This document shows positions 1 through 64,000 of a stretch of DNA of 64,000 nt, piece by piece. This DNA comes from a virus, in the IMG/VR virus record IMGVR_UViG_3300037485_001282, positions 32,001 to 96,000 of that record, one strand, 5' to 3'. The notes under the pieces were generated by a model, which did no database searches, had not been told where the DNA came from, and worked only from the letters and a program-made list of their open reading frames with translations. A program made the position numbers and the translations under genes. Every line of letters begins with the position of its first letter. Within the stretch, counting starts at the first letter, position 1.

Positions 1-1
1 T

Positions 2-565
2 TCTAATGTAATCTTCGTGCCCTAATGTAAGTGCCCAATACTCAAAAAAGGACGGATCGAGTCTTTCTATATCGATTAATTTATATAGATCCGTGACATC
101 TTTATGCATTCTGTCGAAAAACCGACTAAGAGATAAAACCAAATCATCAAATTCTGGTGATTTGACTTCATCATAGAGCGGAAATTTATTAATTAGAAAC
201 TTAAAAAATCTTGATTGTACATCTACTTGTTTAGTAATTGAATGTGTAAAATAGAAAATATCGCCGTTGTATGTAAACGCATCAGACCAGATCTTTAATT
301 TAACGTATTCGGTTTTGGATTCTTTAAATTTATGATTAACTGTCTCTGAATTATAAAAAAATCCATCGCTAAATGACCATTCTATCTTGGATATGTTAGA
401 AATAAAGTAATCTGAAAGAGTTAGATCGCTTTTCTGTACATGGCCATCAATTTCTAAATCAACTGAATCTTGCAGTAACCCAGTTTGGTGTTCAGCGGTA
501 AAAAGGATTTTTTCATTAGCGTATGCGCCAATATTATCAAAGGTAAAGTTAGATAAAAATGTCAT
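2..565 (-). CDS. Baseplate wedge protein (gp7/P2 gpI-like), runs off the left window edge
   Basis: Not in the ORF track. ATG at 565-563 directly after the gp6 stop, and the frame stays open to the edge: MTFLSNFTFDNIG...IEWSFSDG..(PKD-like)..LIDIERLDPSFFEYWALTLG, resembling the gpI/gp7 motif. Synteny gp5-gp25-gp6-this gene. Confidence 0.55.
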   Translation of the reverse strand, partial: MTFLSNFTFDNIGAYANEKILFTAEHQTGLLQDSVDLEIDGHVQKSDLTLSDYFISNISKIEWSFSDGFFYNSETVNHKFKESKTEYVKLKIWSDAFTYNGDIFYFTHSITKQVDVQSRFFKFLINKFPLYDEVKSPEFDDLVLSLSRFFDRMHKDVTDLYKLIDIERLDPSFFEYWALTLGHEDYIR

Positions 566-566
566 T

Positions 567-3500
567 TTACTCTCTTTCGATTATTACGTCACCTAATTTT
601 GGAAATTCAAATTCAGATAATTGAATATCTAAACTATAATTCCATTCTCTGGTTCCGTCTATATTAAGTGTATCAAAAAGGGGCTGATAAATCTTTACCA
701 ACGATGGGTCTTTTGCTACTAGTTCCATTAATTTATTTCGTCTTGCGACATTAACATCGGAATCTGATGTTCTAAAATCGACATTATAATCACTTGCCGA
801 GAGTTTATTATCTGGGTCTTTATTTAACATTACTTCAAAAGAATCTATGTTTTCCGTGTTAATTAAAGAGGAAATCTTCGAATGATTTATTTTCTCCCCT
901 AAATTATGTTGAGAAAGATCGGAAAAGTATTCTTCTAAATTTTTTCTAATTTGTGTTTCTATTACTTGACTGCTACCGTTTCTGTTTTTCTTATATCTAA
1001 TTGCAACATCAATGGGAACCCAAGATGCAGCAAAGATCTCAACTTTAGTGCCAGACATTTTAAATATATTATTATCTAATTGAGATTTTAAGTAATCTCT
1101 CAAGTTTTTATTGATGTAATTTGACCCGTCCTTATTAAGTCCGATAACAAATATATGATTAAACCAGTAGTTAGCTAAATCGTTCTGTGGAATTAACGAC
1201 TTTAGTTTAGCTTCTTCATAAGAAAATACTTTCGATTTAACTAGATAGTCAGTAAAGGCGACCGAGATATATTTAACATAGTCTGGAATAGAAACTAATC
1301 TATTTTGGGTAACAAAGAAATTAGATGAATTTTGGCGTAACTCGTCTGCGGTCTCTACATCGTTTCCACCAAAAGAATTCTTATTCTGTACTATAGTAAT
1401 ATCCGATGTTTTGAGTTTTGTGTTTTCGGTATCTATTATTCTGGTTTCAACATTGTTTCCGTTAAAATAGAGTTTAGATTTAAGTCCAATTAAATTCACT
1501 AAATTTTGTTCAAACTCTATAGATGTTACGTCATTTCCTAGAATATATTGCGATAAAATGACGTTTGTGGAAAGAGTGTTTTTAGTTATGTTTCCTTCAG
1601 AACCAACCGAATTAAGACCTATAATTAATACTTCGGAGTCTAAAATTGATGTTCCCCAATGAACGGTATCACCAAACTCTATCGATAATTTTTCGGAAGA
1701 AGACATTGTTAATTTGAATATTTTTTCACCTGGATAAAAGGATGTATTAGTTGTAAATCCAGATCTTTGCCACTCGTCCCAATTTCCTTCTTTATTTTTC
1801 ACAAAGACTCGGATTGAGTTTGTTGAGATTTGATTATTTCCAATAATAAATTTTATGTCTCTCTCATATGTTCTTGATGGATCTAAGTATAAATCAAATC
1901 CGTTTGTCGATGAGTCAATTACGCTGTTAGCGTTTATGTGCGAGATTGCTGGTGAACCTTCATATAGATTATCTATCTTAAATGTCTCTGGAATGTTAAT
2001 GAATAAGAATCCAGGGATTTGATTATTAAGGGTATTTTGATCCGAGAAAAGAATCTCGCCGTGTTTTTGATAAGTATAGTCTTCGGAAAAATCAACATAC
2101 CAATCAACTATAATATCATTATCATCCGATGATTGCTCTGCGTTAATGGTGAATCCAGATGACGATTTATTAGTGTACCATAGTAATATATTTCTATTAG
2201 AAACTAATTGAATAGAATAGTTATTGTCAGAGATTAAATTTTTAAACTTAATATCATACCCATTTATAATATCTGTTTTGCTCAATACCAAACGACCAGA
2301 TTGTTTATTTGAATTTAGTGATTCTAGTGGTATTTGAGAATCTAAATAATTGTATGCGCTCCAAGACACTTTTCCAATAAAATTTCTGTTTGACTTTATA
2401 GTAAATCCATTTGCTGTTAGATTTTCATACCATACTTCAATATTGTCATTTGGAGTAAGCATTACCATATAGTTACTAACGGGAACATTATTTTCGATGA
2501 CTTCTGATAGAGGAGAATTGAATATGACTTTCATTTCCTTAATATTGGGTTCTATGGTTTCGGTAGCTATCCAATTAATGTCCCCACTGAAATTAGAATT
2601 TGGTTCTATATAAATTGTAAATCCGTTTATACTTTGACTAGCGTACCATTTTCTTATATTACTAGTCGAAGATAAGTTAATTTGATATGTTGCGTTTGAG
2701 AATGGTTTATTGAAAATAACTTTTGATTTATATGTACCACTAGAAAAAGATACTGTTCCTGCTTTTTGAACAGTTGATTTTGTTTGTAGGTTACTAACTA
2801 CTTGAAAGTCACCAAAACGATTTCCACCAGTAGTTAATAGGGTTGGTGTGCCTGTGATTGGATCTATAAACTTAGTAAATATTTTACCAATTATTATCTG
2901 ATTTGATGATGGTTGATTAGATGTTATATCCAATTTTGCACCATAGTTAATATTGGGTAAGTCTGGATTGTTAATTGTTAATAGTACATTATATTCTGGG
3001 ATTCCCCTATCCCAGAAATCTGGTTTTATCTTCGATGATTCGATTGTTCCCGAACTAAATGTATAAATTTTTCCTTCAACCAATACACCTAAAGGTGGTT
3101 TAGATCCGTCTTTGTTTATTATTAATTTTATTTTTTCTACTGATTTTGGGCGATTGGTCATTGTATCGTATTCTAGCGACACGCTCTCTAAATTTTGAAT
3201 TCCAGTATTTCCGACGTAAAATCTATTAAAAGTATAAGTATCTAATAACTTTATTGTGTAGAAAGAATTTGTATTATCTGTTGGTTGAAGCATAAAAGAC
3301 ACAATAACATCGTTTTCTTTTTCCCCGATATTTGATATATTATCGGTAACTGTTAAATATGTCTGTGAATTCGACTGATTATAGTTGAATAGCAAATAAT
3401 ACTCTACATTTGGTAATAAATTAGACCCATAGTTAAGTGTATTAATTGTAATACGAAACGGTTGACCAGTTGATGAACTGTTAGAAGGAGATACGAGTGG

Positions 3501-4163
3501 ATAGTTAGCGGTATCGTAACCTCTGTAATTAGAAATATCATTCTTATTTAAGATTCTAAGAGGCTTATAGATGGACAATGGAATAGAGAAACCATCAGAT
3601 AGATAACTAATTTGATTATCGTTAGTAAAATAAGAAGCGGGGGCAGTAAATGGTAGAGACTGACCTCTGTATGTAATATCTGAAAATTCTAGAGGTCTTA
3701 CCCCATATGATTTTATTATATAGTTTACTGGTTCGATATTAGTAAATTGAAAATTTTTATTAGTATTAACTGTTGGTTTGGCTGAAGGAAAAATTGAGTA
3801 GGCTGGGATTTCAATTTGCTGTCCGTTTTTAGACATAACATATTCTGAAGAAAGCGAAGCGATAACATCTACTTTACTAGAAGTAACTCCTCTTGCCTCG
3901 TATCTTAATAATTCAGCGAATTTTATAATATTTTTATACTTTTTAGCGGTAGGTTGAAAGATCTCATTAGCGGCTGAATTAATATAATATCCAAATAGTT
4001 GACCAACATATGCCGCAATATCTGTATATGTTCTGATATTAGAACCCATTACATCAATATCTTTAAAGGAGTTTGTTTCTTTAATATATGATATTAACTC
4101 TAATCTCAATGATTCAAAGTCATATGCAGTATAATTTATGGTTCGTATGTTTTTATTATCCAT
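567..4163 (-). CDS. gp6: Baseplate wedge subunit gp6-like, with internal repeated beta domains
   Basis: N-terminal YDFESLRLELISYIK..FKD.D..GS and C-terminal IEFGD, GSEGNI, GGNDVETADELR, QNRLVS..DY motifs of gp6/baseplate J. Follows gp25. Confidence 0.85.
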   Translation of the reverse strand: MDNKNIRTINYTAYDFESLRLELISYIKETNSFKDIDVMGSNIRTYTDIAAYVGQLFGYYINSAANEIFQPTAKKYKNIIKFAELLRYEARGVTSSKVDVIASLSSEYVMSKNGQQIEIPAYSIFPSAKPTVNTNKNFQFTNIEPVNYIIKSYGVRPLEFSDITYRGQSLPFTAPASYFTNDNQISYLSDGFSIPLSIYKPLRILNKNDISNYRGYDTANYPLVSPSNSSSTGQPFRITINTLNYGSNLLPNVEYYLLFNYNQSNSQTYLTVTDNISNIGEKENDVIVSFMLQPTDNTNSFYTIKLLDTYTFNRFYVGNTGIQNLESVSLEYDTMTNRPKSVEKIKLIINKDGSKPPLGVLVEGKIYTFSSGTIESSKIKPDFWDRGIPEYNVLLTINNPDLPNINYGAKLDITSNQPSSNQIIIGKIFTKFIDPITGTPTLLTTGGNRFGDFQVVSNLQTKSTVQKAGTVSFSSGTYKSKVIFNKPFSNATYQINLSSTSNIRKWYASQSINGFTIYIEPNSNFSGDINWIATETIEPNIKEMKVIFNSPLSEVIENNVPVSNYMVMLTPNDNIEVWYENLTANGFTIKSNRNFIGKVSWSAYNYLDSQIPLESLNSNKQSGRLVLSKTDIINGYDIKFKNLISDNNYSIQLVSNRNILLWYTNKSSSGFTINAEQSSDDNDIIVDWYVDFSEDYTYQKHGEILFSDQNTLNNQIPGFLFINIPETFKIDNLYEGSPAISHINANSVIDSSTNGFDLYLDPSRTYERDIKFIIGNNQISTNSIRVFVKNKEGNWDEWQRSGFTTNTSFYPGEKIFKLTMSSSEKLSIEFGDTVHWGTSILDSEVLIIGLNSVGSEGNITKNTLSTNVILSQYILGNDVTSIEFEQNLVNLIGLKSKLYFNGNNVETRIIDTENTKLKTSDITIVQNKNSFGGNDVETADELRQNSSNFFVTQNRLVSIPDYVKYISVAFTDYLVKSKVFSYEEAKLKSLIPQNDLANYWFNHIFVIGLNKDGSNYINKNLRDYLKSQLDNNIFKMSGTKVEIFAASWVPIDVAIRYKKNRNGSSQVIETQIRKNLEEYFSDLSQHNLGEKINHSKISSLINTENIDSFEVMLNKDPDNKLSASDYNVDFRTSDSDVNVARRNKLMELVAKDPSLVKIYQPLFDTLNIDGTREWNYSLDIQLSEFEFPKLGDVIIERE

Positions 4164-4174
4164 TTAAATCACCT

Positions 4175-4558
4175 TTAATTTTTTTGTATGGTTATGTCAA
4201 CTTGATCGTTTAGTTTCTTGTCGTTCACAAAATATTTTATCGATATTTCATAACCAGGAACAGAATCATTTATGATTTTTATTTGTATCTTATTAATAGT
4301 AATTCTTGTTTCAAATAATTCTAATTGTTTTTGAATTTCTGTTGCTATTGCTGACGCTACTTCTTCGTTTATAGGCTCAAAAAGAAATCGTTCAATGCCT
4401 ACGCCAAATATTGGCATCATTACTCTAGAACCTCTTGGGGTTTTTATTATAGTGTAAATTGACTGCTTAACCGAATCCAAGTCCGTTACTGTTGTTAAAT
4501 CACCAGCGGAATTAAGTTTAGGGTTAAATGCCAAATCAGAATAAATCGGAACCGCCAT
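4175..4558 (-). CDS. gp25: Baseplate wedge subunit gp25/GPW
   Basis: YSDL..., DSVKQSI..II.TPRGSR.M.P.FG, FEP, FETRI motifs. Confidence 0.92.
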   Translation of the reverse strand: MAVPIYSDLAFNPKLNSAGDLTTVTDLDSVKQSIYTIIKTPRGSRVMMPIFGVGIERFLFEPINEEVASAIATEIQKQLELFETRITINKIQIKIINDSVPGYEISIKYFVNDKKLNDQVDITIQKN

Positions 4559-4560
4559 AA

Positions 4561-4584
4561 ATAAAGCCTCTGGCTTTATTTATA
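4561..4584 (-). promoter_or_regulatory. T4-type late promoter (TATAAATA, 4584-4577) overlapping an RBS-containing hairpin upstream of gp25
   Basis: Minus strand reads TATAAATAAAGCC-AGA-GGCTTTAT-TT-ATG. gp55 is encoded in the window. Confidence 0.7.
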
Positions 4585-4592
4585 AGATTCGC

Positions 4593-6326
4593 TCATTCTA
4601 TTTCTGATTTATTAGTAACTACTGCCACTGAATTTATAGTTGCTGAAAATGATTTATTAACGTATGAGTCTGCTTTAGTTGGTTCGCTAACTTGGTCCGC
4701 TGGTAGAATAACTACTGGAACGGGAACTCCAGGCGTGCCAATCCCAAGAGTAACTTTTCCAAGTATATTTGAAACTGGGCCTCCAATATTGACCACAGAT
4801 CCATTAAATGCAGCGTTCCCACCAGATTTAAGGGTCATATTACTTGAAGCCATCATTGAAATAGCTTTGGAATTAATAAGAACATCACTATCAATATTTG
4901 ACTTATCGGCTTTTATGGAGACTACATTAGATGATAATATCCAGTTAGGTACGGTGAAACTAACGGATTTATTGGATTTAAAAGAGGTAAAACTACTCGA
5001 AAAAGACGTATCAGTAGCAGACTTTGATGATATTGATCCATCGGATAGGAGACTAACCTTGCCTTTTGAATGTAAAATAGACTCAGATAGTGATGTGAGG
5101 TTTATTTTTTTCGCTTCGGATAAAATAGTTCCTTCAGCTTTAGATGAGATATTTGTTGAATATAAGTCTATAGCTACTTTTGATTTCATGATTATGTCTT
5201 GATCAGCCGAAAATTGAATAGTCTTTCCCGAGAAATTCAAATTAGATTTCGGCGCGGACATATTAATGTCGCCGTTCTCCGCGAGTACATTGATATTCCC
5301 GTTTCTACTAACAACACCAACATTATCCATAACATTTATATTGGCTGTTTTTTCACATTGTATAAAGCAATTATTCTTAACATATACCGACATATCACCC
5401 AAAATATATACCTTTTTATTACCAGCAACTATATTTGTCTCATCGTTCTTTTTTCCGCTAGAATGATTGGGGGTAATTGGATCGCTGATAATTGGATTTG
5501 TTGTTCCAACGATGGTAGTTCTTTGACCAAACTCATCAGTATATTCCAAATAACCTTTATGCATAACATAAAGTTTCTCGGTTTCATTTTCGTGAACAGA
5601 AATACAGGTTGTTCCACCAGGAGAAGTCCAACTCGATACTTTACTATTCAGATTTAAATAATTTTCAGTAAAAAAAGAATCACCTATATCTATATTAGGT
5701 GTTTCTATGGGTGTTCCTATCTTTATTTTATCAGATATAACACCAGTTCCAACGTGAGTAACTTTGTCTATCTCTATAAACTTTAAAAGATTAGTTGCGG
5801 TTGCTGCTTTGTCATATACTTCGTTACTTATTTTTTCTTTTTGAGTCTTCCAATCTCTAGCATCAACCGCCATTGCTATATATTTTGGGTATAGGTGGCA
5901 CCCATCATCAAAGAAAATCCAAACTATAGACCCTTTTGCTGGAACATCAAATTTTCCACCAGTTCCACAATTAAGTAACTTATCGTCCTGCCACTCTTGG
6001 ATAGTTATTAACTTAGTTGTTTGCTTGTCTGGCATCGGTGTGGAAGGAAACTCTTCGAAAACCGATGGAGCATATCTCCCGACTGGCTTAACTGTTGATT
6101 TAATATCCTTAGTGTTAAAACCACCGCTATATGAAATTGAGATTGCTGGTTCAGCCCAAGGTAAATGGGTGATCGGAGTTTCTAAAGGATCCATTGAATG
6201 GATCCCAAGAATACGAATTCTAATTCGGCCTGCGTCTAAAGGATCTTCAGAGTCCTCGACTAATGCCTTTTTAAATCCGTTTATTTTATAATCTTCAATC
6301 GCATAATCGCTATAATCAACATCCAT
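4593..6326 (-). CDS. gp5: Baseplate hub/central spike gp5 (VgrG-like), no recognisable lysozyme domain
   Basis: Gp5 OB-fold motifs DPLDAGRIRIRILGIH..LPWA and VPAKGSIVWIFFDDG; long Ser/Ile/Lys-rich beta-helix C-terminus. Confidence 0.85.
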   Translation of the reverse strand: MDVDYSDYAIEDYKINGFKKALVEDSEDPLDAGRIRIRILGIHSMDPLETPITHLPWAEPAISISYSGGFNTKDIKSTVKPVGRYAPSVFEEFPSTPMPDKQTTKLITIQEWQDDKLLNCGTGGKFDVPAKGSIVWIFFDDGCHLYPKYIAMAVDARDWKTQKEKISNEVYDKAATATNLLKFIEIDKVTHVGTGVISDKIKIGTPIETPNIDIGDSFFTENYLNLNSKVSSWTSPGGTTCISVHENETEKLYVMHKGYLEYTDEFGQRTTIVGTTNPIISDPITPNHSSGKKNDETNIVAGNKKVYILGDMSVYVKNNCFIQCEKTANINVMDNVGVVSRNGNINVLAENGDINMSAPKSNLNFSGKTIQFSADQDIIMKSKVAIDLYSTNISSKAEGTILSEAKKINLTSLSESILHSKGKVSLLSDGSISSKSATDTSFSSSFTSFKSNKSVSFTVPNWILSSNVVSIKADKSNIDSDVLINSKAISMMASSNMTLKSGGNAAFNGSVVNIGGPVSNILGKVTLGIGTPGVPVPVVILPADQVSEPTKADSYVNKSFSATINSVAVVTNKSEIE

Positions 6327-6350
6327 AGTTCCAACTCAATTTATTAAACC

Positions 6351-6358
6351 TATTTATA
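6351..6358 (-). promoter_or_regulatory. T4-type late promoter for gp5
   Basis: Exact TATAAATA on the minus strand 24 nt upstream of the gp5 start. Confidence 0.7.
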
Positions 6359-6784
6359 TCAAAAAAAGAAAAGATCCCATACCAGTTTTTCTTTGCCGCT
6401 ATCGTCGGTAATCTTCTTTTCTAAAATTGTAATTCCTCTATATATCCATCGGTTTTGTTGTGCGTGTTGCAACAATGAAGTATAATTTTCATGGGTTGCT
6501 TCTATTTGAACTATTTCACCCACCATAGGTACTGGTTGTAAACTAGGACCGAATTGATTTTTAGCAACGCTTGGGTTATTTGGTACTTCGGGTGGAATAA
6601 ACGCTTTCAATTTATCAGTATTAGTCGAAATAAATTGTAAAATCTGTTCCCTCGATTTTATATTTGAGTTATCTGCCATATAACTGTATATTGGTTCTGT
6701 AATATCATCGTTAATAGATATTAACAAATTTCTAAAGTTTTTATCTCCGACTAATCTAGATAAAAAATATTCTGGATTTACCAT
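6359..6784 (-). CDS. Hypothetical protein
   Basis: 141 aa ORF with AAGGA RBS. Confidence 0.7.
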   Translation of the reverse strand: MVNPEYFLSRLVGDKNFRNLLISINDDITEPIYSYMADNSNIKSREQILQFISTNTDKLKAFIPPEVPNNPSVAKNQFGPSLQPVPMVGEIVQIEATHENYTSLLQHAQQNRWIYRGITILEKKITDDSGKEKLVWDLFFF

Positions 6785-6801
6785 GGTTAATTCCTTTAAT
6801 T

Positions 6802-6828
6802 AAAAAAGCCCTCGTTTGAGCGAGGGCT
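6802..6828 (-). terminator. Intrinsic terminator
   Basis: AGCCCTCG-ctcaaa-CGAGGGCT followed by a T run on the minus strand. Confidence 0.8.
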
Positions 6829-6853
6829 ATTGTACCACAATTTGTTGTTTATT

Positions 6854-7054
6854 TCACGCAACAAGGATCTTAGCGCCATAATGGCGACTAACATAGTTAG
6901 CAACACTCTTAGTAAGGTGTGTGGCTCGACTACGATCCTTAACCCAAATGTACTTGGATTGGGTTGCGGTTACCCGATTCTTGCGAAGAGTGAGGTATTG
7001 GCCTCCTGTGGTGCGGGTGTAAGCAATGAATGCTTGTGATTTTGATTTGGACAT
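6854..7054 (-). CDS. Small basic hypothetical protein (start revised to MSKSKSQ)
   Basis: AAGGAG RBS before the ATG at 7054. The track's TTG start at 7108 falls inside the promoter. Confidence 0.6.
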   Translation of the reverse strand: MSKSKSQAFIAYTRTTGGQYLTLRKNRVTATQSKYIWVKDRSRATHLTKSVANYVSRHYGAKILVA

Positions 7055-7081
7055 GTTATGTCTCCTTTCATCATGGCCATG

Positions 7082-7108
7082 ATTATACCATACTATTTTT
7101 AATTTCAA
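7082..7108 (-). promoter_or_regulatory. Sigma70-type promoter (TTGAAA-N15-TATAAT, extended -10 TG)
   Basis: Seen directly upstream of the 7054 ORF. Confidence 0.5.
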
Positions 7109-9048
7109 CTAATTAATTTTAGAAACTCATCTTCGCTTATTATTTTACTGCCAAGTTTCTGCGCTTTCTGGTTCTTAGATGATCCAGAATGCGGATCGTT
7201 AGTAACTAAGTAAGTTAACCCCTTGGTTACTGATGACTTACAATCCCCACCATACTTTAAGACATTATCCTGTGCTTGCTTTCTATTCATGGAATTTAGT
7301 TCCCCAGTAAAGCAAAAAGACATTCCTTGGAGTTTATTAGAGAACAGTGTTGGCTTCTCATAGTTTCTTATAGTTACTAAAGCAGCCAGTTCCAAAATAT
7401 ATTCTTTTTTGTTTCTAATAGATTCTTTAAGTTCCTTTATAGAGGTTTCAGCAAAGCCAGGAACGTGACCTAAGCCTCTATCGGAAGGAACCTCTATAAA
7501 ATCTATTACATGCTTTAGAGAGATACTATCTGTTTCTATTTGCATGTATTCTAGTAACTTAGTCCACATTCTGCAACCAAATCCATCTAAGTTAAGACCA
7601 CCAAGGAACTTATTTAAGTCAATATTTAAAGTTGATTTAATTTGTTCTTGGAGAGTTTCTAATTTAGAGTCACCCATACCTTCAATAGAAAGGATCTTTT
7701 TAGTTACTTCTTTACTCGGCTCTGCTAATTTAATAAACTCTGGAAGACTAGTTGCTATTTTATTTTCGAAAAGTAAATCAATAGTTTTTTCAGCTACACC
7801 TTTAGTCTCATTAACTTCAAGCCACTTAATAATATTCTTTTTATTTTTCTCTGGGCACTCAGGATTATTACATACCAGCCAAGCCATTTCATCATCGTTA
7901 ATATTAGTTGCGTAGGAGACGTTTCCACCACAAATAGGGCAAGAGGACGAAGCAACTACTTTAGCGCCACCATGAGCCTCTAAGACCCTTTCTACTTGGG
8001 GAATTACATCGTTTCTTCTGGTGATTTCAACAGTATCTCCAATACATAAGTTCAATGAGTCAATATAAGAAACGTTATGGAGACTTGCTTTACTGATAGT
8101 TACCCCAGCGACTTCGGTAGGTGATAGAATAGCGACTGGATTGATTCGCTCACCAGATACTTGCCAAATAACATCAAGTAGCTTTGCTTTTCCTCTTTGA
8201 TTGGGGAACTTCCAAGCTACTTGAAATGCTGGATATGCCCAAGTGTCTTTCTTTTTAGTGAGCGGCTTAATAACTAAACCATCAATGTCATAATCGAGTT
8301 TCTCTCGTTTATCATTATGGTAACTCTCGTAAATAGAATAAACTTCAGAGGAACTTCTAGTAACTTGATAAGGAACTACATCGAATCCTAGTTCCTTTAA
8401 TTTTAATAAGTCATTTAATTCACTCTGGTCGGAACTATTAAGGATCGAATAGACAATCACATTTAAAAAGTGACATTTAGATCCTGAAAGTTCCTTGGCT
8501 GATCCAGTAGCCATGTTTCTACAGTTTCTGCCTTTAAGTTCTTCTGGAAGACTATTAAAGACTGATTTTTTAAGAACTATTTCGCCTCTAATTACTAATA
8601 GAGAATCATGTTTAATAAACTGAGGAACTCCTTTCATCTTCTGAACGTTCCTAGTAATGTTTTCACCAACTTCACCAGTTCCTCTAGTTACTGCGGATAC
8701 TAAAGTTCCTTTAAGGTACGTTAAGGCGATAGACATACCATCTAGTTTCTCTTCAACTACTTTATGCTCCTTATTATCCCATCTTTCGTATTCGGGATAG
8801 GTATTGACTTTATTTAAAGAACCTAGAGGAAAATCATGCTTCTGTTTTTCCCAATTAGAATCTTCAAGGGTCTCAGAAAGCGCCTCTGAAGCTACTTTTT
8901 TAAGATAGTCGTTATCTGGATCTAATTTTCTTAGAAGATCCTTTAGACGATCATATTCAGAGTCACTAATTTTTGAGCTTCCGTCACCATAATAGGCTGC
9001 GTCAGCTACACTTAGCTTCTCCAGTAAATTTTGAATAATTTGCGACAT
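7105..9048 (-). CDS. ligA: NAD-dependent DNA ligase
   Basis: YY..ISD.EYD, EEKLDG adenylation motif, TRGTGEVGENIT, DIDGLVIK, C4 zinc finger, C-terminal BRCT domain. Confidence 0.96.
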   Translation of the reverse strand: MSQIIQNLLEKLSVADAAYYGDGSSKISDSEYDRLKDLLRKLDPDNDYLKKVASEALSETLEDSNWEKQKHDFPLGSLNKVNTYPEYERWDNKEHKVVEEKLDGMSIALTYLKGTLVSAVTRGTGEVGENITRNVQKMKGVPQFIKHDSLLVIRGEIVLKKSVFNSLPEELKGRNCRNMATGSAKELSGSKCHFLNVIVYSILNSSDQSELNDLLKLKELGFDVVPYQVTRSSSEVYSIYESYHNDKREKLDYDIDGLVIKPLTKKKDTWAYPAFQVAWKFPNQRGKAKLLDVIWQVSGERINPVAILSPTEVAGVTISKASLHNVSYIDSLNLCIGDTVEITRRNDVIPQVERVLEAHGGAKVVASSSCPICGGNVSYATNINDDEMAWLVCNNPECPEKNKKNIIKWLEVNETKGVAEKTIDLLFENKIATSLPEFIKLAEPSKEVTKKILSIEGMGDSKLETLQEQIKSTLNIDLNKFLGGLNLDGFGCRMWTKLLEYMQIETDSISLKHVIDFIEVPSDRGLGHVPGFAETSIKELKESIRNKKEYILELAALVTIRNYEKPTLFSNKLQGMSFCFTGELNSMNRKQAQDNVLKYGGDCKSSVTKGLTYLVTNDPHSGSSKNQKAQKLGSKIISEDEFLKLIS

Positions 9049-9073
9049 AAGTTTCCCTTCGTTGCTGATAGGA

Positions 9074-9100
9074 ATTATATCGTAATATTTTTAAAGTCAA
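9074..9100 (-). promoter_or_regulatory. Sigma70-type promoter for ligA (TTGACT-N15-TATAAT)
   Basis: Seen directly upstream of the ligase. Confidence 0.55.
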
Positions 9101-9101
9101 T

Positions 9102-9347
9102 TTATTTGATTATGTAGATATTAATTTTCTTGCTAATTAAATCTAATAAATCTTCATTAAACTCATTTGCCTTGAAAATAACGGTATCGTCTTCGAAATC
9201 TACTTCAATACCAAAATCAGATGATGCTTCGATGAAATCCAGAAACATAATATCTGAAACTTTCTTAACTATACTTTGGGAGTCTCTATTAACGGAACAT
9301 ACTCCAATGGTAACATCTCCGTCAGTAGTGGTAAAATATTCAATCAT
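9102..9347 (-). CDS. Hypothetical protein
   Basis: 81 aa, GAGG RBS, overlapping stop/start with the upstream gene. Confidence 0.6.
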   Translation of the reverse strand: MIEYFTTTDGDVTIGVCSVNRDSQSIVKKVSDIMFLDFIEASSDFGIEVDFEDDTVIFKANEFNEDLLDLISKKINIYIIK

Positions 9348-9589
9348 TTGGCCCCCTCATAATAAAGTATATCTTGCATAATGTTTTTAACGTCTGTAGT
9401 TATAATTGTTTTCATTGATTCACCATAGCCATATTCAATAATGAAATATTTATACTTTCTACTGAACCATCCGTTAAATGGGACAGTTGTGTTATCCAAG
9501 AACTCTAAAACTGGATGGAGATTCTTTATAAATCCCTTTTTAAGTTTTATGAAAATCTCTTCGTCTAAATTAGCTACTTCGACGTACAT
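9344..9589 (-). CDS. Hypothetical protein
   Basis: 81 aa in a tightly packed operon. Confidence 0.6.
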   Translation of the reverse strand: MYVEVANLDEEIFIKLKKGFIKNLHPVLEFLDNTTVPFNGWFSRKYKYFIIEYGYGESMKTIITTDVKNIMQDILYYEGAK

Positions 9590-9590
9590 T

Positions 9591-9854
9591 TTATGTTTCC
9601 TTTAATGAATTTATTATAGCATCTATTTTATTTTGTTCTTCTAAAATTCGAACATCATCATCAAGAACGAACCAACCTCTCCAAAAACCATCTGGGGAAA
9701 CACAGAAAATACCTTGCTTCCCATTTGGTGAAATCGAAAGAGCGTTACCCATATTATCATATTCGACTAAAGATAAATTATTTTGATAATAAGAAATTAT
9801 TTTTTTTGCTCTGTCATTGAGACCTATTAAGCTAATCCTATGAAAATTATTCAT
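9591..9854 (-). CDS. Hypothetical protein
   Basis: 87 aa in a tightly packed operon. Confidence 0.6.
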   Translation of the reverse strand: MNNFHRISLIGLNDRAKKIISYYQNNLSLVEYDNMGNALSISPNGKQGIFCVSPDGFWRGWFVLDDDVRILEEQNKIDAIINSLKET

Positions 9855-10621
9855 CAGAAGATGTAACCTGGATTTTTAATTAAAATTTCTTTTCTCGCTT
9901 CGTTTCTTTCATGATTTAGATGATATAAAGGTTTAATCAACCCAGCGTATGTTGGATCAACCCCCATTTGTTTTCGAAATCCAATTTCCGATTTTGTTAC
10001 AAAATGGTCAATTGAATTTACTGGAGTGTCTCTATAACCACCATATTCATAAAAGTTATTTTCTTTTAGCTTTTCTACATTGAAAATCTGAAATCCGCCA
10101 GTTCCTCTAGCTCCAGAAATAATTTTAGTATTAATACTTAATATTTTTTCGTGCCAGTTTTTTATTGGGGAATCTTCGTATATTTCATTATTAACTAACA
10201 TATTTCCATCACTAATTTCCATAGTTCGTCTAATAGCAGCGATGCATTTATTATTTCCTTTTTCTTTCCACTCACATAACAATGGAGTTAAGCTTGAAAA
10301 AAAATCAGGATGAAAAACCTCATCTGAGTCAACAAATAATATAAAATCACAAGAAGCGTTTTTAATATCGTTTGTTCTTGTAAATCCTCTCCTAAAAAAA
10401 GAATCGGAACACCATTCTCTATCATTTATCTTAATTTTATCTTTAAATGTAGATAAGAGTTTTTTTGTTAAATCTATTCCTGGGTCGCTTTTATGATAAT
10501 TCAACGTATAAACAATTGAAGGTAAATTGGTTTTAGTTTGGTCCGCTAAACTGCTTAGTTGCCACCAAGCTCTTCTCTGGTATCTATATTGAAAATTAGC
10601 GATTTCTATAGAAATAGTCAT
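9854..10621 (-). CDS. GT-A (GT2-like) glycosyltransferase
   Basis: DFILFVDSDE DxD motif, GGFQ, LYHLNH. Confidence 0.7.
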   Translation of the reverse strand: MTISIEIANFQYRYQRRAWWQLSSLADQTKTNLPSIVYTLNYHKSDPGIDLTKKLLSTFKDKIKINDREWCSDSFFRRGFTRTNDIKNASCDFILFVDSDEVFHPDFFSSLTPLLCEWKEKGNNKCIAAIRRTMEISDGNMLVNNEIYEDSPIKNWHEKILSINTKIISGARGTGGFQIFNVEKLKENNFYEYGGYRDTPVNSIDHFVTKSEIGFRKQMGVDPTYAGLIKPLYHLNHERNEARKEILIKNPGYIF

Positions 10622-11334
10622 GCGTTTTCCTTTAGTATGTAATCTTTGAAATCTGTATATACTGGATTTAAAAAGTATTCTAGATTACAATCAATTGAAA
10701 TTCCACTATTTAATCTTAGTAATCTCCATTGAATCTGATCGTCACATATGTTATTTTCTTTATATTGATCTATTAAAATAGTCATTAAGTTTTTAATCTT
10801 TTCTTTTTTCCCAAAAAAGCACCCAGCATTTAAGTGAAAGAAATCTTTGTCTGGTAAAATCTGTTTTTCTTTATCGATAATATATTCCATATTCAGTTTT
10901 TTGAGTTTTTTAAGTTGATTTCCTTTTTCGGATTGAAAAATAATATCATCTTTGATATTTAAAAGTCTAGTTAAATCACCTTGGAGAAATACGTCATAAG
11001 AATCTACACATAATACAAACTCTTCGGCAATTTTATCGTAATTTTCAATAAAACCATGTATTTTTTCCATCCAGTTAAATTCAACGTTTGTTCTGGCGCA
11101 ATTATAATATTTAACTCTATTGTTTATACAAATTTGTTCCAAGACACCGCGTTTTCTTCTCCTTAAATCATTATTATAAGTTACTATTGCTATATTCTTA
11201 GGAACAGTAATTTTAAAGTCATTTAGTCTTTTTTCACAGAAATCCCATAGTCTCCAGTCCCATGATTTGGGTCCACCCGAAAAATGTATCGCTAATGGTT
11301 CCTTTATGGAATCTTTATGATTATATTTTAACAT
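10618..11334 (-). CDS. PLOD-type GT-A glycosyltransferase domain protein
   Basis: VLCVDSYDVF, IIFQSEK, HLNAGCFFG, DDQ, IDCN.EYF match the lysyl hydroxylase/glycosyltransferase GT domain pattern. Confidence 0.7.
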   Translation of the reverse strand: MLKYNHKDSIKEPLAIHFSGGPKSWDWRLWDFCEKRLNDFKITVPKNIAIVTYNNDLRRRKRGVLEQICINNRVKYYNCARTNVEFNWMEKIHGFIENYDKIAEEFVLCVDSYDVFLQGDLTRLLNIKDDIIFQSEKGNQLKKLKKLNMEYIIDKEKQILPDKDFFHLNAGCFFGKKEKIKNLMTILIDQYKENNICDDQIQWRLLRLNSGISIDCNLEYFLNPVYTDFKDYILKENA

Positions 11335-11336
11335 AA

Positions 11337-12053
11337 TTACACTCTTTCTATTCGTTCCTTAAGATACTTCAATTTACTCTTAACATCCTTCTTAGCACAA
11401 TGATGAATCAATATAGTATCTTTGCCTTCTTCTTTTTGATACTTAGGATAATAAATATACTTAGAATCATAAAGACCAATATCATCTATTCCCAAGTAAA
11501 TCATACTATTCAACGCACTCTGATCATTAAGTGAAAGCAGATCTCTATCTTTTTTTCTGGTATTGTAAAATGTCTTCCAGTTATCTAGAAAATCATAGTT
11601 ACTTTCATTAAACGAAAATACGCCAGAGCAAAATGGCTTTACCCTTTCTGGAATAGTCTCTTCGTAGTTATATAAAGAACCACCATACCATTTATAGTTT
11701 CTTTTATTTAATTCAATTGGAGTTAAGAAAATTAAAGGGTCTTCAGCAACTTCTAGTTCCTTAAATAACCTGTCTATCGACCTAACAGCAATAACATCAG
11801 TATCTAAATATAAGTACCTATCGTAACCAGAAGCAAATTCAAGGATCTTCGCTCTATACATACAAAGATCATATAAGTTGCTAGATGGTTCCTTAAAGAC
11901 AATAGTCTTAGCTCCTTCAAATTTATAATCAATGTCACTCAGAACAACAATGTCCCCACTATAACCAGTCTTCTTTAAACTGGATATAGTGAGGTCAGCA
12001 AATTCCTTGTAAATCTTATTACCAAATACAACTAGGTAAACTAAGGTGCTCAT
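11337..12053 (-). CDS. GT8-like glycosyltransferase
   Basis: YLYLDTDV, FCSGVF, NDQSALN, ILIHH motifs. Confidence 0.8.
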   Translation of the reverse strand: MSTLVYLVVFGNKIYKEFADLTISSLKKTGYSGDIVVLSDIDYKFEGAKTIVFKEPSSNLYDLCMYRAKILEFASGYDRYLYLDTDVIAVRSIDRLFKELEVAEDPLIFLTPIELNKRNYKWYGGSLYNYEETIPERVKPFCSGVFSFNESNYDFLDNWKTFYNTRKKDRDLLSLNDQSALNSMIYLGIDDIGLYDSKYIYYPKYQKEEGKDTILIHHCAKKDVKSKLKYLKERIERV

Positions 12054-12292
12054 TTTGCATCTTGGGTAATCGTAATCACCTCAACATTAGGAGCACTAAG
12101 CATCTCCTTCTGCTTAGATGCTTCTAGCTCCTTCTTTTGCTTCTCCTGCTCTGCCATTTGAGCAACAAAAGCCTCTACAGTTCCTATTGACTGATAAGCT
12201 AACTGACCCTCCTGAGAAGGTAAATTGTCGGCAATAGCAGCAAGTCCCTTACGGGCTAAAAAGATTAAATTTTGAAGATCCTGAAGTGTCAT
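12050..12292 (-). CDS. Hypothetical protein
   Basis: 80 aa, AAGGA RBS, upstream TGCTATAAT. Confidence 0.65.
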   Translation of the reverse strand: MTLQDLQNLIFLARKGLAAIADNLPSQEGQLAYQSIGTVEAFVAQMAEQEKQKKELEASKQKEMLSAPNVEVITITQDAK

Positions 12293-12330
12293 TTATAGTT
12301 CCTTTAAAGATAATTATAGCAACTTCTAGT

Positions 12331-14535
12331 TTATTTTATCTCACATCCACCACCAGAGCAACTAGCAGCAGCCAAAGTGTTCATATCAAATTTAAAATCT
12401 TCTTCCATAAACAAAGACCAGTCAACGTCTTGATATTCTCGCTTAAGATCTAACCATAGTTTCCAAAGAGAAACGTGCTTAAGTAAATGTGAGCATTTTC
12501 GCAAATCACCATCAACGTATCTAGCTGCAAATTGCTTAAACCGTCTAACCCAATCTTTTTTCTTTTCTTCTTTATTGAAATTTTCTACATCATCATAATA
12601 CTGTTTAAGATCCCCAGCATATTTTATTAATTTGCTTGCGTGTTGTTTGTCTGTGAATCCATTTTTGGCGGGTCTAATCGGTTCTTCTGGTTTATTTAAA
12701 TTTATAATCTGTTGCCCAATATCTAATGCACAGTCGCACGCTGCCCATAAGTTATCACTAAAAGCATCCAATCCATCAACTATAAGACCAGACGCAAAAA
12801 GAGATCCTTCTCCGTATTCAGCGATTAGTTCCTTTTCATTTAAAATATTAGAAAAAGGAGCTTGTGGATAATCTAAATCACCAGAGAACGGCAATAGTGA
12901 AATTCCACCGAACCATTTTTTATTATGATAAATAAACTTTTCAACTTCGTCCCATTCTTCATTTTTTACCGAAATGGTGTTGGATACATTATGACGCAAC
13001 CAAGGTTGAACGCTTCTTGTTGTTGTTCCGTATTCAACCCAGTTTTGTTGAGTTAACATAACTTTTTCTAATAACTCAATCGCGCCAACTTGATTCTTTA
13101 CAATCGCGCCATCTGGCACTTCACACAAGAAACTTATAACTTTATCGTTTCCCGATTTACTCCAAACAGATTTTTCAACCGCTTTAGGATTATGTACCTC
13201 AAAATATTGAAGAGGGGATTCCATAATATTCGCTTGAACGCGCCGCAAATATCTCCTTGAGAAAGAAGGGTGAATTCCATTGGAAACACCTAGGAGACAA
13301 GAAGATGTGCCCTCTGGCTTTATTGCATTTACTCTTGCTGCCGCATTTATTCCCAATAATTTTGCGATCCTTTCGTTGGTTTCTATTATAGTTTTGGCCC
13401 CATTCTGCTGGAAGATTGGATTAAGTGCTATAGTTGGGTTATCCATTATCCCAGTCATAGAACACCCGAGTAACGCCTCTCGTTTATTAATATCTTCAGT
13501 TACTTTTCCAAGATATGGAAATTTATTGTATGACGCTTGTATTGTTCCAACAATAGCCGATGCTTTACACGCAGAGTAAAAATCCTCCTCTGTTTTACAT
13601 TTCTTAACGTTAATGGTAGTTAAATTACAGAATTCCCATCCAGAATTTCCTTCTTCGTCGTAGCCATAAAGGCCAATTTCGCAGCAGTTATGTAGAATTA
13701 GGCCACTGGAGTCAAACGCATGAGCGCCATTTATGGTGCAGTCATAAACGTCTTTTTTTCCAACATATTCAATATTTTCTACTATTGCTGTTTTACTTGT
13801 GCGAAACACTGAATATTCTTCATAATGGGGGTCGTTTTCGGTTTCTTTCTTATACTCGAAATAAGCGTCTGACTTATAAAAAGAATGATCGTGTACCATT
13901 AAAAATTCACCGATAGTAATATGTTTTTGCTCTACCCATTCTGGCTTATTGTTTCGCAAAACAAGTAACTTATGGTTTGATGTTGTTTCGACCGATTTAC
14001 CACATGTGGTTGTGATCTTATACACATCTTTATTTCCAGTATAGAAGAATCCGCTCTCAGTTGATTTAAATTCTTCACCATTAACCAACGCAATGAATTG
14101 GTTTCCGATCAAATCATTAACAGTTTTTATACCAGATGCCGTTAAAATTTCGGTTTCGCCTGGAACACATGGGTTAAACAAGGCTCTGTCGTTATCGGTC
14201 CAAATAAATCCTGGTTCACCAAAATCTTTAGTCGATTTAAATAATTTAGAAAAATCATCTTTAGAAATCTCGCTTCTAACTAGTAACGCGGAGTTATTAG
14301 ATCTTCCTCGTTGGGGGTTTTTTATAAACCAATCTGCCGTTTTCGCTTTAGCCATTTCTTCATCATCTGGTGAAAATAAACATATTACTGCTGAATTATG
14401 TGAAATAGAAGTAAACCCATTAAGTTCATTTTTTGCATTAAAACAATGAACCTCATTTACTTCTATATCATATGTGTTTTCTTCCCCATAACTGGAAACA
14501 CATGTTACTCTTGAAAGTTTAAAGTTACTCTTCAT
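12331..14535 (-). CDS. nrdJ: Class II ribonucleotide reductase, C-terminal part (split-intein C half plus an internal mini-intein)
   Basis: Begins with a 47 aa IntC (YDIEV...SHN|S). RNR motifs RSNNSA, GEPG, NP[intein]CCEI, CNLT, KPEGTSS, HNVSNT, C-terminal CSGGGC. Confidence 0.9.
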   Translation of the reverse strand: MKSNFKLSRVTCVSSYGEENTYDIEVNEVHCFNAKNELNGFTSISHNSAVICLFSPDDEEMAKAKTADWFIKNPQRGRSNNSALLVRSEISKDDFSKLFKSTKDFGEPGFIWTDNDRALFNPCVPGETEILTASGIKTVNDLIGNQFIALVNGEEFKSTESGFFYTGNKDVYKITTTCGKSVETTSNHKLLVLRNNKPEWVEQKHITIGEFLMVHDHSFYKSDAYFEYKKETENDPHYEEYSVFRTSKTAIVENIEYVGKKDVYDCTINGAHAFDSSGLILHNCCEIGLYGYDEEGNSGWEFCNLTTINVKKCKTEEDFYSACKASAIVGTIQASYNKFPYLGKVTEDINKREALLGCSMTGIMDNPTIALNPIFQQNGAKTIIETNERIAKLLGINAAARVNAIKPEGTSSCLLGVSNGIHPSFSRRYLRRVQANIMESPLQYFEVHNPKAVEKSVWSKSGNDKVISFLCEVPDGAIVKNQVGAIELLEKVMLTQQNWVEYGTTTRSVQPWLRHNVSNTISVKNEEWDEVEKFIYHNKKWFGGISLLPFSGDLDYPQAPFSNILNEKELIAEYGEGSLFASGLIVDGLDAFSDNLWAACDCALDIGQQIINLNKPEEPIRPAKNGFTDKQHASKLIKYAGDLKQYYDDVENFNKEEKKKDWVRRFKQFAARYVDGDLRKCSHLLKHVSLWKLWLDLKREYQDVDWSLFMEEDFKFDMNTLAAASCSGGGCEIK
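13687..14169 (-). mobile_element. Contiguous mini-intein (161 aa) at the catalytic NP|C site of NrdJ
   Basis: NP|CVPGETEIL...TTSNHK (block B)...VYDCTI..AHAF...LHN|CCE; too short to hold an endonuclease. Confidence 0.9.
14395..14535 (-). mobile_element. Split intein C-fragment (NrdJ), 47 aa
   Basis: Blocks F/G: TYDIEVNEVHCF...ISHN followed by Ser+1. Confidence 0.88.
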
Positions 14536-15766
14536 TTATTTTATCTCCTTTGATAAATTTAATCGCATTGAATAGCGTTAGTGTTGGATATTTAATAAAG
14601 TCATTTTCCCATATAGTTAATATTTCATAGCCAGATTTAATTGCGAGAAGATATTTTAAATGATCTTTTTTCCAAATATCCTCGGCTCTTACATCATTAT
14701 ACCTCATTCTTATAATTGAATCTGGTCCGTGTTTAATTGGATTGGCATGCCAGTAGTCCCCATTAAACTCTATTAATTTGTCTTCGTAGTTGAAATCATA
14801 AGATAAAGTAATGTCTCTACTCGCTGAGTTCTTCTGGATAAGATCAATTTCATTTTCGCCATATTTACATTTTTCTACATCCAATCCACCCGTTGTTATT
14901 AATTTTTCGAAGAAATCGGTTGATATTTTGGATACGTTTTTCCCAAAGGATCTAGAATTTCTAGTTTGATTCCGTTTCATTTCTTCATATAGCAGCTTAC
15001 CTTCGATTTCCCCATATTTATTAGTAAAATAATCCAAGTTCATTTTACCAGAAGCCGAACCAAAAAACCAAGAATTTCCATATTTTTTATTATTTGTTTC
15101 TTTTGTTTTTTCGGTGGGACAGACGCCAGTTAAATTTTCTAATCCGTATTTTTCTATTCTGGTTTTTGTTGCTTTTTCTAGAAACTCTGGGCACTGCATA
15201 GTATGTTCATGTCCATATTTTTCTTTTAACGTTGCTCTACTTTTTTTCTTAATATCTTCGTTTTGAAATACATTCTCGAATCCATATTTTTCAATAAATT
15301 TTTTCTTTATTTTTTCTTTAACATATTCTTGTTGGGCTGGGTTAATGTAACCATATTTTTCTAATAACTTCTCTTTTTGTCTTTTAACGATTTCTGGGTG
15401 TTTCCTGCACTCATGGCTACATGCGTATATTCTATCAGGATGGTTTTTAAGGTAACATGGTTTAATGTGAACAAAATTATTGCAATCTGGATTCGCGCAT
15501 TTTCTATCTTCGCCTGGGAATTTTTTTGCGTTTTTTTCTTTTATTTTTAATTTGGATACGGGATTTTGTGATGGATATTCATAGCCATGTTTTTTAATAA
15601 AATTTTCTTTTTTTATCTTCAATACTAGTGGATTTTCCGCACATTCTTTGCAACAAGTATGCACTTTATCTGGGTGAGATAATATCTCCCACTTTCTCAC
15701 GTAAACCATATTTCCACACTCTGGGTTTCCGCATTTCTTGTATTCTCCTGTTCGATGTCCTGCCAT
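14525..15766 (-). CDS. Free-standing Vsr-like homing endonuclease inside fractured nrdJ
   Basis: Two C.NP.C zinc-binding repeats, multiple EKYG.E...Q repeats, C-terminal YDF...LIEFNGDYWH...IWEND nuclease. Confidence 0.8.
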   Translation of the reverse strand: MAGHRTGEYKKCGNPECGNMVYVRKWEILSHPDKVHTCCKECAENPLVLKIKKENFIKKHGYEYPSQNPVSKLKIKEKNAKKFPGEDRKCANPDCNNFVHIKPCYLKNHPDRIYACSHECRKHPEIVKRQKEKLLEKYGYINPAQQEYVKEKIKKKFIEKYGFENVFQNEDIKKKSRATLKEKYGHEHTMQCPEFLEKATKTRIEKYGLENLTGVCPTEKTKETNNKKYGNSWFFGSASGKMNLDYFTNKYGEIEGKLLYEEMKRNQTRNSRSFGKNVSKISTDFFEKLITTGGLDVEKCKYGENEIDLIQKNSASRDITLSYDFNYEDKLIEFNGDYWHANPIKHGPDSIIRMRYNDVRAEDIWKKDHLKYLLAIKSGYEILTIWENDFIKYPTLTLFNAIKFIKGDKINEE

Positions 15767-15771
15767 GTTTT

Positions 15772-15800
15772 GTCTCCTAATATGTATTTATAGGAGGACA
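15772..15800 (-). promoter_or_regulatory. Late promoter (TATAAATA 15792-15785) inside an RBS-sequestering hairpin
   Basis: Minus strand TGTCCTCCTA-TAAATACATAT-TAGGAGACA-AAAC-ATG. Confidence 0.8.
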
Positions 15801-15823
15801 TCGTTCCACCAGTGGATACAAGG

Positions 15824-16840
15824 TTAAGCCTCACCAATCAATGAATAATCTTGTGTTAGATCTTTTGCCATTACCCACTCCTCTGACTCGGTTATGTGAT
15901 TAAAAGCTAACCACTTGTGATTTGGAGTAGAAACATGAAACCCGTCCTCTGTATCTATTTTTAGTAATTTCTGAACCCCATTATTATATGTATTATTAAC
16001 AGTATATTCGTTCCCCATGTACTGTATAGTATCTCCTTTTTTTACTTCAGTGATGTTTTTATATATTCCATTTGCCATCTGAACAGAATAGAAAGAAGGT
16101 AAACACCGTCTAACCCCACCAGATATGACCCCATCGCTGGCGTGCATAATAATATCATATGCTTCAATTGGCTTTAATTTTTCTCTATCTTCTTTAAGAA
16201 CGTTTTCAAATATACCTTCAATTAACTGGAGACTTTTTCTTAGCGCATCTGGGCCAGGGGCTTTGCCACCCCAACTTACAGTAGATCCCGCTGGTCTAAT
16301 TTTAGAAAAATCAAAAGAGATAGTCTTTTCGAAATATTCTGGAAATGGTTGGTCTTTGGTGAAGTAAGAAGAAACTAAAGCACCTAAAGAATCGGCCCAG
16401 CCTTCTATACTATCTTCAACAACAAATACTACCTTTTCATCTGATCGTTTAGCAATGGGGGGCAATTTATCTACGTCTTTGTGTTGAAAACTAGTTCCCG
16501 CGCCACATCCAGCTAGAAGTAAAAACAGCAACTCTTGAAAGAATCTAGGACGATCACAATACGAAGCGCAACAATTAAAAATTCTCTCCTGTTTCTTTAA
16601 AATTGGATCTCCACCGAACTGCAAGGCTCTTTGGGAGCCTAAGATTCTTTTTTTAAGCATCATATCTTTTGCAAAGTAAAAATCTTCTTTTATAGAATCT
16701 AATTTAGCTCCTAAGTGTTTCTCATGCATATCGAAGACTCTATTGATTTGCTCTTCCCAAGTTTCTCTTCGTTTCTTTTCTGGTAAATATTTGGAGTATT
16801 TTGAGATGCGGGTATATTCTGCTAGAGCCTTGATGGACAT
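15824..16840 (-). CDS. nrdJ: Class II ribonucleotide reductase, N-terminal part ending in a split-intein N half
   Basis: SKY.......RRETWEE, LGSQRALQFGG, FNC, DSIEGWAD, IRPAG, GGVRR|CL... intein. Confidence 0.9.
   Translation of the reverse strand: MSIKALAEYTRISKYSKYLPEKKRRETWEEQINRVFDMHEKHLGAKLDSIKEDFYFAKDMMLKKRILGSQRALQFGGDPILKKQERIFNCCASYCDRPRFFQELLFLLLAGCGAGTSFQHKDVDKLPPIAKRSDEKVVFVVEDSIEGWADSLGALVSSYFTKDQPFPEYFEKTISFDFSKIRPAGSTVSWGGKAPGPDALRKSLQLIEGIFENVLKEDREKLKPIEAYDIIMHASDGVISGGVRRCLPSFYSVQMANGIYKNITEVKKGDTIQYMGNEYTVNNTYNNGVQKLLKIDTEDGFHVSTPNHKWLAFNHITESEEWVMAKDLTQDYSLIGEA
15827..16105 (-). mobile_element. Split intein N-fragment (NrdJ), 93 aa
   Basis: Cys1 CLPSFYSV, I.EVKKGD, STPNHKW block B, W..AKDL. 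Confidence 0.88.
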
Positions 16841-16941
16841 ATGTAATTACCTTTCTAAGTAAAAATGTAAGCCTATTTATCATAACTTTTTTAGATTTTT
16901 TTTAAGTTTCTTTTAAGTCCCTTTTAGGGGCTTAATTAACT

Positions 16942-16973
16942 AAAAAAGTTCCTTGAAATTTCTTCCAAGGAAC
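16942..16973 (-). terminator. Probable intrinsic terminator
   Basis: GTTCCTTG/CAAGGAAC stem followed by a T6 run on the minus strand. Confidence 0.55.
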
Positions 16974-17018
16974 CTAATTATACTCTGAGAAAATAAACTT
17001 CAATAGAAACTTTTTGAA

Positions 17019-17207
17019 CTATCTACGACCACCGCAACCACACCCTTTTTTTGGCGCTGTAGGTACTGTAGGAGCATTAGGAGCTTGTGTTGGCATTGGA
17101 GTAGCGGTAGGTAAATTAGTGGCTGTAATGACCTCTTTTCGTGTGCTAGGGTCTATTTTTATCTCCTCAGTTACTAATACGCCATTTCGGTATCGCTTGA
17201 TTATCAT
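17019..17207 (-). CDS. Small protein with Pro/Thr linker and C-terminal KKGCGCGGRR
   Basis: 62 aa, AAGGA RBS. Confidence 0.65.
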   Translation of the reverse strand: MIIKRYRNGVLVTEEIKIDPSTRKEVITATNLPTATPMPTQAPNAPTVPTAPKKGCGCGGRR

Positions 17208-17223
17208 TTGAGTTCCTTTAGGA

Positions 17224-20200
17224 TCATTCCGCCGATTTTCGCCACTTCTCGTTGCCTTTTTCTTTTTCGCTTTTAGTTGCTTCGATTACTTTGGCTAACC
17301 ATATGTCGTTAGTAGGAGAAGTTTCAAAAGTATCTACTAGAGTTTGATTTTTATTCCAAACATCTATAAAGATATTTTCGCCTTTTTTAACTTGAAAGGA
17401 ATATTTTGCTAACATTTTAATAATGTTAATTTGCTCGGAGGTTAATGGTTGTCCTATAGTCATTCCATTAAGTTCCTCTGACCATCTTACATTACCAGTT
17501 CCAATACAGTATTCGATGTCACAGTCGTATCCTTGGCTTCTTGCGTAACTCATGTGAGATTGTCTGCCAATTTCAATAGCTTCACCGTCTCTACCAATAA
17601 ATCCTCTTGGAAAGTCAAAAGTATCTTCGAAGTCATCATCGTTTAATGAAAAGTTCTCAGAAACGGCTTTTCTATTAACTTTAGATGCTTGTATTACTCT
17701 TGATAACCAAATTTCGTTGGTAGGAGAAGAATTAAGACAAATAGCAGCACCATCATCATTCCACACCTCAACGATAATATTTTCGCCACGTTTTACAATC
17801 GGGGAATATTTACAGATTTTTTTAATAACCTCTATTTGGTCTCTAGTCATTGGCTGCCCAATGTCTATTGAATTTGTTATTTCTGACCAGCGGATATTAC
17901 CTGTCTTTCTAACATAATCAATAGCATCGTTATAACCTTGATCCGCAGCAAATTCATTATGAGACAAATTAGTTATGTTTATCCTATTTCCTTCTCTATC
18001 TATAAAACAATCGGGCAAATCAAAAGTTTCTGTCTCATCATCATGTACCGAGAAATCTTCATTTAGACTCTTGGTATTTAACCATATATTATCCATATCC
18101 ATAATGAACATAGATTTACCAGAATAATCTTTATTTTCCGCGACTTCTACTGAGTCGTAGCCTTTTTCTTTAATTCGCTTAACGACTTCTGGTTTGTCCA
18201 ACATATTCCAATCGATGAGATTTTCGGAGAAAATCGCCATAAGCCATTCGCCACAATCCTCAGATTTCTCATCGTTAATGACTTCCTTGTAATTTATACC
18301 ATTTTCGACTTCGATATACCTTTTACCGTTCTTTTCAACTATGGCTGGTTCGAAAATGTAAAGACAATCGTTATAAACTTTAACGCACTCAGTTGAATCC
18401 AACGTAGAGGCTGGGATCATGTCTGGGCTTAAAAATGGCTTGTAAGATCTCAAATAAAACGAATTGACGTACCGCCCATACCCTCTCGCGTCCTTCGCTG
18501 ACTCAGAAAAGAAAATACCACTAGAGGTGACTTCATACTCGTCAAATAGGACCGATCTTATTGATTTCTTTCCAATCTCAAATTTATTAAACTTTTCATT
18601 TGTGCCATGATAAAATACTCTCGGTTTCCCAGAATCATCAACTAATTTAGAACCACGGAACCAATCTTCAAAGTCGGAATTATCGTTTCTGGATACTTCT
18701 TCATTTAAATAATTAAAAGACTCCCCAAGTATCTTCTCTAAAGGAACTTTATAGATACTTTTAAATACTTCTATTAAATAGTCGATACCTTCTGAGTTAC
18801 CTTTAAGTATCTTTGAGTATCTTTTAAGTTCATTACTAGTATCTTTGAGTAGCTTTATGTTACTTTTGTATTTTATGGGATCTGAAGTTTCTTTAGTTAA
18901 TAGGATAGCGTCTTTAAGTTCTATTAGTTTATTTCTAGAACCTCTTAGTAACTCTATAGCTTCTTTTTTGACATTAGAGAAGTCAGCGGTTTCTTTAACT
19001 AGGGACTTTAGAGTCTCTGTGATTATCTGTGAAGGATCTTGAATAGAAGGATCCTTAGAAGATACTTGGTAGAGACTTTGAGTGACTGAAGTATCTGAAT
19101 TAACGTTGAGATGAAGTAGCTTTGATTTAATTTGTGCCTTTAAGTTACTAATAATATCTACGGTTTCGTTTTTCAATTTACTATTAGTTTCTTTTTCGTT
19201 CACATAATTTTCTGAATAGGCTTTAAATTCTATTACTTTTCCTTCTTTTGCTTTGGCTCTAATGATTAGACCTTCTATAGCGTCTGGGGAGAAGTTACTT
19301 TTTACGTTATTAGAATGAGTATCTAAAGCTTCTTGGATTTTCTTTTTAGATTCTGTAAGTAGCTCTACTACTCTTCGTTTTTCTGGAGTTAATTTAGAGT
19401 TTAATAGTTCCTTTAATTTAGTTATTCCATTTTCTGATTTTAGGTAAGTATCTAATTGTTTAAAGTTAAAATCAATTGAGAGTGGTTCAGCTATAGAAGC
19501 ATGAGTAGTGTCTGAAAATACTCTCCATTCTTTTGAGTCTGCGTCTTGGACATTAGTGATGAGTTTATTTAAGGTTGTTCTATTTGGCTGAGTCCAGTTT
19601 TTTCCATCCAAGACTTGTGCATTGAAAACCATGAAGCTACCTTGATTTCCTACAATTTTCCTATCGTAAGAAACTTCCTTAACTTTAATAGGAGCTTCAA
19701 TATCATCTGCATTAGGATTTACTATTAGTTCAGCTTCAAATTTAATAGGATCGTCTAGTTCCTTTGAAAGAGAATTTAAGACGGAGATTACTAGCTTATT
19801 CTCTAAAAGGAACTTAAAGGTATTTTTGAAAGTTTCATTATCTGAAAATTTAGTTTCGTAATTATCTTTAGTTACTTCACCAGAGTCTCTAGATTCCATA
19901 AAGAAGTCTTTATTTTTATTAAGACCAAATTGGCAATATAAAGCGTCGATCTTTTCAACTATATTAACTTCGGTATTGTCTGCAACTAAGTTTCCTTTAG
20001 TTATATGAGGATAGATTATTTCTAAAAGATCAATGTAGTCACTAGTGGATAATTCTGTTGGATCTCCATCTAGTTTAGGGATTCTTTTAGTTTTCTTTTC
20101 TTCATTATATATTAACGAGTTTGCTTGTTCGGTTAGATTTGATATTTCTTTATCAATAGGGATAACAGGGAAATCTTGATCTAATATTTTATTAATACCG

Positions 20201-21315
20201 ATTTTTTCCCCTATCTTCTTGAGAGCGGCTCTATATTCCTCTTCTGAAAATTGACTACCTAATTTACTTAAAGTTCTCTTCGAGTTAATTAAATATTCCC
20301 ATATTTTTTTCTTTTTATCGTCATCAAAGCTACTATTAATATACTTAAGAGTCTTAGTTAAACTATAAAGATCATCTTCGGTTGCTGTCTTTCCTAAAAG
20401 AATCTTAGCGATATTCTCAGGATACAATAGTGACAATTTGTTAATAGGTGATTCTAGTAAATCAAATGACTTAGATGTTTCTTGACCTTTAATTTTAACT
20501 ATGCCTTTTAACATCAATCCATTTATAGCAGATGATAATACTATTTTCTTATATTTACTAAAAACTGGAGTAACATCTAAGGAACTAGAAGTTACTTGTT
20601 CGCCACTTTCTAGTGACTTTAAGTTTACTTCATTTCCTTTTTTGGATAAACAGATAAACTCTTTTCCTTTAAATGTTACTCGCATTCCTTTTCTAATAGA
20701 AGTATTATTGGCGATGTCACTGTAGTTTTTTCTAAAATTTATTTGAACTTGATTCATTAACTTATCATAATCCATTGATGTTATATCTGCTACTTCCTTA
20801 ACGAAAGTTTCGGTAGATATTAGTCTGCATAATGCGTTGTGAACATCTATTAGAAAAATAGAGTTTATATCATTAACTTCATCGTCTATTGATAAAGATT
20901 TCCAATATTTTAGATATTTTTTAATATCTTCATCTACAATAAGTAAGAAGTTAATCTTTACGCCACTTATAGTTACAAAAATATCAGATGTAGTGGAAGT
21001 AACTATTTCCCCACTTTTTGCGATTTCTTCTTTTATTTTACTAAATGCTTCTTTTGGATCTAATTTATCGTCTAAATATAAATCAACATCTAAGTTTTTA
21101 ATTCCTTGGGTAATCTTTTTAGTCTCTGCTGTATTTGTATTTTCGTCTTCTAGATCCTCGACTGCTTTTTTTATGCTTTTCTTAAAAAAACGATAAGCTA
21201 ACTTAGTTGCGCCAATATCAAATAATGGTTCCTTTGATATTAGGTTCTTTTCTTTTAAGTTCTCTATTACTTTGTTAATGAAATTAAACGCAACTATTGT
21301 TTTATATTCGGACAT
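17224..21315 (-). CDS. Large multidomain (polyvalent) protein with an ADP-ribosyltransferase-like domain; putative head-packaged protein
   Basis: FEDWFRGSKLVDDSGKPRVFYHGT...GIFFS...A..YG...YL...PF matches polyvalent-protein ART domains; two C-terminal tandem repeats; GATAAATA late-like motif upstream. Confidence 0.7.
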   Translation of the reverse strand: MSEYKTIVAFNFINKVIENLKEKNLISKEPLFDIGATKLAYRFFKKSIKKAVEDLEDENTNTAETKKITQGIKNLDVDLYLDDKLDPKEAFSKIKEEIAKSGEIVTSTTSDIFVTISGVKINFLLIVDEDIKKYLKYWKSLSIDDEVNDINSIFLIDVHNALCRLISTETFVKEVADITSMDYDKLMNQVQINFRKNYSDIANNTSIRKGMRVTFKGKEFICLSKKGNEVNLKSLESGEQVTSSSLDVTPVFSKYKKIVLSSAINGLMLKGIVKIKGQETSKSFDLLESPINKLSLLYPENIAKILLGKTATEDDLYSLTKTLKYINSSFDDDKKKKIWEYLINSKRTLSKLGSQFSEEEYRAALKKIGEKIGINKILDQDFPVIPIDKEISNLTEQANSLIYNEEKKTKRIPKLDGDPTELSTSDYIDLLEIIYPHITKGNLVADNTEVNIVEKIDALYCQFGLNKNKDFFMESRDSGEVTKDNYETKFSDNETFKNTFKFLLENKLVISVLNSLSKELDDPIKFEAELIVNPNADDIEAPIKVKEVSYDRKIVGNQGSFMVFNAQVLDGKNWTQPNRTTLNKLITNVQDADSKEWRVFSDTTHASIAEPLSIDFNFKQLDTYLKSENGITKLKELLNSKLTPEKRRVVELLTESKKKIQEALDTHSNNVKSNFSPDAIEGLIIRAKAKEGKVIEFKAYSENYVNEKETNSKLKNETVDIISNLKAQIKSKLLHLNVNSDTSVTQSLYQVSSKDPSIQDPSQIITETLKSLVKETADFSNVKKEAIELLRGSRNKLIELKDAILLTKETSDPIKYKSNIKLLKDTSNELKRYSKILKGNSEGIDYLIEVFKSIYKVPLEKILGESFNYLNEEVSRNDNSDFEDWFRGSKLVDDSGKPRVFYHGTNEKFNKFEIGKKSIRSVLFDEYEVTSSGIFFSESAKDARGYGRYVNSFYLRSYKPFLSPDMIPASTLDSTECVKVYNDCLYIFEPAIVEKNGKRYIEVENGINYKEVINDEKSEDCGEWLMAIFSENLIDWNMLDKPEVVKRIKEKGYDSVEVAENKDYSGKSMFIMDMDNIWLNTKSLNEDFSVHDDETETFDLPDCFIDREGNRINITNLSHNEFAADQGYNDAIDYVRKTGNIRWSEITNSIDIGQPMTRDQIEVIKKICKYSPIVKRGENIIVEVWNDDGAAICLNSSPTNEIWLSRVIQASKVNRKAVSENFSLNDDDFEDTFDFPRGFIGRDGEAIEIGRQSHMSYARSQGYDCDIEYCIGTGNVRWSEELNGMTIGQPLTSEQINIIKMLAKYSFQVKKGENIFIDVWNKNQTLVDTFETSPTNDIWLAKVIEATKSEKEKGNEKWRKSAE

Positions 21316-21365
21316 AGATCCCCCGCACTCTTATTTATCTATTTTAGTATATTATAACGAGAAAC

Positions 21366-21397
21366 AAAAAAAGGAACGTATATTCTACGTTCCTTTT
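21366..21397 (-). terminator. Intrinsic terminator (possibly bidirectional)
   Basis: AAAAGGAACGTA-tattc-TACGTTCCTTTT perfect stem with a T7 run on the minus strand. Confidence 0.75.
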
Positions 21398-21418
21398 CTG
21401 AATCTATTAAGATTGAAT

Positions 21419-22000
21419 TCACTTTTTCTTTTTGAGTTTGCCTTTACTTTCAGCTAATTCTTCTGGTTGGGCTTCTGGTTGAGTTTCGAGTTCGCCACCA
21501 CCAATATCATCTAATCCTGCGGCATCGCCAATTTCGCCTTCTCCACCATGTTCAGCTTCACCACTTTCTTCGGCAGCGATTGCTTCAATAGCAGATGAAA
21601 GTTCCTTAGCAGCAGCGGTTAAACGTTCCCATGGAGTTAATTCGGCTGGGGCACCACCAATATCGCCGCCTTCTTCACCACCGATACTACCCATATCTTC
21701 GTCACCTTCTGTTGCGCCTGCGTCATCTATACCGCCAACATCAGCGTCGATACTTTCGGGAGCGCCAGTATCTTCATTTTCCTCTTCAGCAAGATTTTCA
21801 ACGCCTGCTGGTGGTTTTGCTAATGGGGTGCGGACATTCTTGGCAGTTCCAGTTGCAGCGACCTTGCGAACTAGTTTGATATTCTCTCCATCACCAGTTC
21901 CGCGAGTAATATCGCCTTCTTTTAAAGTTGGCTCTAAAGTTTCCCAAGCCTCTTTAATAAGTCTGGTTTTGTTGTCGTCATTGAGATTATAAGCAGTCAT
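21419..22000 (-). CDS. Acidic Gly/Glu-rich late protein, putative prohead core/internal protein
   Basis: GGAGG RBS, TATAAATA upstream, multiple (I/L)xE motifs (LIKE, LKE, LAEE, LAES). Confidence 0.55.
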   Translation of the reverse strand: MTAYNLNDDNKTRLIKEAWETLEPTLKEGDITRGTGDGENIKLVRKVAATGTAKNVRTPLAKPPAGVENLAEEENEDTGAPESIDADVGGIDDAGATEGDEDMGSIGGEEGGDIGGAPAELTPWERLTAAAKELSSAIEAIAAEESGEAEHGGEGEIGDAAGLDDIGGGELETQPEAQPEELAESKGKLKKKK

Positions 22001-22030
22001 GTGATCCTCCGTTTGGATTAAGATAATATT

Positions 22031-22038
22031 TATTTATA
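22031..22038 (-). promoter_or_regulatory. T4-type late promoter
   Basis: Exact TATAAATA on the minus strand. Confidence 0.7.
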
Positions 22039-22142
22039 TGCGAGACACTAATTTTTTTCATTAAGTCAATTTTCTAGTTCAGTAGAATAATAAAAAATCA
22101 AATAAATGATATAATCATTTAGTTATTTATAAAAGGAAATAC

Positions 22143-22877
22143 ATGCCATTAAACGTAGGAATCGGGTTGTGTTCATATAAAAGACCCGATTTAGCAAATA
22201 AGATATGCTCGGAGATTATATCTACGGTAGATAACTCCAAATACAATATACAGACCGTTTGTAGTGTGGATGATTTGAATATTTCTGGGTATGAAACAGT
22301 TAAGTCGCGGTTTAACTTAATATATGGGGAAAATAGTGGAATATCAGTTAATAAGAATAGACTTTTAAAGTTCCTAAAAGGAAACGATGTTATTTTTATA
22401 GTTGAAGATGATATTAGCTTTATTAAGCCTGGGTGGATTGACATTTATCTAAATGCTATACAAGTAACTGGAATACAACACTTTAACTATATAGTATCTG
22501 ATTATAGAAAGTTTATTACGAAAATTTTAAAATTTAATGAAGAAGTTTCCCTCGGTATAACTGGCCCATATGTCAATGGTGTTCTAATGGTTATGACGAA
22601 AAAATGTATAGATACTGTTGGTGGGTTTGATATGCGGTTTAAAAAGTATGGGTATGAGCACGCTGAATTTACTAGAAGATGTTCATTAAATAACCTTTAT
22701 CCACCACAGCATGTGCATTTGATGTCTGCTTCTGATTATATTGGGTGGGAACACTCTGATTCGGTTATAATTAGTTCCGAGAAACAAGAATTTATAGACT
22801 ATAACGCCAAAATCTTCCACACTATTGTTAATAAAAACTTTATTCCTTATGAAACGGTTGGGTACATAAATGCATGA
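22143..22877 (+). CDS. GT2 family glycosyltransferase
   Basis: SYKRP, VDD, N.GIS.NKN, IFIVEDD, VGGFD.RF..YGYEH. Confidence 0.85.
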   Translation: MPLNVGIGLCSYKRPDLANKICSEIISTVDNSKYNIQTVCSVDDLNISGYETVKSRFNLIYGENSGISVNKNRLLKFLKGNDVIFIVEDDISFIKPGWIDIYLNAIQVTGIQHFNYIVSDYRKFITKILKFNEEVSLGITGPYVNGVLMVMTKKCIDTVGGFDMRFKKYGYEHAEFTRRCSLNNLYPPQHVHLMSASDYIGWEHSDSVIISSEKQEFIDYNAKIFHTIVNKNFIPYETVGYINA

Positions 22878-23646
22878 TATAAGAGATGTTACATTCAATA
22901 TTCCAGTGAAAATAGATCAGCCCGATAGATTACGAAATTTATCTATAGTGATGGGGTATTTAAATAAATATTTTAAAACCAACATAATACTATCAGAAAT
23001 GGATGAATCTAGTAAATTAAATGATTTATTTAAAGATATATCGTTTAAGCACGTATTCATGAAAACAAGTAGTCCATATTTTCATCGAACCATGATGCTT
23101 AACTATATGGCAAAGGTATCAACAACACCAATTATAGTTAATTATGACTGTGATATTTTATTAACTCCAGATCAAATAGTTGAGGCTGTGAATAAAATAA
23201 GGTTCTTTGGAGAAGAAATGGTTTTTCCATATGATGGGAATTTCTATGACGTACAGCCTCAATATATAGATCTAATTAAAAACAACTTAGCTATAGAAAC
23301 TATATCCACTAGAACAATGTGTAAAAATTTACGACCAGAAGGAGATTCTGTTGGTGGGGTTATCTTTTGGAAAAAAAGTAAATTTATGGAAATAGGTATG
23401 GAAAATGAAAATTTCATATCATGGGGGTTCGAGGATACCGAAAGATACGAAAGAGCGAAGAAACTAAATGTAAAAATATACAGAGGAAACGGTGGGTTAA
23501 TTCACTTACATCACAACTCAAGTCTTAACAGCGCCAACGCATCTCATCCGTTTTATCTTCAAAACGAAAACGAATACAAAAAAGTTAATCAAATGAGTCC
23601 AGACACATTACTAAATTACGTTAAAACATGGGCTTGGGCAAAATAA
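22870..23646 (+). CDS. GT2/GT7-like (galactosyltransferase-type) glycosyltransferase
   Basis: YDCD, VGG, GMENENFISWGFED, IHLHH. Confidence 0.85.
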   Translation: MHDIRDVTFNIPVKIDQPDRLRNLSIVMGYLNKYFKTNIILSEMDESSKLNDLFKDISFKHVFMKTSSPYFHRTMMLNYMAKVSTTPIIVNYDCDILLTPDQIVEAVNKIRFFGEEMVFPYDGNFYDVQPQYIDLIKNNLAIETISTRTMCKNLRPEGDSVGGVIFWKKSKFMEIGMENENFISWGFEDTERYERAKKLNVKIYRGNGGLIHLHHNSSLNSANASHPFYLQNENEYKKVNQMSPDTLLNYVKTWAWAK

Positions 23647-24672
23647 ATGTCAATATACAAAAATATATTAAAAAGACCAATAAAAATATTAATGCATGGA
23701 ATTAGAAAGATAGTTTTACCTGGACAAAAAATAGAAGGAGGGGAAGAACTGAGAAGTTATGCTGGATTGATGAAAATAGAATCAAAAAATAATGAAGAAA
23801 GAAATAACCTAATATCGAATGCGTTTGAAAAATATTTTGGGGATCTAAAAATAGAAACACATACTAGAATAGTAACTAATGAGGAAATTATGGAAAAAGC
23901 GGATTTAACCGACGTAACATTCAATATACCTATATCTATAGAGTCAGAAGACCGAAAAAACAACCTAACTCTTATATTAGATTATATTGGGAAATATTTT
24001 AACACAAATGTAATTATTTGTGAGAGTTCCGAAAAAATGAATATTAAGGATTTTTGGAAACCAGAATGGTCTTCATTTGTTAGAATTCTCTTTGCGGAAA
24101 ATAAAACTCAATTTTTCTATAAAACAAAGCTACTAAACGAATTAGCAAAAATGTCAAAGACCGAGATAATTGTTAGCTATGATAGCGATGTTATTTTAAG
24201 CCCGAGTTTATATATACAAGCAGCAAACGCAATTAGAAACAAAGAATATGATTTCTGCTACCCATTCAATAAACCACTTAAGCATATAAAAAAGGAAACT
24301 TTCCCATTAATTAGAGACACTCTAGATGTATCGATTATCGACCCACACACGGAAATAACTCATCCAGGGGTTCCTCCAGGTGGATGCTTCTTTATGAATA
24401 GAGAAAAATTTATAATGGCTGGAATGGAAAACGAAAATATGATTTCCTGGGGACCAGAAGATCAAGAGCGTTTATACAGAGTTCGAAAGTTAGGATATAC
24501 TGTTGGGGCGTTAAATGGATCTCTTTATCATCTAGATCACCATATCACACCAAATAGTTTCTATACAAACCCGATTTATCATAAAAACGTGGATGAGTTT
24601 AATAAAATACAGAAAATGTCATTAACCGATCTAGAAGATTATATTAAAACTTTTTATTGGATCAAAAAATGA
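23647..24672 (+). CDS. GT2/GT7-like glycosyltransferase with extra N-terminal module; paralog of the upstream gene
   Basis: DVTFNIP, YDSD, GMENENMISWGPED, YHLDH. Confidence 0.85.
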   Translation: MSIYKNILKRPIKILMHGIRKIVLPGQKIEGGEELRSYAGLMKIESKNNEERNNLISNAFEKYFGDLKIETHTRIVTNEEIMEKADLTDVTFNIPISIESEDRKNNLTLILDYIGKYFNTNVIICESSEKMNIKDFWKPEWSSFVRILFAENKTQFFYKTKLLNELAKMSKTEIIVSYDSDVILSPSLYIQAANAIRNKEYDFCYPFNKPLKHIKKETFPLIRDTLDVSIIDPHTEITHPGVPPGGCFFMNREKFIMAGMENENMISWGPEDQERLYRVRKLGYTVGALNGSLYHLDHHITPNSFYTNPIYHKNVDEFNKIQKMSLTDLEDYIKTFYWIKK

Positions 24673-25526
24673 AAATACAGATTTTCTCAGACTTTGCCAC
24701 TCCTTCAGAAATTCTAGGAGCTATGCGTTCCTGGGGCAAGGATATTCAGTATAAAAATATTGAATTTGTGTGTGACAATAATTTCTCTCACGCTGTAATT
24801 ATTAATACAGCAACTCCATCTCTTTCTATACCAAAAGAAAATGTGATGACTTTTATGTGGGAACCATATGAGCTTTTAAATATGCCAAGGTTTATGGAAT
24901 ACAATAAGCAACATAGTGGATGCATAATTAACCACGATAAAAACTTCATGAATGGTCCTATTGTTAAAGAATGGATTCCATTTCTACCGCCACTTCCACT
25001 AAATCAAACTTATAATCCAATCAAAACCAATGTAATGAGCATAATAGCCTCAACGAAATCATACTTACCTGGACATTCACTAAGACATCAAATAATCCAA
25101 AGAATTCTTAAATCTGATTTAGATATTCATATATATGGAAACGGTATAGAAAGTATATACGGTAAAGAAGATAAAAGAATTAAAGGAACTCTAGTTAATA
25201 AAGAAGATGGGCTTCTTCCGTATCTATATACTATATCTTTAGAAAACACAAGATATAACTATTATGTTACAGAAAAATTCACAGATCCTATTATTTGTGG
25301 ATGTGTTCCTCTTTATTGGGGTGCTAATTGCATAACTAATGTTTATGGAAACGAATCTCATTTTGATCTACCAAATACAACTAACGCCGATGAGATATTT
25401 GATTGTATTAAAGTGATTTTTAATAACCCATCAAAGTACCTTAAAGATACTTCAAAGGTTATTAATCAACTAAAAGGTACTAATAATTTACCTCATTATA
25501 TTTGGAGTCACTTCAACGAGAAGTAA
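24669..25526 (+). CDS. GT10 (fucosyltransferase-like) glycosyltransferase
   Basis: S.K....GH.LR, IHIYG.G, K..GL..Y.YTISLEN...YYVTEKF.D......VPLYWG. Start revised to the ATG of MKIQ (approximate). Confidence 0.82.
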   Translation: MKIQIFSDFATPSEILGAMRSWGKDIQYKNIEFVCDNNFSHAVIINTATPSLSIPKENVMTFMWEPYELLNMPRFMEYNKQHSGCIINHDKNFMNGPIVKEWIPFLPPLPLNQTYNPIKTNVMSIIASTKSYLPGHSLRHQIIQRILKSDLDIHIYGNGIESIYGKEDKRIKGTLVNKEDGLLPYLYTISLENTRYNYYVTEKFTDPIICGCVPLYWGANCITNVYGNESHFDLPNTTNADEIFDCIKVIFNNPSKYLKDTSKVINQLKGTNNLPHYIWSHFNEK

Positions 25527-26340
25527 AGTTAAGATTCATTTCGAAATGTGGGCTAGGGGTCATTAGATCATAAATCCCATTAGTATCTATTATAGCCCCT
25601 TTAAGAAACTTAGAGTTAATCTCTTCGGCTGTTAATAGACAAGTTACTCCAGCGTGATTTCCATTTTCTTCTTGGACTTTATTTGCTGGGATATTTAGTA
25701 TCTTAGCCTTTTCAAAACAAAGCATAGATTTTCTATTTCTTGGTGAATTTGCTGCTAAGTAAGATTCAAATGTGTTGGGAGCTTTATATGGCGCATTTTC
25801 TATTGTTGAGATAATATCAAACGTTCTGAACAAATGACCATCCACGGACATTGGATAACCCCAGTCGCTAGGGTATCCATGAAATAGATCATTATTAGCG
25901 GCATCGATCCAGTTCCACAAAAAGTTATGTAATTTCGGAATCTTCACGTCTCTTTTTTGGGTATAGCATTTACTAATATAAGGAGCCATTCTCAAAGATA
26001 CTGTTAAAATATCTTCATGATACATGAAAGTTTTAATTGGAGTTTCTTCTAACCCAAATCGTCTAATGAAAACATTATCATCAACTAAAAACATAGTATA
26101 TTCATCTGCTCTAGTTACTAGTTGAATTAAATCATTTTTAAAATTATGTTCTCTAATAAAATTAAATTCAGGGTGTAGTTTCATTAATAAACTATACCCA
26201 GCATCAAATTCTTCGGTAGTTGATTTATATAAAATGGAAATTCTATTCTCATTCCATTTAACAAACTTTTCTTTAATTGAACGTAAAAGCAACTCTAATT
26301 GGCATGCTCTGTTCTTTGAGAATATTACTATGTTAACCAT
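25513..26340 (-). CDS. GT-A fold glycosyltransferase-like protein
   Basis: IFSKNRACQL, MFLVDD, WGYPMSVDGH. Confidence 0.65.
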   Translation of the reverse strand: MVNIVIFSKNRACQLELLLRSIKEKFVKWNENRISILYKSTTEEFDAGYSLLMKLHPEFNFIREHNFKNDLIQLVTRADEYTMFLVDDNVFIRRFGLEETPIKTFMYHEDILTVSLRMAPYISKCYTQKRDVKIPKLHNFLWNWIDAANNDLFHGYPSDWGYPMSVDGHLFRTFDIISTIENAPYKAPNTFESYLAANSPRNRKSMLCFEKAKILNIPANKVQEENGNHAGVTCLLTAEEINSKFLKGAIIDTNGIYDLMTPSPHFEMNLNFTSR

Positions 26341-26350
26341 TGGTTTGTTC

Positions 26351-27037
26351 CTAGATTCTTGAAGCGTAGAATTTTTCGACTGGGAATTGCCAACTAGTGT
26401 TATGAGGCGGGGGTCCAGTTTTTCCCCCAGGTGATTCTAGTTCCAATATATCACCGTACAAATTTACTTCAGATAAGTTATATCCTTCTTCTTCAAAAAA
26501 GAAACCATATCCACCCTCAAGGCATCCAACGTCTCCACGGGAACTTGGAAGTAACTTATCTACTCCTTTTGCTTCCAGTTTCTCCATTAAGGTTCTTTTT
26601 ATAAAAAACAGAGGACCATAACAGCCTTTTCCATTAAACTTATCTGGAGTGTAACTATATCCAGTTTCGTTAGTTATCTTCTCAGCCCAGGCATTAAATG
26701 AAGGAGCTACTGTTCTATTAAAAGTTGCTAGAGTTACTAAATCTCGTTCCTTTAAATAATCCAAATTGGCTTTTATTCGCATAGTATCGTGAAGGAAATA
26801 GTAGAAATCTCTTTTATATTTCTTAAAGGCATGCCAATAAGCGCCTATCATCCAATTTTTGTTACCAACATCTTCTATTATTACATTATATGGTTTAAGT
26901 AAATCAAAATAAGACTTATCATCTGAGTCACTATCAACTACTACTATTTCCTCAGTTGGATGAAAGTTCCTAATATCTTGAACTAATGGTAAAATGTGGT
27001 TATTCTTTGATGAATACTTACATGGGATAACAAACAT
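26351..27037 (-). CDS. GT2-like glycosyltransferase
   Basis: IVVVDSDSDD, YFLHD. Confidence 0.6.
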   Translation of the reverse strand: MFVIPCKYSSKNNHILPLVQDIRNFHPTEEIVVVDSDSDDKSYFDLLKPYNVIIEDVGNKNWMIGAYWHAFKKYKRDFYYFLHDTMRIKANLDYLKERDLVTLATFNRTVAPSFNAWAEKITNETGYSYTPDKFNGKGCYGPLFFIKRTLMEKLEAKGVDKLLPSSRGDVGCLEGGYGFFFEEEGYNLSEVNLYGDILELESPGGKTGPPPHNTSWQFPVEKFYASRI

Positions 27038-27048
27038 TTAAATTCCTT

Positions 27049-27516
27049 TTAAAAATAATTAAAAATGTAATCGGTGCAAATACCTAAACAAGACCGAAGA
27101 TCCTGATTTGAATAAGTTACTCTATGATTCTCTGGTAATACGCATATACTATTGGAAGTCAATTTTTTCCCTGGATAAGCCCATATAAAGTTCCTTGAAG
27201 TTAATACGAAATCATCTTTATCGTGAAAGAAACAATTATGTGTGTCTTTTAAGGAGAATAAAGCATCTAGGTTTTTACAGTGAACCCAAAGATGATCATA
27301 GTAACTATCAAGGAAATCTGTAGAAACTGGATATTGAGGATAATCATGTCCTAAGAAAAACCGATTATCTTCTTTCCATACATCTATTTCAACATCAAAC
27401 GAAAATTCGGTAATACAAAGTTTTATTTGAGTTATTGTGTTTTCTGTTTTTGGGTCTGGTCCATTTAAATTACCTCGATGGGAAATACGATACTGATTAT
27501 ACTTCGAATTTATCAT
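27049..27516 (-). CDS. Glycerophosphodiester phosphodiesterase/PI-PLC-like protein
   Basis: ISHRGN, ENT, FDVEIDV, LGHD, WVHCKN, GICTD. Confidence 0.75.
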   Translation of the reverse strand: MINSKYNQYRISHRGNLNGPDPKTENTITQIKLCITEFSFDVEIDVWKEDNRFFLGHDYPQYPVSTDFLDSYYDHLWVHCKNLDALFSLKDTHNCFFHDKDDFVLTSRNFIWAYPGKKLTSNSICVLPENHRVTYSNQDLRSCLGICTDYIFNYF

Positions 27517-27817
27517 TTTTCGCTCCAGGAACCTTAACTACAACAGTTTTAGTATCCTCTAATACTCTAAAATCAGTAACTTCTAGTGGATTGATGATAA
27601 TAATATCTCCTTTTTTATACTGGATATTATTCATCTCAACTAATCCATCTGATAGAAAAGTAATTTCAGTGGCTATTTTATGATAATGCCCTGGATGATA
27701 CTCTCCCTTTTTGTATTCCTTATAAGCAACTTCGCAACTACTTGTGCTAAAAGCTACTGGAGTAATATCGCCAACAAACCACCCCTTTATCATGTTTTCT
27801 ATATTAAAAACGTTCAT
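27497..27817 (-). CDS. Cupin-domain protein
   Basis: GWFVGD, H..HYHK.ATEI, GDII.I.P. Confidence 0.75.
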   Translation of the reverse strand: MNVFNIENMIKGWFVGDITPVAFSTSSCEVAYKEYKKGEYHPGHYHKIATEITFLSDGLVEMNNIQYKKGDIIIINPLEVTDFRVLEDTKTVVVKVPGAKNDKFEV

Positions 27818-28605
27818 ATTACACCCTGTCCCCTTTCTAAACTTTCTATTTTTCTTTGGTCATAGTGTTGGTAATCATGCACTAACTCTGAATCTGGTAT
27901 AACTAGTCTTCTCAACTCTTCCCCAGTCGCATCGGACATTTCAGTAAAATATCTTCCCTTTTCCTTTAAGAGTCGATTTGTCGAATGTCTATTGAAAGAC
28001 ACATTGTATTTTTTCTGTAAAGCGTGGCACCATCTAAAGTCTTCACCGTCACCCCAACTTAACGCTTCTTCTAATGGAAACTCATGCATTATTTGCTTCT
28101 TGCCAACCCAATAATATCCGCCAATTACCACAAAGTGATTCAAATGAGTAATATCGTGTGGAATTAAATATGCTGGAGTTATTAGTTTATTAGTTAAGTA
28201 AGTATTTAGTTTCTCTGATCGGGCTGGGGAAACTATCCAATCTCTAAATCTTTCTCCAGTAACACAGTATATTCTATTGGAACATACATTAAAGTTATTA
28301 CCAAATTTAAGGAATCCTTCGTACCAATCTGGATCATAGGTTAAATAGTCATGTGAATAAACTACGTTCTCATATCTAGCTAACCAAGTAATTATGTTCT
28401 TTTTTCTAGTTATCCAATTCGGCTTTATTGATTCATTAAATGGGATATGTGATGTATTCTTTCGACATGGATTATTACCGCCAACTATAATTACTTCATA
28501 ACTATCTTCTGGGATATTTAGTCTTTCAATAGAGTCTATAATAGTATTAATTCTAAAAAGATTATCTGGATGTGGGAACGTAATTATTCCAAAAGTAAAT
28601 TTCAT
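27814..28605 (-). CDS. GT2-like glycosyltransferase (paralog of 32842-33519)
   Basis: MKFTFGIIT, YEVIIVG, WITRKKN, HDY, W..GED. Confidence 0.75.
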   Translation of the reverse strand: MKFTFGIITFPHPDNLFRINTIIDSIERLNIPEDSYEVIIVGGNNPCRKNTSHIPFNESIKPNWITRKKNIITWLARYENVVYSHDYLTYDPDWYEGFLKFGNNFNVCSNRIYCVTGERFRDWIVSPARSEKLNTYLTNKLITPAYLIPHDITHLNHFVVIGGYYWVGKKQIMHEFPLEEALSWGDGEDFRWCHALQKKYNVSFNRHSTNRLLKEKGRYFTEMSDATGEELRRLVIPDSELVHDYQHYDQRKIESLERGQGVI

Positions 28606-29585
28606 GGTTGGGTTTCCTTTAAATATTCTTTCATAGCGTTAAAAAACAAGTCTGCTATTTCTTTGTAATATACTCTACCTGTTACGTTTATGGTGTTATA
28701 TGCAGGATGTACGGCGAAAGCGTTATTAATGAATACCATTTTTAAATTATGAATTTGTCTAAACTTATTAACTGGAACTTCATCGAAGTCATCAACATAA
28801 AGTGATCTATTATTAATTATCTCAGCGTATCTATCGGTTCTAATAGCAAAGAAACTATTACAGTAATAGGGTCTATTATTATCAAAATTAAAACTTAGTT
28901 CCTTGTTTTCAAACAGCCGAGGGATTCTTTCGATAATTCTTTCATTGAGGTACTGTTGGGCTTCTAAAGAAACTCTTATTGGGTGGATCCCCATGAAATG
29001 ATGGTTATTAGTTGCTACAAGAGAATAGAAAGACTCTATATTCCAATTAGGCGCATGAATAGTCGCTGAGTTCAGTCTCTCATAATTTGCTCCCCAGATA
29101 TTATCTATATGAGTATTCTTGAAGATAGAATATAAATGTTGCTTTATATGATCTTCATCTTTAAAGAAATTATCTATAAACATATCTACAGTAGGAATAC
29201 CAGTTGATAGAAGAGGAGCAACAAACAAATTATTATTATCATCTAGAACATTAATGTTTTCTATCAAAAAATCCCAAGTTTTAGTAGTAACGAAAACGTC
29301 TTCATCTAGTTTAACACAATATTTACCGCTAGTCTCTACACTATTTTTTATCCGCATCATATATTCGTTGTAAAAAGGCGAATAAAGAGTAGTGTTAATT
29401 CCGTTAGAGTCTAAATCAGCTTTAATAGCATCCCAGTCTCTTCTCCCACAACCAGTATGAGACCCATAAAGATTTACGCTTATCTTTTGTTTATTTTCTG
29501 GCTTAATTCTTTTAAGCTGATGAAAAATTTCATCAAGGTACATGGGGCGAGCAAGAGGGATAGCGTTAATAGTAATTAGGCTCAT
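28602..29585 (-). CDS. GT-A glycosyltransferase-like protein
   Basis: YCVKLDEDVF DxD motif; island context. Confidence 0.55.
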   Translation of the reverse strand: MSLITINAIPLARPMYLDEIFHQLKRIKPENKQKISVNLYGSHTGCGRRDWDAIKADLDSNGINTTLYSPFYNEYMMRIKNSVETSGKYCVKLDEDVFVTTKTWDFLIENINVLDDNNNLFVAPLLSTGIPTVDMFIDNFFKDEDHIKQHLYSIFKNTHIDNIWGANYERLNSATIHAPNWNIESFYSLVATNNHHFMGIHPIRVSLEAQQYLNERIIERIPRLFENKELSFNFDNNRPYYCNSFFAIRTDRYAEIINNRSLYVDDFDEVPVNKFRQIHNLKMVFINNAFAVHPAYNTINVTGRVYYKEIADLFFNAMKEYLKETQP

Positions 29586-30142
29586 TATTTTTTCTCGATA
29601 AAGCAGATTTTGTTATTAAAGATACTAAGCGACTTAATATCTTCCCGTTGAAGAGCCTGGAGGTAACTTAAAATAGAAGGACCATAGGGATTATACTCTG
29701 GGACATCTGAAATATGTAAATCTTCAATGACATATATTCCACCTGAATTTACGTTAGGAAATATAGTCTCAAAACTAATGATAGTAAGTGGAGAAACGTG
29801 AGAAGCATCGTCTATTACAATATCATAGTTACCTGATCTTTTATGGATTTCATTCAGTGCGTCTTTGTCTGTCTGTGAACAAAAAGTAAAATGTACTCTA
29901 CTAGAATCAAACTTAGCTGGACATTTACCTTCTTTATCATTATCAAGGCACCAAATTTCGGCATTTGGCATATACTCTAGCCACAAGTTTATAGACCAAC
30001 CTTCTCTAACCCCGAGTTCAAATAAATTTAGTTTATCGTTTCTACGTGGCTCGAAGTATCTCTCATAGAATGGAGTGTATGAGTGTCCGTTTTTGGATTG
30101 TTTGTCTGTTCCATGCTTAATCGCTAATTCTTCTAAGTTCAT
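29585..30142 (-). CDS. Class I SAM-dependent (sugar O-)methyltransferase
   Basis: GTDK...H.Y..FYE, LFELGV..G.S, DIVIDDASH, GGIYVIED. Confidence 0.85.
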   Translation of the reverse strand: MNLEELAIKHGTDKQSKNGHSYTPFYERYFEPRRNDKLNLFELGVREGWSINLWLEYMPNAEIWCLDNDKEGKCPAKFDSSRVHFTFCSQTDKDALNEIHKRSGNYDIVIDDASHVSPLTIISFETIFPNVNSGGIYVIEDLHISDVPEYNPYGPSILSYLQALQREDIKSLSIFNNKICFIEKK

Positions 30143-30759
30143 TTTTCCTCGTATCTCTGCCTTGGATAAGCGTGTAAGTGTCTCTCAAATACTGAAATTC
30201 CACAATCATGAGCCGAAAAGTTCTTCCCGTTACTATTAGATCCTATCCAAAACTCATTCTTGTGTCTTTCAGTAAATGGAGAAAAAGTTTCTTTAATTGG
30301 CTTTAAGTTCCTTAAGTAGCTTGAATTGGCCCACCAGAAGTTCCCAGAGTAGTGTCTAACAGGTTCTAATCTAAAATCCACACCATAAGTATCATAAGTA
30401 TCTAAAGCGACTAGAGCGTCTCTAAATCGCTCACAATTGAAATAAAACATATATTCTCGCCAGTCTCTAATATTAGGATTCTCGTTAGTTACTCCCTTAG
30501 TATGCATATAGAGAATCTTACCATTATCAACTTTAGATAGTTCCTCAATTCGACTTAAAGTTCCGTATTCGCCTTCATTGTTTCCATTTTTAATTATAGT
30601 AACTTTTTTTAGATTACAATAAGGAACTTGATCGCCCTCATAGCATAAATTAATAGAGTCACAAAAATTAAAAAACTCGGAGCCTTTATTAAAATAATAA
30701 TCTAATATTTCCTGGAAGTTATTAACTGAGTAACAATGGATGAAACAATTTACGCTCAT
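30139..30759 (-). CDS. Glycan-related protein (GT-like, YxHxKG family)
   Basis: ILYMHTKG, WR.YM, HYSGNFWW...YL, EFWI. Confidence 0.55.
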   Translation of the reverse strand: MSVNCFIHCYSVNNFQEILDYYFNKGSEFFNFCDSINLCYEGDQVPYCNLKKVTIIKNGNNEGEYGTLSRIEELSKVDNGKILYMHTKGVTNENPNIRDWREYMFYFNCERFRDALVALDTYDTYGVDFRLEPVRHYSGNFWWANSSYLRNLKPIKETFSPFTERHKNEFWIGSNSNGKNFSAHDCGISVFERHLHAYPRQRYEEK

Positions 30760-31472
30760 AGTAACGCAACACCCATATTGACTACTTTATCTCTGTTTTC
30801 TGTGTTCCATTCTTCAAAGTCCCATTTGGGTGTCTTTATATCATTAAAGAAACGACGAACTTCCCTAAGTCTATAATCCCAAATATCATCTAAGATAATT
30901 AAAGTATTTTTATTAGAAACTAATTTAGAATAGTTCCAATCAAATCCAACCCCATCGTAACTATGGTCGCCGTCAATATAGATCATGTCATAGCCTTTAA
31001 GTGGCTTTATTGACTGAAGATATTTAGAGTTCTTTTCAAAAATTTGCTCGTTAGTTAATTCTAGGAAACCACTGTCTTTAGTTTCTTGATCGGTTTCTTT
31101 CCAATCATCATAGATTGTCTTATGTGGCATCCAAATGTGCTTAGAAACTCTTTTGGACTTGGGAAAATTGTTTTGAATCCCATCGTATCCACCTTGTTTA
31201 ATGTCGAATGAATCAACGTGACCTATTGGAGAATCCTCACCGTATATTTCATCCAGACTAAATCCCATTTGATCTGAAGTTCCAAAATGCCACGATCCAA
31301 TTTCTAAAATATTTTCAGGTTTCAACATTCTAATAAGTGTCTTTACGCCACTTCTAGTATTAATTGAACACCCACCGAATTTTTCATGAATTAAAGTATT
31401 TGGGTACTCAACATCTGGGCGATGCTGAAAGTTACTTTTAAAATTATCTTTAATAAAATCTATTAAGCTCAT
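30756..31472 (-). CDS. Class I SAM-dependent methyltransferase (Methyltransf_24-like)
   Basis: ILEIGS..G, YDMIYIDGDHSY, IILDD. Confidence 0.82.
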   Translation of the reverse strand: MSLIDFIKDNFKSNFQHRPDVEYPNTLIHEKFGGCSINTRSGVKTLIRMLKPENILEIGSWHFGTSDQMGFSLDEIYGEDSPIGHVDSFDIKQGGYDGIQNNFPKSKRVSKHIWMPHKTIYDDWKETDQETKDSGFLELTNEQIFEKNSKYLQSIKPLKGYDMIYIDGDHSYDGVGFDWNYSKLVSNKNTLIILDDIWDYRLREVRRFFNDIKTPKWDFEEWNTENRDKVVNMGVALL

Positions 31473-32842
31473 AAAGTTCCTTTAAAGTTACTCAAAAAGT
31501 AATTAAGATCCTCTGGAGTTCCTAGACCCCATACCTTTTCGACATCAAAGATCTTTATTTTCTTAGATTCCTGAATTGCCTCATTATAAACTGGGGCAAC
31601 GTAGAATTCATTATTAACTCTAATGTTCTTAGCGATCATATTTTCGGCGTATCTAACATAATCATTTCCTTTAGCCCAATAATAGATACCAACAGTTGCT
31701 CTATCAGAAATTACGATCTTTTCAGCCAATTCAGTGACATAATTTTCTTCATCGACTTTAACGTAACTCCATTTTGGCGAAGTATTTTTAAAAGTTAATA
31801 TGCTACCATCGCATTTTCCTGTAGTGATCGAATACATAAACTCCGAACTACTCCATTCCATAAATTGGTCACAGTTGGCGATTAATAGTGGCTCATCTGT
31901 ATTGATAACATCTTTTGCTAGAAGAGTAGTACATGCTGCGCCTTCTGTAAGTTTATCTACACATATAATATTACAGTTTGGGGTGATGACGTTTAACATA
32001 CTCTTAAGATTGAACTTCTGAAAATCTTCGGTTCTTACTAGGTAAGTAAATTTTGCTTCTATATTTAAATTCTCAGTAACTACTTGTATCATAGGTTTAC
32101 CGTGAACTTCAATAAGTGGCTTGGGGAACGTATATCCTGCTTTTGAGAATCTACTTCCAGCGCCTGCCATTGGGATTAAAATATTCATTTTTGTTCCTTT
32201 CCATTTCTGTTTTATTGGATTTTTGAGTTTAATTATTGAAGAGTAAATATTTTCCATATTTACTTCGCTTGGGTTCTTAACAATTACTACATTTGCCCCA
32301 GATGCTTGCGCTGCTGTTATTCCAACATGCGAATCTTCGACTATTAGAGTTTCGAATGGACTAAGTGAGCAACTAAGCATAGCCTTAATATACATGGAGG
32401 GATTGGGCTTAGGGTGCTTTACGTCTTCGTTTGAGATATAATCATCTACCCACTCCATAAGCCCTAGATGAAGTAAAAACATCTTAATTGTTTGCTTTAT
32501 TGAATTAGAGCAAACCATTATCTTAATACCATCTTCTTTAAGTTTCTTAAATAGTTCTATAATTCTAACATTAGGGACTACTGAAGTTTTAATAGCATCA
32601 AATGTCTTTTGTTGCTTTAATTTCCATATTTTTTCATGAAGTTCCTTTGGCAACCCTCGTTCAGCGGTAAGTAACTCTAGTTTCTTATTAGTAGGCAATC
32701 CATCAAATTTCTTGTGGTGATCGTCTAGACTAATAACATATTTAATATCAATTTCAGCAAGAGCTAAGTTCAGTGCCAAATAATGGGTTTCTTTGGATTC
32801 TACCAAAACTCCATCTAAATCAAAACATACTAACTTGATCAT
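31469..32842 (-). CDS. HAD phosphatase / sugar-phosphate nucleotidyltransferase fusion
   Basis: N-terminal FDLDGVLV, KPNP, VEDS; C-terminal IPMAGAGSRF...PKPLI, ANCDQ, EK, GLGTPEDL. Confidence 0.9.
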   Translation of the reverse strand: MIKLVCFDLDGVLVESKETHYLALNLALAEIDIKYVISLDDHHKKFDGLPTNKKLELLTAERGLPKELHEKIWKLKQQKTFDAIKTSVVPNVRIIELFKKLKEDGIKIMVCSNSIKQTIKMFLLHLGLMEWVDDYISNEDVKHPKPNPSMYIKAMLSCSLSPFETLIVEDSHVGITAAQASGANVVIVKNPSEVNMENIYSSIIKLKNPIKQKWKGTKMNILIPMAGAGSRFSKAGYTFPKPLIEVHGKPMIQVVTENLNIEAKFTYLVRTEDFQKFNLKSMLNVITPNCNIICVDKLTEGAACTTLLAKDVINTDEPLLIANCDQFMEWSSSEFMYSITTGKCDGSILTFKNTSPKWSYVKVDEENYVTELAEKIVISDRATVGIYYWAKGNDYVRYAENMIAKNIRVNNEFYVAPVYNEAIQESKKIKIFDVEKVWGLGTPEDLNYFLSNFKGTL

Positions 32843-33519
32843 TATATTCCTTTGAGTCTATTTAAAGTTTCTTCGTCAGTAAGTTCATCAAAGGTTCTTC
32901 CCTTTGGCTTCATTAACTGAACAGTCGATAATTCATTTATAGAAAAATGGTTATGCTCTCTATATCGTCTAGACCATTCCACGTCTTCTCCTTGCTCCCA
33001 CACCAATCCTTCGTTTAGTGGATAGTTAACCATTATATGTTTTTTTGCTACCCAATATGCTCCAGATATGTATTGATATTTGGAAAGATTTGTTACGTTA
33101 TATGGCAATAGACAATACTGTTTATTAACTCCGATTCTCGATGCGTCTTCGTGACATAATAACCAATCTCTAAATCGTTCTCCACCATATCCTAATACTT
33201 TGGTCATACAAACCTGGAAATTATTACCATAATTGAGAAACCCATTATACCAATCTGGAAGAAACTTAATGTAATCGTGGAGATAAACTATGTTTTCATA
33301 TTTAGCTAAAGAGGTTATTGTGTTTTTCTTTCTAGTTATCCACATTGGAACTATATTTTCATTAAAAGGAACTATATTGGTGTTTTTTCTATTGAGTTCA
33401 CACTTTCCAACTATTATAATTTCGTAGTTTGGTATATTTAGAAACTCAATAGAATCTATTATTTGTGAGATTAGCCCATCGTTCCCACCACAGGTAATTA
33501 TTCCGAAGGTAAAATCCAT
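32842..33519 (-). CDS. GT2-like glycosyltransferase (paralog of 27814-28605)
   Basis: MDFTFGIIT, WITRKKN, HDY, WEQGEDVEW. Confidence 0.75.
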   Translation of the reverse strand: MDFTFGIITCGGNDGLISQIIDSIEFLNIPNYEIIIVGKCELNRKNTNIVPFNENIVPMWITRKKNTITSLAKYENIVYLHDYIKFLPDWYNGFLNYGNNFQVCMTKVLGYGGERFRDWLLCHEDASRIGVNKQYCLLPYNVTNLSKYQYISGAYWVAKKHIMVNYPLNEGLVWEQGEDVEWSRRYREHNHFSINELSTVQLMKPKGRTFDELTDEETLNRLKGI

Positions 33520-34172
33520 TAGTTTGCCTTTTCTTCTAAAAATTCTCTAATACATTCATATCCATAATCGGTTGGGTGAAAGTCTCCATCTTTAAAAACT
33601 CTAGTCATATCATAACGATCTTTAAATTCAAAAAGATTAATTGAATTGTTTGGGTATTTTTCTTGCAAGTCGCTGTAACATAAATGATTATCGAATTTAC
33701 CTCTAGTTATCTCGGTTCCAAAGTGACACCAGAATACAAATTTAACATTTTTTATATTACTAACATACCAATCCAGCCACATTTTATAAAACTCATTTTG
33801 AATATCAACTATTATAGGATCTTTTAGATGCTTTTTTAGGACATACCAATTTTCTTCATTATTAAATGCGGAAACAAATAAATTATGATCCATTCTTTTA
33901 CTAAAATCTTTAGTTTCTAAATTTCTTTTCATCCATTCCCATAACGTGTTGAACGCTATAGATCTAAGTGGAAACAAGAAAATATTTTTGTATCTTCCAC
34001 TATATTCATTGCAGATATTAATGAATGTATGATGAAATATGGGCATGCTATTATTTCCTACTATAGAACCATAGTCCCATTTTTGACTATTGCTCCAATT
34101 AGGAAATGGTCTATTATCTCCTTGCTTTAAGAAGGTAATATGTGAACATCCGACTATAGTGTTTTTTTCCAT
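33519..34172 (-). CDS. SGNH-hydrolase-like protein
   Basis: N-terminal IVGCSH and C-terminal DGDFHPT..GY. Confidence 0.5.
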   Translation of the reverse strand: MEKNTIVGCSHITFLKQGDNRPFPNWSNSQKWDYGSIVGNNSMPIFHHTFINICNEYSGRYKNIFLFPLRSIAFNTLWEWMKRNLETKDFSKRMDHNLFVSAFNNEENWYVLKKHLKDPIIVDIQNEFYKMWLDWYVSNIKNVKFVFWCHFGTEITRGKFDNHLCYSDLQEKYPNNSINLFEFKDRYDMTRVFKDGDFHPTDYGYECIREFLEEKAN

Positions 34173-34180
34173 AATTTCCT

Positions 34181-35266
34181 TTAATAATCTAAATAAGGCT
34201 CAATTGCGATCATTCCGTTTTGTTTGACATGTAAATCTCTATCTTCTTTTGTATTGAATAGATATAGAATAAATCCACCAAACCCACCGCCGCAGTATTT
34301 AGAAGCAATTCCAAAATCTTCTACTTTGTTCATTCCCTCTAATAACTGAACAGAATAAGAAGTATCTATTGCTTTCGCTAAAGTATCTATAGATTTTGAC
34401 ATACACGCTTCTCTAGCCAAAGCGCCTGCCTTTAATATTAAATTAAAGTCTCGTTTATTATCCACAAATTCGTATGTCTTGTGGGTATTACCAGACCATA
34501 GTAAAGCCATTTTACCATATAGCCAATCTGGATTAATTTTAAAATCTAATATCGGAGTATTGCCGCTTCGCCAAACACACAATCCTGTTTCTTTTATTAC
34601 TGCTGGATCTTGCCAACCAACACCAAGATCAAGTTCGGATTTTACCGAATCTTTCCCAGTAAGGTAAGCATAAGCCGCGCTACCACCCAATCCGCTTCCT
34701 ATAGGATATATCCAGTCAGTTAAACTTACTAGTGGCTGAATCGCGCAATTTACAATATAGCCACCATTAACAGAAAATTTTGGAACGTCAAGCCACCCAC
34801 CAGCAAAATCTACGCGCAATGGTGATTCTTTTGGTGATTTAATCCAATTCAATATATCCGTGGTTGATACTTTTTCAACGTTTAGTGTCTTTTCCAGACA
34901 GACATATTGGCATCCCCAACTAGATTTCAAGCAAATATCGATTTTTTTATCTTTAAATTTATCGTCTTCGGTAGATATTAGAAAATTTGGTTTAAGATTA
35001 TTAAAATGATTAATAAAATCTAAACCATCTTCATCACAAGAATCACCAACGACAACTTTATCTATTAAAAAAATAGATTCAAGCAATCGTTTCTTGTGTT
35101 CGGTTGGAATTGAAGATTTTCTTTTTTTGTGCTTTAGTAATACATCATCGTTGGCAAATGAAACTATTAAATAGTTTCCGTATTTTTTGGCTTGACTAAA
35201 AAACTCAATATGTCCGCCATGTAAAATATCAAAGCACCCAGAAACCATTACTTTCTTATCTTCCAT
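34181..35266 (-). CDS. Cytidylyl/adenylyltransferase fused to a compact GHMP sugar-kinase-like domain
   Basis: GCFDILHGGH (HxGH), STT.I; SPLRVDFAGGWLD, PIGSGLGGS, GWQD, CGGGFGG. Confidence 0.8.
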   Translation of the reverse strand: MEDKKVMVSGCFDILHGGHIEFFSQAKKYGNYLIVSFANDDVLLKHKKRKSSIPTEHKKRLLESIFLIDKVVVGDSCDEDGLDFINHFNNLKPNFLISTEDDKFKDKKIDICLKSSWGCQYVCLEKTLNVEKVSTTDILNWIKSPKESPLRVDFAGGWLDVPKFSVNGGYIVNCAIQPLVSLTDWIYPIGSGLGGSAAYAYLTGKDSVKSELDLGVGWQDPAVIKETGLCVWRSGNTPILDFKINPDWLYGKMALLWSGNTHKTYEFVDNKRDFNLILKAGALAREACMSKSIDTLAKAIDTSYSVQLLEGMNKVEDFGIASKYCGGGFGGFILYLFNTKEDRDLHVKQNGMIAIEPYLDY

Positions 35267-35290
35267 GAAAACCCTCTAGATACAATTATA

Positions 35291-36346
35291 CTAAATTATC
35301 GATAATTTTTCTTTAATTTCCAGTTTAGCTAGAGAGAATTTCCCATCATATACGTTTTCTTTAACGTAATCCATTGGGATGTAATCGTGGTCTTTAAAAC
35401 TATTTATTAAAAGCTGATTCGCGTCTTTAATATTTCCAAGTTTTTTTGGAATTATAAAACATTTTTCTCCCATTTTTAATAAAACTTTTATTAATTTTCT
35501 TCCAGCAGCGTCACTAAAGTAACTATCAACGCACCAAATTCTATGTTTATATTTAGAACACAAATCCATTATATAAGATTCACCTAAAGTGGCACCACAG
35601 GTCGCTATTCCGTTTCTGAAAGCACAAGCGTCAAGAGTTCCTTCACAGATTACTGTCTCTGTGTTCGCTGTTGTTCTCCACTGACCCCATAGTTCCTTAG
35701 ATTCCATCTGTATATTATTCTTTTTATCGGAAAGAAATAGATACTTTGCTGGATTTTCTCTACCCAACATAGCAAATAGTCTTCCTTGGATGTGTATTAC
35801 GAATTTCTTGGATTGGTCGAAGAAAGGAATACCGATATATCCTCTCAGTGGCCCATGTAGAAAAATACTGAAATCATTTGAAATTTCAGAAGGGATCTTT
35901 CTATTGTTGAGATACTCTAAAGCCTTATGTCGTAATATCTCAAGTTTCCCAGATTGGGTTTCCACTATATTAAACGAGTTATCTTTAATATATTGTCTCA
36001 ATTTATTATCGAGTTCCTCTAAGTTTATTTCTTTCTTTTTGGAATTCGATTTTCTTTTCTTAAAAGCATCGCCAGTTCGAATAGAATCTAGTATTGACGC
36101 TCTAAGTTCGTCATATTCTTGGGGGAAATTATCTTTTATAAAGGCTTCAAATGATGTACTATAGCCACAATTATGACATTTTACATTAAAGAAAGTTGAA
36201 TATTCTCTAATATATAATCTTGTTTTATAATCGCTGCATATTGGACACTTAGCCTTATATAAAAAAACAGATGACGAGTTCACTTTGACAGCCGAAATTC
36301 CAATTTTATTTAGAATTGACTGCACAACATACGAAGGTAATTTCAT
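35291..36346 (-). CDS. gp61: DNA primase (gp61-like)
   Basis: CPICSD..CHNCG zinc finger, YL..R.I, IPF, QGR, KY, TOPRIM EGTLDA, KDAN. Confidence 0.9.
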   Translation of the reverse strand: MKLPSYVVQSILNKIGISAVKVNSSSVFLYKAKCPICSDYKTRLYIREYSTFFNVKCHNCGYSTSFEAFIKDNFPQEYDELRASILDSIRTGDAFKKRKSNSKKKEINLEELDNKLRQYIKDNSFNIVETQSGKLEILRHKALEYLNNRKIPSEISNDFSIFLHGPLRGYIGIPFFDQSKKFVIHIQGRLFAMLGRENPAKYLFLSDKKNNIQMESKELWGQWRTTANTETVICEGTLDACAFRNGIATCGATLGESYIMDLCSKYKHRIWCVDSYFSDAAGRKLIKVLLKMGEKCFIIPKKLGNIKDANQLLINSFKDHDYIPMDYVKENVYDGKFSLAKLEIKEKLSII

Positions 36347-36354
36347 TTTGCCTC

Positions 36355-36762
36355 TTAACTTTTGCGCTTGTCTTTTCTAAAAAACTTATGTTCTATTTTA
36401 TAGTTTTTTCTTTCATGAAACGGAATTATATCTATTTGTTTTCGTAAGATTCCATTAAGCGCATCTGGATTAATTACTTTTATTAAATTCCATTTCTGGA
36501 GAAAATATGCTATTGTCTTTCTTCTAACAAAATCTAAACTAGAAATATCTGATTTTTTCCCGTGTATCTGGAAAAGTTCCTTGAAATGAACAATATAAAA
36601 TCGAGTTACTCCATTATCATCCTTAGTTGTGTATAGATAGCAACTAGGATACAATATTTTCTCTTTAACTTTTAATATTCCTATTCTTTCCAACGTTTCA
36701 TGTACGATTGCCTCATCGACTATTAGTTTTACTTCAATTCCGTGTTCCATCTTTGCCCCCAA
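36355..36762 (-). CDS. regA: Translational repressor RegA
   Basis: ETLERIGI, LYPSC, YIVHFKELF, D..RR.TIA..L..W.L. Confidence 0.92.
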   Translation of the reverse strand: MGAKMEHGIEVKLIVDEAIVHETLERIGILKVKEKILYPSCYLYTTKDDNGVTRFYIVHFKELFQIHGKKSDISSLDFVRRKTIAYFLQKWNLIKVINPDALNGILRKQIDIIPFHERKNYKIEHKFFRKDKRKS

Positions 36763-37159
36763 ATTCTTGCATTATTGAATTGGCCCAATCTTCGCCTTTT
36801 AATGAGATATACTCAATTGCTTCTTTCCTAGAGCATTCAAAATACCTTTCGATACATTCAATATATTCGTTTGTTTCTTTTTTTGGTCCTACAAACTTAA
36901 CAAATTTTCTATTTTCTGGAATAATATCTACTAACAATTTATACATTTGTTTTTTATCTAATATTCCCTGATATTGGTTTAAAATATTACAATCATTAAC
37001 GCAGTCTCTATCCATTGATAGAAATTTAAGAACTATATAATTATTAAAATCTTTTAAGTTACTTTCATCTTCCAAAAGATCCCCAGATTTATTAATTCTA
37101 ATATCATCTAATATTAGAAATAAATTGGATTTCTTTTGTTTTTCTTTAGTTGTCTTCAT
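36734..37159 (-). CDS. gp62: Clamp loader small subunit (gp62-like)
   Basis: LF..L..I, FN.YI..KFLSM, I..YF.CS..EA.EY; synteny. Confidence 0.82.
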   Translation of the reverse strand: MKTTKEKQKKSNLFLILDDIRINKSGDLLEDESNLKDFNNYIVLKFLSMDRDCVNDCNILNQYQGILDKKQMYKLLVDIIPENRKFVKFVGPKKETNEYIECIERYFECSRKEAIEYISLKGEDWANSIMQEFGGKDGTRN

Positions 37160-37167
37160 AGGTGGTG

Positions 37168-38280
37168 TTATTGTTTTGTGGTATTTGAAAGTAAACTATT
37201 AGCCCGTTTTGCCATATTACTTATCTCATCGGATGAAATATCATTATCTTGAATTGTTAGATCAACCTTAGTATCTTTATGTCTAAAATTTTCAATCTGT
37301 TTCTGTAAATCTTCATCATTATATTCTTCGGATATTCCACTTGGATCCCTTTGATTTATAGCGGCTAATTCAGCTTGATCTAATTCATATACGGACCCTA
37401 ATCTTTCCATTTTCGGTGGTTCTGGTTTTACTTGATTCCCAGCCATAGTTGCCATCATCTTAGCCATCATTTCCATAAACATTTGTGGATTGGCTGCCAT
37501 TTGAGAAAACGCTTCTGGCGTCACGTTTTGATTGGTTTGATCATTTCCTAAAAGTTTTCTGTCTGCCGCAGATAATGGCCCAATATCCTTTTTATCTACT
37601 TTAGTAACATAATCCTCTGGAAGCGTTGGTGGAACGTGACTATATTCTACGGCACTTTCTGTCCCATACTGATCCCTTGCCATTAAGTTATCTCTTGATA
37701 TTGGTTGTTGTCCTGGAAGGCTTTCTCTTGGGCCTGGGATATAGTTCCACACTAATCCTGGTTTACTAAGAATTGGTAAAATTTGGGTTAAATTGGTTGC
37801 TCTTGTTGCCGCCGCAATTACTTGAATCAATCCTCTCGAACCTGGATTAGTTGCTGTAAGCGTTCTCCAAAAAAGACCCTTCGCTGTTGCAATATCTGGG
37901 GCATTAACTATAGAGAACGTCTTTAGTCCCAGTGGCATACCCAATGCCTTTGCGTTTAACTCGTTACCAGGGGAACTATCATTATCATCTTTAGCTTGCT
38001 TTGAAGATGACATACTTTTAGTATCTACTACTATAAGCCAATAGTTTCTTAAGTTGTTTAAATCCATTTTTATTTCCTTCGGTTGTTGAATATCTACTTT
38101 TTTTAACTCGGCGTTTTTTGTTTTAATCTCTTCTTTAATTACGTTACTTTTATTAGAGTCAGAAACATTCCATAGAATTTTTACTTCTATTTTTTGTTTT
38201 TTTCTAGTAAAAATTCCTTTTAGCCATTTTAGCAAAGCAATCTCTTTTACCCAATTTCGGTCATAACTGCGTCTAAGCAC
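37168..38280 (-). CDS. Hypothetical protein between gp44 and gp62 (start uncertain)
   Basis: 370 aa ORF with a Met/Gln-rich segment. Confidence 0.6.
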   Translation of the reverse strand: MLRRSYDRNWVKEIALLKWLKGIFTRKKQKIEVKILWNVSDSNKSNVIKEEIKTKNAELKKVDIQQPKEIKMDLNNLRNYWLIVVDTKSMSSSKQAKDDNDSSPGNELNAKALGMPLGLKTFSIVNAPDIATAKGLFWRTLTATNPGSRGLIQVIAAATRATNLTQILPILSKPGLVWNYIPGPRESLPGQQPISRDNLMARDQYGTESAVEYSHVPPTLPEDYVTKVDKKDIGPLSAADRKLLGNDQTNQNVTPEAFSQMAANPQMFMEMMAKMMATMAGNQVKPEPPKMERLGSVYELDQAELAAINQRDPSGISEEYNDEDLQKQIENFRHKDTKVDLTIQDNDISSDEISNMAKRANSLLSNTTKQ

Positions 38281-39137
38281 GCCATGAAGTTTATTTCTGG
38301 GTCTATTATTATACTATGTCGGTAAAGATATTCAGCGACGATTCCCCGAATTGTAATAAATTTAGTATCTGATAGAGTTTCTGAATTATCGAACAATATT
38401 TTATATAATTCAACATAGTCCAACTTACCAACTATACTAGATCTTATTGAATTCCATTGTTTAGTTTTTACTAATTCCATAAAATTTTCTTGAATCCCGT
38501 TACTGGAAACAGTAAAATCAAAAACACCATTTAAACAGTTTCTTTCCATTTCATTTATTGTTTTTCTAATATCTGGATGAAACTTCTTAACTAGAGAAAC
38601 CAGTCCATTAATATCTTTAATTTTTATATTCTCTTGCTTAAGAATATCCATACACCGTTTACAAACTAATTTGGGTGATGAATCGGTAAACCGAAACATC
38701 TGAGTTCTTGATTTAATGGCATCCATTACTTTATTAATATAGTTACAAGTAAAGATAAATCTACACGATTCTGTAAATTCTTCAATAACATTTCTAAGTG
38801 TCGCGTGTGAATTAATAGACATGAAATCAAATTCATCTAATATAACTACTTTTAAATTATCACCAAATGATGACGTGGAACAAAAGTTAGCCACTTTTCC
38901 ACGTATAACATCTACCGATGTTTCAGAAGAAGCACAAATATATAGAATATCTTCGGTAATCTTTTTAGATAAAATTTTAGCTATTGTGGTTTTACCCAAC
39001 CCAGAAGTACCATAAAATAACAAATGAGGTATTGATTTCTTTTCAATAAAAGAATTAAAAATATTCTTATCCTCTTCAGATAAGATACAATCATTTATCT
39101 CTTGTGGTCGATACTTTTCTACAAAAGGAATTGACAT
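38247..39137 (-). CDS. gp44: Clamp loader large subunit (gp44, RFC-like)
   Basis: VEKYRP, GTSGLGKT, ILDEFD, LRNVIEEF, SR. Confidence 0.95.
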   Translation of the reverse strand: MSIPFVEKYRPQEINDCILSEEDKNIFNSFIEKKSIPHLLFYGTSGLGKTTIAKILSKKITEDILYICASSETSVDVIRGKVANFCSTSSFGDNLKVVILDEFDFMSINSHATLRNVIEEFTESCRFIFTCNYINKVMDAIKSRTQMFRFTDSSPKLVCKRCMDILKQENIKIKDINGLVSLVKKFHPDIRKTINEMERNCLNGVFDFTVSSNGIQENFMELVKTKQWNSIRSSIVGKLDYVELYKILFDNSETLSDTKFITIRGIVAEYLYRHSIIIDPEINFMACLDAVMTEIG

Positions 39138-39145
39138 GGTTATCC

Positions 39146-39895
39146 TTAAATCGTTGTTTTAATGTAAAAATTGGTTGTGTATAATGGATGAATTCCATCA
39201 ATGTGAATCATATCTTTACAAATACCAATAATAAATTTATCGAAACTAGAAGAAGCCAATATAGGTAAAATATGCTGTTTATTTACGACTAACTTAAAGT
39301 CCTCGGTTGGTTTTGATGATACTATTTTTTGGTTAAATGAGTTTGCTTTTATGTCCTTTTCAGTGACTACTAAAGTAGTAATTTCCGAATTGGTGCTCCC
39401 TTTTAAAACTATGAACTCATTATTTAATAATGGTATCGCTTTAATAAAAGGCTTGTAGTTTTCGGGAGCGAAATCAAATTTTTGAATATATTTAAGCGGA
39501 GCACTAAGACACTCTGGGGCTTTTCGTATTGTCTTTAGGTTAGAAGAATAGAATTCATATTCAGATTCACTTACTCTAATTATTAACTTTTCTGGAGATA
39601 TTAACAACTCAAACCCAGTTTTAAATAATGAAAGAAAAGAAACCAGTTCATCTGAGTTATAAACACCAAATTTAAATTCTTGAGAAGACTCACATTTATC
39701 CAAGTATTCACCATTGAATGTTACTATGCTTATAATAGATTTAGATTCATTAACGGCTGAGATCTTTAAACTCTTATCTTCAGTAAAATGAAATGCAAAT
39801 TGATTACATCCTATCTTCTGCAAGTCTCTTAGAGACAGATAGAGAGCCTCGGCTTTTATGTCATCGAAATTACCTGAAAATAAAAATTCGCTCAT
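39146..39895 (-). CDS. gp45: Sliding clamp (gp45-like)
   Basis: FGVYN..E..S.LSLF motif, size, and position upstream of gp44. Confidence 0.72.
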   Translation of the reverse strand: MSEFLFSGNFDDIKAEALYLSLRDLQKIGCNQFAFHFTEDKSLKISAVNESKSIISIVTFNGEYLDKCESSQEFKFGVYNSDELVSFLSLFKTGFELLISPEKLIIRVSESEYEFYSSNLKTIRKAPECLSAPLKYIQKFDFAPENYKPFIKAIPLLNNEFIVLKGSTNSEITTLVVTEKDIKANSFNQKIVSSKPTEDFKLVVNKQHILPILASSSFDKFIIGICKDMIHIDGIHPLYTTNFYIKTTI

Positions 39896-40206
39896 TTACT
39901 TCCCCTCAACTTAGCAATTGCGTCCAATTCTTTTTGAGTTAATCCATCTTTACCCAAAGCATCTACTATTTTTTCGTTTATTTTTGACTGTGTTTTAAGA
40001 GTTACTATATCAACTACGGTTGTGCATATTAACCAAACAACCGTTAGTATTGTTAGGTTCAATAATATAGTAGATATATTGTCTCTACCAAACCACATTA
40101 GAAATATTACTACACCAACAGTAACTAATAGTTTCCTAGATAGCCACTTTGGCTGCTCTATTTTCTTTAGGCTATTGAGTGCTTCTTGTAAAGAGTTAAG
40201 ATCCAT
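39892..40206 (-). CDS. Two-TM membrane protein, holin-like
   Basis: WLSRK followed by two hydrophobic helices and a charged tail. Confidence 0.45.
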   Translation of the reverse strand: MDLNSLQEALNSLKKIEQPKWLSRKLLVTVGVVIFLMWFGRDNISTILLNLTILTVVWLICTTVVDIVTLKTQSKINEKIVDALGKDGLTQKELDAIAKLRGSK

Positions 40207-40220
40207 GATATTTTTCCTTA

Positions 40221-40853
40221 TTAAAACTTAAATGAAGTGGAAATGAAAAACAAATTTCTTTCCGAGAAGTTATCTTGAAAGGTAAAGACTTTACCATAAC
40301 CAAGACCAACGTGACTTAATATTTTGTAATCCGAATTAACAAACGGATAAACAGAAAGACCAATTCCTGTTGCCTTTTGTGATAACAGTAAATCTGGAGC
40401 AACATATTCCCCTATCCTAAAGGGAGAGAATCTAACACCATAGTCGAAATTATTTGTGTCTTCTCTTATCTTCGGGCCACAGATATATCCAGCGTACAGC
40501 CCAACATCTAAATCGACATCAACAAGATATTTAGTTTTGTGTAGAGAAATATCATAAACTGGGGACAACTTTCCGTTTTCGTCTTTCATTAAAATATTAT
40601 TAGTTCCGTCACTGTTTTTATCGAAATATACGTTGTTGTCTTTTATTAATAAACTTAAAGTATCGCCAGAATCTAAATGAGTAGCGGTTAGTTTATTATC
40701 TTGCTCTTTGTCCCCAGTTCTGATAAGTTCGAACTTTGTTTTTGTTGGTATGCTATCATACTTCTGGTGCTTTTTAATTGCTTTAGAACCAATAACAATT
40801 AAAAAAACAATAACCAGAAGTATCATACCGATTACTACGAGATTTATCTTCAT
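40221..40853 (-). CDS. Membrane-anchored protein with amphipathic beta-strand C-terminus
   Basis: N-terminal TM helix; alternating beta-strand pattern; ends FFISTSFKF. Confidence 0.55.
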   Translation of the reverse strand: MKINLVVIGMILLVIVFLIVIGSKAIKKHQKYDSIPTKTKFELIRTGDKEQDNKLTATHLDSGDTLSLLIKDNNVYFDKNSDGTNNILMKDENGKLSPVYDISLHKTKYLVDVDLDVGLYAGYICGPKIREDTNNFDYGVRFSPFRIGEYVAPDLLLSQKATGIGLSVYPFVNSDYKILSHVGLGYGKVFTFQDNFSERNLFFISTSFKF

Positions 40854-40899
40854 ATAGTTCCTTAATAAATAAACCCAAGATAGTATTGGGTACTAAAAA

Positions 40900-41856
40900 T
40901 CACTTCGCGTCATCAAAAAGATCATCAATATTAGTAAAATCTATTCCCTCGGGATCCTCGACTGTGTGTGAATTGTCAGCGTCAGTCTGCTCAATCACAT
41001 CAGCAATTCCCTCTGGCTCATCCTTTTCCATGGTTGGTTCGGAGGCATACGTCTTACCTTCAACTGGTCTCTCTGATTGTTCGTTTTGATTTTCCTTTGG
41101 TTTACTTCCACCACCAGTTAATAATGATGTAAGTTTATCTGTTGTTGCGATTTTTTCCTTTATTATACTCTTAATATCTACTATCTGTGAGTGGATTCTT
41201 TCCAACTCTTCTGATTTGGTGGATATTGGGGTTGATTCTCTGGAAAAGAAACAACCTTCGTAATTTGCGTTATCGCCTTTCATCTTAATAACAACATTAA
41301 AATTGAAACCTTCGTTAACATCATAGAAATTAACGCCCTGAACAAACGCTTCCTTCAGTTTTTCCTGAACCTGAATACCATATTCCCAAGTCAATACTTG
41401 TCCTGTTTGGTTTTGATCACCTGCCCGTGGATCAGATACTACCAATACATTCGTGATGTATCGGAACTTGGATCCAAAGTTTCTAGCTTTGGCTTCATCA
41501 GAAGGACCAGCAATATTTTTATTTACCTTATCCCAATATTTTCTAGATTCTAAGCAAAGGGGGCACTTAGCTTCTTTATTGAAATACCAGGGACATACAG
41601 CATAACCCTTCTTACCAGAAGCGGTTTTTGGCATATGGGCCTTGAACTCAAAGTATGGTTCATCTAATCCTTCATTGACGAAGATATTTGGTAGAATTCG
41701 AACGATGAAATTTTCCTTTTGCTTTCCTTTGGGGACAGAAGGGCTGAATTTCTTCGAGGTGTCGGTCTGAGTCTTATCTGACTCAGTTTTGTCAGATTGG
41801 GATCTCATCTTTTGGGCGATTTCTTCGAATCGCGCTTTGGTGCTTTTAAAAGGCAT
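40900..41856 (-). CDS. gp32: Single-stranded DNA-binding protein (gp32-like)
   Basis: VRILP, H..CP...CPLC zinc site, YITNVLVVSDP, G.NF, NY..F, acidic tail IDDLFDD. Confidence 0.9.
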   Translation of the reverse strand: MPFKSTKARFEEIAQKMRSQSDKTESDKTQTDTSKKFSPSVPKGKQKENFIVRILPNIFVNEGLDEPYFEFKAHMPKTASGKKGYAVCPWYFNKEAKCPLCLESRKYWDKVNKNIAGPSDEAKARNFGSKFRYITNVLVVSDPRAGDQNQTGQVLTWEYGIQVQEKLKEAFVQGVNFYDVNEGFNFNVVIKMKGDNANYEGCFFSRESTPISTKSEELERIHSQIVDIKSIIKEKIATTDKLTSLLTGGGSKPKENQNEQSERPVEGKTYASEPTMEKDEPEGIADVIEQTDADNSHTVEDPEGIDFTNIDDLFDDAK

Positions 41857-41892
41857 GTTTATTCTCCTTAAGAATATGTTTGTATGGCACTA

Positions 41893-42189
41893 TTATATTT
41901 TTGTTTTTTTGGATTTCAACTTAAATCTTATGTCGCCGTATTTCGATTTCGCATCGTCAGAAAGTTCTTTTCTAAGTTTTTTATTAAGTTTATTAACTGC
42001 TTCTTTCTCAGTCATTCCGAAAAGATCTTTAATGGCTACTACACTATCCCATATATTAATATGTTTTTCGTGAACCATTCTTTCTATTATTATATTATAT
42101 ATTCTTTTAACTTCAAGGTGCGCTTTATTCGGGGAAATATTTAGGATTTTTCCCAATTGGTCATAGGTTAATTCGTTTTTAATTTGCAT
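41893..42189 (-). CDS. Late transcription coactivator gp33-like, with an N-terminal HTH-like segment
   Basis: V.EK.I..WD.V....F...E......L.K.L.K.L..DA pattern and position next to gene 32. Confidence 0.5.
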   Translation of the reverse strand: MQIKNELTYDQLGKILNISPNKAHLEVKRIYNIIIERMVHEKHINIWDSVVAIKDLFGMTEKEAVNKLNKKLRKELSDDAKSKYGDIRFKLKSKKTKI

Positions 42190-42208
42190 ATAATTTTTCC
42201 TTTTAAAT

Positions 42209-43618
42209 TTATAAACTATCTGTCAAGTCGTCCGAATCAGTCCCGCCTACATGTGGTTCTTTACTTTTAGTTGTATTTTCTTTTGGCTGACTTGATGGTC
42301 TCTGTATTAGGCTTGAATTATTACCAGCATTAATATCGTATAGTCTCATGTGTGGGTAATCGACTCCGATAGTAAATCCAGTTCCATTTTTAGAGAATCT
42401 AGATTTGGCAATGTTAAACCATACTTGATTAAGTTCTTCCATTTCTTTTGTTCTGGAAACCATAATCATCACATCTGCGGTCATTGGAATACCTAACGAG
42501 TCTGATGTTTTTTCTAATCCAATTTCAGCATCAGCATAACCACCTCTATTAACTTGGACAGCACTAAAAATTGGAATATTTAATTTTACTGCTACTGCTC
42601 TAAGTTCTTCGGCAACTGTTTTAAGTTTTCCATAAGTATTGTCCGAAAATCCCTTTCCGTTAGGGATCATTAACCCAATATAGTCTAATGCAATAAACTT
42701 TGGTTTGAATCCATTCTTTTTAACTTCAAGGTCTCTAACTAAAGATAATATTTGATTAGCATTGATCGTTGCTGGGGGATATTCCTTAATTATTAGTTGA
42801 CCAAATGGTTTCCCCTCTTCTTCAGCTAATTTCTTTCTTTCGAGAATACTCATCATTAGTCGCTCTGGATTTACATTAATATCATCCATTGCTGTGTCTG
42901 AAATATTAGCATCAATTCTAGAAGAAAGCATATCTTCGTTTATTTCTAATGATATATACAGCCCGTTTAAACCACTTTCAACATATGATTTGGTTATATG
43001 TCCCAATATTAAAGTTTTACCGACATTAGTTGCCGCGCCAAATATATTTAACGTCTTATTTCTAAACCCACCCCCAACACTTTCATCTAAAGAATAAAGA
43101 CCAGTTTTTAGGATAATATCTGGACTTTTTAATCTGTCCATTCTTTCCTTAATGTCATTAAAATAATCAGTCCCTAGTGTTTCGTCGAAGGAAACATGAG
43201 AAGCATCAATAATTTTCTTAATGGCTTCTTGCTTTTTTCCTTGATCCATTAAATCAACGCAATCTATTAAAGCTAATTCGATACGTTTAGTTTGGATATA
43301 GTCTTTTGTTATCTCAGAAAGCCAGTCATAATAATCTTCTCTATCGAATTTTATTATGCCAACATTATTTAAAAGTTCAAGACAATGAGATAGATATTCT
43401 GGTTTCTTTTCGCAAATCTGAGGAACCGCAATATCACAAAGAATGGCTAACGTTGGTCTCTTAGAATATTTTAGATAATAAAATCTAATTGCCTTGAAAA
43501 TCATATTCATAGGCACTTCTGAGAAAAATCTAGGATCCATCTTATCTACAAATCTCGATAGATAATCATCGAAAGTTATAAGACCTTTTAATATATAAAG
43601 TTCTGTTTTATCTGACAT
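42209..43618 (-). CDS. gp41: Replicative helicase (gp41, DnaB-like)
   Basis: AATNVGKT, YISLE, RIDAN, IIKEYP, LDYIG, AEELR..A, QVNR, K.RF. Confidence 0.95.
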   Translation of the reverse strand: MSDKTELYILKGLITFDDYLSRFVDKMDPRFFSEVPMNMIFKAIRFYYLKYSKRPTLAILCDIAVPQICEKKPEYLSHCLELLNNVGIIKFDREDYYDWLSEITKDYIQTKRIELALIDCVDLMDQGKKQEAIKKIIDASHVSFDETLGTDYFNDIKERMDRLKSPDIILKTGLYSLDESVGGGFRNKTLNIFGAATNVGKTLILGHITKSYVESGLNGLYISLEINEDMLSSRIDANISDTAMDDINVNPERLMMSILERKKLAEEEGKPFGQLIIKEYPPATINANQILSLVRDLEVKKNGFKPKFIALDYIGLMIPNGKGFSDNTYGKLKTVAEELRAVAVKLNIPIFSAVQVNRGGYADAEIGLEKTSDSLGIPMTADVMIMVSRTKEMEELNQVWFNIAKSRFSKNGTGFTIGVDYPHMRLYDINAGNNSSLIQRPSSQPKENTTKSKEPHVGGTDSDDLTDSL

Positions 43619-43628
43619 GTGTTACGGC

Positions 43629-44816
43629 TCACTTATCTGATTCTGCTGAGTCGTTAGTTTCTTCGGTGTCAGAAAGAGAAGCAATTGCCTCATCTATATC
43701 CAAAACGTTACTAAAAGCATATTTATTCTTTGCCTTTTCGTCCATTTCATTGATTATTGGTGCCCAGATTTCTTCGTTCGCTGCCAGATAAATTTGCTTC
43801 TCGAAGAAATTCTTATTTAAATGCTTAACTATCATTCCACGGGAAGATTTTTCAAAAAATCCGAAATTTAGCGCATCGTCAAGCAATCCATACCACTTAT
43901 GTAACCCAAACTTAAAGTGAACTAAAATTTCTCTGCAAGTTCCTTCGGGAACTATTCTATTCTTAGTAGTGGTTGCTTTTATAATAAAGTGAGTAGGAAT
44001 TTTTTCTGTTTCGCCGCTTGCTTGCTTAATTTCTTCTCTTCGCATAAACTTCTTCAAGTTAATAATAGTAGAGCAACAGTAGTTGAATCCTTCACCACCA
44101 GAGAAAACTTCGACAGGTGGGCAATTTGGATTAGCCCCTGGTTGATCATATGTGTGGTTAGTTATTAACATAGCAGCATTATTATATGCAACGCAATTAG
44201 TAAGAACTCTACTTGCTGCTTTTAGTTGCTTGGCTCGAAGACCCATATCCTGAGCAGTCTTTCCTTCGATAGCATCTGCCATTTCCTTCTCGGTACTTAA
44301 GTTACCGAGTGAATCGACAACAATAAACAATTTCTGATCTGGATCAATCTTATGCATTTCAGTTAAAGTATTAACTACTTGTGTCTTAAAGTCATTTACT
44401 GTATTGATTGACTTAAAAGTTACTTCATCAACATTAACACCAAGTCTAGTTAAAAAGTCTCTATCCAGAGAAGATTCAGAGTCAAACACGAAGACCATAT
44501 AGTTTTGCTTCTGTGCCTCTCTCATACAATTAGCACAAATAAAAGATTTACCAACTCCTTTTTTACCAGCCAACCCAGTTATTCGACCATGTGGAATACC
44601 TTTAAAGTAACTTCCAGAAACTAAACCATTAAGCGAATATGATCCAGTTGATATATATTCACTAATTATAGTTAGTTTGGATTCGGAAAAAATCTCAAAT
44701 CCTTGCTTCTTCCCCATAGCAGTCATAAACTTCGCTATGAGTCCTTTCTTTGATGGATTTTCCGAAGATTTACTTACTTCGGTTTCTTCTGTCACTTCTT
44801 TTATTTTTTTAGCCAC
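43629..44816 (-). CDS. uvsX: Recombinase UvsX (RecA-like)
   Basis: STGSYSLN.LVSG, AGKKGVGKS, FDSE, VDSLGNL, NHTY, SGGEG. Confidence 0.93.
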   Translation of the reverse strand: MAKKIKEVTEETEVSKSSENPSKKGLIAKFMTAMGKKQGFEIFSESKLTIISEYISTGSYSLNGLVSGSYFKGIPHGRITGLAGKKGVGKSFICANCMREAQKQNYMVFVFDSESSLDRDFLTRLGVNVDEVTFKSINTVNDFKTQVVNTLTEMHKIDPDQKLFIVVDSLGNLSTEKEMADAIEGKTAQDMGLRAKQLKAASRVLTNCVAYNNAAMLITNHTYDQPGANPNCPPVEVFSGGEGFNYCCSTIINLKKFMRREEIKQASGETEKIPTHFIIKATTTKNRIVPEGTCREILVHFKFGLHKWYGLLDDALNFGFFEKSSRGMIVKHLNKNFFEKQIYLAANEEIWAPIINEMDEKAKNKYAFSNVLDIDEAIASLSDTEETNDSAESDK

Positions 44817-44881
44817 GGTTATTCTCCTTGATGACCTAATTATATCATATTTTTTTCAATTCCAAATACTTTGTTTAAAAT

Positions 44882-44889
44882 TATAAATA
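44882..44889 (+). promoter_or_regulatory. T4-type late promoter
   Basis: Exact TATAAATA 22 nt upstream of the 44912 ATG; GGAG RBS. Confidence 0.72.
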
Positions 44890-44911
44890 CCATTATTAAC
44901 GGAGAAACAAA

Positions 44912-45601
44912 ATGACACAAGAACAAATTAATGAGAGTTTAGCCAATGATATACTTCAATACGAAGAACTTAAAGAAGGTATCTTCAGTAAAATGGGAGA
45001 AATAGGCGCTGGTATCGGTGGAATATTCAGTAACATAAAGAAAAACTTTAAAGATGGACGTAGAGATAAAGTTATAAACAACTTTAAAAATGAAATGACT
45101 AAGGCAATGCAAGCCGATGATTCGAAAGTAAAAAGCTCAATCGAAACATTAAACCAAGCCTTAAATAAAAGAACAGCCGATCTTGAAAAAGTTAAACAAA
45201 ATATTCTAAAAAAATCAGCAAATGATCCACAACTCCAACAAGCACTAAAAGCAGCAATGGACCAAAATACTCAAGATATTAAAAAATTCCAAAATTCTTT
45301 AGCAACTTTCCAAAAAGCAATTACTCCACCAGCACCACAAGCAACTAAAGCACCACAAACTGCTCCAACTCAAGCACCTAAAGCAAAACCAGCTCCTAAA
45401 AACTCTGCTAAAAAGAAACCCCAAGCACCTAAAGTTCCTCCAGTTGCTCCTACTCAACCCCCAGCCGCTCCAGCACCTAAAGCACCTAAAAAATCCACTA
45501 AAAAGAAACCTAAGCCACTCCCAGAAAATAAAAAGCAAATCCTAGAAAATAGTAAGTTGATGCTAGTTTCGGTAAATAAACTCTTAAAGGATCACAAATG
45601 A
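44912..45601 (+). CDS. Late protein with coiled coil and Pro/Ala/Lys-rich tail; putative head internal protein
   Basis: Late promoter, (I/L)xE motifs (INES, LKEG, LPEN, ILEN), histone-H1-like PAK region. Confidence 0.55.
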   Translation: MTQEQINESLANDILQYEELKEGIFSKMGEIGAGIGGIFSNIKKNFKDGRRDKVINNFKNEMTKAMQADDSKVKSSIETLNQALNKRTADLEKVKQNILKKSANDPQLQQALKAAMDQNTQDIKKFQNSLATFQKAITPPAPQATKAPQTAPTQAPKAKPAPKNSAKKKPQAPKVPPVAPTQPPAAPAPKAPKKSTKKKPKPLPENKKQILENSKLMLVSVNKLLKDHK

Positions 45602-46050
45602 ACCCAGAAGAAAAACAAAAGTTTCTTAAAGAATCTAAAAAGATCCTCAAAGCAACTTCTAAGTTAATCGAAAATAAATTTAAAGGAACTCAAAGTTCCG
45701 ATGAAGTTCCTCCTGGTAGAAAGTCACCTAAAGTTTATGGCGATTTCACTATAAATGATGCAATACAGATAATAACTCAAATCAGAAACAAACAAGGAAA
45801 CCCCAAGGCTATAGAGAAAATTTTATATAATATTATGGACTTCTCAGTAAACGGCAACGGTAAGGTTGAGGCGCAACTGCTTAGAACAGAACTAGTTAAT
45901 ACAATAACTGAGTTTAATGCTAATTATTCTTACGCAATTTCTAAATTAACCGAATATATCAAATCAGAGGAATCTTCGAGAGATCTTGATAGCCCAGTAA
46001 CAAAAACAGATAAACGAAGATTTAAAATACCGTCTGGGCCAAGTAAATAA
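45598..46050 (+). CDS. Hypothetical late protein
   Basis: Coupled to the upstream gene; FLKES/LIEN motifs. Confidence 0.6.
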   Translation: MNPEEKQKFLKESKKILKATSKLIENKFKGTQSSDEVPPGRKSPKVYGDFTINDAIQIITQIRNKQGNPKAIEKILYNIMDFSVNGNGKVEAQLLRTELVNTITEFNANYSYAISKLTEYIKSEESSRDLDSPVTKTDKRRFKIPSGPSK

Positions 46051-46094
46051 AATTCGGGTTATTCGAGCATATGTAATTTTATTTCAGTAGCTTA

Positions 46095-46133
46095 TATAAA
46101 TAATATTGACTTTTTTCAAAAACAGGATATAAT
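46095..46133 (+). promoter_or_regulatory. Tandem late (TATAAATA 46095-46102) and sigma70-type (TTGACT-N16-TATAAT 46106-46133) promoters of the tRNA operon
   Basis: Seen directly; the -10 box ends 7 nt before the leader ATG. Confidence 0.75.
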
Positions 46134-46140
46134 AGAAAAC

Positions 46141-46209
46141 ATGAACCAAGTACTATCATTATCATCGTCCAGTTATCTCAGTTCCTATCTCGGAACGGGG
46201 CGAGGGTAA
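46141..46209 (+). CDS. Putative attenuator leader peptide MNQVLSLSSSSYLSSYLGTGRG
   Basis: 22 codons; codons 5-17 are all Ser/Leu/Tyr, matching the downstream tRNAs. Confidence 0.75.
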   Translation: MNQVLSLSSSSYLSSYLGTGRG

Positions 46210-46235
46210 TATTGTAGTTTTCTACAGTAAACTCC

Positions 46236-46271
46236 AAAGCCCCGAATCGAAAGACTCGGGGCTTTTTCTTT
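46236..46271 (+). terminator. Intrinsic terminator (attenuator) upstream of the tRNA array
   Basis: AAAGCCCCGA-a-TC-GAAA-GA-c-TCGGGGCTTT followed by TTCTTT. Confidence 0.88.
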
Positions 46272-46297
46272 GACAAATATATAGGTTAAAATTATAT

Positions 46298-46379
46298 GGG
46301 GATGTGGCGTAATGCAGCCGCGCAAGTCTTAGGAACTTGTACCTTCCATGGTGTGTGGATTCAAGTTCCACCATCCCCA
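46298..46379 (+). tRNA. tRNA-Leu(UAG)
   Basis: GGGGATG/CATCCCC acceptor, CAAGT-CT TAG GA-ACTTG anticodon arm, long V arm, GTGGA-TTCAAGT-TCCAC T arm, A73; CCA not encoded. Confidence 0.92.
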
Positions 46380-46383
46380 CTAC

Positions 46384-46465
46384 GAGTATGTCCCATAGCG
46401 GCAATTGGGAGGCGCTGTAAACGCCTTGGATTTATCCTTCGAAGGTTCGATTCCTTCCATACTCA
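46384..46465 (+). tRNA. tRNA-Tyr(GUA)
   Basis: GAGTATG/CATACTC acceptor, AGGCG-CT GTA AA-CGCCT, V arm, GAAGG-TTCGATT-CCTTC, A73. Confidence 0.92.
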
Positions 46466-46470
46466 TTTTT

Positions 46471-46554
46471 GGATCGTTAAATCATCGGGGATGATCTTTG
46501 CTTGGAAAGCAAATGGAGGATAAAAACCTTGAGTTTCGACTACTCAGCGATCCG
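46471..46554 (+). tRNA. tRNA-Ser(GGA), 8/4 type
   Basis: GGATCGTT/AGCGATCC, D stem ATCATC/GATGAT, TTTGC-TT GGA AA-GCAAA, V arm, GAGT-TTCGACT-ACTC, G73. Confidence 0.85.
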
Positions 46555-46560
46555 TTATCT

Positions 46561-46641
46561 GGAAAACAAAGCAGTCAGGGATTGCCGTCGCCTCGAAAGC
46601 GAATGGACCTTCGGGTTGCGTTTCGAGTACGCTGTTTTCCG
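46561..46641 (+). tRNA. tRNA-Ser(CGA), 8/4 type
   Basis: GGAAAACA/TGTTTTCC, D stem GCAGTC/GATTGC, TCGC-CT CGA AA-GCGA, GACC-TTCG-GGTT V arm, GCGT-TTCGAGT-ACGC, G73. Confidence 0.87.
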
Positions 46642-46644
46642 TTT

Positions 46645-46728
46645 GGAATATCAACTCTACAAGGTAGAGCCTTCTTTGCTAAAGAAGTGGTGCCTAATAA
46701 GCATTTGGGGCAGTACCAAGATATTCCG
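46645..46728 (+). tRNA. tRNA-Ser(GCU), 8/4 type, atypical T loop
   Basis: GGAATATC/GATATTCC, D stem CTCTAC/GTAGAG, CTTCT-TT GCT AA-AGAAG, V arm, TTGG-GGCAGTA-CCAA, G73. Confidence 0.83.
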
Positions 46729-46733
46729 TATTT

Positions 46734-46820
46734 GGCAAGTTAACCAGTCAGGCGATTGGCGCTGTTTTGAAAGCAGAGGGTTCCCGAATAGGGAATGGGT
46801 TTCGATTACTCAGCTTGCCG
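46734..46820 (+). tRNA. tRNA-Ser(UGA), 8/4 type
   Basis: GGCAAGTT/AGCTTGCC, D stem CCAGTC/GATTGG, CTGT-TT TGA AA-GCAG, GTTCCC/GGGAAT V arm, GGGT-TTCGATT-ACTC, G73. Confidence 0.87.
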
Positions 46821-46826
46821 TTATTT

Positions 46827-47828
46827 TTAACCCCAATTAAAATGGGCTTCTATTTCACTTTCATTTAACTTAGGAACTTCCCAGTTAAGTAAGTTAAAGA
46901 ACTTTGAGAGTGGATTAAAGAAGGCTTTTTCGAATTGATGTTCTCTATCGACATATTCTTCAATATTCAATTCATTAATCCACTTTTCTTTATATGAGAT
47001 TACGTTACTATTCCAGTCTCTACCTGTTTTGGTGTGGATAAGTTTAATCTTATCGCCTTCATATATCAAATCATATTTAGTTCTTAAATCCTCGTTCTCT
47101 AATAGAACATCATTATAGAGAATACTTCCTCTAATGTGAATAGGGGTTCTGTGGAACTTTCCTTTCTCATTGAAACTATCTAGGTACTTTTTAAGATTAT
47201 TTGCTGTACTTGGAAAGGCAATATCGTCAATATCAGCAACTAAAAATTTGCTTCTAACATCTTTTAATTTACTTATAATCAACTCTCTATTAGTAGTTTT
47301 AAGCATCTCAAACAAGCAGTCTTTCATATGCTTCTTAGCTAATTTAGGAGTTGAGGATCTTACGAGTTCAATTCCAGTTGCTTTAAGTTTATCGACAGCC
47401 ATCTTAGATTCACCATCATAAACTACCCACATTATATACTTCTTTTTCTCTAGGAAAAAGGATCTTCTAGAAACTTTTTCAACTTTAAAGGAAATCTTAT
47501 TTTCCTTGCAGTTATAGCGACTTAAAGATAACGCATCCATCGAACGGTTAATAATATTCGATACAAAGGGAACTATTTCGTCGTTAATAAATTTAATGAC
47601 TGGTTCTATTTTTTCTGGGTCGGTATTATTCCGATCAGGTATATGAAGAGAATCCAGGATTTTACCTATATCGACATAAAGCGAATTATGTACTAAGATA
47701 CCATTAGCGAAAAAGGTATTTGGTGCGTCTTCCATACCTATGTCATAAACTTCTTGTTCGACTGTCCCGTCCGAAACAAGTTCGATTGATTCTATTTCAT
47801 CTATATAATAATTCATTTTATTCCTCAT
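46827..47828 (-). CDS. gp43: Family B DNA polymerase, C-terminal part with split-intein C half
   Basis: VYDIGM...FFANGILVHN|SLYVD, then KKKY, GIELVRSSTP, TPIHIRG. The real start may be the second Met (MNYY, 47816), which has a GAGGA RBS. Confidence 0.92.
   Translation of the reverse strand: MRNKMNYYIDEIESIELVSDGTVEQEVYDIGMEDAPNTFFANGILVHNSLYVDIGKILDSLHIPDRNNTDPEKIEPVIKFINDEIVPFVSNIINRSMDALSLSRYNCKENKISFKVEKVSRRSFFLEKKKYIMWVVYDGESKMAVDKLKATGIELVRSSTPKLAKKHMKDCLFEMLKTTNRELIISKLKDVRSKFLVADIDDIAFPSTANNLKKYLDSFNEKGKFHRTPIHIRGSILYNDVLLENEDLRTKYDLIYEGDKIKLIHTKTGRDWNSNVISYKEKWINELNIEEYVDREHQFEKAFFNPLSKFFNLLNWEVPKLNESEIEAHFNWG
47685..47828 (-). mobile_element. Split intein C-fragment (DNA polymerase), 44-48 aa
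   Basis: Blocks F/G ending in HN, Ser+1. Confidence 0.9.
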
Positions 47829-49467
47829 TCCAAATAAATTTTATGTGTCCGCAGTCCCATACTCTTCTATAGTTATTATTAATCATATTAGAAAATTCTG
47901 TTAACGTTTCATCATAAATTGGTAATATTTTTTTTAAATTCTCTTTATAACATTTAAATCTACTTACATATATTTCTTCATCTTTAACATAAAAATAGTT
48001 TGGAGAAGATAACCCACTATGTTTAAATCCAATATTTTCAAAATTTTTGCCATCAGATAATCTAAAATCGCACACAAATAGAACCTCTCTTGGGGTGAAT
48101 TTTTCTTTAAAATAATCAAACAATATTTTTTCGCTTTTGAAAATGCTTATGTTATTTAAATTACAATATCTTGTTATCTCCCACTGGTGTTTGGTGTTTG
48201 AGCAAATACCCATTACTGATATTATCGCGTTGTTATAAAATAACCCAATTTTTATTTTTGATAATTTTACTCCATTTAAATTATTATGGGTACAAAAATT
48301 ATTAAATTCTTTATCTGAAATTTCTTTAACTACACATTCGCTCGCGTCTATAATGTTGCTGATTTTATTTAATTTATTCTTTATTATCGATTTCCAAATC
48401 TCCCTCTTCACAACATTTTTCCACTCAAATTCGAACATATGCAATAATTCTATATTTTTTTCTTTACATAATATTGTTTTATTTGCATGATAATTTTTCT
48501 CTTTTTCAGTTTCTTCTTTATTGAACGAATGCCAATAATTACCATTGAATTCAATAGCCAGATTTTTATTTGGAACAAAAATATCAATTTCTTTCGGGGG
48601 TATAATATATCGCACATTTTCTACTATCGATTCATCGAGTTCCTTGATAAAATCACATACCTCTTTTTCTTGATGTGATCTAATTTGGCTGCAATATGGA
48701 CAACCATAGCCAGATTTATGATCATTTGGCGTTTGCCAAAATGACCCATGCTCTTTACATTTTATTTCTACTTTTTCTTTAGCTGATCGGTAAACGACAA
48801 AACTATAATCATAAAGATCGCCATGTGATTTTTTAAAATCAACTATAGTTTCTTCTTGTGTTTTAAATGATCTTATGCTATTAAATTCGTTAGCGCATTT
48901 AGGGCAGCCATGTCCTAATAAGTGAATAGATGGTAATTGAAAGAATACACCGTGCTTTTTGCAGTGTATTTCTAATTTTTTGTCTTCCGTAAAGTTATTT
49001 ACGTAAGAATATAAGTTATTGTGTTTTTTATTAAGTAACTCATCCCATTTCTCGAACGAATAACTCAGCGCCTTACTAATGTTTTCTCTTTTGCATATTG
49101 GACAACCTATTCCCCTAAAATGAGGAGCAGGGGCTTGCCAAAAAGAGCCATGCTTTTTACATATTATTTCTACTTTTTCCGAACAAGATACATATTTTAC
49201 TTTTGAGTAGTCATATTTGTATTTGTGTTTTTCGTTAGATTTTTCTATAAACATTTCGTTGGTGAATGTTCTTTTAAGGGCATATGATTCTCTTCTACAA
49301 ATTGGGCACCCTAGGGTTCTACTAATATCTGCGTTTCTTTTTTTAAATTTTATACTGTGTTTATTACAAAACAGTTCTATTATTTTCTTGTCGTGGTCTA
49401 AAATTTTAATTACACTCACATGCGGCAAATGTTTTTCCACTCTAATTTTTATCTGATCAATGTTCAT
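47818..49467 (-). CDS. Free-standing homing endonuclease (zinc-ribbon repeats plus Vsr-like nuclease) inside the fractured polymerase gene
   Basis: Four C.KH....GCP.C repeats with YDYS.V.Y; EIDIF...LAIEFNGNYWH; additional C-terminal domain. Confidence 0.82.
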   Translation of the reverse strand: MNIDQIKIRVEKHLPHVSVIKILDHDKKIIELFCNKHSIKFKKRNADISRTLGCPICRRESYALKRTFTNEMFIEKSNEKHKYKYDYSKVKYVSCSEKVEIICKKHGSFWQAPAPHFRGIGCPICKRENISKALSYSFEKWDELLNKKHNNLYSYVNNFTEDKKLEIHCKKHGVFFQLPSIHLLGHGCPKCANEFNSIRSFKTQEETIVDFKKSHGDLYDYSFVVYRSAKEKVEIKCKEHGSFWQTPNDHKSGYGCPYCSQIRSHQEKEVCDFIKELDESIVENVRYIIPPKEIDIFVPNKNLAIEFNGNYWHSFNKEETEKEKNYHANKTILCKEKNIELLHMFEFEWKNVVKREIWKSIIKNKLNKISNIIDASECVVKEISDKEFNNFCTHNNLNGVKLSKIKIGLFYNNAIISVMGICSNTKHQWEITRYCNLNNISIFKSEKILFDYFKEKFTPREVLFVCDFRLSDGKNFENIGFKHSGLSSPNYFYVKDEEIYVSRFKCYKENLKKILPIYDETLTEFSNMINNNYRRVWDCGHIKFIWNEE

Positions 49468-49485
49468 AAGGTATATCCTTAATCA

Positions 49486-49493
49486 TATTTATA
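49486..49493 (-). promoter_or_regulatory. T4-type late promoter for the polymerase-associated endonuclease
   Basis: Exact TATAAATA in the 39-nt gap; AAGGA RBS downstream. Confidence 0.7.
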
Positions 49494-49506
49494 TAAATTT
49501 TAACAT

Positions 49507-51642
49507 TTATATGACTATAATTTTATCTCCAATTTTTAGGTTATGTGATTCTTTGTTTACCATGTTACTATTGGCGTCAATAGTAATTAACGGATGATCA
49601 GATGTAACTGTAATTGTTTTTCCTGATTTCGTTTTTATCTTATATAATTTCTTTTTTGTCAGATGCTTTTCTATATATTTGACTTTGCCAGAAATTACAT
49701 TTGATATGGTCGAATCAAACATAGGTAAAAGTAAGTTATTAGGGAAAACGAATTCTCTTCCATCATAATTTTTCTTGAAATTGATTGGTTCTTCTGTTTT
49801 TAATTCGGAAAAAATATCTTCTATTGCTATGTTTCTATTTTTACCTAAGTCATTGATAACCATGGACTTAGCCACGGAATCGGTATCTGCGTATATACAA
49901 ACATCATTAACGTTAATTGCGTTGTGTCTTTTCGCTAATTCCGTATCTTTAAATTTAGTTAAAAAATAGTTCTGAACCGTATCATTTACTGTTTTCGTTA
50001 TAGATTGTCCAGTTAAAGTCACCGCCATAGCATTATCTAGGTCATAAAATCTTGAATAAGGTGTCGATAAAAACCCATAAACAGAGTTCAAAAGCAGTTT
50101 GTAGTTGATTTGACGAGCATCGTGGGCGCTATATTCTGCTTTATTATTGTTTCTTTCTGCTTCTAACATTAACTCTTTATAATATTTTCTTTTATCAAAC
50201 CATTCAGAAATAAACGAAGGAACAATACCTTTAACATCTTGGCGATAGATAGCCCCATTGCCAGCCAAGCAGAAATTCTTTGCTTTAATTAACTTTGCTA
50301 GTTCCCTTATAGAAGTTTCTATGCCACTAAAAGTTACTAAATAGTCATCTATATCTTTACCAGCGATTAACTTACGTAAATCTGGAACATATTGACCATC
50401 GACTCTTCCTATTTTAGTTTCTGGGCTAATGTTCCAACCCATCATAATAGAAGGATACAATGAAGTAGCATCGAAAGATACCGTCCATTCATGTAGTCCC
50501 TTTATAGGATCTTTAACGTAACCACCTGGAAACTTTTTAGGTTCTATGTCTCGTTTCACATCTGGAAGAACAATATTTTTCTTTGATAGTTCCGATAAGA
50601 AGGCACCATCAAGGACTCTAACAGTTTTCTGATAGAACTCGAAAGGAACTCGGCAACCATAGCAGAAACTGAAGAGAATATTTAGGAACTTCTTTTTTGC
50701 TTCTAGTTTCTTTAGGAGTCTAACGTCATGGACATTATACTCTACATATTTCTGCCAGTCGTTATTATAGAGATCAACTAGAGTTCCTGTGTATTCTAGT
50801 TTACGTTCCCCTAGTTCCTCTTCAGCAATAGAATCTAATTTCCAGCTTGGTCTAGCGGAAAAGGTATATGTTTTAAATACTTCTAACATATCAATACAAG
50901 AGATGCCAGCAATTGAATAAGTTTTCTTAATTTTTCCATTTTTCAAAGTAGTTTCTATTTCTTTAACTACTCCAATGGGACTTAAGTCACTTGCAGCGTC
51001 TTCGTGGAAGATTTTGTTAATTCTATTTACTATGTAGGGAATATCGAAAAAGTTACTATTCCAGCCACTAAGGAAATCTGGGTGACTGTTTCTAACAAAG
51101 GTCATGAATTGGTTTAGTAATTCATTTTCATTTGATATGATAGTTTTTTCGTATTTCTCGTTTGCTTCATCTAGGAAACTTGTATTAAAGTCTCTTTCAG
51201 CAAATATAAAGTATTTTTGCTGTTTAGTTGACCAAACAGTAATAATAGTTATTGGGAAGTTAGCATCTTCTGGTTTAGGGAATCCTTTTTCAGAATGCAC
51301 CTCAATATCCAATAACCATATATCGAAGTCAGGAATGGTTAGTTCCTGACCTAGATAGTGGCTAACTATAAACTTAGTTTCTAGTGGAATGTCTGATTCA
51401 AACAGTTCCATTCCACTTGCTTTAAGTCTTTCGATTTTCTTTTTATATGCGTAGATGGTATCTGTTTCTATTTTTCTTGCTGGATCACCGAAAATAGTTT
51501 TATATTCTGGATTCTTTAAGAGTTTATCTTTCAAGAAAAAGAATAGAGGAGCGGGAAGACGCTTATGAACTTTATGTCCATCTTCATATTCCCACAGATT
51601 TATTTCTGACTTTCGGTAATCAACAAAAATATTAGAATACAT
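49507..51642 (-). CDS. gp43: Family B DNA polymerase, N-terminal part (exonuclease, motifs A/B) ending in a split-intein N half
   Basis: LDIE, GWN..FFDIPY, YN..DV, FDATSLYPS, K...NS.YG, YADTD|S-intein. Confidence 0.95.
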   Translation of the reverse strand: MYSNIFVDYRKSEINLWEYEDGHKVHKRLPAPLFFFLKDKLLKNPEYKTIFGDPARKIETDTIYAYKKKIERLKASGMELFESDIPLETKFIVSHYLGQELTIPDFDIWLLDIEVHSEKGFPKPEDANFPITIITVWSTKQQKYFIFAERDFNTSFLDEANEKYEKTIISNENELLNQFMTFVRNSHPDFLSGWNSNFFDIPYIVNRINKIFHEDAASDLSPIGVVKEIETTLKNGKIKKTYSIAGISCIDMLEVFKTYTFSARPSWKLDSIAEEELGERKLEYTGTLVDLYNNDWQKYVEYNVHDVRLLKKLEAKKKFLNILFSFCYGCRVPFEFYQKTVRVLDGAFLSELSKKNIVLPDVKRDIEPKKFPGGYVKDPIKGLHEWTVSFDATSLYPSIMMGWNISPETKIGRVDGQYVPDLRKLIAGKDIDDYLVTFSGIETSIRELAKLIKAKNFCLAGNGAIYRQDVKGIVPSFISEWFDKRKYYKELMLEAERNNNKAEYSAHDARQINYKLLLNSVYGFLSTPYSRFYDLDNAMAVTLTGQSITKTVNDTVQNYFLTKFKDTELAKRHNAINVNDVCIYADTDSVAKSMVINDLGKNRNIAIEDIFSELKTEEPINFKKNYDGREFVFPNNLLLPMFDSTISNVISGKVKYIEKHLTKKKLYKIKTKSGKTITVTSDHPLITIDANSNMVNKESHNLKIGDKIIVI
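49510..49878 (-). mobile_element. Split intein N-fragment (DNA polymerase), 123 aa, Ser1
   Basis: SVAKSMVI..IEDIF..LYKIKT.SGK.ITVTSDH..LKIGD. Confidence 0.9.
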
Positions 51643-51965
51643 CAGGCATCCTTATTTTCTACTATGTCGAAATTAGCTGCTGATGGATTAGCTTCCATCC
51701 ACTTAGCAAAATCTAATGGATCAACTCCAATTTGCAATAGAACATCTCTAGCAAATAAACGAGAGTCACCATATAAAGAAGCATTAAGATTCTTTAAGAA
51801 AGAATTGGCATGTTCAAAGTGAATATGCGTTCTCTTTTCGGTAACGTCATCTTGATAGAACTCGGTTCTATTAGTTGAGATCTTTCCATTATCCATGATT
51901 TCGATCTGGATACGGAATTGCACCTTGGGCTTGGGTGGCTTTTTTTCTTTAGGTTCTTTTGGCAT
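51642..51965 (-). CDS. Hypothetical protein (start revised to MPKEPK)
   Basis: AAGGAGG RBS before the ATG at 51965. Confidence 0.65.
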   Translation of the reverse strand: MPKEPKEKKPPKPKVQFRIQIEIMDNGKISTNRTEFYQDDVTEKRTHIHFEHANSFLKNLNASLYGDSRLFARDVLLQIGVDPLDFAKWMEANPSAANFDIVENKDA

Positions 51966-52032
51966 TATGTGCCTCCTTGTGGGGAGCAATAATACCATAA
52001 CTTTTTCATTTGTAAATAGGCAGTTTTTAAAT

Positions 52033-53121
52033 CTATTTTATTTTGAATGTTTTCTCGTATAATCCGTAGTTTTCTGGATTTTCCATCCAGCGTTTATTAA
52101 GTTCGGTTTTTCCTGCTTCGAGACTATTATTCTTAAAGTTCAAATCTTTTTCGAACTTTTTAAGAGCCTGATACCACTCATCTACTCTGTTTTCAACGGA
52201 AACTACTCCGTTAATTAAATCATACGGCCCAATGCCCTTTCCTATTGATGAACATAGACAAGGGAGACCCATTGCAGAAAATTCTAATAGTTTTAAATCA
52301 GACTTAGCGTAATTGAAAATATGGTCTTTAATGGGTATTATTCCAACATCAGCGTTTATTTCATCCATTTTTTGTGGATAGTCATAAAAATCTTCCCATT
52401 CATGGAACTCAACCTTACCTAAAAGTTCTGGTGGCATTGTTCCCATAAATACCCATTCAAATTCGTTAATAGTTTTATAAATTAAAGGCAAAAGAAACTC
52501 CATATCCCCGCCTTTTGCTATATGACTTGAGGATCCAGACCAAAATATACGCATTTTTTTACTTGTATTAAATTTATTTCGCTTTCCACAACCGTACCAA
52601 AGATGCTTTGGTAAAAAATTAGGAATAACTACTGAATTTTTTACATTATGCTTTTCTTCATAATAGTCTTTTAAAAACTGGGTACTAAAAGTAACTACAT
52701 CCGACATATTAAATAAATCTATTAAGTTATTTTTTCTGGTTTGAGTGTAGTATCTATAAGCCTCTATGTTACAAGGCTCTATCTCATGAACCAAGTCATC
52801 TAGATCAAAAGTTATTCTAGTTTTAAAGTTGTTTTTAGTGATTAGTTTCTTGTATTCGTAGATATAGGATTTTTGGCGATGAGTTGTTTGTCGCTGAAAT
52901 CTTAGCCAATCCATATTAGAAATATATGTTATATCAAAATTAAATCCGAATAAAAAGGGACTAACAAAGTTAGATTTAGAAATTAAATAAGAAAACGGAA
53001 TAAAGGTTCTATAAAAACCGCACCCAGCCGTATCGCTTGGGAAATTTAATACACAAGTATGTGGTGGTTTAGGTGATTTAAAAAGTTTTTGTAGATCTGT
53101 TTTAGCTTGGTCTGATGGCAT
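52033..53121 (-). CDS. GT-B (GT4-like) glycosyltransferase
   Basis: GCGFYR, FQRQ, FDLDD, ST..L, VIPNFLP, WSGSSSH, FN.AKSDLKLLE. Confidence 0.85.
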   Translation of the reverse strand: MPSDQAKTDLQKLFKSPKPPHTCVLNFPSDTAGCGFYRTFIPFSYLISKSNFVSPFLFGFNFDITYISNMDWLRFQRQTTHRQKSYIYEYKKLITKNNFKTRITFDLDDLVHEIEPCNIEAYRYYTQTRKNNLIDLFNMSDVVTFSTQFLKDYYEEKHNVKNSVVIPNFLPKHLWYGCGKRNKFNTSKKMRIFWSGSSSHIAKGGDMEFLLPLIYKTINEFEWVFMGTMPPELLGKVEFHEWEDFYDYPQKMDEINADVGIIPIKDHIFNYAKSDLKLLEFSAMGLPCLCSSIGKGIGPYDLINGVVSVENRVDEWYQALKKFEKDLNFKNNSLEAGKTELNKRWMENPENYGLYEKTFKIK

Positions 53122-53178
53122 TTTGTTCCTTTAAAAGTTTTTGTAAAATGGGTATAATAATTATTAAGTGAGGAAAAT

Positions 53179-53649
53179 ATGAAAAAAGCAAAGTCTCCGA
53201 GAATTTTTAATTCGATTAGAAAAAGTCGATCTTCTTCAACCCCAGATAGATATTATATCGATAAAAATGAATATTTGAGGGAGTTACTTAAATTCAAGAA
53301 AACTGGGAAATCTTCTGAACGATTGGGTGAATTATTTAAACTACATGTAGATAAGATGGGAACATCTTTTGCTTTTAAGAACTATACCTACTTAGATGAG
53401 ATGAAATCAGATGCTTTAATCTTTCTTTTAAAATATGCTAATAGATTCGATCCCGAGTTTATATCTGACAAAGTTCAAGGAACTACTTGCTTTTCATATT
53501 GTTCTACTATAATATACAGAGCTTTCATTCAGACGATAAACCGAGAACAAAAATACGCCAATTTAAAAAATGATATTATTCAGAATCAAGATCATTTAAA
53601 TGGTAGTGCGCCAAAGGCAAGTATTTTTGATGAGATGACATTAGATTAA
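53179..53649 (+). CDS. gp55: Late transcription sigma factor gp55
   Basis: YIDK.E, LGE.F, F.NYTY.DEM.SD, RFDPE, FSY...I..AFI..I.RE.K. Confidence 0.9.
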   Translation: MKKAKSPRIFNSIRKSRSSSTPDRYYIDKNEYLRELLKFKKTGKSSERLGELFKLHVDKMGTSFAFKNYTYLDEMKSDALIFLLKYANRFDPEFISDKVQGTTCFSYCSTIIYRAFIQTINREQKYANLKNDIIQNQDHLNGSAPKASIFDEMTLD

Positions 53650-53660
53650 AGGATTTTATA

Positions 53661-54773
53661 ATGACATATAAGTTAGGAATCTTAAGTGACTTCCATTTAG
53701 GATATAAAAATAACAGTGAAAACTACCTAACTATTATGGAAAATTATTTTCTGAAGACGCTTCCCTCGATACTTAAAGAAAATAAAATAAGTGATGTTCG
53801 ATTATTGGGGGATATATTTGATAATAGAAACACGATTAATGTAAGAACATTAAATATTGCTTTAAATATATTTAGATGGTATCAAACTAATTTACCACAC
53901 GTTAAGTGGTCAATAGTTGTTGGAAATCACGATATTTACTATCATAATCGTTTAGATGTTAACTCTCTAGAGGTTTTTAGAGAGTTAAATAATATTAATA
54001 TAATTGATAAATTGACTATTGAAAAAATAGGAAATAAATCTATTGTTAGCGTTCCTTGGATTATAGATGGAGCAGAAGCGGATATTAAGTTTAAGGAGCT
54101 AACAAACGGTACTAATATCTATGATCTGTGTTTAGGGCATTTCGATATTCAAGGATGTGAAATGCAAAGAGGACACGTATCTGAACATGGAATCCCCAAA
54201 GGAACATTTAAGAGTTTCAAAAAATTATTTTCTGGACATTTTCATATTAGAAACACAGGTAAAGATGATAAGATTACCTTTTGTGGTTGTCCCTATCAAT
54301 TAACTTGGGGTGATTATGATAATACTAAAGGTTTCCATATTTACGATATAGATACTAATGAGACCACATTTATAGAAAATACAGATTCTCCTCAGTTTAT
54401 TAAAATTACGGTCGAAGACTTTATTAGTAAAAACGTAGAGAAGATAAAAAAAGTAACTGGAAATTTTGTTAAGTTAATTATAGAAAAGCAAATAAAAGAA
54501 AGTGATACTATAAAGTTAATTCAGAGAATAGAGTCACTAAAGCCACTAAAATTAGATATAGAAAATAATACTTTAATATCTCTTGCTGAATCAGAAGAAG
54601 CAACTAAACTTGTAGAAAAATATAAAGATACTAATTTAATGTCTGGGGATTCTAATCTTTTCATGACTGATTACGTCGAAAATATTTTAGAAGTTAACGA
54701 TAAGGACATTAAGAAAGAATATTTAATTTCAATTCTTAATGATTTCTACCAAAAAGTAATAAAGGAAAAATAA
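53661..54773 (+). CDS. gp47: Recombination endonuclease subunit gp47 (Mre11/SbcD)
   Basis: SDFHLG, GDIFDNR, GNHD, GHF, SGHFH, G.PYQLTW.D. Confidence 0.93.
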   Translation: MTYKLGILSDFHLGYKNNSENYLTIMENYFLKTLPSILKENKISDVRLLGDIFDNRNTINVRTLNIALNIFRWYQTNLPHVKWSIVVGNHDIYYHNRLDVNSLEVFRELNNINIIDKLTIEKIGNKSIVSVPWIIDGAEADIKFKELTNGTNIYDLCLGHFDIQGCEMQRGHVSEHGIPKGTFKSFKKLFSGHFHIRNTGKDDKITFCGCPYQLTWGDYDNTKGFHIYDIDTNETTFIENTDSPQFIKITVEDFISKNVEKIKKVTGNFVKLIIEKQIKESDTIKLIQRIESLKPLKLDIENNTLISLAESEEATKLVEKYKDTNLMSGDSNLFMTDYVENILEVNDKDIKKEYLISILNDFYQKVIKEK

Positions 54774-55013
54774 ATGGCTAATTTAGAATTTAAAGACATT
54801 ACCGTTAAGAACTTCATGAGTTTCGGTAATGTTGAGACTACTCTTGACTATAAGACTGGGCTTAATCTAGTTACTGGGAAAATAGAAGGCACTAATGCGG
54901 CAAATGGGGCAGGTAAATGTTTAAAAAAATCTACGGAAATTTTAGTAGATTTTGAAGATGATGCGACCAAAAAAGCATTTGAAAATTATATTCTAAGTTC
55001 CGAATATAAATAG
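54774..55013 (+). CDS. gp46: gp46 (Rad50/SbcC) N-terminal 48 aa plus short split-intein N half
   Basis: KNFMSFGN...NGAGK|CL: Walker A interrupted. Confidence 0.9.
   Translation: MANLEFKDITVKNFMSFGNVETTLDYKTGLNLVTGKIEGTNAANGAGKCLKKSTEILVDFEDDATKKAFENYILSSEYK
54918..55010 (+). mobile_element. Atypical short split intein N-fragment (31 aa)
   Basis: CLKKSTEILV block A only. Confidence 0.85.
55005..55012 (+). promoter_or_regulatory. T4-type late promoter overlapping the gp46-N stop codon
   Basis: Exact TATAAATA(G); AGGAG RBS follows. Confidence 0.72.
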
Positions 55014-55031
55014 TGGTATAGGAGATTCCCG

Positions 55032-56045
55032 ATGCCATTATCGAAAAAACAACAAACGGTTAAAAAAGAAAATTCAAAACGAGGGCCAACTTTTAGTCCG
55101 TTTTCTAAAGAATTCTATATGCATTATAAAGGCATGACCTTGGAAGAGGCAACTAAAGAAGCCAAAACAAAAAGACCATGTAATGTTGAATATTGGATTA
55201 AAAAAGGATTCAGTGTTGATGCCTCAATATTAAAAGTAAAAGATCATCAGAAAAAAACATCTATTATAAGAGTTGAAAAAGTTAATAATGGTGAACTTAT
55301 ATATTTTGGGCCAAATCAGACAGAATATTGGAAAAATAGAGGGTTTACCGACGAAGAAGCAATATTAAAAGTTTCAGAAAGACAATCTACTTTTTCTAAG
55401 GTAAAATTAATAGAAAAATTGGGAGAAGAAAGGGGATTGGCGAGATGGAAAGAGAGACAGATTAAGTGGCAAAAAACACTGGGGGAGAAATCTAAAGAAG
55501 AAATATCTGAAATTAATAGAAAGAAATTAGTTACGCTGTCTAATATGCAAGAAAAATATGGTGAAGTGTTGGGTGAAGAAAAATATAATATCTGGAAAAA
55601 CAGTCATAACATGTTTTCCTCAAAAGAAGCAACTGAGTTTTTCAAAAAAATAACTGATTATATAGTTGATAATTTTCAAGTAAATAGAAAACAAATATAT
55701 TTTGAGGACAATGATAATAATGAAATGTTCCTAAAAGACAACGACGGAAAACATTTTTTATATGATTATTGCGTTCGAGATTTATTTTTAATAATAGAAT
55801 ACCATGGAATAAAATTTCACCCAAATAAAGATAAACTATCCGAAGAAGAGTGGGCCGAGTGGAAATGTCTTTTTTCAGAAAATACAGCAGAATATGTTTA
55901 TTCAAGAGATCAATATAAGAAAAAATTGGCTATGGACTGTGGATTTTCTTTTTTCGAAGTTTTCTCAGACGATCCAGACAAATTTAACAGAGTAATAGAA
56001 TTTATAAGGAAACATCATGAAGACAACAATAGGCACGATAAATGA
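55032..56045 (+). CDS. Free-standing Vsr-like homing endonuclease inside fractured gp46
   Basis: YW..KG.S..EA..KV and EK.GE..G repeats; YDY....LIIEYHG..FH...D..K..LA...G. Confidence 0.78.
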   Translation: MPLSKKQQTVKKENSKRGPTFSPFSKEFYMHYKGMTLEEATKEAKTKRPCNVEYWIKKGFSVDASILKVKDHQKKTSIIRVEKVNNGELIYFGPNQTEYWKNRGFTDEEAILKVSERQSTFSKVKLIEKLGEERGLARWKERQIKWQKTLGEKSKEEISEINRKKLVTLSNMQEKYGEVLGEEKYNIWKNSHNMFSSKEATEFFKKITDYIVDNFQVNRKQIYFEDNDNNEMFLKDNDGKHFLYDYCVRDLFLIIEYHGIKFHPNKDKLSEEEWAEWKCLFSENTAEYVYSRDQYKKKLAMDCGFSFFEVFSDDPDKFNRVIEFIRKHHEDNNRHDK

Positions 56046-56385
56046 TTTCTACGAAAAATTTCCAGAATATAAAGGGAAAATTTCAGTAAAAACCCCATAT
56101 GGATTTAAGAAAATCTTAGAAGCGAAGATTACTGATTACTCAGTTCCTATGGAATTAGTCACTGAATCAGGTAAGCAAATAGTAGGTTCTAAAAAGCATC
56201 TAGTAAAAAACGCAGATGACCAATGGGTTACTTTAAGCGACTATAAAATTGATGATTTAATTAAAACTGAAAGCGGAATTGAAAAAATTACGTCACTCAA
56301 GTCGCTCCAAGTTGCTGAGTATCTTTATGATATTCAAGTAGCTGAAGTTGAGCAATATTACTCAAATGGAATATTAAGTCACAAT
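56017..56385 (+). mobile_element. Atypical long split intein C-fragment (123 aa)
   Basis: V.TPYGFK.I, GSKKH (block B), W...D.I.TESG, LYDIQV...YYSNGILSHN. Confidence 0.88.
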
Positions 56386-58041
56386 AGTTGCTTATTATCC
56401 GATGCGACCTCGTTTGCTTTATATGGTAAAGTAATGCGAGGAGCTAAAGTTACTAAGGATCTTATAGTAAATAAGTTTAATAAAAAAGACTGCGTAGTTA
56501 AGTTAAATTTACTTATCGATGGGGAACCTTATAAAATTGTTCGTTCAATTAAACCAACGGAACTTAAAGTTTATTTTGGTGAATCGCAAGAAGAAATGAA
56601 ATTCGATTCAATGGCGCATACTCAAGAGTGGCTAGAAAAGAAACTTGGTATTTCTCATTTATGCTTTAATAATATAATCGTTCTTAACGTTGCTTCTTCA
56701 GTTCCTTTCTTAGATATGGACGCTGCTAAAAAGAGAGAAGTAATAGAAAATGTTCTTCAATTAAATTCTTATTCTAAAATGGCAAATATGGCTAAAGATT
56801 TTTACTTAGATCTAAAGACAAATATAAAAGTCTATGATACCGAATACAAATCATCTTTAAGAGACTTGGAAACTGCTAAAGGAACTCAGGAGAAACTATT
56901 AAAGGAACAAATGGAATTCGATAGTAGAAAAAAAGTTGCTACCGATAGAATTAAAAATCAAATCGAAGCTACTTCTAAGGAACTTGAAGAAACTAAGGTA
57001 AAGATAGTAAATAAAGATTACAATGAGAAAATAACGGAACTCCAAGGAACTAGAGATAAATTAATTTCGGAAATTAATAACTGCCAGAATAAAATAAACT
57101 TAAGTAAATCTGATTTAGATAATAGTAACGCTGCTATTAAGAGATTAGTCGAGAAACCATATTGTCCAACTTGTCATACTCCTACCGATAATCCACTTAT
57201 AGTTGACTTTTTAAATTCTCTAAAAGACAAAGTATCTAAAAATACTTCAATTATAGAAGAACAGAATAACCTAAAGGAAACTAATAGAACTAAAGTTACT
57301 AAGATAGAAGAAACTATAAGTAAAGCGAAGACAATAATTAACGATCAGATACGTTTAAAGCAGCGAGTAGGAATATTAACTTCTCAACTTGAATCTTTTA
57401 ATAAGGAACTCACAACAGAAAATTCTAGAGAGTTTTCAGTTAATGTTATATCAAACGATGATATTAAGTTATTAGAAGAAAAGGTTAAGCAGAAAGAGAA
57501 AATATTAGATACCGCTAATACTGATTTCAAGCACTATGAAGTTATTAGAAACATATTGGGAGAAGAGGGTCTTAGAAAATTCGTAGTTTCTAAAATTCTT
57601 CCATTATTTAATACCAAGTTAAATGAGTATTTAAAGATTCTTGGATCTGAATATACGGTTGCTTTTAATATGAACTTAGAAGAAAAGATAATGAACTGCA
57701 TTAAAGAAGAAAGACCATATTCTTCATTTTCTAGTGGAGAAAAGAAGCGAATAGATCTCAGTGTATTATTGTCACTAATGGATATTTCTAGATTGCAGAA
57801 CTCGGTAGATACTAATATTTTAGTTCTTGATGAAGTTCTAGATACTAGTATGTGTTCCGATGGTGTTGAAAATTTCTTAGAACATCTTAAAGAAGGATTT
57901 AAACAAGCTTATCCAGATAAGTGCGTTTATGTAATTTCTCATAGAAAAGAAATTTCGAACGATGTCTTTGATAGAAAAATTTCGTTAATTAAGAGAAAAG
58001 GATTTACTGAAATCGAATCAATTACTGAATTTTCTCGCTAG
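56017..58041 (+). CDS. gp46: gp46 (Rad50/SbcC) C-terminal part with a long split-intein C half
   Basis: 123 aa IntC ending SHN|S; D...FALYGK, coiled coil, CPTC zinc hook, FSSGEKKR, LVLDE, VISH. Confidence 0.93.
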   Translation: MKTTIGTINDFYEKFPEYKGKISVKTPYGFKKILEAKITDYSVPMELVTESGKQIVGSKKHLVKNADDQWVTLSDYKIDDLIKTESGIEKITSLKSLQVAEYLYDIQVAEVEQYYSNGILSHNSCLLSDATSFALYGKVMRGAKVTKDLIVNKFNKKDCVVKLNLLIDGEPYKIVRSIKPTELKVYFGESQEEMKFDSMAHTQEWLEKKLGISHLCFNNIIVLNVASSVPFLDMDAAKKREVIENVLQLNSYSKMANMAKDFYLDLKTNIKVYDTEYKSSLRDLETAKGTQEKLLKEQMEFDSRKKVATDRIKNQIEATSKELEETKVKIVNKDYNEKITELQGTRDKLISEINNCQNKINLSKSDLDNSNAAIKRLVEKPYCPTCHTPTDNPLIVDFLNSLKDKVSKNTSIIEEQNNLKETNRTKVTKIEETISKAKTIINDQIRLKQRVGILTSQLESFNKELTTENSREFSVNVISNDDIKLLEEKVKQKEKILDTANTDFKHYEVIRNILGEEGLRKFVVSKILPLFNTKLNEYLKILGSEYTVAFNMNLEEKIMNCIKEERPYSSFSSGEKKRIDLSVLLSLMDISRLQNSVDTNILVLDEVLDTSMCSDGVENFLEHLKEGFKQAYPDKCVYVISHRKEISNDVFDRKISLIKRKGFTEIESITEFSR

Positions 58042-60259
58042 ATTGAAGTTTCCTAAGAAGGCTTAATATTTTTTCTGAATTATAATAATGAGTAGTACCG
58101 TAGAATTGATTTAAAATTTCTTTATTTTCTATCGGTTTGTTGTTTATCATAAAATCTTTTATTACCAAATATGGTCCATCGTAATATTGCGAGAGGACCA
58201 TTTTTGTTCCTTCTCTGAATTTATTAATTAGATCATAGTCAATTTCAATATCATTTGAGTTGAAATCTAATTTCTTTGTATAGTAAATCATTAAACTTTT
58301 AAAACTATTTAAAACTTCAGCGTATTGGCGTAATAAACCAATCTTATCTGAATTTTTAGCAATTAATTTATCTAAAATTTGAACTCGTCTAAAAATTCTA
58401 TTGATACTCCAATACTTTCTTCTCGTTTCGTCCTTTAAGTTTTCTTTCAATAAACTAACCATTTGGTCCATTTCTTCGTCGATACTAACCGCATAAGAAT
58501 CAGCCATTATAGATAATCGTTTGTTTGAACCACCTGCTTTTGTTTTTCTTTCTGATGGATCTTTTCTTCTCATTTCTTTTTGTTTGAATGAAATTATTCC
58601 ATAACTTTCATTATTTTCGTCTGTTAACTGAAGAATAAACTGATTTACTTTCTTCGGTCTTCCCATTACACTCTTGCCAGTTCTCTTGGCTTGTCTCTTT
58701 TTATAAATTTCATAATCAGAATCATCATTTATATCCAATACAGACGCTTTGATGTTACGTGAACGCATGTATTCGGATATTAAAGTACTAAAAACTCTAA
58801 TCTTACCCTTATCCTGCGCTATAGACACTAGAGTAGAATCTTCGTGTCCATGTGCGTACATGTCAATAATAGTAAAAATAAACTTTATTAACTTATCGTT
58901 GCTTGTAAATTCTATGGATTGAAAATATGATTTCATATTATCCATCAATAACGAGGAATCACAAATAATTGCTTCACCAGTTGGCGATGGTTTAAAAATT
59001 TCGTCCCATTTCAATGCCGAAAAATCTAAACCAGATTGCTCAAATATCCATTTTAAATTACTTCTATTTTCTTCATTGAAAACAAAAGTAGCTACATCGG
59101 TTCTATTGGATGCTTTTAGTGAAAAATTATAAACTTTCGAAGTTTTAACTCCGTTTCTTGAAAGTGCTTCAAATTCAATTAACTTAATTTCAGCATCTTT
59201 CTTAATTTTACCAGCCAATTCAGGATCGAAAGCACCTAAGTCACCTGTGGAAGAAATTTTCAAATCAATAATATCAATTTCGCCATTATTAGCTAAATGT
59301 TCTAAATATTCTCTGGATTCAATGATCTCTGGAATATTTACTAATTGTTCCAAGTATGTTTCAATCATAGAAAAAAGATCGCTAAACTCTGGTCTTGAGT
59401 GATCGTTTAAAATAGTTCTAATATCATCTAGTAACTCTGGAGTGTGGCTTAACTTTAATGAAACTTTAATGTCATCTTTGCTATCTGTTACTTTAAAGGA
59501 TACTTCGTTACTTTCATTTAACTTACTAGGGACTACAACGAAACTAAAAAGAGCAGAGATTCCACCTTGTCCCCTTAGTGATCCTTTAGTTTCAGTAACT
59601 ACTATTTCTGGATTATTTAGTGACTCTCTTTTACTAGCAGCGTTAACTCTAATATACTGTCTAGCAGAACCTTCGGTCTTTTCCTCTGTAGGTAAATGAT
59701 GAGATGCTCTGAACATTTTAGCATAGTAATATACTTTGTTACCATTAATTTCATCTTCGCCTTCAGTAGTAAACTTCTGAGGATCCTCTGAATTTTTATT
59801 AACATTGAAATCTTTTAAAACTTTATTCTTAATGTCATTTATTTTCTCCGTAATTCCCAATTTCTCATAGTACTTTTCTGATTGAGTTTCACTATAAAAT
59901 AATTTATGCTCAAATGTGTCACTCTTAGGTTTAATTTCCTTAGTGGAAGATGTTCTTTTTTGAAGGTCGATCTGTTTAGTTAGAAATATTGCATTTTGGT
60001 CACTAATTTTACTATCGTAAACTACTATTTCCTTTGCTTCGTTATTACATACATAAGTTAATCCATTAAGAATATCATTAGATGATGTTTCCTCAGATAC
60101 AAAGAAATCAGCTATACATATAGGAAACACTAGTTCACTAGCGCCACCCATAAAGTTCCTATGAGTTTTAAGTAATTCCTCATTTTCAAAAATTTTAGTT
60201 TTACTTAAATGGTAAATCTCGTTAATCTTAGTTAAGAAAGTATCTCTGTAATTTTTCAT
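58022..60259 (-). CDS. Large hypothetical protein, possibly head-packaged
   Basis: 745 aa, AAGGA RBS, GATAAATA upstream, INE/LNES/LKEN motifs. Confidence 0.65.
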   Translation of the reverse strand: MKNYRDTFLTKINEIYHLSKTKIFENEELLKTHRNFMGGASELVFPICIADFFVSEETSSNDILNGLTYVCNNEAKEIVVYDSKISDQNAIFLTKQIDLQKRTSSTKEIKPKSDTFEHKLFYSETQSEKYYEKLGITEKINDIKNKVLKDFNVNKNSEDPQKFTTEGEDEINGNKVYYYAKMFRASHHLPTEEKTEGSARQYIRVNAASKRESLNNPEIVVTETKGSLRGQGGISALFSFVVVPSKLNESNEVSFKVTDSKDDIKVSLKLSHTPELLDDIRTILNDHSRPEFSDLFSMIETYLEQLVNIPEIIESREYLEHLANNGEIDIIDLKISSTGDLGAFDPELAGKIKKDAEIKLIEFEALSRNGVKTSKVYNFSLKASNRTDVATFVFNEENRSNLKWIFEQSGLDFSALKWDEIFKPSPTGEAIICDSSLLMDNMKSYFQSIEFTSNDKLIKFIFTIIDMYAHGHEDSTLVSIAQDKGKIRVFSTLISEYMRSRNIKASVLDINDDSDYEIYKKRQAKRTGKSVMGRPKKVNQFILQLTDENNESYGIISFKQKEMRRKDPSERKTKAGGSNKRLSIMADSYAVSIDEEMDQMVSLLKENLKDETRRKYWSINRIFRRVQILDKLIAKNSDKIGLLRQYAEVLNSFKSLMIYYTKKLDFNSNDIEIDYDLINKFREGTKMVLSQYYDGPYLVIKDFMINNKPIENKEILNQFYGTTHYYNSEKILSLLRKLQSSEKIQ

Positions 60260-60291
60260 GAGCTATAGTTCCTTGTCTTATTTATCATTTT

Positions 60292-60474
60292 AGTAACTAT
60301 GTATTTTACCCATTATCCATTCTCAACCACTCAGTTACTTTAGTTACTTTAGTTAATTTTAATTTCATAAACTTATGATTGTAAATATGTAGTTACTTTA
60401 GTTACTATTAGTTACTCTGTAGTATGTTTAATTTTGGTTTCTTCTAATAGTAACTGAGCTACTATTAAGTAACT
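60292..60474. repeat. Cluster of AGTWACT quasi-palindromic heptamers
   Basis: Exact copies at 60292, 60333, 60342, 60391, 60400, 60410, 60449, 60468, plus a near copy at 60351. Confidence 0.7.
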
Positions 60475-60762
60475 ATACACTTTTCCTAAGTTGCTTTGCG
60501 AAATTTCATTATATATTATCTTTATGTAGTTGACTTGTTCTGCGTCTTATAACCATTAAAGATATTAGGTTATAGTCTGAGCTTGGTTGTGCTTACATTA
60601 CTGTAAGACAATATAGGAGGTTATTAGCCTAACTCTTCAGTTCACTAGGAAAGTCGATCCCGTGCCTATACCTTTGAATCCTTTTCTCTAAAGGAACTCC
60701 CTTTTCTGGGCTTAAAAATATTCACTAAACTTTATACTCCCTAGTGACTAAGAGTTTTATTT

Positions 60763-61857
60763 TTAATCTACACCAATCTCAATAGGTAAATTTGAATTAT
60801 ATTTTTTATTAACATCAGTAAAAATTAAGGCTAACCATTTCCTTTCAGGTCCATAGAAAGAAGCGGTTGTAGTTCTAAAATAAGGAAATCTATTTCTCCA
60901 CTTTTTGAATAATTTAGTTCCTTGAGTCAAATATGCTTTTTGGTTAACTTCATTTAATAAATTCTTTTGTCCGTCTGATAAATGGAAACAATCAGCATCT
61001 ATAGCAAAATTTTTATATCCTTGATTTATACAATTTAAGCAAATATCAGCACCATAGAAGTGATAATGATCGAAAGTTACTTCATCAAATAAAATATTTA
61101 AATTAGAACTACAAGCCAATACACATTCATCTAGTGTCTGAACCTCTTTATATGCTCCATTATTTTGGCGCATTATCTGAGCATAAGAAATTTCTTTTCC
61201 ATTATATGTAGTAGCCGTATTAGACAAATAGATAGCACCAGATTCAGTAAATACACCCATGTTGCTTTTACTAGTTCCAGCTATCCCAAGAAATCCTATC
61301 TTCATTCCAGTAGTTTCAAATTTAATAAAGTGACTATAAATTTTCTGAAGCCAATTAGTAGGAACTATTAGATCCTGATGGCAAAATAATAGATACTCAG
61401 AGTTACTTAAGGATCTACCGAAGTTAAGCATCTCAGCGGAACTATTAAATTCATTATTAAAATTAAAAATACTGATTATCTCAAAAGTTACGTTAGTCTC
61501 TTGGTTTCTTAAAGAATTTAAAAAGCCAATATATTGTTCCTTATTGTTGATAGGAACTATAATTGAAAATTTGGTTCTATTAAGTTTCTTAAGATACTTA
61601 GATTTGCTAAAAGGAACTGAAATATCGATAGCATTTAGTTCATCTAAAGCAACTTGAAGTATCTTAGAATTTTCTTCGTTATTATTCATTTTATTAATTT
61701 CATTTATTATATTCTCGTTTTTTATAATTTCTTTTAAACCATTATAATATGCAAGTTCAAAATTTCCAGTTATTTTTTCCCCAGGTCGAATAAAGTGCTT
61801 TTTCCCCTGATGAATTACAGAGATTCCTCGTTTTGTGATGTTTTTAAATATTGGCAT
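60763..61857 (-). CDS. GT2-like glycosyltransferase with N-terminal module
   Basis: FSIIVP, LN.G, LFCHQD, GIAG, VQTLDE, FDE..F..YHFYGADIC. Confidence 0.82.
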   Translation of the reverse strand: MPIFKNITKRGISVIHQGKKHFIRPGEKITGNFELAYYNGLKEIIKNENIINEINKMNNNEENSKILQVALDELNAIDISVPFSKSKYLKKLNRTKFSIIVPINNKEQYIGFLNSLRNQETNVTFEIISIFNFNNEFNSSAEMLNFGRSLSNSEYLLFCHQDLIVPTNWLQKIYSHFIKFETTGMKIGFLGIAGTSKSNMGVFTESGAIYLSNTATTYNGKEISYAQIMRQNNGAYKEVQTLDECVLACSSNLNILFDEVTFDHYHFYGADICLNCINQGYKNFAIDADCFHLSDGQKNLLNEVNQKAYLTQGTKLFKKWRNRFPYFRTTTASFYGPERKWLALIFTDVNKKYNSNLPIEIGVD

Positions 61858-61877
61858 TTTATTTCTAGAAAAATAGT

Positions 61878-63317
61878 TTAGATCGGAATTTCAAAAATCT
61901 TAAAAGGAAATTCGTTCTTCTTATAGTAGCTTATTCGATGCCATAAATGCTTTTCGGATAGATTTAGGTTCTCAGTTATATCATATAATTGAAGTTTATT
62001 TTTAGTAATATGCATTCTTAAACCACGACCAACCGATTGAAGAGTCTGGATTTTTGATTTTCCAGCAGCCCCGAAGATTACCACATGAAGCCTATTAATA
62101 GAAATTCCAGTAGAGAAAACACCAGTAGTGGCTACAGTAATTATTCCGCTTTCTTCATTCATCTTATGTCGAATACCAGATCTTAGATCCTTTTCAGTAT
62201 CTCCACATATAAAGTTGCATTTACACCCAGATTCTTCTAAGATTTTTAAAAGAGTTTTACCGTGATCTACTCTTCTCACTAAAATTAAAATATTTTCGTT
62301 TTTATTTGCGTGTTTCTTCGCTATGTTACAAATAGCCAAGTTTCTTTTCTTATCATCTATCAAAAATTGCTTCTGATCAGCATACTCTTTTACATTAATA
62401 GCATCTAGTATCTCGTTCTTATACAGGAATTTAACTATAGAAATGTTAATATCCGAGATTTGCTTTAATTTGATTAGATCCTTAGCAAATACTTGGTCAA
62501 CTACTGGACCCAAAGCACCCTCAACTGACCAATAGTTACATTTATGGTCTGGCATAGTTCCTGTAGTTCCTATTTTGTACTCAGCGTTAATTGAATACTC
62601 AGAAACTTTTTTAATTTCATCCGATTTAACTCCATGACACTCATCAACAAACAAAGCAAAGCACTGTTCAAGTAAATCTTTTTTATCGTATATTGATTGC
62701 CAAGTACTTATAGTTACTTGAGTCTTAAAGTTCTTCTCTTTCCCATAAAAATTACCTAATATTTCCTCTTTCATCCCATAAGAAACTAAATCTTCCCTCA
62801 TCTGGGAAATTAAGTCAATCGTAGGGACTATAAGAATTATTTTCTTTCCAGGATTCTTATGAACTAGGTAGTTTATCATAAGGAAAATAGAAAGTGACTT
62901 ACCAGATCCTGTACAATGTTCTAAAATGGCTCTCCTCTTATAAAGAGCCTTCAAAGAACCTCTGATTTGATACTCTCTCGGTATCATCTCTGGATTAATG
63001 TTACTCTCAGTTATATCATTAAATTCCTTTATAAAAGAAACTTGATCTACTTTAGGAGCTATTAATTTAGGATCTATTTTAGGTTTATCTTCTTCATCTT
63101 TAAAGTAATTGATGATCTTTTGAAGATGACCCAGTTCAAATAGACCATTCCGCTTAACAAAAAGAATATTACCATCCCATTGCCCAGCTTTGTACTTCGG
63201 CATAAACTGATAATTTTCAGCCTTAATGGAAAATCTTCTAATAATGCCACTCATTATTAAAGCATCATCAGATAATATTCGACCGTGAGTATTATTAACT
63301 TTTAAAATTTCTATCAT
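61878..63317 (-). CDS. uvsW: SF2 DNA helicase UvsW
   Basis: WDG, PREYQ, TGSGKS, VPT, STWQS, DECH, TGT, FSTGI, QSVGRGLR. Confidence 0.95.
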   Translation of the reverse strand: MIEILKVNNTHGRILSDDALIMSGIIRRFSIKAENYQFMPKYKAGQWDGNILFVKRNGLFELGHLQKIINYFKDEEDKPKIDPKLIAPKVDQVSFIKEFNDITESNINPEMIPREYQIRGSLKALYKRRAILEHCTGSGKSLSIFLMINYLVHKNPGKKIILIVPTIDLISQMREDLVSYGMKEEILGNFYGKEKNFKTQVTISTWQSIYDKKDLLEQCFALFVDECHGVKSDEIKKVSEYSINAEYKIGTTGTMPDHKCNYWSVEGALGPVVDQVFAKDLIKLKQISDINISIVKFLYKNEILDAINVKEYADQKQFLIDDKKRNLAICNIAKKHANKNENILILVRRVDHGKTLLKILEESGCKCNFICGDTEKDLRSGIRHKMNEESGIITVATTGVFSTGISINRLHVVIFGAAGKSKIQTLQSVGRGLRMHITKNKLQLYDITENLNLSEKHLWHRISYYKKNEFPFKIFEIPI

Positions 63318-63763
63318 TTCATTCCCAGCGTAAGTTTATGGTATTCACGCAGTTCCTTTAAACTATATATAGTCTTATGCAACGAATCGTACTTTTTAGT
63401 TAATAAATTAACTACGTCTTCCTGATAGTCAAAAGCAGTTTTAATCTTTACCCAGTTTTCATTTTTATAAACATATTGCTCTAAATCTCCTTTTTTAAGC
63501 GCCATTCCATTTTTAAACTTTAGATCATGAGTTATGTTACCTTTAATTTCTTCTTTTTTTAACGTTAGCGCCTTTAAAAGTAACTTCTCGGTACTCAATA
63601 AACATAGACACTCACCTATTTCCTTAAAGTTCCTTAGATACTCTGATTTTAGATCCATCTCGTTAATAGGATGGTCATACATAGCAATATACTCCTGAGA
63701 TTTTAACTCGAAGTATGCGTCAATTTCATCTAAAGTTGATTCAGTAACTTGTAATAGACTCAT
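63314..63763 (-). CDS. uvsY: Recombination mediator UvsY-like
   Basis: Helical, LKK.DLE.YV motif, adjacent to uvsW. Start revised to MSLLQ (ATGA overlap with the upstream ORF). Confidence 0.65.
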   Translation of the reverse strand: MSLLQVTESTLDEIDAYFELKSQEYIAMYDHPINEMDLKSEYLRNFKEIGECLCLLSTEKLLLKALTLKKEEIKGNITHDLKFKNGMALKKGDLEQYVYKNENWVKIKTAFDYQEDVVNLLTKKYDSLHKTIYSLKELREYHKLTLGMK

Positions 63764-63999
63764 TTCCAAACCCGATCAAAGTTCTGTAAGTAACTAACTA
63801 CCTTCAGTTTACTAGCAAGAGAATCAAGTAACTTATCAAAGTATTCACAAATTATTTCTTGGTAATCTTTGAAAATTTTTATTTTCTGATAGTTTATGTT
63901 GGTGTAGATCCATTCCTTTATTTCATATTCGCTACTAAATGTTCTACTAACTTCTTTTCCGTCTGGTCTAGTAACTATTACTCTCCCTTCCTTTGCCTT
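63760..63999 (-). CDS. 3' end of a hypothetical protein entering from the right edge
   Basis: Open frame KAKEGRVIVTRPDGK...FDRVWK*; its TGA overlaps the uvsY ATG. Confidence 0.55.
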   Translation of the reverse strand, partial: KAKEGRVIVTRPDGKEVSRTFSSEYEIKEWIYTNINYQKIKIFKDYQEIICEYFDKLLDSLASKLKVVSYLQNFDRVWK

Positions 64000-64000
64000 C

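Follow-up and report, generated by a model that had tools for sequence, protein, structure and literature searches.

The window analysed here is a stretch of 64,000 nucleotides that covers bases 32001-96000 of a linear IMG/VR phage record of 143.7 kb. The record has a G+C content of 33% and is estimated to be about 79% complete. The phage is an uncultured, distant T4-like one. Its proteins include UvsX, a DnaB-type helicase, gp32 and a family B polymerase with about 33% identity to the polymerases of cyanomyoviruses. A Shine-Dalgarno sequence is present at 74% of its genes, and its ribosome-binding sites are of the AAGGA type. Its other usual signals are early promoters of the form TTGACT-16-TATAAT, late promoters with the motif TATAAATA, and intrinsic terminators 50-60 nt past gene ends.

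Two ORFan genes, a leader and an array of tRNA genes lie together in a 2-kb stretch (44817-46826) that runs in the opposite orientation. Three of the closest genomes cover the flank (L003, L004 and L006), and in each the polymerase gene is followed by uvsX on the same strand with zero tRNAs between them. The C-terminal part of the polymerase is 55-62% identical in the closest genomes. The 2-kb stretch is an accessory insertion specific to this phage. Neither ORFan neighbour (229 and 150 aa) could be placed in a PHROG or Pfam family, and the Atlas gave no usable match for either. Homologues of the leader, the tRNAs and these ORFans were absent from the IMG/VR, JGI metagenome and GenBank phage sequences searched. 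A blastn search of 46000-46900 against GenBank phages returned zero homologues, and the exact 3' segment of tRNA-Tyr has zero matches elsewhere in IMG/VR. No relative of the locus was found in IMG/VR or JGI metagenomes through the C-terminal part of the polymerase and the 150-aa neighbour, and a DNA search of the five nearest records showed that the locus is absent from them. The features of the leader and the array are as follows.

46095-46102, plus strand: match to the T4-type late-promoter motif TATAAATA
46106-46133, plus strand: sigma-70-type early promoter, TTGACT-16-TATAAT, 11 of 12 positions matching
46141-46209, plus strand: leader ORF of 22 codons that lacks a Shine-Dalgarno sequence and would be leaderless with a transcription start at A46141
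46153-46191, plus strand: putative control codons, 13 consecutive Leu/Ser/Tyr codons (codons 5-17 of the ORF)
46158-46170, plus strand: region 1, the 5' arm of the 1:2 helix, within the control codons (from RNA folding)
46196-46210, plus strand: region 2, predicted to pair with region 1 or with the 5' arm of the terminator, holding CGGGGC
46210-46229, plus strand: hairpin B, enclosed by the 2:3 antiterminator, -7.3 kcal/mol alone
46234-46249, plus strand: region 3, the 5' arm of the terminator, with region 2 as alternative partner (from RNA folding)
46253-46271, plus strand: region 4, the 3' arm of the terminator and the U tract (from RNA folding)
46298-46380, plus strand: tRNA-Leu(UAG), called by ARAGORN and Rfam
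46384-46465, plus strand: tRNA-Tyr(GUA), class II, called by ARAGORN and Rfam
46470-46555, plus strand: tRNA-Ser(GGA), called by ARAGORN
46560-46642, plus strand: tRNA-Ser(CGA), called by ARAGORN
46646-46730, plus strand: tRNA-like element with a GCU anticodon loop, putative tRNA-Ser(GCU), from folding and uncalled by any program
46734-46820, plus strand: tRNA-Ser(UGA) with an 8-bp acceptor stem and a 4-bp T stem, called by ARAGORN

A first-pass annotation, made from the DNA alone, had described six tRNAs. ARAGORN calls five of them (Leu-UAG, Tyr-GUA, Ser-GGA, Ser-CGA and Ser-UGA), and these are the only tRNA genes of the record; Rfam calls only Leu and Tyr within the array. The sixth, Ser-GCU, receives no ARAGORN call even when thresholds are relaxed. 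Its fold has an acceptor stem of 8 bp, a D stem of 6 bp, a GCU anticodon loop and a non-canonical T loop, and it is treated here as a putative tRNA. All members of the array are class II with long variable arms. Serine tRNAs with the 8/4 architecture are known from phages (PMC5389517).

The same annotation placed promoters, a 22-codon ORF and a strong terminator in front of the array; the early promoter, the ORF and the terminator are present. The exact TTGACT-16-TATAAT consensus occurs at five sites genome-wide, and the one at 46106-46133 is among them. At each of the other four, the start codon follows the -10 hexamer by 19-33 nt and is preceded by a 5'UTR that contains AAGGA. At the leader the A of the ATG is the eighth base past that hexamer and would be +1, preceded by a C at -1. 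The TATAAATA motif is found in 33 copies genome-wide, 24 of them within the 60 nt ahead of a gene start. Since about 44 copies are predicted by base composition alone, a single intergenic copy is weak evidence. The copy at 46095-46102 is a possible second promoter and could be a chance match.

A promoter 3' of the terminator is the arrangement that the annotation had named as contrary to its own reading. The promoter scan found no acceptable one between the terminator and tRNA-Leu, and therefore the tRNAs appear to be dependent on terminator read-through. A perfect -35 hexamer, TTGACA, lies just past the terminator at 46270-46275. It was rejected as a promoter because the -10 candidates at 16-17 nt are only TTATAT and TATATG, and because the start would fall within tRNA-Leu.

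The codon run is the core of the argument. Codons 5-17 read CTA TCA TTA TCA TCG TCC AGT TAT CTC AGT TCC TAT CTC, exactly as the annotation had listed them. The only ATG-to-stop ORF in the leader is the frame that carries this run. It is the longest run of Leu/Ser/Tyr codons in all six frames of the 143.7-kb record; the next longest is 9 once two distant Ser-rich genes are set aside. None of 20,000 dinucleotide shuffles reached 13 codons, whether the 95-nt leader or its biased 39-nt core was shuffled. Leu, Ser and Tyr make up 26.5% of six-frame codons. The crude chance of 3e-9 first given for the run was too small, and with this background it becomes about 3e-8 per position. Corrected for position over the 320 nt before the array, p is about 1e-5. 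Composition alone is insufficient to account for the run because the other two frames of the leader do not read Leu/Ser/Tyr, and a mere pyrimidine tract cannot account for its two AGT codons. Nor was the amino-acid set chosen post hoc, since it is defined by the only tRNAs of the record. What was observed is real, and it stands out statistically.

The first-pass annotation went further and held that the leader codons match the anticodons of the array. The match is strong at the level of amino acids and is not significant at the level of isoacceptors. Thirteen Leu/Ser/Tyr codons cover all six anticodon classes with p = 0.087, and the 10 of 13 codons that are directly readable are the number expected by chance. 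The array serves neither TTA nor the two CTC codons of the run. Isoacceptor-level matching was therefore rejected as a significant signal, and the proposal that the leader senses individual isoacceptors is left unsupported.

Since there is no Shine-Dalgarno sequence before the leader ORF, its translation requires a leaderless start. We assume that this start is at A46141, which would fit both the spacing from the promoter and the 5' end of the leader RNA, unpaired over its first 19 nt in the minimum free energy (MFE) fold.

The ORF is followed by an intrinsic terminator at 46236-46271. Its hairpin (46236-46265) closes a GAAA loop with a 12-bp stem that contains one A.C mismatch; a U tract follows, and RNAfold gives this 3:4 pairing -19.3 kcal/mol. 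A simple terminator scan missed the hairpin owing to the A.C mismatch. It is among the five strongest terminator-like hairpins of the genome and is the only strong one far from a gene end. It lies 213 nt past the nearest upstream one, and the others are mostly 50-60 nt past theirs. From the end of the terminator to the start of tRNA-Leu is 27 nt.

The terminator has predicted competitors. The 1:2 helix (46158-46170 with 46198-46210), including its inner hairpin, has -16.1 kcal/mol. The 2:3 pairing (46196-46206 with 46234-46244) plus hairpin B reaches -24.1 kcal/mol when the control codons are blocked. The MFE fold of the full-length leader combines 1:2, hairpin B and 3:4 at -41.9 kcal/mol (z = -4.8). 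Region 2 holds the word CGGGGC, a duplicate of the one in the 3' arm of the terminator. There are four copies of this word on the plus strand of the genome and two of them are here, at 46196 and 46257, 61 nt apart. Adding the 5' arm of the terminator to 46185-46235 gains -11.2 kcal/mol, which 14 of 600 shuffles equalled. The leader thus appears to contain mutually exclusive 1:2, 2:3 and 3:4 pairings with moderate statistical support.

The pairings and the ORF overlap. Region 1 is within the control codons, and the leader stop codon (46207-46209) falls in region 2, which would therefore be masked by any ribosome that completes the peptide. Before region 4 is transcribed and with no ribosome, the antiterminator fold is the MFE at -28.3 kcal/mol, versus about -23.4 kcal/mol for 1:2 plus hairpin B. 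Since the antiterminator is already slightly favoured before region 4 exists, an "off" default must be kinetic. A ribosome stalled at one of the final two or three control codons would presumably cover region 2 as well.

We argue that the locus is best explained as a transcription attenuator of the ribosome-mediated, leader-peptide kind with control over the class II tRNA array, and we hold this to be reasonably probable. The phage probably makes these tRNAs mainly when ribosomes read the Leu/Ser/Tyr codons of the leader slowly. The parts, positions, energies and statistical rarity given above are results of the analysis; the transcription start, the translation of the ORF, the ribosome coverage and the regulatory outcome are what we infer. 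The transcript from the early promoter would start at or beside the A of the ATG and would be translated as a leaderless mRNA. When Leu-, Ser- and Tyr-tRNAs are plentiful the ribosome would reach the stop codon at 46207-46209 and cover region 2. If no ribosome loads, region 1 would pair with region 2. In either case region 2 would be unavailable, the 3:4 terminator would form and transcription would halt 27 nt before tRNA-Leu. A stall in the first nine or so control codons would instead cover region 1 and leave region 2 free. Region 2 could then pair with the 5' arm of the terminator (2:3), with hairpin B stacked inside, and the polymerase would continue into the six tRNA genes. The fresh tRNAs would end the stall, which would make this a feedback loop of supply and demand. 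The attenuator was already the reading of the first-pass annotation. The ORF, the codon run, the competition between 2:3 and the terminator and the lack of an acceptable downstream promoter bear it out; the isoacceptor-level sensing is unsupported, and translation is assumed.

Several known attenuators come close to this scenario. The thr (Thr/Ile) and ilvGMEDA (Ile/Val/Leu) attenuators likewise have a promoter-proximal mini-ORF with regulatory codons for several amino acids. The trpL model has the same 1:2/2:3/3:4 topology with the stop codon at region 2, and in enterobacterial leaders the intrinsic terminator likewise lies about 60 nt past the stop codon. Those leaders regulate biosynthetic enzymes, whereas here the output would be tRNA genes, and the element is phage-borne, has no Shine-Dalgarno sequence and is unrelated to those leaders in sequence. 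The Rfam models of the Phe, His and Thr leaders score 26.4, 20.0 and 18.2 bits, against gathering scores of 55, 49 and 55. Yfr10 scores 28.4 bits against 43. We read these sub-threshold matches as resemblance to the terminator and layout only. In the pheST attenuator of E. coli the leader peptide (pheM) senses one aminoacyl-tRNA and regulates its synthetase. Like the present locus it regulates a component of the translation apparatus, but its output is a synthetase for a single amino acid and not tRNA genes. The T-box also reports tRNA charging through a terminator and an antiterminator, but there a specifier codon and a T-box bulge read the tRNA directly, and translation plays no part. The Rfam search of the leader gave no T-box match, even at E = 10.

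The first-pass annotation had proposed that leaders of related arrays be compared. We surveyed 80 IMG/VR loci that share an 18-nt tRNA T-arm motif and were chosen regardless of leaders. They yielded 249 regions upstream of tRNA blocks, and permuted amino-acid sets served as the null. There is no overall enrichment of block-cognate residues over the permuted sets in these 249 regions, so the comparison shows no general trend. It does show one unrelated lineage. The top matches all belong to it (L131, L149, L158, L179, L180 and L188), and no significant leader-block match was found outside it among the 249 regions.

Two units are present per genome in this lineage. The first has a promoter, an AAGGA site, a 39-codon ORF and a terminator, followed by a Gln-Lys-Asn-Leu-Trp block, and in its leader 12-14 residues of a 15-residue stretch are Asn, Lys, Gln, Leu or Trp. 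The second precedes a Glu-Phe-Tyr-Glu-Ser-Ser block, and 13-14 of 14 leader residues are Glu, Phe, Tyr or Ser. When folded in truncated form the second leader gives a full 1:2/2:3/3:4 switch in which region 2 repeats the 3' arm of the terminator. In L180 it has diverged at many positions; non-cognate residues are replaced by cognate ones and regions 2-4 are conserved. These leaders resemble ours in having a promoter, a cognate-enriched mini-ORF and a terminator. They differ in that they are non-homologous, have ORFs of 39-46 codons with clear AAGGA sites, and come as two per genome with different amino-acid sets. One of their switches also precedes a small HTH gene. Two differently matched leaders per genome are hard to explain by chance, so such elements exist, though they are rare. 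Seven marine T4-like genomes (G005, G013, G017, G018, G019, G023 and G025) have no upstream ORF with more than 40% cognate residues. In the Caulobacter phages phiCbK and CcrColossus a conserved ORF of 20-21 codons and a terminator-like hairpin stand before tRNA-Glu/Asp. Only 3 of its 19 residues are Glu or Asp, and for that reason a codon match is unconfirmed there by a simple block-based score.

One can imagine scenarios in which the leader is never decoded. It could be an untranslated sRNA or a plain leader, a stable RNA of about 125 nt. Leaky, constitutive read-through would then supply the tRNAs, and the codon run would play no part in decoding. The lack of a Shine-Dalgarno sequence fits this, and so does the layout (a C/U-rich 5' part, then two hairpins and the terminator), which is like that of many base-pairing sRNAs. 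The sub-threshold Rfam matches are mostly to terminator-bearing sRNAs too, and the UUCC of the tract is complementary to the AAGGA ribosome-binding sites of the phage. However, an untranslated RNA does not explain why Leu/Ser/Tyr is read solely in the ATG-to-stop frame, why the codon set equals the amino acids of the array, or why region 2 copies an arm of the terminator. The parallel leaders of the other lineage also carry clear ribosome-binding sites. We consider an untranslated leader unlikely. The alternative structures exist irrespective of translation, and the terminator might also be overridden through the same 1:2/2:3/3:4 pairings by something other than a ribosome, either an RNA-binding protein, from the phage or its host, on the C/U-rich tract or processive antitermination. 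Protein-mediated attenuators such as PyrR, TRAP and the L10 leader are established precedents. A boxA or nut-type site is nonetheless absent from the leader, where the sole match has 3 mismatches, overlaps the U tract and belongs to a count below chance expectation. No Rfam family reaches its gathering score, and a protein-binding tract would give no reason for a frame-specific Leu/Ser/Tyr run. Such a factor is quite unlikely.

The leader and the array could also be unrelated neighbours. The hairpin would then end transcription of the upstream genes (44912-46050), and the TTGACA at 46270-46275 would belong to a non-canonical promoter from which the tRNAs are made. That hexamer is perfect and lies directly past the U tract, and two other terminators of the genome immediately precede early promoters. 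But it has no usable -10 and its start would fall inside the first tRNA. The gene end and the terminator have a consensus promoter between them, and a distance of 213 nt from the gene end does not fit the 50-60 nt of the other strong terminators. We regard unrelated neighbours as very improbable.

One rationale for the attenuator could be defence. The tRNA-Tyr of phage T5 counters the retron-Eco7 nuclease PtuAB, which cleaves tRNA-Tyr, a class II tRNA, in its variable loop, and amplification of the T6 tRNA-Tyr counters Septu (PMC13096335, PMC10264068, PMC11464382). Bacterial Schlafen nucleases cleave both host and phage tRNAs (PMC13056530). The counter-defence tRNAs of T5 and T6 are likewise phage-encoded and their dosage matters, and the array here is also class II. 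In those studies expression is constitutive and early, or the gene is amplified, whereas this locus has a putative sensing switch. In a counter-defence sensor, a nuclease acting on the long variable arm would deplete class II tRNAs, the leader would stall and replacement tRNAs would be made; their unusual 8/4 architecture may also let them escape cleavage. No feature in the sequence ties the switch to anticodon or variable-arm nucleases, and we judge this role unlikely. Both isoacceptor-level sensing and a counter-defence role are speculation. Two late-looking genes of the phage are 17-27% serine, with all six Ser codons in use. Demand from such Ser-rich genes is an equally simple rationale for the switch.

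The purpose and control of phage tRNA genes have been debated for about fifty years, with codon compensation on one side and the replacement of tRNAs destroyed by defence systems on the other. Attenuation itself is known; trp-operon-style control of tRNA genes would be new, and no description of leader-peptide attenuation of tRNA genes was found in the full-text literature searched. Since a second, unrelated lineage has two differently matched leaders, this suggests a recurrent design and not a one-off. If our reading is true, the supply of tRNAs in this phage would be regulated by demand, through the speed of decoding at the array's own codon families. Attenuation of the textbook kind would then apply to tRNA genes as well as to amino-acid genes, and a construct of about 170 nt could serve in infected cells as a simple and portable reporter of how much class II tRNA is available.

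The leader and the tRNA array are part of a 2-kb block (44817-46826) that also holds two ORFan genes of 229 and 150 aa. The block is an insertion in the opposite orientation that separates uvsX from the polymerase gene. Among the closest relatives, those with this flank covered (loci L003, L004 and L006) have uvsX after the polymerase gene, with no tRNAs in between. The family B DNA polymerase itself (46827-51642) is in two parts of 711 aa and 333 aa, split by an HNH/homing-endonuclease gene at 47818-49467. These parts are contiguous in loci L003, L005/L006, L056 and L057.

In the serine tRNAs of the array (46470-46820) the acceptor stem is long (8 bp), the T stem has 4 bp and the D stem is also long, which is the 8/4 architecture known from some phages (Mukai et al., PMC5389517). 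None of them matches the Rfam tRNA model at E values up to 1. Two large adjacent genes outside the window (genome 136784-141355) encode proteins that are 26.7% and 17.1% serine and contain long poly-Ser tracts, in which all six Ser codons occur. These genes may place a high demand on serine tRNAs.

Directly 3' of the terminator's U tract there is a perfect -35 hexamer, TTGACA (46270-46275), and no -10 element that matches it. The rRNA boxA pattern fits 46264-46276 only with 3 mismatches. Across the whole genome, many genes have TATAAATA 15-30 nt upstream of their start, which accounts for 24 of its 33 copies. Judging by this placement, the phage seems to use T4-type late promoters. Example copies in the window are:

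44882, copy of TATAAATA
49493, copy of TATAAATA
55005, copy of TATAAATA

The Caulobacter phages phiCbK (L106:1080-1180) and CcrColossus (L108:1455-1555) have a conserved ORF of 20-21 codons upstream of tRNA-Glu/Asp, together with a terminator-like hairpin and what resembles a promoter of the TTGAC type. By the composition score used here, this ORF has no clear match to its tRNA-Glu/Asp block. An unrelated, uncultured phage lineage has two leader ORFs (L131:11265-11520 and L131:12180-12445; also in L149, L158, L179, L180 and L188). The amino-acid composition of each matches its own downstream tRNA block, and a terminator follows each one. When folded in truncated form, the Glu/Phe/Tyr/Ser leader of this lineage has an antiterminator/terminator switch. 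A 73-residue HTH-like gene (L131:12472-12693) sits between that leader's terminator and the tRNA block, so this switch would control a putative regulator as well.

What the first reader, a model, noticed from the sequence alone, without database searches (positions are those of the whole stretch)
46165..46271. Complete 1:2 / 2:3 / 3:4 alternative RNA structures in the tRNA leader
Seen in sequence, three pairings. 1:2 protector: TCGTCC (46165-70, two Ser codons) pairs with GGGCGA (46198-203), enclosing GTTCC/GGAAC (46181-85/46192-96). 2:3 antiterminator: CGGGGC (46196-201) pairs with GCCCCG (46239-44), extended by GGGT/ACTC and the inner ATTGTAG-tttt-CTACAGT hairpin. 3:4 terminator: GCCCCGA/TCGGGGC plus a U tract. 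Inference: a ribosome stalled on the early Ser/Leu codons frees segment 2 and allows antitermination, whereas one reaching the stop at 46207-09 masks segment 2 and allows termination. The GC-rich GTGRG tail in an AT-rich genome is then explained by pairing rather than peptide function.
Basis: partly seen in the sequence, partly recalled or inferred. Interest (0 to 1): 0.8.

Follow-up and report, generated by a model that had tools for sequence, protein, structure and literature searches.

The report
Attenuator switch before phage tRNA genes
A T4-like phage puts a tiny Ser/Leu/Tyr-rich test gene, a three-way RNA switch and a transcription stop in front of its Leu, Tyr and Ser tRNA genes, so it probably makes these tRNAs only when ribosomes run short of them; I found no paper describing this trp-operon-style control for tRNA genes.

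Summary
The three pairings are in the sequence where stated. With ribosome-footprint masks, the 2:3 helix (46196-201 with 46239-44, stacked on the 46210-29 hairpin) dominates the transcript before terminator segment 4 exists. This holds for stalls at codons 5-15; it is lost for stalls at codon 17 or later and for a ribosome at the stop codon. Four homologous leaders from other metagenomes behave the same way. Pairing of the terminator 5' arm with upstream sequence is worth -13 kcal/mol. No shuffle of 1000 reaches that, and it is the outlier among 17 terminators of the genome. By the same script it is at least as competitive as in E. coli trp, his and thr attenuators. Segments 2, 3 and 4 are invariant in the homologs, so covariation cannot be tested. 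Serine is kept at two codons through AGT/TCN switches, which argues that the ORF is decoded. Verdict: a leader-peptide transcription attenuator gating a phage tRNA operon, predicted and not yet shown by experiment. This scan has flagged the same architecture on other phage DNA (phiCbK-like and giant phages). I found no Rfam family and no paper for it.

The parts
46095..46102 (+). TATAAATA, T4-type late-promoter-like box
   Evidence: Read in the sequence. Invariant in all 5 homologous leaders. Function inferred.
46106..46133 (+). Sigma-70-type promoter TTGACT-16-TATAAT
   Evidence: 11 of 12 matches. Conserved in the homologs. The -10 box ends 7 nt before the ATG, so the transcript would be leaderless.
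46141..46209 (+). 22-codon leader ORF; codons 5-17 are all Leu, Ser or Tyr; stop TAA at 46207-09
   Evidence: It is the longest L/S/Y run in the six-frame translation of the genome. Frame, length and stop position are kept in 4 distinct homologs. Ser is kept through AGT/TCT/TCC at codon 11 and AGT/TCG/TCA at codon 17.
46158..46179 (+). Segment 1: UC-rich Ser/Tyr/Leu codons that pair with the G-rich tail (46158-63, 46165-70; alternative register 46164-69 and 46176-79)
   Evidence: MFE and RNAalifold consensus. Gain of -8.4 to -11.6 kcal/mol in all homologs, but the register is not conserved.
46181..46196 (+). Inner hairpin GUUCC/GGAAC
   Evidence: All 5 pairs are kept in all homologs, two of them through A-to-G changes that give U.G.
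46196..46205 (+). Segment 2: CGGGGC 46196-201 plus GG 46204-05; pairs either with segment 1 or with segment 3
   Evidence: 46196-201 is invariant in the homologs, including two third-codon positions. Switching behaviour.
46210..46229 (+). Middle hairpin (7-8 bp, UUUU loop) that nucleates and stacks under the 2:3 helix
   Evidence: Changes keep pairing (U.G to C-G, G-C to G.U).
46234..46244 (+). Segment 3: CC 46234-35 and GCCCCG 46239-44, shared by the antiterminator and the terminator 5' arm
   Evidence: GCCCCG is invariant.
46236..46271 (+). Intrinsic terminator: stem 46236-48 with 46253-65, GAAA loop, U tract 46263-71
   Evidence: Hairpin alone is -18.7 kcal/mol. 2 of 26 stem positions vary, both in the A-U base. 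A 1-nt insertion in L126 and L127 turns the A.C mismatch into A-U plus a bulge.
46298..46820 (+). Regulated genes: tRNA-Leu(TAG) 46298-380, Tyr(GTA) 46384-465, Ser(GGA) 46470-555, Ser(CGA) 46560-642, a cloverleaf with GCU anticodon at about 46645-46728, Ser(TGA) 46734-820
   Evidence: ARAGORN. The GCU one only by its fold. This is the only tRNA cluster in the 143.7-kb record. No promoter-like site lies between the leader and the tRNAs.

Best explanation
This is a ribosome-mediated (leader-peptide) transcription attenuator in front of the phage's only tRNA operon. Transcription starts at the 46106-33 promoter and gives an mRNA that begins at or next to the AUG. A ribosome translates the 22-codon ORF. 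If Leu-, Ser- and Tyr-tRNAs are plentiful, it runs to the stop codon at 46207-09. There it covers segment 2 and the 5' arm of the middle hairpin, so the 3:4 hairpin forms and RNA polymerase terminates at the U tract. If one of these tRNAs is short, the ribosome stalls within about codons 8/10-15. That covers segment 1 and leaves segment 2 free. When segment 3 emerges it zips onto segment 2, on top of the already formed middle hairpin. The terminator 5' arm is then sequestered and polymerase reads into the tRNA genes. Without translation, 1:2 forms first and termination follows. The product of the operon relieves the stall, so the circuit is a negative feedback on the supply of exactly these tRNAs. 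Shown here: the sequence elements, their conservation, and the predicted energetics and geometry. Inferred: translation of the ORF, coupling to polymerase, and the response to tRNA supply.
For: (1) Geometry. 2:3 has probability 0.85-1.0 for stalls at codons 5-15 and 0 from codon 17 to the stop, in the window and in 3 further distinct homologs. The sequential MFE path is 1:2, then 2:3, then 1:2 + 3:4. (2) Not chance. The gain is -13.0 kcal/mol against -2.8 +/- 2.4, 0 of 1000 shuffles, and it is the outlier among 17 genome terminators. (3) Benchmark with the same script on E. coli hisL, trpL and thrL. Upstream pairing of the 5' arm: -7 to -14 kcal/mol there, -10 to -19 here. Terminator minus antiterminator: -4.7 to -21 there, -0.5 to -9.7 here. 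Antiterminator-to-terminator barrier: 3-16 there, 3.5-8.5 here. The 1:2-to-2:3 barrier is 10-13 kcal/mol, so an untranslated leader should stay in 1:2. (4) Conservation. The leaders are 88-91% identical while the flanking proteins are 34-89% identical. Variable positions: 2 of 32 in segment 2 plus terminator stems against 23 of 99 elsewhere, Fisher p = 0.04. Indels fall in loops and linkers. (5) The ORF looks decoded. Frame and stop are fixed. Ser is kept through AGT/TCT/TCC and AGT/TCG/TCA. Positions 7 and 17 vary only among Leu, Tyr and Ser. The 13-codon L/S/Y run is the longest in the genome. (6) The leader holds at least one codon for each downstream tRNA. (7) No promoter-like site lies between the terminator and tRNA-Leu. 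(8) phiCbK, an unrelated phage, has a 45-codon ORF, an annotated terminator and then a tRNA block.
Against: There is no experimental datum: no 3'-end, probing or reporter data. The 2:3 helix is invariant, so there is no covariation (0 pairs changed on both sides). The homologs are few (4 distinct) and close, so conservation could partly reflect recent spread of the cassette. From the early promoter the ORF is leaderless, whereas 71 of 101 long ORFs of this phage use a Shine-Dalgarno and its other sigma-70-type promoters give 20-30-nt leaders. Translation efficiency is therefore unknown. The only AGGA lies 13 nt upstream and exists only on longer transcripts. At full-length equilibrium the terminator still wins in the window, so antitermination must be kinetic. 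Findpath barriers of 3.5-8.5 kcal/mol are modest. Leu CTA (codon 5), the Watson-Crick cognate of the UAG anticodon, lies outside the most effective stall window; CTC (codon 13) needs wobble reading. In one run (X10) the same leader and terminator are followed by different sequence.
Confidence: 0.7

Rival explanations
1. This is an ordinary leaky terminator or insulator that ends upstream transcripts, and tRNA expression comes from constitutive partial readthrough. The small ORF is untranslated or irrelevant, and the 2:3 complementarity is incidental.
For: Intrinsic terminators in front of phage tRNA blocks are annotated elsewhere (phiCbK). There is no covariation. The ORF is leaderless in a phage that otherwise uses Shine-Dalgarno sites. 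At equilibrium the terminator wins in the window.
Against: The alternative pairing is a strong outlier (0 of 1000 shuffles; 1 of 17 genome terminators). It switches on and off exactly with the ribosome position. The L/S/Y run is the longest in the genome and mirrors the tRNAs. Ser is kept across codon-family switches.
Confidence: 0.12
2. The hairpins serve RNA processing or stability (a 5' protective structure or RNase E/P entry for the tRNA precursor, or a released small RNA) rather than a termination decision.
For: The stretch between terminator and tRNA-Leu (46266-97) is also conserved, 26 of 32 positions. Weak sub-threshold resemblance to sRNA models (Yfr10 at 28 bits against a 43-bit cut-off).
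Against: A GC-rich stem followed directly by a 9-nt U-rich tract is the signature of termination. Mutually exclusive structures tied to reading-frame positions are not needed for processing. The Rfam hits are below threshold and fit chance.
Confidence: 0.08
3. The 22-residue peptide itself is the functional product (a small phage protein), with its own promoter and terminator. The codon match to the neighbouring tRNAs is coincidental or reflects a co-adapted cassette.
For: The ORF has a promoter, a start, a fixed length and a terminator, and its Ser/Tyr-rich core is conserved.
Against: The tRNAs would then lack a promoter. The C-terminal residues vary while the underlying 6 nt stay invariant. 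Residues 7 and 17 swap among chemically unlike Leu, Tyr and Ser, which fits codon sensing better than peptide function.
Confidence: 0.05

Closest known systems
E. coli trp operon attenuator (trpL, segments 1-4)
   Same: Short leader ORF, 1:2 / 2:3 / 3:4 alternative helices, and an intrinsic terminator. A ribosome at the regulatory codons frees segment 2 and a ribosome at the stop masks it. Computed energetics are similar (terminator minus antiterminator -4.7, barrier 5.8 for trp; -0.5 to -9.7 and 3.5-8.5 here).
   Different: It controls tRNA genes, not biosynthetic enzymes. It senses three amino-acid families. The leader is probably leaderless. An extra hairpin sits inside the 2:3 loop. It is in a phage. 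No sequence similarity; the Rfam leader models do not match.
Multivalent leader-peptide attenuators (thrL: Thr+Ile; ilvL: Ile/Val/Leu; hisL)
   Same: A long run of regulatory codons for more than one amino acid (13 here; 12 Thr/Ile codons within codons 4-16 of thrL). Only part of the run lies in the effective stall window.
   Different: The signal there reports amino-acid supply through charging. Here the regulated product is the tRNA itself, so the loop closes directly on tRNA abundance. His_leader RF00514 finds nothing in the genome.
pheM leader of pheST (established knowledge, not tested here)
   Same: A leader-peptide attenuator that controls a component of the translation apparatus according to the availability of a charged tRNA.
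   Different: The target is an aminoacyl-tRNA synthetase mRNA, not tRNA genes. Single amino acid; bacterial chromosome.
T-box riboswitches
   Same: A terminator/antiterminator decision that reports on tRNA status.
   Different: T-boxes bind uncharged tRNA directly, without a ribosome or an ORF. No T-box model matches, and the present element has a conserved ORF.
Mini-ORF plus terminator in front of phage tRNA blocks noted earlier by this scan (phiCbK-like Caulobacter phages, giant uncultured phages)
   Same: The same architecture and the same logic. In phiCbK I confirmed a 45-codon ORF (gp083) rich in Ser/Ala/Thr/Leu/Pro/Lys, an annotated terminator, and then Pro-Pro-Lys-Lys-Leu-Leu-Leu-Ala-Ser-Ser tRNAs.
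   Different: Unrelated phage lineage and sequence, and a much smaller and cleaner case here (one operon, three amino acids, class II tRNAs only). Those notes are unpublished AI readings; I did not verify their RNA switches (one search was inconclusive).

Membership tests
Leader-peptide (ribosome-mediated) transcription attenuators | Short ORF with start and in-frame stop between promoter and terminator | tested here: met
   ATG 46141 to TAA 46209, 22 codons, with the same frame and length in 4 distinct homologs.
Leader-peptide (ribosome-mediated) transcription attenuators | Run of regulatory codons that matches what the operon supplies | tested here: met
   Codons 5-17 are all Leu, Ser or Tyr, and the operon encodes Leu, Tyr and Ser tRNAs only. 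It is the longest such run in the genome.
Leader-peptide (ribosome-mediated) transcription attenuators | Intrinsic terminator between the leader ORF and the regulated genes | tested here: met
   Hairpin of -18.7 kcal/mol plus UUUUUCUUU, 27 nt before tRNA-Leu.
Leader-peptide (ribosome-mediated) transcription attenuators | Antiterminator mutually exclusive with the terminator and energetically competitive | tested here: met
   2:3 is the MFE for transcript lengths 102-120. 0 of 1000 shuffles match it. It is comparable to trp, thr and his by the same script. Prediction only.
Leader-peptide (ribosome-mediated) transcription attenuators | Segment 1 inside the ORF sequesters segment 2 when not covered by a ribosome | tested here: met
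   1:2 gains -8.4 to -11.6 kcal/mol in all homologs, but the register is not conserved and the effect is generic to UC-rich codons.
Leader-peptide (ribosome-mediated) transcription attenuators | Footprint geometry: a stall at regulatory codons frees segment 2, and a ribosome at the stop masks it | tested here: met
   Masks of A-site +12 nt give 2:3 on for codons 5-15 and off from codon 17 to the stop, in 4 of 4 sequences.
Leader-peptide (ribosome-mediated) transcription attenuators | Compensatory changes in the alternative helices | tested here: inconclusive
   0 pairs changed on both sides. 2:3 and the terminator core never vary among 5 sequences.
Leader-peptide (ribosome-mediated) transcription attenuators | Readthrough responds to translation of the leader and to charged-tRNA supply | not testable with these tools
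   Needs reporter fusions, Term-seq or in vitro transcription-translation.
Leader-peptide (ribosome-mediated) transcription attenuators | Regulated genes are amino-acid biosynthesis or aminoacylation genes (all described members, to my knowledge) | tested here: not met
   The regulated genes are six tRNA genes. This is the point of novelty.
Rfam leader families (His_leader, Trp_leader, Thr_leader, Leu_leader and others) | Match to the covariance model at the gathering score | tested here: not met
   Only tRNA reaches threshold in the window. At E up to 1 on 46080-46860 there are only sub-threshold unrelated hits. RF00514 finds nothing in the genome.
T-box leader | Specifier loop and T-box motif, with no need for an ORF | tested here: not met
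   No T-box hit, and a conserved translated-looking ORF is present.

The most novel reading that the evidence does not exclude
The phage runs a direct tRNA-supply homeostat. The ribosome's speed on Tyr, Leu and Ser codons (invariant core TAT-CTC-AGT-TCC, codons 12-15) sets transcription of the tRNAs that read them. The phage would therefore replace exactly the class II tRNAs (Leu, Tyr, Ser) on demand, for instance when its two very Ser-rich late proteins drain Ser-tRNA, or when host tRNAs are degraded or cleaved by a defence nuclease. Together with the analogous cases noted by this scan in unrelated phages, this would be a general and so far undescribed way of regulating tRNA genes.
Probability: 0.55. 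Interest if true: 0.85.

Novelty: new variant of a known kind. Interest (0 to 1): 0.75.

Why it matters
Bacterial and phage tRNA genes are thought to be controlled at promoters (growth rate, stringent response) and by processing. Leader-peptide attenuation is a textbook mechanism, but I know of it, and found it in the papers held here, only for amino-acid biosynthesis and a few aminoacylation genes. An attenuator whose sensor codons are read by the very tRNAs it controls would be the simplest possible feedback on tRNA supply. It would explain how phages with tRNA arrays avoid making them when the host pool suffices. It would also give a compact, portable sensor of codon-specific translation speed. 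This case is small (131 nt, three amino acids, one operon) and easy to test in E. coli-type systems. It also bears on why phages carry particular tRNA sets (here only class II tRNAs).

Tried and rejected
Searches for more homologs, needed for covariation, mostly failed.
- blastn of 45900-46900 against 50,697 phage records: no match.
- IMG/VR by the upstream protein: none.
- IMG/VR by the DNA-polymerase C-terminal part: 36 loci, none with the cassette.
- IMG/VR by a segment 2/3/4 pattern: 84 hits, all unrelated, mostly GC-rich.
- IMG/VR by a tRNA-Tyr 28-mer and by the terminator: none.
- Metagenome scan with a tRNA-Tyr 23-mer: 23 contigs, all 65-71% GC bacterial DNA without the leader.
- Genome contigs terminator pattern: 2 unrelated terminators.
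- More distant relatives (L156-L158) have pol next to uvsX with no tRNA cassette. L159 is too short.

Covariation counts and RNAalifold gave nothing to score.

A promoter for the tRNAs at the conserved TTGACA 46270-75 was rejected. The only -10 candidates at 16-17 nt (TTATAT; TATATG, which is TATACG in the homologs) lack a key position, and they would start transcription inside tRNA-Leu.

Reads: all runs are contigs, so no starts, ends or levels can be read. An RNA-library contig (X5, 100% identical) spans 46256-46421, from the terminator 3' arm through tRNA-Leu into tRNA-Tyr. That would fit readthrough transcripts, but DNA carry-over cannot be excluded, so I do not count it. Parts without cover say nothing.

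Other phage tRNAs fetched in passing (L014, L024) have no such leader, so the arrangement is not universal.

Folding of the phiCbK gp083-terminator region did not give a clear switch in a quick look.

Full report
CONTEXT. The window is bases 32001-96000 of a 143.7-kb IMG/VR virus record with 33% G+C. Neighbouring genes are UvsX, a DnaB-type helicase and a split family-B DNA polymerase, so this is a T4-like phage. The finding lies between a 150-codon ORF (45598-46050) and the record's only tRNA cluster. That cluster holds Leu(TAG), Tyr(GTA), Ser(GGA), Ser(CGA) and Ser(TGA) by ARAGORN. A cloverleaf with a GCU anticodon sits in the 46643-46733 gap.

OBSERVATION. A sigma-70-type promoter (46106-33, 11 of 12 matches) ends 7 nt before the ATG of a 22-codon ORF (46141-46209). 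Codons 5-17 of that ORF are all Leu, Ser or Tyr. The unconstrained MFE of 46136-46275 is the terminated state: 1:2 with the enclosed GUUCC/GGAAC hairpin, the 46211-28 hairpin, and the terminator. It is -41.9 kcal/mol, z = -3.8.

IS 2:3 COMPETITIVE? I masked the RNA up to 12 nt past the first base of the A-site codon and folded two transcripts. One ends before terminator segment 4 exists; the other is full length.
- In the short transcript, 2:3 has mean pair probability 0.85-1.0 for stalls at codons 5-15, 0.5 at codon 16, and 0 from codon 17 to the stop codon.
- A ribosome at the stop codon covers segment 2 and the 5' arm of the middle hairpin.
- Without any ribosome, the MFE as the transcript grows is 1:2 up to nt 100, 2:3 for nt 102-120, and 1:2 + 3:4 from nt 122.
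- The direct-path barrier from 1:2 to 2:3 is 10-13 kcal/mol. An untranslated leader should therefore stay in 1:2 and terminate. The barrier from 2:3 to 3:4 is 3.5-8.5 kcal/mol.
- At full-length equilibrium the terminator wins in the window. In the homologs the antiterminator holds 20-55% for stalls at codons 11-15.

BENCHMARK. I ran the same script on E. coli hisL, trpL and thrL, fetched from NC_000913.3.
- Pairing of the terminator 5' arm with upstream sequence is worth -7 to -14 kcal/mol there and -10 to -19 here.
- Terminator minus antiterminator is -4.7 (trp) to -21 (his) there and -0.5 to -9.7 here.
- Barriers are 3-16 kcal/mol there and 3.5-8.5 here.
By prediction, then, the 2:3 helix is at least as competitive as in proven attenuators.

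CHANCE.
- With segment 1 masked, the gain from pairing the 5' arm upstream is -13.0 kcal/mol, against -2.8 +/- 2.4 in 1000 dinucleotide shuffles of 46141-46235. None reaches it.
- Without the mask the net gain is only -5.9 (151 of 1000 reach it), because 1:2 competes. That contrast is the signature of a switch.
- Among 17 terminator-like hairpins of the genome this one is the outlier: -13.0, next -7.5, median -2.6.
- The 13-codon L/S/Y run is the longest in the six-frame translation.

RELATIVES. The upstream proteins led to contigs L126, L127/L128, L130 and L154 from other metagenomes.
- These carry the same cassette: TATAAATA, promoter, ORF, switch, terminator, and the same tRNA order.
- They are 88-91% identical over the 211 nt although the flanking proteins are only 34-89% identical.
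- In L154 the 150-codon ORF is missing, yet the cassette is intact.
- More distant relatives have pol directly next to uvsX with no cassette, so it is an accessory insertion of a narrow clade.

WHAT THE VARIATION SAYS.
- The peptides read MNQxLS[LY]SSSSYLSSY[LS]G[TA]G[RQ][GW].
- Ser is kept at codon 11 as AGT, TCT or TCC, and at codon 17 as AGT, TCG or TCA (Leu CTC in the window). Codon 7 is Leu or Tyr. This pattern fits selection on which tRNA family is called, not on RNA sequence or peptide chemistry.
- In the G-rich tail three of five residues change, through substitutions at 46195, 46202 and 46204. These flank an invariant CGGGGC, two of whose bases are third codon positions in an AT-rich genome.
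- Variable positions number 2 of 32 in segment 2 plus terminator stems and 23 of 99 elsewhere, p = 0.04.
- Changes in the inner and middle hairpins keep pairing (A-U to G.U, U.G to C-G). Indels fall in loops and linkers. A 1-nt insertion converts the terminator's A.C mismatch to A-U plus a bulge.
- No pair changes on both sides, so covariation gives no verdict.

- The exact 1:2 pairs are not conserved: two of six break in L126 and one in L127.
- Each homolog still forms a 1:2 worth -8.4 to -11.6 kcal/mol in its own register. The RNAalifold consensus pairs the invariant UCUC 46176-79 with GGGG 46197-200.
- Synonymous recoding gives an equally good 1:2 in 321 of 1000 trials. 1:2 is therefore a generic property of UC-rich Ser, Leu and Tyr codons facing a G-rich tail.
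- It follows that the most effective stall sites are about codons 10-15. This includes the fully invariant TAT-CTC-AGT-TCC block, rather than the earliest codons.

CAVEATS.
- The ORF is leaderless from the early promoter. In contrast, 71 of 101 long ORFs have a Shine-Dalgarno at 5-8 nt, and the phage's other TTGAC-N-TATAAT promoters give 20-30-nt leaders.
- Leaderless loading at a 5' AUG would couple the first ribosome tightly to polymerase, but this is inference.
- CTA, the Watson-Crick cognate of tRNA-Leu(UAG), is codon 5, at the margin of the window. CTC needs wobble.
- All energetics are nearest-neighbour predictions.

KNOWN OR NEW.
- No Rfam family matches.
- Six full-text searches found no paper on leader-peptide attenuation of tRNA genes.
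- This scan's own earlier notes report the same architecture in phiCbK-like Caulobacter phages and in giant phages. I treat these as leads only.
- I checked one. phiCbK has a 45-codon ORF (gp083; 71% Ser, Ala, Leu, Pro or Lys). An annotated rho-independent terminator follows it and ends 23 nt before a tRNA block of Pro, Pro, Lys, Lys, Leu x3, Ala, Ser x2. I did not resolve its RNA switch.
- The mechanism class is textbook. The target (tRNA genes), the closed feedback on tRNA supply and the phage setting are new as far as I can find.

VERDICT. It is a new variant of a known kind. My confidence that it works as a ribosome-mediated attenuator is about 0.7.

Noticed in passing
window 46112-46283 (run X10): A 1274-nt contig from a freshwater metagenome carries this leader and terminator with 3 differences, including C46235T, which keeps a G.U pair. 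After 46283 it continues with different sequence whose start (GCATCGGTAGCCCAA) looks like the 5' end of another tRNA. The cassette may therefore gate a different first tRNA in that phage.
   Followed up: no
outside the window: G000 136784-141355 (+): Two large ORFs are very Ser-rich: 659 aa with 27% Ser and 862 aa with 17% Ser, both with poly-Ser runs. They are a plausible source of the demand for four Ser isoacceptors.
   Followed up: partly
window 44912-46826: The two small ORFs and the tRNA cassette lie between uvsX and the polymerase C-terminal gene. More distant relatives (L156-L158) have these two genes adjacent, about 110 nt apart in L157/L158, so the block is an insertion. L154 has the cassette but lacks the 150-codon ORF.
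   Followed up: partly
window 46270-46297: TTGACA directly after the U tract, and the spacer up to tRNA-Leu, are conserved in all homologs (26 of 32 positions). No usable -10 box follows. The purpose is unknown; it could be RNase P/E context or a pause or re-start element.
   Followed up: partly
window 46643-46733: A cloverleaf-like fold with a GCU anticodon (8-bp acceptor, 6-bp D stem) was missed by ARAGORN and by Rfam. It is probably a fourth tRNA-Ser.
   Followed up: partly
window 46298-46380 versus L126/L127/L130/L154: The window's tRNA-Leu(TAG) differs markedly in its D arm and variable region from the tRNA-Leu(TAG) of all homologs. tRNA-Tyr, by contrast, is almost identical. The first gene of the operon seems to be exchanged or fast-evolving.
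   Followed up: no
window 46407-46429 (tRNA-Tyr anticodon arm): This 23-mer occurs exactly in 23 metagenome contigs of 65-71% G+C, which are bacterial tRNA-Tyr genes. The phage's tRNA-Tyr anticodon arm is thus identical to that of high-GC bacteria, although the phage has 33% G+C.
   Followed up: no
L165 2541-2868 (Caulobacter phage phiCbK, JX100813 49540-49867): gp083 (45 codons, Ser/Ala/Thr/Leu/Pro/Lys-rich) and an annotated terminator precede a tRNA block. Two further annotated terminators precede the Glu-Asp block and the Phe-Val-Ile-Ile-Val-Gln-Gln block.
   Followed up: partly
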